Origin: Eubacteriales bacterium
GTDB taxonomy: Bacteria > Bacillota > Clostridia > Oscillospirales > CAG-272
Assembly: GCA_045655025.1 (NCBI GenBank)
Contig: JAZOOM010000106.1
Location: 1-37,011, forward strand
DNA length: 37,011 bases
Direction of reading: 5' to 3'
Shown: piece by piece, positions 1 through 37,011 of the stretch
How positions within the stretch are numbered: the stretch's first letter is position 1
Layout of the letters: every line of letters begins with the position of its first letter
The notes under the pieces: generated by a model
Told to the model about the DNA's origin: nothing
The model's input: only the letters and a program-made list of their open reading frames with translations
The model's database searches: none
Made by a program: the position numbers and the translations under genes

Positions 1-32
1 CCGTTTGCCGGATTGGCAAACGGGGGTTTTCG
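1..32. terminator. GC hairpin downstream of rsfS; possible operon-end terminator, orientation ambiguous
   Basis: CCGTTTGCC(1-9)/GGCAAACGG(15-23), 9-bp stem, followed on the plus strand by GGGTTTTCG. For the minus strand the U-tract would lie beyond the window edge. Confidence 0.35.
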
Positions 33-51
33 TGTGAGAGCTTCGGTAGGA

Positions 52-444
52 TCAGCCGTAGAGCTTATCCAGATTGTAGAACTCGCGGGTCTCGCGGGTG
101 AAGACGTGCACCATAACGTGGGCGTAGTCCAGCACCATCCAGGTGTTTCCGTCACGACCCTCGGTGTGGAGGGGATCCACGCCGCGGCGGCCCATCTCGT
201 AGTCCACCTCACCGCCCAGGGTGTTGACATGGGTGTTGGAGGTACCGGTGGCCAGAACCATGTAGTCGCAGATGTCGGTCTTTCCCTCCATGTTGATGAT
301 CTTGATCTCACGGCCGCGCTTGTGGTCGAGGAACAGGGCAATAGCCTCAGCCATCTCGGCAGGGGTGGCGTCAGTCAGGGGAGCGGGCGTGTTATCGGGG
401 GCCTCCAGCTCGGCAGCGATTCTTTCTTTCAGATTTTCAATCAT
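52..444 (-). CDS. rsfS: Ribosomal silencing factor RsfS (iojap family)
   Basis: 130 aa with ATG start. DICDYMVLATGTSNTHV and WMVLDYAHVMVHVF are typical RsfS motifs. Conserved position after nadD-yqeK. Confidence 0.9.
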   Translation of the reverse strand: MIENLKERIAAELEAPDNTPAPLTDATPAEMAEAIALFLDHKRGREIKIINMEGKTDICDYMVLATGTSNTHVNTLGGEVDYEMGRRGVDPLHTEGRDGNTWMVLDYAHVMVHVFTRETREFYNLDKLYG

Positions 445-461
445 GTTTTTCGTTCCTTTCG

Positions 462-1121
462 TTAGTGGTTTCGACCGCCCACCAGCTCGGCAAGAGCAAG
501 CTCGTTGCGAGCCAGAACGGTGTCGGGGCTGATGACAGCCCCCTCGGATATGTGAGCGCGCATAGTCATGTCAAAGGACATGATGAGCGTGCGGCGCAGG
601 TGAACCAATCGCTCCTCCTCCGTCATACGCTCGGGATTCGCCCCCCAGAAGAAGGAGCGAAGACGAACGCAATCGGGGAACAGGCGGGATTCGTCAATGT
701 AGTCCGCCAGATACAGGAGCTGTTCGGTCAGAGTCATACCTGCCCGTCCCGTGGTATGCCAGCGAACGGCGTTCACGACGACCTCACAATTAAAGGTGGG
801 GTAATTATCGGGAATCAGAAGGACAGCGGTGCGGGCGTGGAAGGTCTTGTGAGAAAATTCATCCCCGGGAGAAAGCGTCTCGCCAACCTCGGTGAGGAGA
901 GTCATGTGCGTCCGCACGTCATACTCCTTGGTAATATCGTGAAGCAGAGCAGCGGCGCGAAGGGCGGGAATCTCCTCGGGACAGAAAAGAGTAGCCAAAC
1001 GGATCACCATATCCTCTACAGCGGCGGTATGGGCGAAGCGTTTGGGGGACATTTCACGGAGCACCGTCTCCCGCAAAGCGGCAAGCTCGGCGTCTCCGAA
1101 GGGGTATTTGCTTTGGTTCAT
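462..1121 (-). CDS. yqeK: HD-domain protein YqeK (bis(5'-nucleosyl)-tetraphosphatase family)
   Basis: HD motif AALLHDITKE and FAHTAAVEDM; sits directly after nadD. The track ORF (to 1277) overlaps nadD, so it was trimmed to the ATG at 1121 (MNQSKYPFGD). Confidence 0.8.
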   Translation of the reverse strand: MNQSKYPFGDAELAALRETVLREMSPKRFAHTAAVEDMVIRLATLFCPEEIPALRAAALLHDITKEYDVRTHMTLLTEVGETLSPGDEFSHKTFHARTAVLLIPDNYPTFNCEVVVNAVRWHTTGRAGMTLTEQLLYLADYIDESRLFPDCVRLRSFFWGANPERMTEEERLVHLRRTLIMSFDMTMRAHISEGAVISPDTVLARNELALAELVGGRNH

Positions 1122-1158
1122 ATCAGTATATCCTATTCTCGGGGTACGTATTCCCGTA

Positions 1159-1764
1159 TCAGGCGTTGCGGTAAAGTCCATGCGCGTGGATGTACTCCGC
1201 CACGGCTGGAGGAACAGCCCCGTCAATGGGGAATCCCTCTGCCACAGCGCGGCGAACGTCGGTGGAGGACAGCTCAATGGCAGGTGTCACGATGCGACGC
1301 ACCACCTTGCCATACTTCTGCTGGTACTCCGTGATCTTCTCCACGATAGCACCGTCCAGCTCACCGTCGGTCTCCCGACGGACGTAAACGGGGTAGCAAA
1401 GACGGAAGATCTCGTCGGGCTCGCGCCATTGATCCAGGGTCATGAGCATATCCGTCCCCATAAGCAGGAACAGACGTCCCTCGGGGTCGTACAGCTCGCG
1501 GAGGGTGTCCACGGTGTAGCTCTTCCCTTCCCGTTTCATTTCCAGATCGCTGACGATGACACCGTCCATATCTGCAAAGGCCAGTCGGCACATTTCCAAG
1601 CGATCAGCGGCGGTAGCGTCCCCCTTCATGATCTTGTGAGGGGTCATGCCCGTGGGGATGACGTAGAGGATATCCAGCCACATCTGCTCCATGAAGGCCT
1701 TCGCGGCGGCAATATGACCGTTATGGATGGGGGAGAAGGTGCCCCCATAGATACCGACCCGCAT
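1159..1764 (-). CDS. nadD: Nicotinate-nucleotide adenylyltransferase
   Basis: MRVGIYGGTFSPIHNGHI carries the (H/T)xGH nucleotidyltransferase motif. Its ATG overlaps the yhbY stop as TAATG. Confidence 0.92.
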   Translation of the reverse strand: MRVGIYGGTFSPIHNGHIAAAKAFMEQMWLDILYVIPTGMTPHKIMKGDATAADRLEMCRLAFADMDGVIVSDLEMKREGKSYTVDTLRELYDPEGRLFLLMGTDMLMTLDQWREPDEIFRLCYPVYVRRETDGELDGAIVEKITEYQQKYGKVVRRIVTPAIELSSTDVRRAVAEGFPIDGAVPPAVAEYIHAHGLYRNA

Positions 1765-2087
1765 TACAGCTCGATGTGACGCTTCCCGTTCAGGGAGCGA
1801 CGGTACAGGATGATCTTGCGGCCGATGACACCAACCACGGCGGCGTTCAAGGCCTCGGCCAAGCCCTCGGCGGCCTCACGGGGCGTGTACTCGGAGGTCT
1901 CCAAAACAGACAGCTTGATCAGCTCCCGAGCCTCCAGGGCATCGCAAACAGTGGTGATGAAGTTCTCGCTCACGCCGCCCTTACCGATCTGCGTCACGGG
2001 GGACAGGGTGGATGCCATGGAGCGAAGCTTGGCTCTCTGTGCCGAAGTCAGCACGGGAGCGGCAGGGTAAATTCTTTCGTTATTCAT
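1764..2087 (-). CDS. yhbY: Ribosome-assembly RNA-binding protein YhbY (CRS1/YhbY domain)
   Basis: KLRSMA...LSPVTQIGKGGVSENF...ELIKLSV is a YhbY signature. The ATG at 2087 follows GGAGAATAAC; the track's TTG at 2099 is less likely. Confidence 0.85.
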   Translation of the reverse strand: MNNERIYPAAPVLTSAQRAKLRSMASTLSPVTQIGKGGVSENFITTVCDALEARELIKLSVLETSEYTPREAAEGLAEALNAAVVGVIGRKIILYRRSLNGKRHIEL

Positions 2088-2088
2088 G

Positions 2089-2703
2089 TTATTCTCCAAA
2101 ATGTGTTGTGTTCTTCAACGCCTCCGCCAGCTTGGCAATGGCCTTGCCTCTGTGGCTGATGGCATTCTTCTCCTCGGCGGACAGCTCCGAGAAGGTCTTT
2201 TGGAAGGGCTCGTAGTAGAAATAGGGGTCGTAGCCAAAGCCGCCCTCGCCTCTTGCCTCGTTTATGATGATGCCCTCGGTCTCGCCCCGTACCGTCATTT
2301 CACGGCCATCGGGATAGACAAGCGCGATACAGCACACAAAGCGAGCGGTGCGCTCCGCGGCGGGAACATCCGCCAAATTCTTCAGGAGCAACGCGTTGTT
2401 GGCGGCATCATCACCGTGACCCCCTGCATAGCGTGCAGAGTAGACACCGGGAGCTCCGTTCAGAGCATCCACAGACAGGCCGGAGTCATCCGCAATGGCG
2501 GCATAGCGGCCTTCTCCCGCTGCCACAGCGGTACGTGCCTTGGTCAAGGCATTCTCCTCATAGGTCTCACCGTTCTCCTCGATATCACCGACGTATCCCA
2601 CGTCGTCAAGAGAAAGAATGTGTACACCGGGGAAATGGGTAGCCAGAATGGCCTCCACCTCGCGGATCTTCTTTTTATTGCGGGATGCAAGAATCAGTTC
2701 CAT
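2089..2703 (-). CDS. rdgB: Non-canonical purine NTP pyrophosphatase (XTP/dITP diphosphatase, RdgB/HAM1)
   Basis: [31 protein letters not shown] and SHRGKA are HAM1 family motifs. Confidence 0.9.
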
Positions 2704-2706
2704 ATC

Positions 2707-3990
2707 TTATTCTCCAAACAGAGCCGATACGAAATCCTCCGCATCGAACTCCTGCATATCGTCGATCTTCTCGCCCACACCGATGAACTTCACGGGAATG
2801 CCCAGCTCACGCTTGATGGAAATGATGATGCCGCCCTTGGCAGTACCGTCCAGCTTGTTCAGCGTGATGCCCGTGATCTTGGCGGCCTGGCTGAATTCCT
2901 TGGCCTGGGACACGGCGTTCTGACCCGTGGTAGCGTCCAGTACCAACAGAGTCTCACGGCAGGCGCCGGGCAGCTCGCGGTCGATCACTCGATCGATCTT
3001 GGCCAACTCGTTCATGAGGTTTTTCTTATTCTGCAAGCGGCCTGCGGTGTCGATGATGAGCACGTCGGCCTGCTTCTTCTTGGCTGCGGCAATGGCGTCA
3101 AACACAACAGCGGCGGGATCGCTTCCCTCGCTCTGCTTGACCATGTCTACCTTGGCACGCTCGCACCATACAGCCAGCTGATCAATGGCAGCGGCGCGGA
3201 AGGTATCGGCAGCGGCCACAACGACCTTCTTACCCTGCAAGCGGAGACGCTTGGAGATCTTACCGATGGAGGTGGTCTTACCCGCACCGTTGACGCCGAT
3301 GACCAGCAGCACGCTGGGGGTGGTAGTCAACTGCAAGGGCTCGGACTCACCGATCATGTCGGCCATGATCTCCCGAAGAGCGGTCATGACCTGCTCCTTC
3401 TCCTTGAGACGGCCGTCCTTAATGCGCTCACGAAGCTCGTCCATGATCTCCTCGGTGGCGGTAAAGCCCACGTCAGCAGAGATCAGGATCTCCTCCAATT
3501 CCTCCAGAAGATCCTCATCCACCTTGGTGAAGGCCTTAAGCAGATTATCCACGGGAGAGAACAGGGCGTTACGGGTCTTCGTCAGACCCGATTTGAGGCG
3601 TCCCCAGAAAGACTTCTTGGTGGCAGTCTCCTCGATCTCCTCCTCGGCGGGAGATTCCTCAACGATGGATTCCTCAACGGCGGGCTCCTCAACGATGGAT
3701 TCCTCGATGACAGGCGCCTCAACGGCAGGCTCCTCAATGACAGACTCCTCAACGATAGGTTCCTCGACGACAGACTCCTCAACGATAGGCTCGTCAACGG
3801 CAGGCGCTTCAGCGACAAGTTCCTCAACGACGCTCTCCTCGTCGGCGGTCTCCTCCCCATTCAAGAGGGCGGCTTCGGCGGCCTCGGCGGCGGCTTCTTC
3901 CTCAGGGGTCAATCCCTCCTCCTCGACAAGAGTATTCTCGTCGGGGGTATTATTCTTTTTCTTTCCAAACAGCTTAGCTAAAAAGGCCAT
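2707..3990 (-). CDS. ftsY: Signal recognition particle receptor FtsY with acidic repeat N-domain
   Basis: The C-terminal NG domain has [19 protein letters not shown] and [10 protein letters not shown]. The ATG at 3990 lies 10 nt after AAGGAG and overlaps the smc 3' end by 17 nt. Upstream in-frame ATGs at 3999 and 4017 lack RBS spacing. Confidence 0.92.
3656..3850 (-). repeat. About 13 tandem 15-nt units inside ftsY, encoding an acidic pentapeptide repeat (V/I-E-E-S/P-x)
   Basis: Plus-strand units such as TCCTCAACGATGGAT, TCCTCAACGGCGGGC and TCCTCAATGACAGAC recur at a strict 15-nt period. The protein reads [42 protein letters not shown]. Confidence 0.9.
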
Positions 3991-6900
3991 TCCAATCATT
4001 CTCCTTATTCTTGGCAATATCGGCTACGTCCAGAGCCAGCACCTTGGAGATGCCGCGCTCGGGCATGGTCACACCGTACAGGCGGGTGGCGGCGGCCATG
4101 GTGCCGCGGCGGTGGGTGATCATGATGAACTGGGTCTCGTCGGAGTAGCGCTTGATGTATTGGGCGAGACGCTCCACGTTGACCTCATCCAGGGCGGCCT
4201 CGATCTCATCGAGGATGCAGAAGGGGGTAGGATTGACCTTCAGAATGGCGAAGAACAACGCTACGCCGATGAAAGCCTGCTCACCGCCCGAAAGCTGCAT
4301 GAGGTTCTTGATGATCTTACCGGGAGGAGCGGCTTTGATCTCAATGCCGCATTCCAGTACGTTTTCAGGATCGGACAGGGACAGCTCGGCAGAGCCGCCT
4401 CCGAACAGCTCCGCGAAGGTCACACGGAAATTGTCGTTGATCTTGTTAAAGGCATCCACGAAGGCGGATTTCATCTGCCCCTCGTAGCGGTCGATGATCT
4501 GCAAAAGCTCGCGCTGAGACTTTTCCAGATCCGTCAGCTGAGCCGTCATCTCGTCGTAACGCTTCTTGGTCTCATTGTATTTCTCCACGGCATCGGGATC
4601 GAAGTGACCGATGAAGCGGAGCTTGTTGCGGCACTCCGTCTGGGTGGCCACTACCTCGGCTCGGTTCTCCGGGGTAACGGGCGGATACCCCAGGGCGATC
4701 GCATCGGCGCGGGAGAGCTCATAGTCATCCCACAATCTTCCCGACAGCTTATCCATTTCGGCTTGCAGAGCCGTGAGCTTGCTGTCAGCGGTGGTGAATT
4801 CACGGAATAGATTTTCCTTATGATCCATTTCCTCACGGAGACGAGTATTCAAGCTGTTCAGCTTGGTCTCAAAGGAAGCACTGTTCTCGTCCACGCGGGC
4901 TCGGTCTGAGAGCAGGGACGTCAAGGTTCCCTCGCCTTCACTGAAAAGGCGACGATTCTCGGCCTGAGCCGCGGCGCAATCCGACAGCTTTTGCCGATAG
5001 GCGGCTACGCGCTCATCATTAGCACGAATATCCCCTTCAACAGAGCTGATGCGATCCTTGCAAAGTCCGGCCAAAGTCTCCTCGGTCTCCACATCCTTGC
5101 GGGTAGCGGAAATGGAAATGGTGAGTTGAGTCTGTCTGGCTTCCAGGCGGTCTACAGCATCGTCCTTATCGCCTCGCTCCTCGGCCTTTTCGGCTCGAAG
5201 CTGACGCAGCTCACCGATAGCGGTATCCAACGCCTTTTCCTCCGCGCGGAGACTGACCATAGTCTCCTCATTCTCCTCGTTTTGACGGAGAATGGCCTCG
5301 GAATCCTCTCGAACACGGGCCAGCAAAGCCTCGTTGGCATCCAAATTCGCCTGGGCACGGCCAAGTCGCTCCACCTCACCCGCCATAACGGCACGAATCA
5401 GATCCCGCTTGTCCTCCAGCGCGTTTTTCTCCTCGTCAGTTCGTTTGATCTCAGCGCGAATCGAGGCCAATTCAGCCTCTGTGGTGCGAACGCTTTCCTC
5501 CAGAGAAGCCAGATCTCCCTCCATCCGCTTGATCTCGGCGGCACGGGACAGAGCGCTGTTCTTGCGGCCGGTGGAACCGCCCGTAAAGGAACCGCCCACA
5601 TTGATCTGCTGACCGTCCAGAGTCACGACACGGACACGGTATTTCAGTGCCTTCGCCATTACGGTAGCGTGATCAATGGTATCGAAAACCAACGTCCGCC
5701 CCAGCAGAGAGGACAACACACTTCTGTAACGCTCGTCACAGGTCACCAGCGTATCGGCCACAGCCACGTAGCCCGCAAAGCCGATGGCACGCTTCATATC
5801 GTCGGTCTCGGAGGAGGGACGCATGGAGGTCAGAGGATAGAAGGTGGTACGACCCGCGTTCGCGCGCTTTAGCGCGTAAATAGCGGCCTTAGCGGTCTCC
5901 TCATCCTCCACAAGAATATTCTGAAGATTACTGCCCAAAGCCGTCTCCACAGCGATGACGTAATCCTGCTCCACCGAAATCAACTGGGACAGGGGGCCAT
6001 AGATATGGCCGCAGGGAGCGCCGTTGTATCCGGTGATACGGCCTTCCCGGTAGGCCTTCATAACAAACTTTACCGCGTCGGCATAGCCTTCGAACTGTGA
6101 CTCCATGGCACGATAAGTGGTGATACGCTGGGTCACGGAATCACGGCGAAGAATCGCGGAATTGTGTTTCTCGTGGAGGCTACCGTAAGTCTCGTTAAGC
6201 TCCGCCAGCTTGGCTTCAGCGGTTGTGATGCCCTCACCGATCTCTCCGACCTTCTTGGTGTAGCCATCCACCACACGGCTGTGATCCTCCACTTCCTTTC
6301 GCAGGACCTCGGAGGTGCTTTCATACTCCTCAATCTCGGAAAGAATGCCGCTGTTACGGTCACTGTCGGAGTCACGGGTGGTCTCCAGCACGGACAGGCG
6401 GACACGAACGTCCATGAGCTCCGCTTCACGGGCGCGGATATCCTCGGCGGCGGTATCGATGAGGGTATCCAACCCATCGATCTTTTCGCGAAGGGCGGTG
6501 ATCTCCTCGTCGTTGCGGGTGTATTCCCCTTCCAGTTCGGCAAGCGTATCCGCCAAAGCACCGCAGGTTTTTTGATGAGCCTCAAGCTGTCCCTTATCGT
6601 TCTCCATCTGGCGAAGCAGACCGGAACGGGTTTCGGCGGCGGCGGAAATCAGCTCCTCGGTGTGGGAAATAGTGGTCTCGGTCACACGGTATTCACTGTC
6701 CAGCTTATGCTGATACTCGGTCAGCTCGGAGATTTTTCCCCGCAGCTCCTCGGATGCCGCACGGCTGCCTTGGGTCATTTCGGTGAGGCGCTCCCGCTGC
6801 ACGTCCAAAGCCTGAACGGACTCCTCTGCCTGATTCAGATCGAATTCGGCGCGATTTCGCAGGGAGGATGCGTCGGCAATGTCACGGCTGAGACGATCGG

Positions 6901-7651
6901 TGTCGTACAGCCACAGGCTGATGTCCGCCCGTTTCTTGGATTCCAGCAGAACAATACCCTTACGGGCTTTATTGGCCTCCTTTTCCAAAGGGCCTACCTG
7001 CGCCTCCACCTCGGCGTAGACATCCCGTACACGAACGAGATTGCTTTCTACGGCGGCCAGCTTGCGCTCGGACTCGTTCTTCTTGACACGGTACTTGGCG
7101 ATACCCGACGCGTCCTCAAACACACTGCGGCGCTCCTCGCTCTTACGGGATACCATGTCGGCAATACGACCCTGTCCGATGATGGAGTAGCCATCACGAC
7201 CGATACCCGTATTCAGGAACAGCTCGTATATATCCTTGAGACGGACGGCTTTGCGGTTGATCAAGTATTCGCTTTCACCCGCGCGAAAATAGCGGCGGGT
7301 AACGGTAACCTCGTCATAGGGACAATCCAGCTTGCCGAAATCCGAGGTGTTGTCAAAGGTAACGGATACCTCGGCGTAACCCATGGGTCTGCGGCTGTCC
7401 GCGCCGCCGAAGATAACGTCCTCCATTTTACTGCTTCGCAGAGTCTTTGAAGAGATCTCACCCAGCACCCATCGCATAGCGTCCGCGATGTTGGACTTAC
7501 CGCTGCCGTTCGGGCCCACGATGACGGTCACACCCACCGAGGAGCCGCCGGCCACAAGCTGATCCGACCCCTTATGTCCGGGATCGAATATCAGTTTGGT
7601 GCGGTCGGGAAAGGACTTAAAGCCCTGCATTTCAATTGATTTTAAGTACAC
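3974..7651 (-). CDS. smc: Chromosome segregation protein SMC
   Basis: 1225 aa. Has the N-terminal Walker A GPNGSGKSNI, long coiled coils with a hinge, and the C-terminal LSGGE signature plus Walker B FCILDEIEAALD. GTG start (MYLKSIEMQGFKSF) 8 nt after AGGAG. Confidence 0.95.
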   Translation of the reverse strand: MYLKSIEMQGFKSFPDRTKLIFDPGHKGSDQLVAGGSSVGVTVIVGPNGSGKSNIADAMRWVLGEISSKTLRSSKMEDVIFGGADSRRPMGYAEVSVTFDNTSDFGKLDCPYDEVTVTRRYFRAGESEYLINRKAVRLKDIYELFLNTGIGRDGYSIIGQGRIADMVSRKSEERRSVFEDASGIAKYRVKKNESERKLAAVESNLVRVRDVYAEVEAQVGPLEKEANKARKGIVLLESKKRADISLWLYDTDRLSRDIADASSLRNRAEFDLNQAEESVQALDVQRERLTEMTQGSRAASEELRGKISELTEYQHKLDSEYRVTETTISHTEELISAAAETRSGLLRQMENDKGQLEAHQKTCGALADTLAELEGEYTRNDEEITALREKIDGLDTLIDTAAEDIRAREAELMDVRVRLSVLETTRDSDSDRNSGILSEIEEYESTSEVLRKEVEDHSRVVDGYTKKVGEIGEGITTAEAKLAELNETYGSLHEKHNSAILRRDSVTQRITTYRAMESQFEGYADAVKFVMKAYREGRITGYNGAPCGHIYGPLSQLISVEQDYVIAVETALGSNLQNILVEDEETAKAAIYALKRANAGRTTFYPLTSMRPSSETDDMKRAIGFAGYVAVADTLVTCDERYRSVLSSLLGRTLVFDTIDHATVMAKALKYRVRVVTLDGQQINVGGSFTGGSTGRKNSALSRAAEIKRMEGDLASLEESVRTTEAELASIRAEIKRTDEEKNALEDKRDLIRAVMAGEVERLGRAQANLDANEALLARVREDSEAILRQNEENEETMVSLRAEEKALDTAIGELRQLRAEKAEERGDKDDAVDRLEARQTQLTISISATRKDVETEETLAGLCKDRISSVEGDIRANDERVAAYRQKLSDCAAAQAENRRLFSEGEGTLTSLLSDRARVDENSASFETKLNSLNTRLREEMDHKENLFREFTTADSKLTALQAEMDKLSGRLWDDYELSRADAIALGYPPVTPENRAEVVATQTECRNKLRFIGHFDPDAVEKYNETKKRYDEMTAQLTDLEKSQRELLQIIDRYEGQMKSAFVDAFNKINDNFRVTFAELFGGGSAELSLSDPENVLECGIEIKAAPPGKIIKNLMQLSGGEQAFIGVALFFAILKVNPTPFCILDEIEAALDEVNVERLAQYIKRYSDETQFIMITHRRGTMAAATRLYGVTMPERGISKVLALDVADIAKNKENDWNGLFS

Positions 7652-7756
7652 GAAATATCTCCTGTTATATCATTCAAATTCATGTTCATGGAGCATTGCC
7701 GAACACCACAGCCGCGAAGCCGAGCGGTCACTCGGCATTCGTTTTGGATTTTATGA

Positions 7757-8503
7757 TCAGCAAATTCCAAAAATCTTCAGTGCCGCCTTGGCCGCGGCCT
7801 GCTCAGCCTTCCGCTTGGAGGAGCCGATGCCCCGTCCGCAGGGATTGGAATTGACGCGAACCTCCACCTCGAAGGTCTTTTGATGATCGGGGCCGTCAGC
7901 GCGAATGAGAACGTATTCCAGCACGTCTCCCTCGGTCTGCTGAACGAACTGCTGAAGGGGCGTCTTGTAATCCCCGTCGATGCCGCGGCTTTCCAGTTCG
8001 GTCAGATCCTTCTGTACCAGCGGAATCAGAAAGGCGGCGATGATCTCCATCCCCCGATCTCCCGCGTCCAGATAAATGGCGGCCAGCAACGCCTCAAAGG
8101 CATCGGCCAAGATGTTCTCCTTGTCGTATCCGCCCGATTGAGCCTCACCCTTGCCCAAGAGCAAGCAATCCCCGATACCAATACGGCGGGCGTACCGCGC
8201 CAAAGCCTCGGCGCAAACCACATCCTTTCGCATATTGGTCAGAATTCCCTCGCCCTCTTGAGGGTATGTATTGAACAAGTAGCGGCTGACCACAATGGAC
8301 AGCACGGAATCCCCCAAAAATTCCAACCGCTCGTTGCAGAGCAGATGGTGATTCTTCTGCCCCGTCTCGTTGGAGTGGGAGGAGTGAGTCATGGCACGGC
8401 AGAGGAGCGCCGTGTCGGTAAAGTGATACCCGATGGCATCCTCCAGCCGTTTCATGGCGGCCTTGGGATTGCGGGTCACATTCGTCTCTTGATCCTTGGC
8501 CAC
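7757..8503 (-). CDS. rnc: Ribonuclease III
   Basis: NERLEFLGDSVL catalytic signature and a C-terminal dsRBD (KTPLQQFVQ...AEQAAAKAAL). GTG at 8503 follows GGGAG with a 6-nt spacer and lies 4 nt after the plsX stop. An alternative ATG is at 8455. Confidence 0.88.
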   Translation of the reverse strand: MAKDQETNVTRNPKAAMKRLEDAIGYHFTDTALLCRAMTHSSHSNETGQKNHHLLCNERLEFLGDSVLSIVVSRYLFNTYPQEGEGILTNMRKDVVCAEALARYARRIGIGDCLLLGKGEAQSGGYDKENILADAFEALLAAIYLDAGDRGMEIIAAFLIPLVQKDLTELESRGIDGDYKTPLQQFVQQTEGDVLEYVLIRADGPDHQKTFEVEVRVNSNPCGRGIGSSKRKAEQAAAKAALKIFGIC

Positions 8504-8506
8504 GGC

Positions 8507-9511
8507 TTACTCCCTTCCCGAGGGGGACTCGGTACCCAAAAGTTTCTCGATGGTCTCGGTGGCCCCCGATTCGGCAAACCGCATGGCCTGACGAATGGCG
8601 GACTTGAACGCGCGGGCATCCGAGGAGCCGTGGGCCTTGATGACAGGCTTACGAAGACCCAGAATGGGGCTGCCGCCGTGCTCCTTGGCGTCAAAATCCT
8701 TTTTGAACTGCATGAAGGGCTTCTTAACCGTCAGCGCGCCCAGTTTGGTCAGCAGAGAGGTGTAGAATATCCCCTTCATACGGGCGGAGAACATCTTGCC
8801 CATACCCTCCAGGGTCTTGAGGCAGACGTTGCCCGTAAAGCCGTCGGTGACCAGCACGTCACAGGCGTTGAATGCGATCTGATTGCCCTCCACGTTGCCC
8901 ACGAAATGGATGTCGGAGCAATTCTTGAGGAGCTGATGCGCTTCGGTCTGAAGGGGCGTACCCTTATGCTCCTCGGCTCCGTTGTTCAGAAGACCCACGC
9001 GGGGACTCTCCAAATTGTAAAGAGCCTTCATATAGGCAGTACCCATGGTGGCAAACTGAGGGAGAAAATCGGGCTGAACGGTGACGTTCGCGCCGCAGTC
9101 CAAAAGCAGAACGGGAGGATTGAAGGGCAGAACAGCGGCCAGGGCGGCGCGGTGAACTCCCTTGATACGGCGAACGGTCAGAGATGCCCCCGCAAACAGA
9201 GCACCCGTATTTCCGCAGGAGACCATAGCGTCTCCCTCGCCGTTTGAGAGCGCCTTCAGAGCCATCGTCATAGAAGAATCCTTCTTCTCACGGAAGGCCA
9301 TGGCATCATCCTCCATGGTAACAACGGTCTCGGCATGAAGGATCTCAAAGCCGGAAATATCCAGCCCGTTTTCCCGTGCCACCGTCTCCAGCTGCTCCTT
9401 ATGGCCGACCAGCAGATATTCCCCGCCCAGCTCGGCCTTGGCGTCGATGACGCCCTTCAGCATTTCCAGAGGGGCATTATCGCCGCCCATGCAATCAATG
9501 ATCATTTTCAT
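8507..9511 (-). CDS. plsX: Phosphate acyltransferase PlsX
   Basis: MKMIIDCMGGDNAP, VSCGNTGA, GNVEG and HGSS are PlsX hallmarks. Confidence 0.93.
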   Translation of the reverse strand: MKMIIDCMGGDNAPLEMLKGVIDAKAELGGEYLLVGHKEQLETVARENGLDISGFEILHAETVVTMEDDAMAFREKKDSSMTMALKALSNGEGDAMVSCGNTGALFAGASLTVRRIKGVHRAALAAVLPFNPPVLLLDCGANVTVQPDFLPQFATMGTAYMKALYNLESPRVGLLNNGAEEHKGTPLQTEAHQLLKNCSDIHFVGNVEGNQIAFNACDVLVTDGFTGNVCLKTLEGMGKMFSARMKGIFYTSLLTKLGALTVKKPFMQFKKDFDAKEHGGSPILGLRKPVIKAHGSSDARAFKSAIRQAMRFAESGATETIEKLLGTESPSGRE

Positions 9512-9652
9512 GGTTTTGAATTTCCTTTCTTTGTTTTCGGAAACCCAATCGCCGAAGCGGAGCTTTCAAAGGCCTTTAAGGGAAATGTGCGATTAAAGAC
9601 CTTTGGGAGCCCGGAACTCACCGCGGAGGCAAGTTCCGTTGGGCATGCTAGA

Positions 9653-10984
9653 TTATTTTCCTTGATTCACGGTATCCATCACACCGTCCAGCGCCTCCAA
9701 GGCACGGGCGGCGTACACCTCATAGCGGGCAAGCTTGCCGCCCTTTACGCGGTAGTCCAAAGCGGGAATGATACCGAAATTGGCGTTCATGGGCACGAAG
9801 TCCGCAAGGCCGCCGTGGCTGATGTAGTGAGCCATGGCACCGATCATGGTGGTCTCGGGGAAGATCAAGGATTCCAGCCCCAGAGCCATGCGTGCGGCAT
9901 TGAGTCCCGCCACGAATCCCGAACCGGTGGACTCAATGTAGCCCTCCACACCTGTCATCTGACCGGCGAAGAAGACCTGTCCTCGGCCATACCCATTGCG
10001 AAGGCGGTAATCCGCATCCAGCAGATCGGGCGAGGGGAGGTAGGTGTTGCGGTGCATCACACCGTACCGGAGGAAATCGGCATTCTCCAGACCGGGGATC
10101 ATGGAGAATACGCGTTTTTGCGCGGGGAAGGTCAGATGAGTCTGGAAGCCCACCAGATTGTACATGCTTCCCTCCTTGTCCTCGCGGCGAAGCTGCACAA
10201 CGGCGTAGGAGCGAGCATCGGTACGGCTGTCCACCAGGCCAACGGGCTTGAGAGGGCCATACCGCAGGGTATCGTACCCGCGCTTGGCCATGACCTCCAC
10301 GGGCATACATCCCTCGAAGACCTTGAGATCCTTGTCGAAATCCTTCAGCTCCGCCTCCTCGGCGGTGATGAGGGCGTTATAGAAAGCATCGTACTGCTCC
10401 TTTGTCATGGGGCAGTTGATGTAGTCCGCGTCTCCCTTGTTGTAGCGGGAGGCAAAGAAGGCCACGTCCATATTGATGCTGGAGGCATCCACAATGGGAG
10501 CCACCGCGTCGAAGAAGTGGAGTCCCTCTCCCACCAGATGATCCTTCAGCCAGTCAGCAAAGGCATCCGAGGTCAGGGGGCCCGTAGCCACCACCGTAAT
10601 GCCCTCCTCGGGCAGGGCGGTGATCTCCTCCTCTACCACGGTGATGAGGGGATGGTTCTTGATCTTCTCGGTGATGTAAGCCGAGAACTTGTCCCGATCC
10701 ACCGCCAGAGCCGAGCCCGCGGCCACCTGCGTGGCACGAGCCGCCTCCATAATGAGGGATCCCATGCGGGACAGCTCCTCCTTCAGAAGACCCGAAGCCA
10801 CGGTGATGCGGTCGGAGCGCAGAGAGTTGGAGCAGACCAACTCGGCATAGCCCTCGTTATGGTGGGCGGGCGTGAACTTCTTGGGCTTCATTTCGTAGAG
10901 CGTAACCGAAACGCCTCTCTCGGCTACCTGCCAGGCGGCCTCACAGCCGGCCAGGCCTGCTCCGAAGATATTGACCTGTGCCAT
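9653..10984 (-). CDS. trmFO: Methylenetetrahydrofolate--tRNA-(uracil-5-)-methyltransferase TrmFO
   Basis: The FAD motif IFGAGLAGCEAAWQ, LVCSNSLRS and FAGQMTGVEGYIES are typical TrmFO/Gid. Conserved dprA-topA-trmFO order. Confidence 0.93.
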   Translation of the reverse strand: MAQVNIFGAGLAGCEAAWQVAERGVSVTLYEMKPKKFTPAHHNEGYAELVCSNSLRSDRITVASGLLKEELSRMGSLIMEAARATQVAAGSALAVDRDKFSAYITEKIKNHPLITVVEEEITALPEEGITVVATGPLTSDAFADWLKDHLVGEGLHFFDAVAPIVDASSINMDVAFFASRYNKGDADYINCPMTKEQYDAFYNALITAEEAELKDFDKDLKVFEGCMPVEVMAKRGYDTLRYGPLKPVGLVDSRTDARSYAVVQLRREDKEGSMYNLVGFQTHLTFPAQKRVFSMIPGLENADFLRYGVMHRNTYLPSPDLLDADYRLRNGYGRGQVFFAGQMTGVEGYIESTGSGFVAGLNAARMALGLESLIFPETTMIGAMAHYISHGGLADFVPMNANFGIIPALDYRVKGGKLARYEVYAARALEALDGVMDTVNQGK

Positions 10985-10987
10985 GGC

Positions 10988-13312
10988 TTACTCCTCTGCG
11001 CCGGTCTCAACGACGGGCTCGGTCTCGCGGGAATATCCGCAGGCCTTGTCGTGGCAAACCAGGAGAGCCTTGCCCTTCTTGCGGAAGAGCATCTGTCCGC
11101 AGGTGGGACAGGTCTCGGCGGTAGGCAGATCCCAGGAGGAGAAATCGCAATCGGGATACCGCTCGCAGCTGTAGAACACGGTCTTGTTGCGTCCCGTCTT
11201 CATAACCAGCTTGGCGGAGCACTTGGGGCAGGCTACACCGATGTCACGGGTCTTGGGCTTGGTGTACTTACAGGTGGGATAGGCCGAGCAAGCGTAGAAG
11301 CTGCCGTACCGCCCGTTACGAAGCACCATAGGTGCGCCGCACTTCTCGCACACCATATCCACCACAGCCTCCTCCTTCTTCTCCTCCTCGGCGGAATCGG
11401 CGGACTTCTGTGTCGCCGAAGGATCTCCCTCGGGAGTCAAAGGCTTCGTATTCTTACAGGTGGGATAGTTGGGGCAAGCGGCAAACTTACCGAAACGGCC
11501 GTTCTTGACGATCATCTGCGCTCCGCACTTATCGCAGAGCATATCGGTCGTCTCCACGGGGAGCTGAACGTTGATGCTTCCAATGGTACCCTCGGCGGCC
11601 ACCAGCTGGCGTTCAAAGCTTCCCCAGAAGCGAGAAAGCACAGTCTCCATCTCAATTTGTCCCGCCTCGATCTCGTCCAACTCATCCTCCATGTGAGCGG
11701 TGAACTGCTCGTCAACCACCGTGGAGAAATTGGCGATCATAATGGTGTTGGTAACCTCACCCAGCTCAGTGGGCACCAGAGACTTGGATTCCCGCTTGAC
11801 ATAGCCGCGGGAAATGATGGTGGTGATAATGGTAGCAAAGGTGGAGGGGCGGCCAATGCCCTTCTCCTCCAAAAGCTTGATCAGAGATGCCTCGGTGTAA
11901 CGGGGCGGGGGCTCGGTGAAATGGCGGGCAGGGTCAATGCTCTCGGAAGCCAGTACCTGTCCCTCGGTAAGCGCAGGAATACGAAGATCCTTCTGCTCCT
12001 CGGGCTCGTCGGCATGGGCGCGATGGGACTCATCCACCGACTCCTCATACACGGCCATGTAGCCGGGGAAGGTAACGGTATAACCGCTGGTGCGGAAGAG
12101 GTAGCTCTTGCATTCGAAATCCATGGTCAGCACGGCCAGATCGGCAGACTCCATCTGGCTGGCAATGAAGCGTTCCCAGATGAGCTTGTACAGGCGGTAC
12201 TGATCCGAGGAAAGATGCTTGCGAACCATGGAGGGCTCGATCTCCACACGGGCGGGGCGGATGGCCTCGTGGGCATCCTGCGCCGAGGCGCGGGTCTTGT
12301 ACACGCGAGGAGTCTCGGGATAGTAACGATCGCCGTACTTTTCCTTGATCAGAGAAGCGGCGGCGGCCTGAGCGTCAGCCGAGACGCGGAGAGAATCGGT
12401 ACGCATGTAGGTGATCAAACCCTGTACGCCGCCGAACTCCGAGCCCAGATTCACACCCTCGTACAGCTCCTGTGCCACGCGCATAACACGCTGAGACTGG
12501 AATCCCAGCTTGCGGGAGGCCTCCTGCTGCATGGTAGAGGTGGTAAAGGGCGGTGCGGGATTCTTCTTACGGGTAGAACGCTTGACGCTGTCCACAGTAA
12601 AGGGCTGACCCTCCACGGCATTGACCACCGTCATAGCCTCCTCCTCACAGGTCAGACGCATTTTTCCCGCATGCGTACCGTAAAAGCGAGCCACAAAATG
12701 CTTGCCCTCGGCAGGGATCAAGGTAGCGTCGATGGTCCAGTATTCCTCGGGAACAAAGGCACGGATCTCCTGCTCTCTGTCCACAATGATCTTGGTGGCC
12801 ACAGACTGAACTCTACCGGCAGACAGACCGCTCCGCACCGTCTTCCACAGGAAGGGAGACAGCTTATAGCCCACGATACGGTCGAGAATACGGCGAGTCT
12901 GCTGGGCATTGACCAGATTCATAGCAATGGGACGAGGCTGCTTGATAGCGGTCGTGACAACCGTCTTGGTAACTTCGTTGAAGGTCACACGCTGAACCTG
13001 CTCCACGGGGATGCCGAGCGCATTGGCCAGATGCCAGGAGATGGCTTCGCCCTCGCGATCAGGGTCGGTTGCCAAAAAGATCTTTCCGGCGTTCTTGGCT
13101 TCTTTTTTGATTTCCTTGATGATATCGCCCTTGCCGCGAATGTTGATATAGTGAGCGGCGAAGTTATTTTCAATGTCTACACCCAAGGTGCTCTTGGGCA
13201 GGTCACGGACGTGACCCACCGAAGCGATGACCTTGTAGTTCGAGCCGAGATAGCCCTTGATGGTGCTCGCCTTGGAGGGAGACTCCACGATGACCAGATT
13301 GGTTTTTGCCAT
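10988..13312 (-). CDS. topA: DNA topoisomerase I
   Basis: TOPRIM start LVIVESPSKA, ATDPDREGE, and the active-site region YMRTDS. Four C-terminal Cys4 zinc ribbons (for example CDKCGAQM...CPNYPTC). Confidence 0.95.
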   Translation of the reverse strand: MAKTNLVIVESPSKASTIKGYLGSNYKVIASVGHVRDLPKSTLGVDIENNFAAHYINIRGKGDIIKEIKKEAKNAGKIFLATDPDREGEAISWHLANALGIPVEQVQRVTFNEVTKTVVTTAIKQPRPIAMNLVNAQQTRRILDRIVGYKLSPFLWKTVRSGLSAGRVQSVATKIIVDREQEIRAFVPEEYWTIDATLIPAEGKHFVARFYGTHAGKMRLTCEEEAMTVVNAVEGQPFTVDSVKRSTRKKNPAPPFTTSTMQQEASRKLGFQSQRVMRVAQELYEGVNLGSEFGGVQGLITYMRTDSLRVSADAQAAAASLIKEKYGDRYYPETPRVYKTRASAQDAHEAIRPARVEIEPSMVRKHLSSDQYRLYKLIWERFIASQMESADLAVLTMDFECKSYLFRTSGYTVTFPGYMAVYEESVDESHRAHADEPEEQKDLRIPALTEGQVLASESIDPARHFTEPPPRYTEASLIKLLEEKGIGRPSTFATIITTIISRGYVKRESKSLVPTELGEVTNTIMIANFSTVVDEQFTAHMEDELDEIEAGQIEMETVLSRFWGSFERQLVAAEGTIGSINVQLPVETTDMLCDKCGAQMIVKNGRFGKFAACPNYPTCKNTKPLTPEGDPSATQKSADSAEEEKKEEAVVDMVCEKCGAPMVLRNGRYGSFYACSAYPTCKYTKPKTRDIGVACPKCSAKLVMKTGRNKTVFYSCERYPDCDFSSWDLPTAETCPTCGQMLFRKKGKALLVCHDKACGYSRETEPVVETGAEE

Positions 13313-13351
13313 GGGATTCTATCGTTCCTTTCGTGATTTGCACTTGCAAAT

Positions 13352-14686
13352 TTATTTTCTTGAGTAAAGTCCGCCGGGGAGCGTAACGGTCAAGCCCTTG
13401 ATCTCCAGGATGGTCATGGCGGCCATGACCTCCCCGACGCTGAAGCCCTCCCGCGTGAGATAATCCACGGTAACGGCATGATCCAGAGGAAGCAGCTCAA
13501 AGATCCGTCGCTGGCTATCGGTCAAATGCTTCAAGACCTGCTCGGACAGATCCCCCTTAGCGGGTGTTGCGCCGGAAGCGGAAGCCTTCTCGGGACTTCC
13601 TTTGTCTTTTTTCTCAGCGGTGTGAGCGGGAGCCGTTTTGGGAGCAGGGTGGAAAGAGCTGAGAGCAGGAGTCTTGGCATCCGCCTCATTCTTACTTCCC
13701 TGCCGTGTCCGAGGCTTCACCATTCGTACGGCCACACCCAGCTCGGCCAGAAACGCGTCGTCCGGATCCGAATGAAGCTCCGCGCGGCGCAGCTTTGTCA
13801 AATCCAACACATCCCGATACAGAAAGCTGTAATCCTCCAGTACGTCAGACGCAGAGAGGATCATAGCGGCACCTCCGGCAATGAGTTGGTTTGTACCGGC
13901 CGAATTGGTCTCACCCACGTTCCCGGGGAACGCGTAAATGGCGCGTCCCTGTAGGATCGCGGCCCGGGCCGTGATCATGGCACCGGAGCGCTGATCTCCC
14001 TCTACCACCACGGTTCCTTGAGAAAGGCCGCTGATGATGCGGTTTCGAATGGGGAAATTGCGGCTCTCAGGCGGTGTCGCGGGAGAGAACTCCGTCATGA
14101 CACAGCCGTTCCGCTTGATACGGGCGGCCAGAGGCTTGTGCTCATGGGGATATACCATGTCGATCCCACAGCCCAGTACAGCCACCGTCTGACCTTCTGC
14201 CGCCAACGCGCCGGCGGCGGCCACGCTGTCGTTACCAAGTGCCATACCGGAAACCACTACCGTGCCCGCGGATGCCAGCTCATAGCCTATTTTATACGCC
14301 ATTCGTTTGCCGTATTCGCTCATGCTCCGCGTACCCACCACGCTGATGCATAGGCGGCGGGAGAAATCCGGGAGAGTGCCTTGATAGTAAAGCAAAACAG
14401 GCGGATCGCGGAGCGGACGGAGGGAAACGGGATAATTCTCGTCTTGCCAGAACAGAAGACCCACCCGATTCCTGCGGCAGTACTCCATGATGCGAGTCGC
14501 CTCCTCCAAAGACTTATCCGCCAGCCGAAGCTTCAGATTCTTGGAGCAAGGGAGCGCTTCCAGCTCCGCCTCCTCAGCGTGGTAGATGTCGTAGGGTGAG
14601 CCGCAGGTCTCCAACAGAGCTTGGAATTCCCGATTTTGCGGCCCGCAACGGAGGGCGAACCAGATCTCAAACAATCTATCCTTCAT
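13352..14686 (-). CDS. dprA: DNA processing protein DprA (Smf)
   Basis: VVGTRSMSEYG, SGMALGNDSVAAAGAL, GCGIDMVYP and FPIRNRIISGLS are DprA motifs. Trimmed to the ATG at 14686 (MKDRLFEIW); the track's extension runs into the upstream gene. Confidence 0.9.
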   Translation of the reverse strand: MKDRLFEIWFALRCGPQNREFQALLETCGSPYDIYHAEEAELEALPCSKNLKLRLADKSLEEATRIMEYCRRNRVGLLFWQDENYPVSLRPLRDPPVLLYYQGTLPDFSRRLCISVVGTRSMSEYGKRMAYKIGYELASAGTVVVSGMALGNDSVAAAGALAAEGQTVAVLGCGIDMVYPHEHKPLAARIKRNGCVMTEFSPATPPESRNFPIRNRIISGLSQGTVVVEGDQRSGAMITARAAILQGRAIYAFPGNVGETNSAGTNQLIAGGAAMILSASDVLEDYSFLYRDVLDLTKLRRAELHSDPDDAFLAELGVAVRMVKPRTRQGSKNEADAKTPALSSFHPAPKTAPAHTAEKKDKGSPEKASASGATPAKGDLSEQVLKHLTDSQRRIFELLPLDHAVTVDYLTREGFSVGEVMAAMTILEIKGLTVTLPGGLYSRK

Positions 14687-14717
14687 GGCGTACTCCTTTT
14701 GTCCGTTCGTTGATTGC

Positions 14718-15584
14718 TTACTTTTTACACAGCTCCCACATGATGAGAGCGGCGGCCACCCCCGCATTGAGGGATTCGGTATCCGCCTCCATGGGAATGT
14801 ATACGCTGCGGTCGCAAGCCTGTATCACAGCCTCCGACAACCCGTGTCCCTCGTTGCCGATAACGGCACAGGCAGGGATGCTTCCCTTTTCGGCCTCCAA
14901 CTCGGGAGAGCCCAAGCGGATGGCGGTGTCATCCAAAGCAGCGGCGTAGACCCGTCTCCCTTCGGCGCGGAGGGCTCGAATGGTTCCGGGCAGATCCTCC
15001 ACACGGGTGATGGGCATGGAGAACAAAGGCCCCATGGCCGCACGAAGCGTGCGAGGATGGTAGAGGTCGGCACAGTCGGCGCTCATAATGAGATGACCGA
15101 CACCCAGAGCGGCGGCGCTTCGAATGATCGCGCCCACGTTCAGGGGATCCCGAACCGACTCCATGAGAATGACGGGCGCGTCACGGCGGACGGACACTTC
15201 GTCTTCCTTATATATTATAATTAAATTGTGGGATTTGTCAATATATTTTGCAACGGTTATGACCCCTTCCGGGGCATTTTCTTGAGAAATTTTTTCAAAC
15301 AGACTGTCCTCCACCCCAAAAACAGGGCAAGACACATCCCGCAGGGAGCATCCGTACAGCTCCTGCATGCGAGCCTCCAGCTTTTCAGCAGTACCGACGC
15401 GAACGAACAGGCTGTCCAACTCCACACCGCGGCGCAACGCCTCGCAAAGGAGCTTCACCCCGTCAAAACGAAACCGACGGGTGTGTTCACGGGTACGGCG
15501 ATCATCCAGCTTCATGAGCTCGACGATGCGGCGATTCTGGCGAGAGGTGATGATCTCGCCGTCAAAGGAGATATTCCGGGGCAT
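14718..15584 (-). CDS. SpoU/TrmH-family RNA 2'-O-methyltransferase
   Basis: The C-terminal SPOUT motifs are VRDPLNVGAIIRSA, VIGNEGHGLS and IPM...ESLNAGVAAALIMWE. The ATG at 15584 follows GAGGTG. The track's N-terminal extension crosses the rplT terminator. Confidence 0.85.
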   Translation of the reverse strand: MPRNISFDGEIITSRQNRRIVELMKLDDRRTREHTRRFRFDGVKLLCEALRRGVELDSLFVRVGTAEKLEARMQELYGCSLRDVSCPVFGVEDSLFEKISQENAPEGVITVAKYIDKSHNLIIIYKEDEVSVRRDAPVILMESVRDPLNVGAIIRSAAALGVGHLIMSADCADLYHPRTLRAAMGPLFSMPITRVEDLPGTIRALRAEGRRVYAAALDDTAIRLGSPELEAEKGSIPACAVIGNEGHGLSEAVIQACDRSVYIPMEADTESLNAGVAAALIMWELCKK

Positions 15585-15702
15585 GGGTACACCTCGTTTC
15601 TTTGTTTTTCGGAAGGGTTTCACGGGGAAAAATCTCTCAAAAAGCGGCAATGTACCACGTCTTTGAGGGAATTTCGCCCCCCTCAAAAGGGGGCATTCAA
15701 TG

Positions 15703-15740
15703 ATAAAAACCCGAGTGGCTTGCGCCCATCGGGTTTTTAT
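15703..15740 (-). terminator. Rho-independent terminator after rplT
   Basis: On the minus strand, AACCCGATGGG-CGCAAG-CCACTCGGGTT is followed by TTTTATCA. It lies about 15 nt after the rplT stop. Confidence 0.7.
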
Positions 15741-15750
15741 ATTGATCACA

Positions 15751-16104
15751 TTACAGTGCAGCCTTAGCCTGCTCGCACAGAGCGGCGAAAGCCTCCTTGT
15801 CGGAAATAGCGATCTCGGACAGCATCTTACGGTTCAGGGTGATGCCTGCCTTCTTCAGACCGTTCATGAAGGTGGAGTAGTTCATACCGTTAGCCTTGCA
15901 GCCGGCGGAGATACGGGTGATCCACAGACGGCGGAAGTCGCGCTTCTTCATGCGACGGCCGGCGAATGCGTAGTTGCCGCTCTTCATGACGGCTTCCTTA
16001 GCCATCTTAAAGTGCTTGGACTTGCTGCCCCAGTAACCCTTAGCAGCCTTCAGAACCTTATTTCTTCTCTTGCGCGTCATCATTGCGCCCTTAATTCTTG
16101 CCAT
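15751..16104 (-). CDS. rplT: 50S ribosomal protein L20
   Basis: [29 protein letters not shown]...[11 protein letters not shown] is canonical L20. Confidence 0.95.
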
Positions 16105-16135
16105 TTTTCTTTCCTCCTATAGCGATTCTCGTTGA

Positions 16136-16330
16136 TTACTTCTGGATGAGTGCTCTGATGTTGGCAGTCATTGCCTCGCTCAGAATGGCGCTGGAGCGCA
16201 GATGTCTCTTTCTCTTGGCAGTCTTCTTGCCCAGGTTGTGGCGGTGGTGGCAGTGGTTGATCTTCACCTTACCGGTACCGGTCACGGAAAATCTCTTGGC
16301 AGATGCCTTGTGTGTCTTAACCTTTCCCAT
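16136..16330 (-). CDS. rpmI: 50S ribosomal protein L35
   Basis: MGKVKTHKASAKRFSVTGTGKVK...HRHNLGKKT is canonical L35. Trimmed to the ATG at 16330. Confidence 0.93.
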   Translation of the reverse strand: MGKVKTHKASAKRFSVTGTGKVKINHCHHRHNLGKKTAKRKRHLRSSAILSEAMTANIRALIQK

Positions 16331-16519
16331 TTTTCTTTTCCTTCTTTCATTGTACTGAATGGCCGCGCAATGGGGTTCGCACGGCGCATCCGTTGGCCCA
16401 TCTTTGGGGCCGTTTATCATGCATACCCTCGAGATCGAGGTTCATGAACAAAAATGTGGGGGGATGTGCGTATATCGTAGGTTACCCTTCGATGCAGACA
16501 GTGTCTGCGCACAGAATGC

Positions 16520-17053
16520 TTACTTCTTGTTGGAGAGGGGACTGATGACCATGCTCATGAAACGACCGTCCAAAACGGGCTTCTTGTCGCAGGAACCGAC
16601 GTCCTTCACATCCTCGAGGAACTTCTCGAGAATATCACGGCCGATGGCCATGTGGCTCATCTCACGTCCGCGGAACTTCATGACCACGCGAACCTTGTTG
16701 CCGGAGGTCAGGAACTTTCTGGCCTGGTTCATCTTGGTCTCATAGTCGTGGGTGTCGATGCGGCAGGACAGCTGGATCTCCTTGAGCTCCACGGTCTGCT
16801 GCTTCTTCTTGGCTTCCTTCTCTCTCTTCTGCTTCTCAAAGCAGAACTTGCCGTAGTCCATGATCTTGCACACAGGGGGAGTTGCCATAGGTGCGATCAT
16901 GACCAGATCCAATTCCTTCTCATAGGCGATCTTGAGGGCTTCCTTGGAGCTCATGATACCAAGGGGCTCTCCATCGGCGGTTACGACTCGGATCTCCTTC
17001 GCGGTGATTTCCTCGTTGAGGAGAGTCTGAGCTTCTTTAGCATTCGCGGCGAT
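16520..17053 (-). CDS. infC: Translation initiation factor IF-3, probable AUC start codon
   Basis: LNEEITAKEIRVVTADGEPLGIM...PPVCKIMDYGKFCFEKQKREKEAKKK...VMKFRGRE is IF-3. No ATG/GTG/TTG lies between the AGGAGG RBS (17063-17068) and the conserved N-domain. ATC at 17051-17053 sits 9 nt after the RBS. infC classically uses a non-AUG start. Confidence 0.8.
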   Translation of the reverse strand: MAANAKEAQTLLNEEITAKEIRVVTADGEPLGIMSSKEALKIAYEKELDLVMIAPMATPPVCKIMDYGKFCFEKQKREKEAKKKQQTVELKEIQLSCRIDTHDYETKMNQARKFLTSGNKVRVVMKFRGREMSHMAIGRDILEKFLEDVKDVGSCDKKPVLDGRFMSMVISPLSNKK

Positions 17054-17200
17054 AGGTAAACACCTCCTAAAAATAAAAATCGTACCGAAGCGATTCACCC
17101 CGGCACACAGAAACCCACCCATATCTTTGAGCGGAACGTCTATTGACCTCAGCGCGTTCACAGACGGCGGGGTGGAAACCGGGTGGTTTCGCTTCATTTA
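17054..17200 (-). promoter_or_regulatory. Structured infC-rpmI-rplT leader; candidate L20-type ribosomal-protein leader
   Basis: About 147 nt between the predicted TSS and the infC start. It has hairpin GAAACC-ACCC-GGUUUC (17175-17190). A downstream GGGUGGGUUUC (17110-17120) can pair alternatively with the 5' arm. A terminator-like hairpin lies just before the RBS. Confidence 0.45.
17067..17097 (-). terminator. Candidate attenuator terminator within the infC leader
   Basis: The minus-strand RNA AAUCGC-UUCG-G(UA)CGAUU has a UUCG tetraloop and is followed by UUUAUUUUU, directly upstream of AGGAGG. Confidence 0.4.
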
Positions 17201-17207
17201 CTGCAAT

Positions 17208-17236
17208 AGTATAGCACAAAGGAGTGCATTTGTCAA
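17208..17236 (-). promoter_or_regulatory. Sigma-A type promoter of the infC operon
   Basis: Minus strand reads TTGACA-17 nt-TATACT with an extended -10 (TGc): TTGACAaatgcactcctttgTGcTATACT. Confidence 0.7.
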
Positions 17237-17303
17237 TAGCTTTTCAAAAAATATTTTTGTATTTTTCATCTTTTTGAAAAGTCGCATGGCTCAGGCAAGG
17301 AGC

Positions 17304-17329
17304 AAGGAGACCCCGCGCGGGGTCTCCTT
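17304..17329 (-). terminator. Perfect 11-bp GC hairpin downstream of the 722-aa gene; no clear U-tract
   Basis: AAGGAGACCCC-GCGC-GGGGTCTCCTT. It lies 120 nt after the stop at 17451, and the flanks are only weakly T-rich on either strand. Confidence 0.4.
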
Positions 17330-17450
17330 GAAGGTTATCTGCCCTTGTAGCTCCAAATTAATCGAGTCGTCGTTGCGGATCCAATACTCGCCGCTCCCCG
17401 CACGATGAGTTTTCAGAGATGCCCTCCGATCGGCGCAACGACACCCACTA

Positions 17451-19619
17451 TTATGAATATCGCCCGTAAATCCCGCTGTACTGCGCGAAGGCTTCATCCT
17501 GACAGCGGCTCAGCTCGCAGGCCTCCTGCCAACGGCGCACCGTCGCACGGAAATCGTTTCGTGTGGCGGTATCCATTACCGAGATAACAGATTGGCCCCA
17601 CGCCTTATCCTCATAGGCCGCTCCGCGAAGGGCATCTGCCCACAAATTCGTCCTGTCCGCCAGCTCGCGAGCAGTCCGACTCTCAACGGCCCTCGCGCGA
17701 ATTCGATCCCGTAGCGCCGCCGTTCCGAGAGATAGCCGATGGAGAGAATCCCACAACTCGGCACAGACGAGTGTGTCAGCCTTTTCCGCCAAACAGGCGC
17801 GGATTGCATCCCACCGATCATCCTCCATACACCCGTCGCAAATCCGTTGCCAATCCAAAGCAAAGAAACCTTCCCCGCTTCGGGTATCCAATCTGAACAA
17901 CCGCTCACGCTCGGCCGTGTAGGCGGCATGGAGACGACGGTACCGCGCGGTGTCCTCCTCCCAATCGGTTTGCAAGCAGGCCAACAGAGGAGGAAGCGCA
18001 TCCCTCAACCCCTTCGCGAACGGGCGAGTGCTTTCCAAGCCCACGCGGCCGCAAATCCAATCGCTACCCTGACTTTGCAGGATATCCAGGCTATCCACCA
18101 GTACACGCTCCAACGAGTCTACTGTATTCTGCCGCGAAACCAGCATATCCGCCAAACGGCTGTTCATCTCAAGACACGCGGCATACGCGCGCTGTCCGGG
18201 ATCGGAATCCCCCTCATCATCACTTCCCTGATAAAGTGTCCGCATGACAGGACGCAGGGTGACCCAATGCTCCGAAAGTATTTCCCGCAGCATCTGCCGA
18301 TTCTCCCGAATCCGCGCTCGATCCCCGTCATTCTCTTGATCGTACTTACGAAACGTGTGGTACAAAAGCTCCCATTCGATACGCTTGTACCCCGGGACCC
18401 CCTCGGGAGGCAACACGGTAGACAAGGGGCCTCGTCGTTCAAGCATCTCGGTTACCGTGGTACGAATCGCGTCACTGACGCGAACGGATAGTCCCACACT
18501 TCGCTTCAATAATCGATCAAGATAGCTTTGCTCGATCTCGACACGCGTCCCCAAAGACGGTCGATGGTGGCTGTCATACCCCTCGGGCAAAAGCGCGATC
18601 AGTTTTTCCAACTCTGCCAAGCGGGCACAGCAATGGCTGCGGAACACCTCATAGGAAGCGCTACCGGTCATAAACGCAACCGCACCCGACGCGGCGGAGC
18701 GTTCTCGCGCACGTCCCGCAAAAAATTTTGTCGCTCTCTCTGAAAATTCAAAATCATGGATGCTATCCGTAATGAGTCGAACCAAATATTCCTCTAAACG
18801 CATCCGATACCGCCAAAGCATCCCCGGAGACTCTTGTAAGGAACGACCCTCTACAGCATTTAACGTAAAAACGCCTTCAGACAAAAGGATCAATGCAAAA
18901 GGTTCAGGATGATGGATCTCCTTCCGCTCGTACCGCAAGCGCAGCGGAATATCCGCGGGTGTAGCCTCATTCCACAGAACAGACATTCCATGCTCGTCCA
19001 ACAGGTACACGTGGAAATTCCCGGCAGCAAACATGTCCACCACGTACGTGTCAGATTCAGAAGCAAAGAAACGACAGACACCCATGGACACGGAGAAAAA
19101 AGCCGGGTCAATCTCATCAGCTCCCCGAGCCTCGGCCAAGCGCTCTCGGAACGCGGCCAAATTCTGGTTCAAAGCCGCCTGCAAAAGAAGACAAGTCTGT
19201 TCTACGGAAGCCCCCTTGGCAGAACCGCCCAAGGTTTGCAAGGCGGTCACTTCAGCCAACGCGGCACAGAAACGGGAAACCGTATTCTCGGGATTGATCT
19301 TGTTCTGCCCAAATGCCATACGCAAAGCGGCACGGTTCTCCTCGCTATTCTCCACAAGATCGGCGAACAAACCGGTCATCAATCCATCCGCGCCCTCCAT
19401 CGGCATTTTCAAAACAGGCGAACCGTGGTCATCCCGCGCTTCAAAACCATTGGCAGCAATCAAGAACGTCCCCGTAGCCAAAGGACAGGCATCCGAGATC
19501 ATACCAAAGGCTTCAGGATTCTCCGCCAAAAATGACATATCCCCGCGCAGGCCATCCCGATCCTCACCACCGGGTATCTCTCCCGGATCTTGCGCGAGAA
19601 TTCGCTCGATCTGTTCCAT
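17451..19619 (-). CDS. Hypothetical cytoplasmic protein, 722 aa; possible degenerate PP2C-like N-terminal half plus Arg/Trp/Asp-rich helical C-terminal half
   Basis: Long ORF in coding-like composition. The ATG at 19619 lies 8 nt after AAGGAG. It has its own promoter and a downstream hairpin. No signal peptide or TM segment is visible, and I recognise no confident family. Confidence 0.75.
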   Translation of the reverse strand: MEQIERILAQDPGEIPGGEDRDGLRGDMSFLAENPEAFGMISDACPLATGTFLIAANGFEARDDHGSPVLKMPMEGADGLMTGLFADLVENSEENRAALRMAFGQNKINPENTVSRFCAALAEVTALQTLGGSAKGASVEQTCLLLQAALNQNLAAFRERLAEARGADEIDPAFFSVSMGVCRFFASESDTYVVDMFAAGNFHVYLLDEHGMSVLWNEATPADIPLRLRYERKEIHHPEPFALILLSEGVFTLNAVEGRSLQESPGMLWRYRMRLEEYLVRLITDSIHDFEFSERATKFFAGRARERSAASGAVAFMTGSASYEVFRSHCCARLAELEKLIALLPEGYDSHHRPSLGTRVEIEQSYLDRLLKRSVGLSVRVSDAIRTTVTEMLERRGPLSTVLPPEGVPGYKRIEWELLYHTFRKYDQENDGDRARIRENRQMLREILSEHWVTLRPVMRTLYQGSDDEGDSDPGQRAYAACLEMNSRLADMLVSRQNTVDSLERVLVDSLDILQSQGSDWICGRVGLESTRPFAKGLRDALPPLLACLQTDWEEDTARYRRLHAAYTAERERLFRLDTRSGEGFFALDWQRICDGCMEDDRWDAIRACLAEKADTLVCAELWDSLHRLSLGTAALRDRIRARAVESRTARELADRTNLWADALRGAAYEDKAWGQSVISVMDTATRNDFRATVRRWQEACELSRCQDEAFAQYSGIYGRYS

Positions 19620-19680
19620 TCGGATTTCTCCTTTCCCGAAACTCCCATCCGGAGTCCACATGTATTTTTACATTATTATC

Positions 19681-19709
19681 ATTATAGCACAAAGACATTT
19701 GTTTGTCAA
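19681..19709 (-). promoter_or_regulatory. Sigma-A type promoter of the 722-aa gene
   Basis: Minus strand reads TTGACAaacaaatgtctttgTGcTATAAT (17-nt spacer, extended -10). It shares CTTTGTGCTATA with the infC promoter. Confidence 0.65.
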
Positions 19710-19819
19710 CCGTAGCCCCCCGTATTGTTCCCTCTCCCCCTCAAAAAAGCACGCGCCCATCAAATCGCAAAGCGCCCGATTTTACATTTTAAATTTTTTT
19801 ATTTTTTTCAAAAAACCTA

Positions 19820-19848
19820 TTGACAAATCCGACGAGATATGCTATAAT
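19820..19848 (+). promoter_or_regulatory. Sigma-A type promoter of tRNA-Glu with an A/T-rich UP-like region upstream
   Basis: TTGACAaatccgacgagataTGcTATAAT with a 17-nt spacer, about 19 nt upstream of the tRNA 5' end. It is preceded by an A/T-rich run at roughly 19780-19818. Confidence 0.75.
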
Positions 19849-19867
19849 ATGCAAGTCGTCAAGGCAC

Positions 19868-19942
19868 GGCCCATTGGTCAAGCGGTTAAGACGCTAGCCT
19901 CTCACGCTGGAAACTCGGGTTCGATTCCCGGATGGGTCACCA
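19868..19942 (+). tRNA. tRNA-Glu (anticodon CUC), CCA encoded
   Basis: Manual cloverleaf. Acceptor stem GGCCCAT/ATGGGTC, D-loop AGCGGTTAA, anticodon stem CTAGC/GCTGG with loop CT-CTC-AC, T-arm TCGGG-TTCGATT-CCCGG, discriminator A plus CCA. Confidence 0.88.
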
Positions 19943-19945
19943 CTA

Positions 19946-19990
19946 ACAACCTAAATCGAATGATTCGGTTTAGGTTGTTTTTCTTTTTGT
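19946..19990 (+). terminator. Rho-independent terminator of tRNA-Glu
   Basis: AACAACCTAAATCGAA-TGA-TTCGGTTTAGGTTGTT is followed by TTTCTTTTTG. Confidence 0.85.
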
Positions 19991-20085
19991 CTCAAAGCGT
20001 TTTCAGATGGTGATCGTAAGCCGTATATTCTTCCGTCTCAGCTCATACGAGTTCTGGATATGCGCCGGTATAGTCGTTTCCCTGT

Positions 20086-20119
20086 CACAAACAGAAAGGC
20101 CCTGACCCTCGTCAGGACC
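20086..20119 (-). terminator. Candidate terminator for the GH2 gene
   Basis: Minus strand GGTCCTGAC-GAGG-GTCAGGGCC is followed by TTTCTGTTTGTG, about 130 nt after the GH2 stop. Confidence 0.45.
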
Positions 20120-20191
20120 CGTCTGTAAGGGGCTATTAAAGTAGATGTGGATCTTACGATTCATTTTCACCGTCTTACGGATACTGATTCC

Positions 20192-20244
20192 CCATGGAGA
20201 ACCGTGACGTGCTTTTACGCTCGGTTCTCCATGGCGTTTTTTCG
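20192..20244 (+). terminator. Plus-strand-oriented intrinsic terminator with no annotated plus-strand gene upstream
   Basis: Perfect 13-bp arms CCATGGAGAACCG (20192-20204) and CGGTTCTCCATGG (20222-20234) are followed by CGTTTTTTCG. On the minus strand the hairpin is followed by GGGAATCAG, with no U-tract. Confidence 0.6.
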
Positions 20245-20247
20245 CCA

Positions 20248-23200
20248 TTACGGCTCGGAGCTACTGAAGTCATAAGCCACAATCGCATCGCCGAGAACGG
20301 CGTTGGGATTCAAGGCCAAGACCTCCGAGGCATCCAGCGCACGGGAATAGATCTGGATCCCCGCCAGCAAGCCTCGCAAGGTTCTTCCCTGCTGTTGATC
20401 AATGCCCACGCCCGGTGCAAAGCGGTTGGAATTCACCTTATTGGTGTGGGCGCGCTCCGACACAAGAACACCGTCAATGTAAAGCTTCATGCCCTCGCTG
20501 TCACGAACCGCCGTGATGTGGATCCAGCGTTTTGCGGTCACCTTTGTGGTAACAGACACCCAAGCGCCGTCGTGAACGAAGAACTGCAGATCTCCGCTGT
20601 TGTTGGTCTTCACCGATACCTGCGTATCGCCCTTGGCGAAGATGACGTTATGGCTGTTCGTGTCGGCCAGATTGACCCAAACCGAGATGGTAAACTCGGA
20701 GGTTCCGGACAGGGTCTTGTTGATCGTGCCATCCTCGTCGGGGATGGGGAAATTGCCGCTGAAGATGTAGCCCGAGGGAGAGTCCTTGTCCGCGAAGACC
20801 ACGCTGTTCTCGGCGGTGGTATCATGGTCGTTCCCCGTCAGATCCTTTACGGTGATATCCTGTCCCTTCTGGGTCTCCAGATAAGTAAGTATGCTATAGG
20901 ATGTCACAAGTGCCTTCTGTGCCTCGGTCAGGGCGTCGTAGGCGGCTCGCACCTCCTTCAAATTGGTCTGATCAAACAGAAGCTCACGAATAGCCGTATC
21001 CACACGCTCCGCCATCATGGCGTCGATCTCGGCGTCACCGCGGGATACACTGTCTCTCCACAGGCGGGACAGATCCGTCAAGGCCGAGGTGTCGGCGCCC
21101 TTGGCAAAGGGCACGAGGGTCACACGGAAGGTCAGGGTCTCCCCGACGGGTATCCGATACTGGGGCAGGGTTTCAGGGCCGTTGGAGGAGCCCGTGCCAC
21201 GGGACATATACGAAAGCGTCAGATACGTGAAGGACGGATCATCGGGCAGTCGATAGGTAAAATTACTGCGTTCTATGTCACTCACCGAGAAATGCAGTGC
21301 CTGAGCCTCCATGGAATCCGCCACGGCCATAAGACCGGTATTCATGTCCTTGGAGGTCAAGGCGTACCAGCGCACACCCATCCTATTTCCGCAATCCTGG
21401 GGCTTACCGAAAGGATAGAAGTTATCGGTCACGGTAGAGGTATACACACCGGGTATACTTCCGCGCATACGGTCCACGAAGCCGTCGTGCTCACCGTATC
21501 CATACCAAGTCGCCTGCTCGTAAGAGGCGGGCAGGGTCAGAACCAAGCCGTAACGAGACATCTCACCCGCAGAAGCATCGGCATCCAGCGTGGCCTCGAT
21601 TCCAATTTCTCCGCTACCGTACACGGTGTAGCGAACGGTCTGAATGGAGCTACCCGCGTTCTTGACGGGCATCACGGCGACGATCTCCACGCTCTTTTTG
21701 TCTTCGGAGACCGCAAAGGTCACGGATGTCGCCGTACCCACGGCGGCGGTCTTCCAGTAATCGCTTCGGTCACCGGAGATAGTCGCACGGTGATAGGTGG
21801 GGGTCAGGGGCTTGCTCAGAATGCTTTCGTTTTGATACGTATAGGAAGCCAGCGCGCCGTCCTTTTTGGTGAAGCGGGCCTCAAAGTCGGTTCCCTTGAC
21901 CACGATGGCATCGCCGTCCTCGGTGACGGTAACAGCCGTCATGGCGTTTCGGTCAGCAGACACGTGGGTCACCTCTACGGGGAGATCAAAGGACTCATGG
22001 GCGACCGCGTAGCCCGCGGAGGCCCATTCGGTGTCCGCCTTGAGCTTGGCGTACAGCACCAACGCGAACTCGTCGTCGGCTGCGATGGAATCGGGGAGCT
22101 TGTACGGAACCGTCACCTCCACGGTCTTGCCGGGAGCGCAGGAGACAGCCAGATCACCGCTGTCGATGACTACGCCGTTTCGTCTCAACTCGTAGGAAAG
22201 GGCATAAGCCGACAGATCCGTATATTTATACTCATTGTAAACTTGGATCTTACCTGCCTTCAGGCCCTGCACGTCCGAGGTGAACCAGACGCTCTGGTAC
22301 ACGTACTTGACCTCATAGGCCTCAGGCTGGAGGGTTCTGTCGGGGAAAACGATGCCTTCGTGACAACCATCTTTGTCATTCTCCCAACCGCCCCACGCGC
22401 CGTCGTAGCCGTAGTAGTAGCCGGTACCCAGATAGTCGTTCTGTGTGCCGGGCACGGGAGTATAGATAGTCTGATCCACAAAGTCCCAGATGTATCCGCC
22501 CAGTACGTTATCGTAGGCACGGATGGCCTCCCAGTACTCGTAGAGATGGCCGGTGGAGTTGCCCCGGCTGTGGGCGTACTCGTTCAGAAGCCAAGGCATA
22601 CGGTTGGCGGCCTTACCCTTTTCCACTACGTAGCTGATGTCGCTGTACATATTGCAGGCCAGATCCTCGCCGCCGCCAAAGCCGCAGAGGGTGGTCATGC
22701 GGGTGGGATCCAGAGCGCGGGTCTCGGCGGCCATATCCTTGAATACCTGAGAGCCGTGTACCTCGTTGCCCAGAGACCAGATCAGCACCGAAGTGCGGTT
22801 CTTCTCCAGCTCCACCATGGACAGCATACGATTCTTCAGCATATCGCGGAAATAGGTCTCGTTCTCCTCCGCGCTGATGCCCCAGTGGGACTCGATGTTG
22901 GCCTCAGACATAACGATGATGCCGTAGCGGTCGCAGAGGTAATACATATACTTGTCGTTGGGATAATGGGAGGTACGCAGAGCATTGATATTGAGCTGCT
23001 TCATAATCTCCACGTCCTTTTGGTAGAGCTCATGGGACACGTATTTACCCGTGGCGCCGTCGTTGTCGTGGCGGTTCACGCCCTTCAGAAGGATCTTCTT
23101 GCCGTTGAGCAGAACGTCACCGTAGGAATCGTTGGGGCGGTCTCCCACGGTAGGGGTAAACTCCAGCTCGCGGAAGCCCAGCTGCTGGGCCATACTGCCG

Positions 23201-24582
23201 TAGTAAGCACCGTCCGCGCCGTAGAGGGAGATCACAAGGGTGTAGAGGTAGGGATCCTCATCCGACCACAGGTGGGGGCTCTTGACCAAACGGGACATAT
23301 CCAGCACCGCGGTCTCCCCCGAGGCGAGGGCAGCAGACATGGAGGCCGTCAGGGGATCATCGGCAAAGAGGTTCTTTCCCGTGTGATCCAGCAGGGCTAC
23401 GTCTACCCAAAAGTCGGCGGGGATCTCACCCGTAGTCTTGTTCAGAAGATCCACCGAGACAGACAGGGTAGCGTCGGTGTAGGTCTTATCCAGATCCGTG
23501 GTGACGGTGTAATCGTACAACTGGACGCAGGGGGTGGAATACAGCCAGACGTCACGGAAAATGCCCGCCAGACGGAACATATCCTGATTCTCGAAGTAAC
23601 TGCCGTCGCACCAGCGCAGGACCATGACGGCCAGCAGGTTTTCGGAGCCGTCCTTATTCAGGTAGGGGGTCAGATCGAACTCCGCAAGATCGTAGCTGCT
23701 CTCGGCATAGCCCACCTCATAGCCGTTGACCCATACGTAGTAACAGCTCTCCACACCGCCAAATGCTATGTAGACCGAGCGGTCCGACTCCAGCCAGCGC
23801 TCGTCCACCGTAAAGGTGGTGCGGTAGAAGCCCACGGGATTGAGACCCGTCGGAGCCTCGGGGATCTCCGCTTTGTTCTCGTCAAAGTGACTCCACGGAT
23901 AGATCGTATTGGAGTAGATCGGGAAATCGAAGCCCTGAGTCTGCCAGGAGGCGGGCAGGGTCACTTCCTTGAAGCCGCCGTAGTATGCCTTTTTCTCGTC
24001 ACCGACGGTGTGCTTCCCGCTGTATTTCGGAGCCGCACCCATATCGTAATCGGGCTTATGGAAGGCTCCGTATACCCCCGCTGACTTGGCCTTGTCCAGA
24101 TTCTTATAGACCGCCAGCTGCCAGGGCTTCCCTTCCCCGGTCAGGAGTTGATAATAGTTGGATTTTGCGTAGTCATAGTTCACGGCACCCAGTCTCGCGG
24201 CCTCCGCAGACTGGTAGAACAGGGTCTCGGAGGAATGGGGGGCCATGCGGTTGGCGTAGAACACCTCGGTCTGACGCACGTTGGTCCCGTCAATGGAGGG
24301 AGACAAGGTTCCTGTCCACTCGTTCCCCGTAAAGATCTTGTCCCCTGCCTGATGGGCGGTGGTGACGGTATAGGGCAGGGCTACCGTTTGGTCGGGCAGC
24401 TCCGGAGGCTGTGTATCAGCCTCTGTCTGGGCATCGGTGGTATCGGGCTGCCCGTTCGTCATCTCGTTCGTGATCTCGTTCGTAATCTCGTCTGTTGTCT
24501 CTGTCGGAGGCACACTCGGACGGCATCCCGCTAACATCAGGATTGCCATCAAAAGGACACCGATAGTCATACGTTTTTTCAT
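20248..24582 (-). CDS. GH2 beta-galactosidase-like lipoprotein with C-terminal LamG/concanavalin-like domain (1444 aa)
   Basis: Lipobox LMLAGC. LacZ-like blocks GVNRHDNDG...LRTSHYPND, IWSLGNEV (acid/base), LLNEYAHSRGNS (nucleophile) and GGYIWDFVDQ. The C-terminus FTISVWVNL...WIHITAVRD...KLYIDGVLV is LamG-like. Confidence 0.9.
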   Translation of the reverse strand: MKKRMTIGVLLMAILMLAGCRPSVPPTETTDEITNEITNEMTNGQPDTTDAQTEADTQPPELPDQTVALPYTVTTAHQAGDKIFTGNEWTGTLSPSIDGTNVRQTEVFYANRMAPHSSETLFYQSAEAARLGAVNYDYAKSNYYQLLTGEGKPWQLAVYKNLDKAKSAGVYGAFHKPDYDMGAAPKYSGKHTVGDEKKAYYGGFKEVTLPASWQTQGFDFPIYSNTIYPWSHFDENKAEIPEAPTGLNPVGFYRTTFTVDERWLESDRSVYIAFGGVESCYYVWVNGYEVGYAESSYDLAEFDLTPYLNKDGSENLLAVMVLRWCDGSYFENQDMFRLAGIFRDVWLYSTPCVQLYDYTVTTDLDKTYTDATLSVSVDLLNKTTGEIPADFWVDVALLDHTGKNLFADDPLTASMSAALASGETAVLDMSRLVKSPHLWSDEDPYLYTLVISLYGADGAYYGSMAQQLGFRELEFTPTVGDRPNDSYGDVLLNGKKILLKGVNRHDNDGATGKYVSHELYQKDVEIMKQLNINALRTSHYPNDKYMYYLCDRYGIIVMSEANIESHWGISAEENETYFRDMLKNRMLSMVELEKNRTSVLIWSLGNEVHGSQVFKDMAAETRALDPTRMTTLCGFGGGEDLACNMYSDISYVVEKGKAANRMPWLLNEYAHSRGNSTGHLYEYWEAIRAYDNVLGGYIWDFVDQTIYTPVPGTQNDYLGTGYYYGYDGAWGGWENDKDGCHEGIVFPDRTLQPEAYEVKYVYQSVWFTSDVQGLKAGKIQVYNEYKYTDLSAYALSYELRRNGVVIDSGDLAVSCAPGKTVEVTVPYKLPDSIAADDEFALVLYAKLKADTEWASAGYAVAHESFDLPVEVTHVSADRNAMTAVTVTEDGDAIVVKGTDFEARFTKKDGALASYTYQNESILSKPLTPTYHRATISGDRSDYWKTAAVGTATSVTFAVSEDKKSVEIVAVMPVKNAGSSIQTVRYTVYGSGEIGIEATLDADASAGEMSRYGLVLTLPASYEQATWYGYGEHDGFVDRMRGSIPGVYTSTVTDNFYPFGKPQDCGNRMGVRWYALTSKDMNTGLMAVADSMEAQALHFSVSDIERSNFTYRLPDDPSFTYLTLSYMSRGTGSSNGPETLPQYRIPVGETLTFRVTLVPFAKGADTSALTDLSRLWRDSVSRGDAEIDAMMAERVDTAIRELLFDQTNLKEVRAAYDALTEAQKALVTSYSILTYLETQKGQDITVKDLTGNDHDTTAENSVVFADKDSPSGYIFSGNFPIPDEDGTINKTLSGTSEFTISVWVNLADTNSHNVIFAKGDTQVSVKTNNSGDLQFFVHDGAWVSVTTKVTAKRWIHITAVRDSEGMKLYIDGVLVSERAHTNKVNSNRFAPGVGIDQQQGRTLRGLLAGIQIYSRALDASEVLALNPNAVLGDAIVAYDFSSSEP

Positions 24583-24689
24583 GCTTTGCTTCTTCCTTTC
24601 TGCTGCCTTATAAAGTACCCAAGGGAACCTCTGAAAATCGTTTCCGGCATACGATCCTGCACTTCATGGATCTACCGTTTTGCAAATCG

Positions 24690-25778
24690 TTATCGCTCCA
24701 GCTCCCAAACCGCCTGCATGATTACAGCAGGCCGATCCGCTCGCTCTCTGGCGTAGAATACCGTAAGAATATCCCCATTGAGAAGCTCCACCGAGGCGGG
24801 ATATCCCAAGTCATGATGAACGCCATTAACATACAGATCGTGATCCGTATCCCACGTGCGTCCCCAGTCGCGGCTGATCATGACCTTGATGCCGTAGGGA
24901 GGCTGGCGGTATCCGTAGGTGGAGATGAGAGTCCCGTCGCAAAGCTTCAGCAGATGGGGCGGAGAACCGCCCTGATCGGCCAGAAGGGGCCGCGGAGCGG
25001 AGAAGGATCGCCCTCCGTCGCAGGATTCGGATTGGTAGACCGTGAAGAGGCCTTGCCCCTGTACGCGAATGTGGACCAGAATACGTCCGTCCTCAAGGAC
25101 GATGGCATGGGGCTCGTGGCTGTCCAGATGGGGAATATCGGGGATCTCCCCCAGCATCTCGCTGTTTCCGTCGGGGGACAGGCGAAACGCCGCCAAATGA
25201 CGGTCGGGTGAGTGGGGGTGGCCGAAGAATCGACCTACGTAAAGGATATCCCCCTCCTGCGTCAGAGTGGGTCCGTGAGGGGAGGAGACGGGACACCGCA
25301 GAACATCCCCGAAGGTCTTACCGCCGTCATGGCTGATGATGAAGGTAGACCCCAGATAGGCGGCCTCGGCCGATTCGCCGTCCAGCACATCCAGATAGCC
25401 GTCTATGTAGGGATTGTTGCCGTCGTTCCGCTCGGCGGTCTCCCAGTAGCCCCGATTAAAGGCGCGCTGGGTCTCCTTGGAGTTATTGAAGCTGGTGACG
25501 AGCAGACTTCTTTCCCCGAAGGGGAGGATCCCCGCGTCGCGGTCATCCAGCGGTGTGTCCATGACGACGGCAGGACGGCTCCAGGAAGCCCCCTCGTCAT
25601 CGCTGACACACATGACCACCTTCCCGAAGGGACAGATATGCCGATACCGAAATCCCGAAGCCACCATGGCCAGTCGTCCGTCCTGCAAACGAGCCACCGA
25701 GGGCCACGCAAAATAACCGTTTGCGGGATTGGTTGGATTGGAGCAAATAACCTTAGTTTCTTTTACAGTCAGTTTCAT
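24690..25778 (-). CDS. BNR/Asp-box beta-propeller protein (sialidase-like fold), no signal peptide
   Basis: Four Asp-box-like motifs: SDDEGASW, SHDGGKTF, SCDGGRSF, SRDWGRTW. The ATG at 25778 (MKLTVKE) lies 8 nt after AGGAG. Confidence 0.8.
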   Translation of the reverse strand: MKLTVKETKVICSNPTNPANGYFAWPSVARLQDGRLAMVASGFRYRHICPFGKVVMCVSDDEGASWSRPAVVMDTPLDDRDAGILPFGERSLLVTSFNNSKETQRAFNRGYWETAERNDGNNPYIDGYLDVLDGESAEAAYLGSTFIISHDGGKTFGDVLRCPVSSPHGPTLTQEGDILYVGRFFGHPHSPDRHLAAFRLSPDGNSEMLGEIPDIPHLDSHEPHAIVLEDGRILVHIRVQGQGLFTVYQSESCDGGRSFSAPRPLLADQGGSPPHLLKLCDGTLISTYGYRQPPYGIKVMISRDWGRTWDTDHDLYVNGVHHDLGYPASVELLNGDILTVFYARERADRPAVIMQAVWELER

Positions 25779-25931
25779 GAGCGTATCTCCTTTGCGGATC
25801 ATCCAAGCAGTTCGCCGTAGCGGACTTTGGTAATTTTGGTGCTGTTCAGGCAGATCCCGGTTCCGTTGCTGTGATAGTAGGCAACCAGAAATCCGTCGGC
25901 AACCTCCAGAATAGGGGAGCCGGTACGTACG

Positions 25932-26717
25932 TCATACGGTTTTGAGGATCTCCATGAAGGGTCTCGCATCACGGATGGCCGTATCAAAATCCGGCTTCCA
26001 AGTACATTCCAGGCTAATGCGCTCAATGTTGGGACACTGAGCAAGCACAGATGCCACCAGCTTTAATGTCTCCTCATCATCCGCACAAGGCACCAACCGA
26101 TCACCCCGTCTCGCGAAGTGGGCATGAAACAGACGGTCCGCATACGCGGGGAGGGTGGACATATCCTCCTCATTGTTCCAGAAATGATAAAAGTCAACCA
26201 AAGTGCCCACAGAGGGATGTCCCGACAGATCGGCCACGGCTGCCCCCTCTTTCACGGTGTGAATGAAATTACACTCCCTGCGTGACAGGGGCTCTACCAC
26301 GATCCTCATGCCATGCCCTGAGGCAATCTCACCCAGAACGGCCAGCACGTTGGCAAACTGCCGCTCGGTTTCTTCCTTGGTCAGACCCTCGGGAATCCCG
26401 CGGACGTAACCGCTTCCGATGACTGCGACCTTTCCTCCCCACATAGCGGCACGCGAAAAGCCTTTTTCGGCAAAGGCCGCGATATTTTGCAGCAGGGGCT
26501 CCTGACCTCCGTCAAGGGCATACAATTTGCTCCCGCCCGGGAAGAAGATACAGAAGGCCTCTGCCTTGATGGGAGATGCCTGCACAATGGCAGTCATTTC
26601 CGCAAATGCTTGCTCATCGAGGCCCGTCATCCAGCTGAAATTCGGCTCGATATAATCGTAGCCCAATTCCGCTGCCAATTGCATCTTATCCGGTGATGTA
26701 CATACTCCGATCTTCAT
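25932..26717 (-). CDS. Sugar phosphate isomerase/epimerase (xylose-isomerase-like TIM barrel)
   Basis: MKIGVCTSP...GYDYIE...VVEPLSRRECNFIHT...LVDFYHF fits the AP-endonuclease-2/xylose-isomerase-like barrel pattern. The ATG at 26717 lies 8 nt after GGAGG. Confidence 0.78.
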   Translation of the reverse strand: MKIGVCTSPDKMQLAAELGYDYIEPNFSWMTGLDEQAFAEMTAIVQASPIKAEAFCIFFPGGSKLYALDGGQEPLLQNIAAFAEKGFSRAAMWGGKVAVIGSGYVRGIPEGLTKEETERQFANVLAVLGEIASGHGMRIVVEPLSRRECNFIHTVKEGAAVADLSGHPSVGTLVDFYHFWNNEEDMSTLPAYADRLFHAHFARRGDRLVPCADDEETLKLVASVLAQCPNIERISLECTWKPDFDTAIRDARPFMEILKTV

Positions 26718-26847
26718 GATCATTTCCTCCCAATTCAGTTTAAATCATTTCGCAAAAGCAGGCGCAGGGTTTCGTAAGTGATCGTAGGGAATGTCCAAAT
26801 GTTAGCATTATTTTTTATACAAGCAGGAGCGTATGCTTCATTACTTG

Positions 26848-26876
26848 TTGACAAAACACATGATTTGCAGTATAAT
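26848..26876 (+). promoter_or_regulatory. Consensus sigma-A promoter upstream of araC-family gene
   Basis: TTGACAaaacacatgatttgcagTATAAT: perfect -35 and -10 with a 17-nt spacer, leaving a 5' UTR of about 130 nt. Confidence 0.7.
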
Positions 26877-27011
26877 AACGATAAAAAGCAGATAGCATGA
26901 TCCGTTATTGCTTGTAATTATTATACAACAAATCACATTCGAACTCAATGAACAATCGTATGCTTTTACCCATCACTATTTGCACAATATTAATATACGG
27001 AGGCATAAATC

Positions 27012-27746
27012 ATGAATATCGATTACAATGTCTTTCATTATCGCAATGCAAAGCTTCTCAGCGTTTTCGAGCTTCATCCCTGTATCATACAGTATTACGA
27101 CCTTACTATAGTATTGAGCGGTGAGCTTTCCTACCGGGTCAATGAACAGCAGATCACTCTGAAACAGGGAGATATTATGCTGTTACCCCCCGGAACATGG
27201 AGGGCCCGGGATCTGCAAACCAAGGAAGTGCATTATGTCAGCTTCAATTTTTACACGGAGCGTAAAATTGATCTGCCGCTCATCATGAAAGGAGCTGCTA
27301 CCGCCGAGATCCGTGCCCTCTTTAAGGCCTTTACGCCGCCCCATCTTTCCGTTTTGGAAAGAGGCAAGGAAAAAGCAGCCTGTATAGTCGGGTATATTTT
27401 GGAAGCGCTGACGGTTTTCAATCAACATAGCAGCAGAAATCCGCATATTCAAAAGGCTCTCAGCTATATCGATGAACACATTTTCGAGGCGATCAGTCTC
27501 TCCTCGCTTGCCGTTCACCTGCATCTGTCCCGAGAGTATACCGCGTCCCTCTTCAAAAAAGAAGTGGGGGTTCCCGTTTCGGCTTACGTCAATGAAAAAA
27601 AGCTATTGCTCGCCCGCGATCTGATACGTGATGATGAATATTCACTGACAGACATTGCCAAAATGCTCGGTTATGCGAATTACGGATACTTCTCACGGTT
27701 GTACAAAAAACGGTTTGGAGCTTCACCGTCGCAATACCAATCTTAA
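27012..27746 (+). CDS. AraC-family transcriptional regulator (cupin sensor + HTH)
   Basis: The C-terminus DIAKMLGYANYGYFSRLYKKRFGASPSQY is the AraC HTH signature, and the N-terminus is cupin-like. Divergent from the BNR/isomerase operon. Confidence 0.88.
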   Translation: MNIDYNVFHYRNAKLLSVFELHPCIIQYYDLTIVLSGELSYRVNEQQITLKQGDIMLLPPGTWRARDLQTKEVHYVSFNFYTERKIDLPLIMKGAATAEIRALFKAFTPPHLSVLERGKEKAACIVGYILEALTVFNQHSSRNPHIQKALSYIDEHIFEAISLSSLAVHLHLSREYTASLFKKEVGVPVSAYVNEKKLLLARDLIRDDEYSLTDIAKMLGYANYGYFSRLYKKRFGASPSQYQS

Positions 27747-27995
27747 CGTTTTTCTTTCATAATTTGCAATGACCTATTTGGATAGATTGTCATATCTTTT
27801 ATGGTATAATTATATATGATGGAAATAAGTTCCCAATTATTTGCTATTCCCGTCGATTTTCGTGCCAAAATGTTATATTTCTGCCAGCTGATTGCATAAT
27901 TGCGCCAATCGGGATGTAACGGTCATGTGCGTTGTCCCCGGCCGCTAAATCCGAATGTAACCATTCAGCCAATGTTTCAAATTGCTGTTTATCGG

Positions 27996-28184
27996 CCAGG
28001 GCTCTGCCCTGGACCCGCTTAAGGGACTTTTGAAAAAGTCCCTTAAGAATCCCCAAAACTTTCAAAAAAGGATTATTTTACAATACTTTTTGAAAGTTTT
28101 TGGAGTTCTTAGAACCTTCGCAAACTTTGCCGCAGGCAAATTTGCCCCGAGCGTAAGCGAGGATGTTTTCAAAAAGGTTCTAAG
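27996..28184. repeat. Cluster of nested palindromes (REP/MITE-like intergenic element)
   Basis: P1 is CCAGGGC-TCT-GCCCTGG (27996-28012). P2 has perfect 14-bp arms CTTAAGGGACTTTT/AAAAGTCCCTTAAG (28018-28047). P3 has about 18-bp arms (28053-28070 / 28086-28103). P4 has 11-bp arms CTTAGAACCTT/AAGGTTCTAAG (28108-28118 / 28174-28184) and encloses P5, TTTGCC-GCA-GGCAAA (28126-28140). Confidence 0.8.
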
Positions 28185-28238
28185 CCGCCGGAGGCCGTGC
28201 CCCCTCATCGATAAACCCAAATTTGAAGGAGACTCACC

Positions 28239-28835
28239 ATGAGAAAAAAGCGCACCCAGACCACCAAAGCCAAGATTGTATCGGCGGCGTGGAAGCTGTT
28301 CTACGAGCAGGGCTACGAGGACACCACCGTGGACGATATCGTGTACGAGTCCGGCACCTCCAAGGGCTCCTTCTACCATTATTTCAGCGGCAAGGATGCC
28401 CTTCTCTCCTCCCTGTCCTACCTCTTTGACGAGAAGTATGAGGAGCTGACCGACAGCCTCACCCCCGACATGACGGCGGTGGACAAGCTTCTGTATCTCA
28501 ACTACGAGCTCTTCCGCCTCATTGAGAACTCCATCTCCATGGAGCTTCTGGCTCGCCTGCTCTCCACCCAGCTGGTCACCAAGAGCGAAAAGCACCTGCT
28601 GGATCACGACCGCACCTACTACCGCCTGCTCCGCACCATTTTTGCGGATGGACAGCAATCGGGAGAGTTCGGCACCGACTTCTCGGTCAACGAGATGGTC
28701 AAGACCTTCGCCCTGTGGGAGCGGGCCATCCTGTACGACTGGTGTCTGGTGGGAGGCGAATACCCCCTGGCCGAGTACGGCCGCCGCAATCTGCCCCTGA
28801 TCCTCACGGGATACAAGGCCCACGTCGACGCGTAA
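28239..28835 (+). CDS. TetR/AcrR-family transcriptional regulator
   Basis: KAKIVSAAWKLFYEQGYEDTTVDDIVYESGTSKGSFYHYF is the canonical TetR N-terminal HTH. The ATG lies 8 nt after AAGGAG. Confidence 0.9.
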   Translation: MRKKRTQTTKAKIVSAAWKLFYEQGYEDTTVDDIVYESGTSKGSFYHYFSGKDALLSSLSYLFDEKYEELTDSLTPDMTAVDKLLYLNYELFRLIENSISMELLARLLSTQLVTKSEKHLLDHDRTYYRLLRTIFADGQQSGEFGTDFSVNEMVKTFALWERAILYDWCLVGGEYPLAEYGRRNLPLILTGYKAHVDA

Positions 28836-28965
28836 ATCCCCCGTCCGCCCCTTTTGCAAGTGAGATTGCCCTCCTCTTTCATAATTTGTTCTTGGGGATT
28901 TTTCACAAAAATTTTGAGTGATTTTCACCTTTCACAAAAAGACCGTACTGCGGTCTACATAAAAA

Positions 28966-29010
28966 GCCGTTTCGTTTCAATTGCTTTTGATTCGAAACGG
29001 CCATTTTTAT
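28966..29010 (+). terminator. Terminator after tetR-family gene
   Basis: GCCGTTTCG...CGAAACGGC (9-bp stem plus inner pairing) is followed by CATTTTTAT. Confidence 0.6.
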
Positions 29011-29040
29011 CCATTTCTCCGTACATAGTCCGTTCTGTAT

Positions 29041-29069
29041 TTCAGTCTAATTTGATTTGTGCTATAATA
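29041..29069 (+). promoter_or_regulatory. Candidate putP promoter (weak -35, extended -10)
   Basis: TTTCAG-17 nt-TGcTATAAT (gatttgTGcTATAAT), 32 nt upstream of the ATG at 29102. Confidence 0.4.
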
Positions 29070-29101
29070 CTACATCTTTTGATTCTGAAAGGAATATTAT
29101 C

Positions 29102-30652
29102 ATGCAAATCTCGGATTGGATCATGCTTGGCACCATCGTCCTGTACATGGCCATGATGCTGGCCATCGGTGTGGCCGTTTCCAAAAAGAACAAGACCGCG
29201 GGAGATTTCTTCCTCGGTGGCCGTAAGCTGGGCCCGCTGGTCACCGCCATGAGCGCGGAGGCCTCGGACATGAGCGGATGGCTCCTCATGGGTCTGCCTG
29301 CCGTCGCCATGATGGGCGGCCTCGCGGAGGCTTCCTGGACCGCCATCGGTCTGGCCATCGGCACTTACCTCAACTGGCTCTTCGTGGCCAAGCGTCTCCG
29401 CGTCTACTCCCAGCGCGTGGATGCCTTCACCATCCCCGACTTCTTCTCCCGCCGCTTCGGTGACAAGAACCGCGTGCTGACCATCATCTCCGCCCTGTTC
29501 ATCGTCATCTTCTTCATCCCCTATACCGCCTCGGGCTTTGCCGCCTGCGGTAAGCTCTTCTCCTCCCTGTTCGGCATCGACTACATGCTGGCCATGGTGG
29601 TGAGTGCCGCCGTCATCGTCATCTACTGCACCTTGGGCGGATTCCTGGCCGCCTCCACCACCGACTTCGTTCAGTCCATTGTCATGACCATCGCCCTCTT
29701 CGTGGTGGTGGGCTTCACCGAGGGCATGGTCAACGGCTTTGACGTGGTATTTGCCAACGTGGGCGAGCTGGAGGGCTTCCTGGATCTCTTCAAGGGTCAC
29801 AACGTGGCCACCGGCGAGACAGGCTCCTACGGTGCACTGCCCGTGGTTTCCACTCTGGCTTGGGGTCTGGGCTACTTCGGTATGCCCCACATCCTCCTCC
29901 GCTTCATGGCCATCGAGGATGAGAACAAGCTGAAGACCTCCCGCCGCGTGGCCTCGGTCTGGGTGGTCATTTCCATGGGTGTCGCCGTTCTCATCGGTGT
30001 CATCGGCTACTCCCTCATGAAGAACGGCATCCTGCCCACCTACGAGAGTGCCTCCGCCGCCGAGACCATCATCGTGGACATCGCCCGCTTCATGAGCCAG
30101 TTCGGCTTTGTTCCCGCCATCACGAGCGGTATCATCCTGGCAGGCATTCTGGCCTCCACCATGTCCACCGCCGACTCCCAGCTTCTGGCCGCCGCCTCCT
30201 CGGTGTCCCAGAACCTCATCGTGGAAGCCTTCAAGGTGAAGGTCTCCGCCAAGACTAACATGATCATCGCCCGCGTCACCGTGGTGGTGGTCTCCATCAT
30301 CGCCATCTTCCTGGCATCCGATCCCAACAGCTCGGTATTCGGCATTGTGTCCTTCGCATGGGCAGGCTTCGGCGCCGCCTTCGGCCCCGTCATCCTCTGC
30401 GCTCTGTTCTGGAAGAGAACCAACAAGCAGGGTGCCATCGCGGGCATGATCGCCGGCGGTGTTACCATCTTCATCTGGAAGTTCGTGATCCGTACCGTCT
30501 TCGCGGACACCATCCTGAACATCTACGAGCTGCTCCCCGCCTTCATCGTGGGCCTCATCACCATCGTCGTCGTGTCTCTGCTGACTCCCGCTCCCTCCCT
30601 GGAGATCACCAACAAGTACGACGAGGTCAAGGAAAACTGCAAGGGCTTCTGA
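29102..30652 (+). CDS. putP: Sodium/proline symporter (SSS family)
   Basis: DFFLGGRKLGPLVTAMSAEASDMSGWLLMGLP and GMPHILLRFMA are PutP-type SSS motifs, and the sequence is hydrophobic throughout in a multi-TM pattern. Trimmed to the ATG at 29102 (MQISDW), after AAAGGAA. Confidence 0.88.
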   Translation: MQISDWIMLGTIVLYMAMMLAIGVAVSKKNKTAGDFFLGGRKLGPLVTAMSAEASDMSGWLLMGLPAVAMMGGLAEASWTAIGLAIGTYLNWLFVAKRLRVYSQRVDAFTIPDFFSRRFGDKNRVLTIISALFIVIFFIPYTASGFAACGKLFSSLFGIDYMLAMVVSAAVIVIYCTLGGFLAASTTDFVQSIVMTIALFVVVGFTEGMVNGFDVVFANVGELEGFLDLFKGHNVATGETGSYGALPVVSTLAWGLGYFGMPHILLRFMAIEDENKLKTSRRVASVWVVISMGVAVLIGVIGYSLMKNGILPTYESASAAETIIVDIARFMSQFGFVPAITSGIILAGILASTMSTADSQLLAAASSVSQNLIVEAFKVKVSAKTNMIIARVTVVVVSIIAIFLASDPNSSVFGIVSFAWAGFGAAFGPVILCALFWKRTNKQGAIAGMIAGGVTIFIWKFVIRTVFADTILNIYELLPAFIVGLITIVVVSLLTPAPSLEITNKYDEVKENCKGF

Positions 30653-30671
30653 TCCCCTGCACATAAAAACG

Positions 30672-30708
30672 TCCCTCTCGCGCAACCGTGCGGGAGGGAT
30701 ATTTTTAC
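30672..30708 (+). terminator. Terminator after putP
   Basis: TCCCTCTCGC-GCAACCGT-GCGGGAGGGA is followed by TATTTTTAC. Confidence 0.7.
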
Positions 30709-30732
30709 GTCCATCGTTGCCGGTACAAAAGG

Positions 30733-30769
30733 CAAAAGAAAAACCGAGTCCTCTGTGGAGGGCTCGGCT
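30733..30769 (-). terminator. Terminator after SGNH lipoprotein gene
   Basis: Minus strand CCGAGCCCTC-CACA-GAGGACTCGG is followed by TTTTTCTTTTG. Confidence 0.7.
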
Positions 30770-30800
30770 TTCCTTTGAGTCATGCAGCGAATGACCTCAA

Positions 30801-32234
30801 TTACTTCATGTTCTCGTAACCGACGAGAGTCTGAAGCAATGTCTGGGCGTACACGCGGTAGAACCAGTCGTTGGGATGGTTGATGTTGTTACCGGAGTAG
30901 TCGTTGAAGGTCTTGTGCTCCTGAACAGCCTTGGACACGGAGTGCACGCAGGCAACGGCAACGGGCTTGCCATCCTTGACGTAGGTCTTAGCCAGAGAGA
31001 GAAGCTGCTTCTCCTGCTGCTTGATGGGGTCGAGATCCCAGTTGGAGCCGGAGTGAGGAGTCATGGTGGAAACGATCATGACGGAGACCTCGGGCTTCAA
31101 CTCATACATAGCGTCGATCATCTTCTTGGTGTTGGCCTTGGTCTGGGTAGCGGCCATACCGCCGTCGTTCATACCGTAGCCCAGCACGAACAGATCACAG
31201 CCGTACTTCTCCACCTGCTCCTTGACAAACTTGTCGTAGTTGGACACGCCGTCGTTGGAGTTCCAGCCGCCGATCGCGGTGTTGACGTAGGTAATGGTGC
31301 CGCGGGTACCCGTGCCGTACTCGGTGGCGGGAACGGTGTGGCAAGGCATGGAAGCCACCAGACCGGTGTTGACGTACTTCACCTTGTAGCCGAACAGGTC
31401 AGCCAAAGCCTCGGTGAAGAGCATGGCGTACGCGCCCTGCTTGGGCTGAACGCCCTCGGAGAAGGTGGAGCATGCGCCCCAGGTGATGGAGTCACCGTAG
31501 AAGAGCACGGTCACATCCTCGCCGTCTACCAGCTTCTTCACGAAGTCCTTGTAGACCTCCAGCTGGCTCTCCTGTACGTAGCCCTCCCAAGCGGCGTCGT
31601 GGGTATAGGTCACGGAGATCTGCCACTGCTTGACCTGGCTCTCACCCCAGAACATGGGCTTGCCGTTCATCTGGATGAGGGAGCCGGGATGGTTGTAGTA
31701 CTTATCAGAGGTGATGACCTTGATGGAGGAGTCGGCGGTGATCTTCAGCTTGCCGTCCTCGACCACGAAGTCCTTGCCCTCCTCGTAGACCTTCTTGCCG
31801 TCGTAGGAGGTGACGGAAACGATCTCCTTGATGGGGAACAGAAGGGACTTCACGTCGCCCTTGTCCAGGAACATGACGGTCTCCTTGACGGAGGTGGTGC
31901 CGCCGAAGATGTTCTGCATGGCCTCGACCATGTCCTCATCCTTGACGTTCAGACCGATCTGATCGGCCACGGGAGGCTCGGTGGGAGCTTCGGTGGGTTC
32001 TTCGGTGGTGGTCTCCTCGGTGGTGGCCTCCTCGGTGGTGGCCTCCTCGGTGGGCTCCTCGGTGGGCTCCTCGGTGGGTGCCTCAGTGGGAGCGGGAGTG
32101 ACCTCGGGAGTGGTCTCCTCGGGGGTGGTGTCGGGGGTCTCGGTAGCCGTGTCGCAGGCGACCAGACCGACGGCCAGAATGCCGATCAGCATAAGGGCCA
32201 GAGCGGCAATGAGGTTGCGGGTTCTCTTGTTCAT
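30801..32234 (-). CDS. SGNH/GDSL-family hydrolase lipoprotein (probable carbohydrate esterase)
   Basis: Lipobox VGLVAC and a T/E/P-rich linker. GDS block VLFYGDSITWGA, GxND block GYGMNDG, and a C-terminal NHPND with the His. RBS AGGAG lies 7 nt upstream of the start. Confidence 0.8.
   Translation of the reverse strand: MNKRTRNLIAALALMLIGILAVGLVACDTATETPDTTPEETTPEVTPAPTEAPTEEPTEEPTEEATTEEATTEETTTEEPTEAPTEPPVADQIGLNVKDEDMVEAMQNIFGGTTSVKETVMFLDKGDVKSLLFPIKEIVSVTSYDGKKVYEEGKDFVVEDGKLKITADSSIKVITSDKYYNHPGSLIQMNGKPMFWGESQVKQWQISVTYTHDAAWEGYVQESQLEVYKDFVKKLVDGEDVTVLFYGDSITWGACSTFSEGVQPKQGAYAMLFTEALADLFGYKVKYVNTGLVASMPCHTVPATEYGTGTRGTITYVNTAIGGWNSNDGVSNYDKFVKEQVEKYGCDLFVLGYGMNDGGMAATQTKANTKKMIDAMYELKPEVSVMIVSTMTPHSGSNWDLDPIKQQEKQLLSLAKTYVKDGKPVAVACVHSVSKAVQEHKTFNDYSGNNINHPNDWFYRVYAQTLLQTLVGYENMK
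31979..32138 (-). repeat. Low-complexity Thr/Glu/Pro linker encoded by short tandem repeats
   Basis: The protein reads TPEETTPEVTPAPTEAPTEEPTEEPTEEATTEEATTEETTTEEPTEAPTEPP. The DNA shows reiterated CTCCTCGGTGG(T/G)G units. Confidence 0.85.
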
Positions 32235-32290
32235 GTTTTTTCTCCTTTTTATTTACAATGCTTGAACAGCAATGTGTACGGTAGTGGGGT

Positions 32291-32731
32291 TTACTTGGTG
32301 CCCGTAGAGCCGAAGCCCCCCGCGCCTCGCTCGGTCTCATCCAAAGAATCGACCTCGGTAAACTGCGCGGTGATGACGGGCATAATGAGGAACTGGGCCA
32401 CGCGATCCCCGGGCTCAATGGTTTGGGGAATACTGCCATGGTTGTGGAGGGCCACCATCAGCTCTCCGCGGTAATCGGAGTCGATGACACCCACCTTGTT
32501 GGCAGGGGCAAGGCCTCGCTTGGAGGCCAGACCGCTGCGGGCGAAATTGAGGCCCACGTAGCCCTCGGGAATGGCCATGGACAGCCCCGTGTGGATCATG
32601 ACGGTCTCGCCGGGGGCAATGACAATGGGATCTCCCTCGGGGAGGGCGTAGAGGTCAGCTCCCGCCGCCCCCGCCGATCCGTAGGTGGGCAGGATGGCCT
32701 TGGGATGCAGTTTCTTGATTTTGAGTTCCAT
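32291..32731 (-). CDS. dut: dUTP diphosphatase
   Basis: AGADLYA, GVIDSDYRGEL and ERGAGGFGSTG are the dUTPase motifs. The ATG lies 1 nt after the GH78 stop (TGA-T-ATG), with GAGGAA 5 nt upstream. Confidence 0.92.
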   Translation of the reverse strand: MELKIKKLHPKAILPTYGSAGAAGADLYALPEGDPIVIAPGETVMIHTGLSMAIPEGYVGLNFARSGLASKRGLAPANKVGVIDSDYRGELMVALHNHGSIPQTIEPGDRVAQFLIMPVITAQFTEVDSLDETERGAGGFGSTGTK

Positions 32732-32732
32732 A

Positions 32733-35300
32733 TCAATTCCTCAGCAGGATCTCGTGAGTACCCGAGCCCATTTTCAATACCAAGTTGCCCTTGCGGAAGT
32801 AGCCTACAGAGCCGGCGGGAACGGTGATGGTATAGGTGGTCTTGTCTTCCTCCCGCAGGAAAGCAACCTTGATCTCACCGTAGGGGGAGATATGGCTGAC
32901 GGTGGCAGAAGGAATGGCGGTGTAGTCGCAGGGACAAACCTCAAAGGTAGCAAAGCCGGGTTCCATGGGTTGGATACCTGCCACGTGGGCGTAGAGGAAG
33001 TAGGCAAAGCCCGAGTGCATGGGGTGGTTGTAGGAGGCGGTGCCGACCTCACGGGGCATACCGATGCCCTTATGCTCCAGGCACTCCCACAGGGAGGTTG
33101 CGCCGTCGTCCAGCATAGTACCGAAGCTGAAGTGGTCACGGTTGAACATGTACTTCAGAGCCACGTCACCGTAGCCGGCCTCGGACAGAGCGGGAATGAG
33201 GTACTTGTTGCCGTAGATGCCCGTGGACATGGCGTAGTCGTCTTCCTCCATAAGCTTCAGAAGAGCTTCCAGCAGGGCGTCGCGCTCACCGTCGGGGTAC
33301 AGACCCGTCTTCAGAGCCACGCCGCAGGTGCCCCAGGTGGAGTAGCGGTGCTCCTCCGGGATCCAGAAGTGGCGGTTGAAGGCCTCCTTAATGTTGGCGG
33401 CCAGCTCTGCGTAATCCAGCTTGGTGGGAAGTCCCAGCTCGCGGGACAGTTCATCCATCAGACAGGCGGTCTCGTAGAACATGGCGGTGGAGGACTCGGG
33501 CACGGGAATGCGGCGCTCGTGGTGGTTGCCCAAAGGAGGACACCAGTCGCCGAGGCCCCGGGAAATGATCAGCTCGTCCTCGTACTGGGACTTGTCGTTT
33601 CTCGCGTCGTTGATCTCGTGCTGCATCCACTTCTCCATCTGATCCCAGTGAGAGCGGACGATGGCATCGTTGCCGTAGTAGCGGTACATCCAGTAGGGCA
33701 TGATGACGTTGGCACAGCCCCACAGGGGAGAAGCCTCCCCACAGCCGCGCTTACCGGGGGCGATCATCTGCCATACGCCGTAGACCTCATCCTCGGTGCG
33801 GAAATCGTGGATATACTTCTCGTAGGAGGCCTCCATATCGTAGTTCATGATACCCGTGTTGCACACCACCTGGGCGTCACCCAGCCAGCCGCACTTCTCG
33901 CGGCCGGGGCAATCCTCGGGGAAGCCGTGGTAGTTGGAGCGGAAGGTGGACATCATGATGGTCTGCAAATGATTCAGATCCTCATAGGCGCACGTAAAAC
34001 TGCCCGCCCGGGTCAGATCGGTGGACATGACGTGGCACACGCCGATGGTCAGCTCGGGGTTGGAGCCGTAGGCACGGAGATCGTGGTAGCCCGTGATCTC
34101 CATGTAGCGGAAGGCGTGATAGGTGAAGCGGGGTCTCCAGGTCTCACCGTGAGCGTCACCGCGGGCAATGTACACGTCTTGCTGGATGCACTGGGTGGCG
34201 AAGGAGCCGATGGAGCGGAAGTCCAGGGTGCCGTCGGGGTTAGTGGTCTCGGCAAAGCGGAGGGTCACCTGCGCGCCGCGGGGAGAGTTGGGGATGTGGA
34301 TCTCCACCATACCCGCCACGTTCTCACCGAAGTCCACAATCCACGCGCCGTCGTCCTTGCCGCTGGCCTGCTTGACCGACAGAGCGGGGAGGGTGCGGAT
34401 GATACGGACGGGGGGCATCATGCAGAGCTTCAGCTCGCCGCGAGGGGTGGTGTCCTCGATCACGGAGCCCCACTCCTCCTCGTCGCCGTCGTAATCGGCA
34501 AAATCGGGAGTTTCCAGACGGCAGTCGTAGGTCTCGCCGCCGTAGAGGTTGTTGAGGGAGATGGGACTGTACTTGTACTTCCAGTCGGCGGTGTTGGTGG
34601 CAATCGTCTGCTTCTCGCCGTTCTCATAGGTGATCTCCAGCTGAGCCAGCAGGCACACGTCACCGTACTTGAAGCCCTTGCTTCCCCAAACGCGGGACTG
34701 GGAGTACCAGCCCTCGCCCAGAAGAGCGGTGAAGGCGTTCTTCTCGGCAAGGAAGGAGGTCACGTCATAGATGCGGTAGAAGACTTCCTTCTCGTAGTTG
34801 GTGAAGGGAGGATCAATCATGTCCTCGGTGATCTTCTGCCCGTTGATGTAGTACTCGCCGCAGCCCAGACCGCAGACGAAGAGCTTGGCGGCCTTGATAC
34901 CGTCCTTGGCCTCGAACTTGGTGCGCAGATAGGGTGCCCAGCCCTCGATATGTTTTTTGGGCTTGATCCATACGCCCTCCCACTCGTCGGGGGCGATGGC
35001 GGTGAAGAACTCCACCGAAGCGGTGGCGGTCTCGCCGTGGTTGTCGGTGACGGTGACGGTCAGGGTGTAGTCGGAGCGGGTGTCCAGCACAGCCTCCACG
35101 GGGACGTGAACAGACTTGGTGCTTCCCTCCCCCACCCAAGAGGGGGCATCACACCCAACCTTGGTGATGGCAGCCTTGTAGGCAACCTGCAAAACGTCCA
35201 CGTTGTCGGAATCCAGCTTCCAACCGATATACAGATCCTTGCAGGGGGCGTATGCGGGGTTCTTTACGGCGTTGATGGAGAGGTCGTAGAGCTTCAGCAT
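32733..35300 (-). CDS. Alpha-L-rhamnosidase (GH78)
   Basis: 855 aa. EDCPGREKCGWLGDAQV and RGLGDWCPP are GH78 catalytic-domain hallmarks. The N-terminus DLSINAVKNP...IGWKL is typical of bacterial rhamnosidases. Confidence 0.88.
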   Translation of the reverse strand: MLKLYDLSINAVKNPAYAPCKDLYIGWKLDSDNVDVLQVAYKAAITKVGCDAPSWVGEGSTKSVHVPVEAVLDTRSDYTLTVTVTDNHGETATASVEFFTAIAPDEWEGVWIKPKKHIEGWAPYLRTKFEAKDGIKAAKLFVCGLGCGEYYINGQKITEDMIDPPFTNYEKEVFYRIYDVTSFLAEKNAFTALLGEGWYSQSRVWGSKGFKYGDVCLLAQLEITYENGEKQTIATNTADWKYKYSPISLNNLYGGETYDCRLETPDFADYDGDEEEWGSVIEDTTPRGELKLCMMPPVRIIRTLPALSVKQASGKDDGAWIVDFGENVAGMVEIHIPNSPRGAQVTLRFAETTNPDGTLDFRSIGSFATQCIQQDVYIARGDAHGETWRPRFTYHAFRYMEITGYHDLRAYGSNPELTIGVCHVMSTDLTRAGSFTCAYEDLNHLQTIMMSTFRSNYHGFPEDCPGREKCGWLGDAQVVCNTGIMNYDMEASYEKYIHDFRTEDEVYGVWQMIAPGKRGCGEASPLWGCANVIMPYWMYRYYGNDAIVRSHWDQMEKWMQHEINDARNDKSQYEDELIISRGLGDWCPPLGNHHERRIPVPESSTAMFYETACLMDELSRELGLPTKLDYAELAANIKEAFNRHFWIPEEHRYSTWGTCGVALKTGLYPDGERDALLEALLKLMEEDDYAMSTGIYGNKYLIPALSEAGYGDVALKYMFNRDHFSFGTMLDDGATSLWECLEHKGIGMPREVGTASYNHPMHSGFAYFLYAHVAGIQPMEPGFATFEVCPCDYTAIPSATVSHISPYGEIKVAFLREEDKTTYTITVPAGSVGYFRKGNLVLKMGSGTHEILLRN

Positions 35301-35363
35301 AGCGTTGTTTTCCTTTCAGAAAAGAATTTCATGGGGGATTTAAATTTATGTCGGGGAGGACAC

Positions 35364-35585
35364 GCGCCCGTAAGGGCGCATATCGAGCCGCCTTGGCGGC
35401 ATATCGAACCGCAAAGGCTTAGGCCGAGCGGTATATCGAGCACCCGAATGGGTGCATATCGACAAAAAAGCGCTTAATCGGTCGATATACGCCTTGCGGC
35501 GTTCGATATGTGCGTCGTTTCCCGCCGCACTCGATATTCCGCTCGGGCTTTGCCCGAGACGGATCGATATGCCCCCTTCGGGGGC
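35364..35585. repeat. Mirror-symmetric array of eight variable GC hairpins, each abutting the heptamer ATATCGA / TCGATAT
   Basis: ATATCGA is at 35380, 35401, 35433 and 35456. TCGATAT is at 35482, 35503, 35531 and 35564. Each copy abuts a different stem-loop, for example GCGCCC-GTAA-GGGCGC, GCCGCC-TT-GGCGGC, GCACCC-GAAT-GGGTGC and GCCCCC-TTC-GGGGGC. Confidence 0.85.
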
Positions 35586-35618
35586 GTGACGGGCTCCGCC
35601 AGCTAAACCGCAATTTAC

Positions 35619-37011
35619 TTAATTTTCGCCCTTAACGGTGACCACGCGGCAATCGCCGGTGTAGCCCGTAGAGGTGATGTACTGGGGCACTCCGTTGGGG
35701 AACACGTCCTCGTGGTTGAAGTGGACGTGGCCTGCAAAGACAGCCACCACGGGGGTATCCTCAGCCACGCAAACGGCGTTGTAGAACCGCTGCACCGATC
35801 CCCAATCGCTGCCCATGGCACCGGGGCCCATGGTGATGTTGCGGTTGCCCCAAGCCTTACGGACGTCGGGCTCCAAGGTGTCAGCGTGAAGCGGAACGTG
35901 GAGAAGCAGAATGATGGGCTTGCCGCGCTCGCAGAGTGCCATGAACTTGTTCACGGTGTCATCGGTGACCACGTCGGAGCTGTTATCCACAGCGACCACG
36001 ATGAATTCATCGTATTCTACGTAGGAGAGGTATGGGTCGCCGCCCGTCAGGTCGTTGAACAGGGGGCGGTTGACGGTGACGGAGTTACCCGTCATGTAGT
36101 CGTCGGAGTAGTTCCAGTCGTGGTTGCCCAGACAGAAGATGGACTTGCCGGTGAAGCGGCCCACGTTCTCGTAGAGCAGAGCGATGTTCTTCTCCGAGGG
36201 GAAGTCGATGAGGTCGCCCGTGAGGAACATACCGTCGGCTTTGATCTCATTGGCGTAGTCAAAGAGCAGGGGGAAGCGCTCCTCGGCGTACAGACCGTCT
36301 GCCATGAAGGAATTGCGGCGGGCGGTGTTGTACTGGATACGGGTAGCCGTCCACTTCTTCTGATCGGCATCCGAGAAGGCGGAAACGTGGCTGTCGGTGA
36401 CGTGGAGGAACTTGTATTCCTTGGTCAGACCCGGGATGACCACGGTAGCGGTGGAGGGCTTGAGCAGATCGGTGCCCATGGTTTGCAGAGCGGTGACCTT
36501 ATCCTTCACGAAGGCGATGGACTTGATATACACCGTCTCCCCCGCGGCGGCGGGCTTATCCAGAAAGTCGAAGCGGAGCTCGGTAAGGGTGCCGTCGTAG
36601 GCCTCGGTCACCAGAGGAAGCAGGACGTACTGCCAGCCCTTTTCGGCCTTCTTGAAGGTGCCCTCGGTGCGGACGGTCTTGGACTTTTCACCCGATTTGT
36701 TGTAGGCGGCCATTTCCACCTTGGTGTTGGTGGCGCTCTCCACCTTCATCAGCACCAGGGCCACACCGCAGTCGTTCCAGACCACGGGATCCAGCCCGGC
36801 GGCGGCCATGTAGGCGGCGTAGTCGATCTTGATATAGGGGTCACCGATGCGCTTGGTATCGGCCACGGTCAGCTTCAGTACGCTTCCCTGCTCTCCGTCC
36901 TGCACCACCGCGAACTCGGCCGCGGAATTGGGCTCGATGAAAGTGGCGTTGAGGGGGGTATCGCAGAAGGTCAGTACGGCGGCGTCGGTAGGAAGTCGGA
37001 GGCCAAGCGGT
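35619..37011 (-). CDS. Calcineurin-like metallophosphoesterase with N-terminal non-catalytic domain (5' end outside the window)
   Basis: MPE motifs HVTDSHV, GDLIDF, GNHDW, LLLHVPL and GHVHFNH. The frame stays open upstream of the track's GTG at 36908 to the window end (...LTFCDTPLNATFIEPNSAAEFAVV...), so the CDS is partial. Confidence 0.8.
   Translation of the reverse strand, partial: PLGLRLPTDAAVLTFCDTPLNATFIEPNSAAEFAVVQDGEQGSVLKLTVADTKRIGDPYIKIDYAAYMAAAGLDPVVWNDCGVALVLMKVESATNTKVEMAAYNKSGEKSKTVRTEGTFKKAEKGWQYVLLPLVTEAYDGTLTELRFDFLDKPAAAGETVYIKSIAFVKDKVTALQTMGTDLLKPSTATVVIPGLTKEYKFLHVTDSHVSAFSDADQKKWTATRIQYNTARRNSFMADGLYAEERFPLLFDYANEIKADGMFLTGDLIDFPSEKNIALLYENVGRFTGKSIFCLGNHDWNYSDDYMTGNSVTVNRPLFNDLTGGDPYLSYVEYDEFIVVAVDNSSDVVTDDTVNKFMALCERGKPIILLLHVPLHADTLEPDVRKAWGNRNITMGPGAMGSDWGSVQRFYNAVCVAEDTPVVAVFAGHVHFNHEDVFPNGVPQYITSTGYTGDCRVVTVKGEN

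Follow-up and report, generated by a model that had tools for sequence, protein, structure and literature searches.

With a probability of about 0.55, the hairpin array between two co-directional genes of the window (the whole stretch of DNA that was analysed, 37,011 nt) is an orphan, gene-less copy of a palindromic DNA element that is dispersed and apparently mobile and has a four-helix-bundle protein as its partner. The heptamers of the array would be the private recognition and pairing sites of this protein, which may be supplied to the orphan copy from elsewhere in the genome. Recognition would take place while the DNA is single-stranded or extruded: a block in this state would present hairpins capped by C-GNA-G loops in alternation with heptamers, and the two blocks could zip up, forming a rod with four 7-bp helices and four-way junctions. 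The resulting complex may serve the maintenance, spread or regulation of the element. The copy in the window would have been inserted into the spacer of the two genes, nested in a TIR-bounded palindromic shell. It is most likely a passenger between two carbohydrate-related genes and probably has, at most, side effects on their transcript.

The array is composed of four hairpin-ATATCGA units opposite four TCGATAT-hairpin units, as an earlier note on this DNA had described, and it is flanked by the genes named there (Table 1). The excess of heptamers claimed in that note was borne out: the window contains 13 copies on both strands, whereas dinucleotide shuffles had 3.8 ± 2.0 and none of 100 reached 13. 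Eight of the copies lie inside 191 bp. All eight segments between or flanking these heptamers are hairpins that abut the heptamers without unpaired bases, although the details of three of them had to be corrected. The supposed 6-bp stem GCCGCC-TT-GGCGGC has to open, which leaves 5 bp of stem and a loop of 4 nt, the GTGCGTCG/CGCCGCAC stem contains a T-C mismatch, and the 11-bp stem at 35538–35563 contains a bulged A that is conserved in relatives. The grammar that had been proposed, a constant linker with variable stems, is correct, as the eight stems all differ and only the 7-nt linker is constant. The extent, in contrast, was underestimated. The element spans about 35333–35618 (about 286 bp), with the core array nested within a second palindromic shell that had been missed. 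Its partly decayed outer arms end in the TIR-like TAAACCGCAATTTAC, which abuts the stop codon of the phosphoesterase gene, and the same terminal motif of the right arm bounds copies in other gene contexts.

Table 1. Features of the palindromic element and its flanking genes in the window.
Feature	Position	Strand	Remarks
GH78 rhamnosidase gene	32733–35300	-	
Left outer arm ("shell"), contains ATTTAAATTTAT	35333–35363		Decayed inverted copy of right arm; aligned with L030, L057 and L277; pairs with 35586–35618 in folds
Hairpin A1, GCGCCC-GTAA-GGGCGC	35364–35379	+	Loop is GCAA in L277
Linker R1, ATATCGA	35380–35386	+	Pairs with 35564–35570
Hairpin A2, GCCGC-CTTG-GCGGC	35387–35400	+	Helix 3; compensatory change in 4/5 pairs
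Linker R2, ATATCGA	35401–35407	+	Pairs with 35531–35537
Hairpin A3, ACCGC...GCGGT, with internal loop and inner GGC-TTAG-GCC stem	35408–35432	+	Helices 5 and 6
Linker R3, ATATCGA	35433–35439	+	Pairs with 35503–35509
Hairpin A4, GCACCC-GAAT-GGGTGC	35440–35455	+	Helix 8; compensatory change in 4/6 pairs
Linker R4, ATATCGA	35456–35462	+	Pairs with 35482–35488
Apical spacer CAAAAAAGCGCTTAATCGG	35463–35481		Site of the four-helix-bundle gene in R-gene-L relatives
Linker L4 (TCGATAT on + strand)	35482–35488	-	
Hairpin B1, ACGCC-TTGC-GGCGT	35489–35502	-	Loop GCAA on - strand
Linker L3 (TCGATAT)	35503–35509	-	
Hairpin B2, GTGCGTCG-TTTCC-CGCCGCAC	35510–35530	-	One mismatch
Linker L2 (TCGATAT)	35531–35537	-	
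Hairpin B3, 11-bp stem with conserved bulged A	35538–35563	-	Helix 12
Linker L1 (TCGATAT)	35564–35570	-	
Hairpin B4, GCCCCC-TTC-GGGGGC	35571–35585	-	GAA loop on - strand
Right outer arm, ending in TIR-like TAAACCGCAATTTAC (35604–35618)	35586–35618		Adjoins stop codon 35619–35621
Metallophosphoesterase gene	35619–36908	-	

The pairing of heptamers over a long range into a branched structure, suggested earlier, was recovered by folding. Both RNA and DNA energy models paired each ATATCGA with a TCGATAT, giving a "ladder" in which three perfect four-way junctions connect four 7-bp helices (z = -7.2 and -7.4 in two folding runs, with no shuffle folding as well). In the subfamily to which the window copy belongs, 91% of cells pair, and double-sided changes were detected in 16 of 83 pairs (0 of 500 shuffles). 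The linker helices are invariant within the ATATCGA family, and the evidence for their pairing is the comparison between families and the folding energy. Template-switch correction of DNA palindromes could also keep the hairpins perfect, without structural selection.

The ladder is a recurrent architecture. At least 120 genome stretches matched a pattern of three heptamers, and about 60 of the 120 matches listed were hairpin ladders, mostly with 4+4 linkers, all from gut or rumen Clostridia MAGs. The same architecture is thus present in dozens of genomes. That the array is a chance cluster, or consists of stacked intrinsic terminators of the ordinary kind, might have been suggested by the position of GC-rich hairpins downstream of a gene, but is refuted by this recurrence, by the 13 heptamers found against 3.8 expected and by the absence of T-tracts. 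The hairpins lack U-tracts, as noted before, and there are no terminator-like sites in 35150–35750; neither a U-tract terminator nor a sigma-70-like promoter was detected in the spacer between the phosphoesterase and GH78 genes.

Copies closely related to the one in the window were found in different genomic contexts. A 20-mer from the element was present in at least 11 contigs of the MAG RGIG8736 and three contigs of RGIG8715; these near-identical copies were located nearly always at contig ends and had different flanking genes. The L277 copy was likewise in a different context, and L108 and L091 had two near-identical copies each. Copies in RGIG8736 are bounded by GTAAATTGTTGTTTA...TAAACAACAATTTAC, to which correspond, in the window, TAAACCGCAATTTAC and its decayed left partner. 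The comparison of orthologous spacers, also proposed earlier, showed that the element is absent from this site in close relatives: in L129 and L126 nothing is inserted between the phosphoesterase and GH78 genes (a spacer of about 50 nt), and in L121, L122, L124 and L133 other palindromic inserts occupy the spacer. The array is thus a multicopy and apparently mobile repeat, which had previously been missed.

The sole gene family recurring beside ladders (about 60 ladders, within 3.5 kb) was PF05635. When 80 loci encoding a TIGR02436/PF05635 (Avd-like) protein were inspected, 66 had a ladder just upstream, for which three or more copies each of a heptamer and of its reverse complement were required in the 420 nt before the gene. 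Among the 14 loci scored as negative, six had an upstream sequence too short for a judgement. The gene encodes about 115 aa and lies beside or between the two blocks. Among the 76 gene-linked ladders, the gene-proximal block contained exactly four linkers in 62, and a distal block with the same layout was present in 50. The arrangements are circularly permuted: L-R-gene, R-gene-L (e.g., L292 and L301, in which the blocks enclose the gene) and L-R-gene-L, whose two L blocks are near-identical direct repeats. The window array has the layout of this module, namely about four 7-nt linkers in each of two inverted blocks, with end-to-end hairpins between the linkers. It also has the C-GNA-G/C-GNNA-G loops of the module, its loops being GTAA, GAAT, GCAA, GGAAA, AAA and GAA when read as hairpin-linker. 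A four-helix-bundle gene had no tblastn match anywhere in the 37-kb window, which makes the window copy an orphan; its apical spacer may be the remnant of a deleted gene of this kind.

Eight linker types were found (TCGATAT, GCGATAT, GTGAAAT, GTGAAGT, TTGAAAT, ATGAAAT, ATGATAT and GCTAAAT), every one of them with its exact reverse complement in the opposite block (e.g., TCGATAT/ATATCGA, GCGATAT/ATATCGC and GTGAAAT/ATTTCAC). The linker type agreed with that of the nearest-neighbour protein in 71 of 75 cases, a number that none of 2000 permutations reached, and a single genome can contain two sets of paralogues that differ in their linkers (L302 and L305). This concordance could also reflect simple linkage of the gene with its upstream region. 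We infer that the four-helix-bundle protein binds the linkers. A protein-binding array is the best fit among the three functions proposed in the earlier note, given the ladders beside the four-helix-bundle gene and the heptamer that follows the protein subfamily; an RNA stabiliser or processing platform is disfavoured and a hairpin-specific enzyme is unsupported. No PADLOC model matched the protein. Membership of PF05635 in the HEPN superfamily found no confirmation in the literature searched and plays no part in this interpretation.

Loops and mismatches carry a strand signature. In blocks read as hairpin-ATATCGA, G..A loops outnumbered T..C loops by 109 to one and the loop-closing pair was C:G in 99 of the 109, while GCGAAGC was seen 23 times and its complement never. 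On the gene-sense strand, the gene-proximal block had 16 G-T mismatches against two A-C mismatches, and the distal block one against eight; this count was gene-oriented, an earlier count over all pattern matches, non-ladders included, having been uninformative (11 versus 8). The asymmetry between G-T and A-C points to selection on single strands. As the signature is dyad-symmetric and the position of ladders relative to promoters varies, DNA is favoured over RNA as the probable active form.

The alternative that the ladder is a structured RNA, either a leader autoregulating the four-helix-bundle mRNA or, in orphans, an intercistronic element for stabilisation, processing or translational coupling, appears doubtful. 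It would account for the strong fold (z = -7.2) and the covarying hairpin stems. In families with TCGATAT or GCGATAT linkers, only 9–30 nt separate the ladder from the start codon, so that the ladder must be transcribed there, and the gap between the last linker and ATG leaves room for a ribosome-binding site only. Four loci of the GCGATAT family (L317, L318, L325 and L331) have a sigma-70-like promoter whose end is 22 nt before the first linker, in keeping with a leader position of the ladder there; promoters were also located just upstream of the ladder in L058 and L080. In type B copies, a 12–14-nt central segment is complementary to the outermost linker and the adjacent hairpin arm and covaries with them, which suggests alternative folds, and a similar role has been speculated for cyanobacterial STRR hairpins in the hupS–hupL spacer (PMC2670836). 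On one transcript, however, half of the hairpins would have U..C loops and A-C mismatches, the favourable orientation being dyad-symmetric rather than strand-wide, and it is this signature that speaks against a one-strand stabiliser or processing platform. Moreover, C:G-closed G-N-A triloops and G-N-N-A loops, about 40% of which have a pyrimidine as the third base, fit DNA better than the GNRA rules. In the GTGAAAT family, the ladder lies upstream of the -35 box of a TTGAAA-17-TATAAT promoter, and many orphan copies begin 1–2 nt after an intrinsic terminator, without room for a promoter. A promoter in the type B centre itself was considered on account of TTGCCT-17-TATCAT in three loci, a weakly suggestive match, and was rejected.

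Searches of Rfam with the window, with the spacer at a relaxed E-value and with 12 related loci yielded no ladder match at the gathering score. The best sub-threshold match of the array was Gut-1 (19.8 bits versus a threshold of 50), and the matches elsewhere in those loci were to tRNAs and one SAM riboswitch. The statement in the earlier note that no described element has this grammar still holds for Rfam and the literature searched, neither of which contained a description of the pairing of ladder and four-helix-bundle gene; literature on the heptamer, on four-way-junction motifs in Clostridia and on links between Avd, HEPN and IVS contained no relevant description. A stand-alone sRNA gene was rejected because several copies start 1–2 nt after a terminator, and RNA repeats like those of type III toxin–antitoxin systems because the units are non-identical, the blocks are inverted and the promoter position is variable.

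The preferred reading, recognition of single-stranded or extruded DNA by the four-helix-bundle protein, was also compared to binding of the protein to duplex 7-bp repeats. An operator or centromere-like heptad array, with the hairpins as mere spacers and the orphans as extra sites, is unlikely. Such arrays are known from the omega-protein heptads of plasmid pSM19035 and from parC/ParR of plasmid R1, in which short repeats, direct and inverted, are located at the promoter of the binder gene. Each of these heptad or iteron systems has a private repeat, the repeats are contiguous and the binders are ribbon-helix-helix dimers on duplex DNA. The likeness to the ladders includes 7-bp arrays in the promoter region of the presumed binder's own gene, on either side of the promoter, a repeat private to each system, with the linker tracking the protein subfamily, and contiguous heptads without hairpins in relatives from other phyla. 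The ladders differ in having a four-helix bundle, repeats interleaved with hairpins and a single-strand signature. Duplex binding needs no hairpin spacers, yet end-to-end hairpins make up 168 of 193 and 180 of 242 inter-linker segments; nor does it need the strand-specific C-GNA-G loop rule, and the asymmetry of G-T and A-C mismatches implies single-strand selection.

A REP/BIME or IS200/IS605-type element, generated and mobilised by a Y1 (RAYT/TnpA) single-strand transposase with specificity for a hairpin and an adjacent short motif, is highly improbable. Like REP, BIME and REPIN elements, the ladders are intergenic, multicopy and hairpin-based, with opposed units and a short conserved motif, and they probably act as single-stranded DNA, which fits the strand signature. 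REP elements have a conserved stem, a 5' GTAG and a RAYT partner, whereas the ladders have a conserved linker, stems that differ between units, no GTAG and a non-enzymatic four-helix-bundle partner, and their strict 4+4 unit count is unlike BIME. The link to RAYT or Y1 enzymes raised in the earlier note was not upheld, as no Y1, RAYT or other transposase family recurred within 3.5 kb of about 60 ladders. ORF clustering around ladders revealed no transposase, integrase, reverse transcriptase or RAYT, ladder blocks 0.5–7 kb apart enclosed no transposase that would indicate an autonomous element, and no catalytic mobilising enzyme was found within 3.5 kb of the roughly 60 ladders. A CRISPR array was rejected in view of the repeat of only 7 nt, as against identical repeats of 23–50 nt in such arrays, the palindromic spacers, the inverted blocks and the lack of cas genes in the window. 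Integron attC sites were rejected as well, since the RYYYAAC/GTTRRRY core motifs are absent, eight hairpins are packed into about 220 bp and no integrase recurs nearby.

The ladders resemble MITEs in being short, non-coding and multicopy, in breaking assemblies, in their TIR-like ends, in their presence or absence at orthologous sites and in being nested in another palindromic element. Unlike for MITEs, a transposase-encoding parent was not found, and the gene-bearing relatives encode only the PF05635 protein of about 115 aa. The protein family of the ladder partner is also that of the 23S rRNA intervening sequences of Leptospira and Coxiella and of Avd of diversity-generating retroelements. 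In the rRNA intervening sequences, as in the R-gene-L arrangement, the ORF lies within inverted repeats that could pair into a long stem. The ladders differ from these systems in being located outside rRNA, with no reverse transcriptase nearby and with modular heptamer–hairpin inverted repeats; the window copy, unlike the rRNA intervening sequences, has no ORF.

In their repeat unit, the ladders resemble cyanobacterial STRR arrays. To our knowledge, these heptamer arrays have been catalogued since 1990 without an assigned function, and the PF05635/TIGR02436 proteins, common and structurally solved, with a pentamer in crystal entries 2RLD and 2GSC, are uncharacterised outside diversity-generating retroelements. 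STRR arrays, too, are composed of 7-nt units in inverted arrays able to fold back, comparable to the four ATATCGA and four TCGATAT that pair in folds of the window, and heptamer arrays flank the same gene family in Nostoc, Anabaena, Planktothrix and Gloeocapsa. We found TIGR02436/PF05635 genes between inverted tandem-heptamer arrays in these four genera as well as in Chlorohelix and Treponema. The arrays around four-helix-bundle genes in cyanobacteria, Chloroflexota and Treponema are plain, contiguous and STRR-like, and among the loci compared here contiguous heptamer arrays were detected only outside the window, in L122, L124, L360 and L362. In the window, by contrast, the heptamers are each separated by a different hairpin of 14–26 nt, so that pairing of the blocks gives four-way junctions rather than the one long stem of STRR arrays. 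The ladders further differ in their hosts, gut Clostridia, and in a block size fixed at 4+4. Inverted STRR heptamers located between co-directional genes form hairpins, as in the hupS–hupL spacer, and have no known function (PMC2670836). No link between STRR arrays and a protein partner was found in the literature searched.

A broader reading, which we put forward tentatively and at somewhat less than even odds, would see in TIGR02436/PF05635 proteins and private inverted heptamer arrays the two parts of a single selfish or regulatory system, widespread and so far unrecognised. The protein would recognise its own array in single-stranded or extruded DNA, and operons, defence loci, phages and rRNA genes would be invaded by circularly permuted cassettes of the system. 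The Clostridial hairpin ladders and the cyanobacterial STRR hairpins would be its gene-less leftovers.

If the association holds, STRR arrays and PF05635/TIGR02436 proteins would each gain a partner and a testable hypothesis, namely that a small helical-bundle oligomer recognises a 7-nt repeat in a sequence-specific manner. With the Clostridial ladder, in which perfect four-way junctions form a chain, a new nucleic-acid architecture is added, and with at least eight linker types the ladders would be ready-made orthogonal pairs of protein and site.

Most matches on viral contigs proved to be unrelated 21–22-nt iterons from an AT-rich phage group, and true ladders were present only in L159, L170 and L176. 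Most copies of the element are cut by contig ends; as a possible target-site duplication, a flanking dinucleotide (ca/ca, cg/cg or tt/tt) was often but inconsistently shared by type B copies. In MAGs from rumen and gut, contigs frequently break because of the ladder.

The earlier note had described an array of hairpins and heptamers at 35364-35585, and the sequence there agrees (see table). By our own arithmetic, about 0.02 ATATCGA copies are expected per 191 bp, so the eight present in that length are not due to chance. Counted on both strands of the whole window, ATATCGA occurred 13 times, compared to 3.8 ± 2.0 in dinucleotide-preserving shuffles (13 reached in 0/100). Each segment between or beside the heptamers forms a hairpin; stem and heptamer adjoin directly, with zero unpaired bases in between, and all stems differ from one another. 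The window array is a real, highly non-random feature. Neither a T-tract terminator nor a sigma-70-like promoter was found in the spacer between the metallophosphoesterase and GH78 genes, in keeping with the earlier reading of the hairpins as lacking U-tracts.

Minimum-energy and centroid structures were concordant under RNA parameters (- strand) and DNA parameters (+ strand). A branched structure with long-range heptamer pairing had been suggested and was recovered: the predicted fold pairs each ATATCGA with a TCGATAT, giving a "ladder" of four 7-bp helices, eight hairpins as side arms and three perfect four-way junctions (z = -7.2 and -7.4 for the RNA and DNA folds; zero shuffles folded equally well). 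As the fold runs on into partly complementary outer arms, the element spans approximately 35333-35618. Structural conservation was assessed by a covariation count on the aligned sequences of the window and seven relatives of its subfamily. On the ladder structure 91% of cells pair, compared to 23-44% with the partners slid. Both-sided changes occurred in 16 of 83 pairs (reached in 0/500 shuffles), all within side hairpins; in hairpin B3, a bulged A is kept while adjacent pairs swap. The four linker helices are invariant in this subfamily, and invariance alone is neutral on their pairing.

Positions of the ladder and other features in the window and in related loci (L-numbers denote stretches found in searches)
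Feature	Record	Position (nt)	Strand	Remark
ATATCGA copies	window	35380, 35401, 35433, 35456	+	
TCGATAT copies	window	35482, 35503, 35531, 35564		complement of ATATCGA
Hairpin B3	window	35538-35563	-	11-bp stem
Element, left end	window			~35 nt upstream of GH78 start
Element, right end	window	35604-35618		TAAACCGCAATTTAC; abuts metallophosphoesterase stop codon
Second palindromic element	window	27977-28227		TIR-like ends CAAATTGCTGTTTATCG / CGATAAACCCAAATTTG
Low-GC stretch	window	26001-28000		GC 0.47 vs ~0.57 elsewhere
AraC-family regulator gene	window	27012-27746		in low-GC stretch
Lone ATATCGA copies	window	26647, 27016, 27466		in low-GC stretch, outside any array
tRNA gene	window	19868-19939	+	59.8 bits
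Type A ATATCGA ladder	L170	1428-1571		viral contig
Type B ladder with central segment	L060	2085-2256		
Type B ladder with central segment	L093	6381-6559		
Type B ladder with central segment	L091	4507-4682		
Type B ladder with central segment	L105	4197-4350		
Sister ladder	L140	~5390-5620		about 100-330 nt downstream of phosphoesterase homologue
Hairpin-linker array	L049	downstream of 1823		
Hairpin-linker array	L118	upstream of 2514		
Composite modules	L096	621-1445		~396-nt tandem repeat

A search for triplets of ATATCGA at 12-30-nt spacing, run on one genome per species, gave at least 120 matching stretches. Among the matches listed, about 60 have end-to-end hairpins between the heptamers, mostly with four copies per orientation; hairpin-plus-ATATCGA units, which the earlier note had proposed searching for, are thus present in related genomes. 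The hairpin-bearing stretches among the matches listed all belonged to gut MAGs (ruminant, other animal or human), which carry the labels Clostridia, Eubacteriales, Oscillospiraceae, Acutalibacteraceae, Christensenellaceae, Ruminococcaceae or Faecousia. The other matches listed, from other phyla, were coding tandem repeats or chance occurrences. The heptamer is constant across loci, and the stems vary from locus to locus. Two layouts were distinguished: type A (++++----, short spacer; window, L030, L057, L106, L277) and type B (----++++, centre of 24-34 nt). True ladders also occur in a few viral contigs; since one (L170) lies in such a contig, between terminase-large-subunit-like and portal-like genes, insertion of the element takes place in phage genomes as well. 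An AT-rich phage group (L144, L167, L179, L189, L213, L224, L241) has four 21-22-nt iterons, GGTACTCGRA-ATATCGA-YAGRGG, within a coding region. These look like a replication-origin iteron set and were rejected as ladders, the heptamer being shared by coincidence and hairpins being absent.

Rfam gave zero family matches to the ladders of the window and related loci. REP/BIME, a CRISPR array, an attC site, a terminator stack and a known RNA family were all rejected as the identity of the window array. The earlier note knew of no element with this grammar, and neither the ladder nor a protein-heptamer association turned up in the Rfam and literature searches; such searches cannot prove absence.

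In MAG RGIG8736 a 20-mer from the window element was detected on at least 11 contigs, and in RGIG8715 on three; almost all of these copies sit at contig ends, the hallmark of a dispersed repeat breaking short-read assemblies. Flanking genes vary among copies (e.g., uvrA, a Mur-ligase-like gene). The copy most similar to that of the window, L277, has a different gene context, and L108 and L091 each hold a pair of near-identical copies separated by a few kb. The orthologous spacer, a comparison the earlier note had also proposed, was inspected in relatives with a phosphoesterase 80-91% identical to that of the window. It was empty (~50 nt) in L129 and L126; L121 and L133 have different palindromic inserts there, and inverted plain tandem heptamer arrays fill it in L122 (AATTCGT) and L124 (AAATGCA). 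The RGIG8736 copies are bounded by GTAAATTGTTGTTTA...TAAACAACAATTTAC and often nested within a second element of the same ends. The second palindromic element of the window (DNA fold z = -7.9), which shortly precedes a gene starting at 28240, is devoid of a heptamer ladder. Its interior is akin to the L121 and L133 inserts, so the shell around the window ladder (outer palindromic arms with TIR-like ends) would be a mobile family of its own. The window array behaves like a non-autonomous mobile repeat, but an Avd-like four-helix bundle is all that its gene-bearing relatives encode.

Clustering of ORFs within 3.5 kb of ~60 ladders yielded a single recurrent family, a ~116-aa protein encoded 14-25 nt downstream of type B ladders. 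The suggested co-occurrence with RAYT or transposase genes was not borne out: no transposase, integrase, reverse transcriptase or RAYT recurred within that distance. The protein belongs to PF05635 ("23S rRNA intervening sequence protein") and TIGR02436 ("four helix bundle protein"), and is closely similar to the uncharacterised protein of PDB 2RLD (E = 2e-35); 2RLD and 2GSC have five chains each. PF05635 is regarded as a homologue of Avd of diversity-generating retroelements (PMC10053308). None of the PADLOC defence models match the protein. A reverse search was run with an alignment of five partner proteins, and the best 80 of more than 597 matching loci were kept. Among these 80, 66 had, no more than 420 nt upstream of the gene, three or more copies of a heptamer plus three or more of its reverse complement. 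Of the 14 negatives, six offer <235 nt of sequence on that side, and the others include loci with one block only or degenerate linkers. Exactly four linkers were present in the gene-proximal block of 62/76 loci and in the distal block of 50/76.

The linker differs among gene-linked ladders; the pairs seen were TCGATAT/ATATCGA, GCGATAT/ATATCGC, GTGAAAT/ATTTCAC, GTGAAGT/ACTTCAC, TTGAAAT/ATTTCAA, ATGAAAT/ATTTCAT, ATGATAT/ATATCAT and GCTAAAT/ATTTAGC. For every type, the two blocks are exact reverse complements, all copies having changed in concert. The nearest-relative protein has the same linker type in 71/75 cases (matched by 0/2000 label permutations). A single MAG, RGIG6481, holds a TCGATAT set (L302), a GCGATAT set (L305) and an orphan, i.e., gene-less, ATATCGA ladder (L083). 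A private protein-site pair would give such concordance; shared descent alone could also produce it, because gene and ladder adjoin. More weight attaches to the fact that all eight copies, across both blocks, changed in concert. The heptamers are most likely the cognate sites of the Avd-like four-helix-bundle protein, presented in single-stranded or extruded DNA.

The nature of the folding strand was addressed by surveying the loops of 266 non-redundant hairpins, with each block read as hairpin-ATATCGA. Loops of the form G..A numbered 109 (C:G closing pair in 99) vs one T..C, and GCGAAGC was found 23 times vs zero for its complement. The most frequent were the triloops GAA, GCA and GTA and the tetraloops GCAA, GTCA, GTAA and GTTA. 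The d(C-GNA-G) motifs, especially d(GCGAAGC), are exceptionally stable DNA mini-hairpins, and a pyrimidine at position 3 is rare in RNA GNRA loops. On the gene-sense strand, the ratio of G-T to A-C mismatches was 16:2 in the gene-proximal block and 1:8 in the distal block; as the ratio flips, the blocks are "good" on opposite strands, and a single transcript cannot explain the asymmetry. Four loci of the GCGATAT family (L317, L318, L325, L331) have a sigma-70-like promoter that stops 22 nt short of the first linker, which would make the ladder a leader. In five loci of the GTGAAAT family, TTGAAA-17-TATAAT falls between ladder and ATG with its -35 box touching the last linker, placing the ladder upstream of the promoter. 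Many orphan copies start 1-2 nt past an intrinsic terminator. Loops, mismatches and variable promoter position together point to single-stranded DNA and a two-fold symmetric logic; an RNA role is conceivable in some ladder families.

In many ladders across linker families (e.g., L058, L060, L068, L312, L343), one hairpin per block is conserved as N3-4-GAGCGAAGYGA-N3-4, a GCGAAGC mini-hairpin flanked by tandem G-A/A-G mismatches. Type B copies have a 12-14-nt central segment (e.g., GAGATTTATATC) complementary to the outermost linker and the adjoining first-hairpin arm. The segment covaries with both, even where the linker is a variant (TCGAGAT, matched by ATCTC, in L091 and L105), and would allow an alternative fold; its candidate meanings are such a fold, a guide or a promoter.

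Gene and blocks occur in three arrangements. The commonest is L-centre-R-gene (L, distal block; R, gene-proximal block). In R-gene-L (L292, L301), the upstream L block is absent, and the order is that of type A, the layout of the window, with the gene placed between the blocks. In L-centre-R-gene-L (L287, L320, L323, L341), two near-identical L blocks form direct repeats. The three look like different openings of what may be one circular or tandem unit. The window spacer begins CAAAAA, like the leader with the ribosome-binding site that follows the last linker of gene-linked copies, and ends TAATCGG before TCGATAT (cf. TAGATCG followed by TCGATAT after the stop codon in L292). These ends are consistent with a putative loss of the four-helix-bundle gene.

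The protein was also searched for outside Clostridia, by tblastn on plasmid records; "four helix bundle protein" genes turned up in Nostoc, Anabaena, Planktothrix, Gloeocapsa, Chlorohelix and Treponema, and a pseudogene of the family in Monoglobus. The gene lay between inverted contiguous-heptamer arrays in every plasmid record inspected, for example (AAGTCGC)n upstream and (GCGACTT)n downstream in Nostoc sp. ATCC 53789; the N. punctiforme arrays have ~4.5 and 5.5 units. In Chlorohelix and Planktothrix, the whole L-centre-R module is repeated before the ATG of the four-helix-bundle gene and that of the next host gene. Genes with arrays were also inserted within defence operons (L366, L361, L364, L365): cas2/cas1 in Anabaena, hsdS/hsdR in Monoglobus (pseudogene) and DUF1156/Swt1-family HEPN in Chlorohelix and Gloeocapsa. 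These 7-bp arrays match the cyanobacterial STRR of the literature, for which hairpin formation in spacers such as that of hupS and hupL is reported and whose function is given as unknown (PMC2670836). Heptamers are contiguous in STRR-like arrays, whereas in the Clostridial ladder a hairpin lies between successive heptamers. The latter may best be seen as a variant with each heptamer set apart by a hairpin, and gene-less arrays in Clostridia and cyanobacteria as probable orphan derivatives.

Ladders with other linkers were also observed. The L140 sister ladder has a 9-nt linker (AGTGATATT/AATATCACT plus AGTTCTATT) and variable hairpins (e.g., GCCCGAAGGGC). Hairpin-linker arrays with linkers CAATTCATG and ACATCATG adjoin ATATCGA blocks in L049, L118 and L096, and plain AATTCGG heptamers lie among the composite modules of L096.
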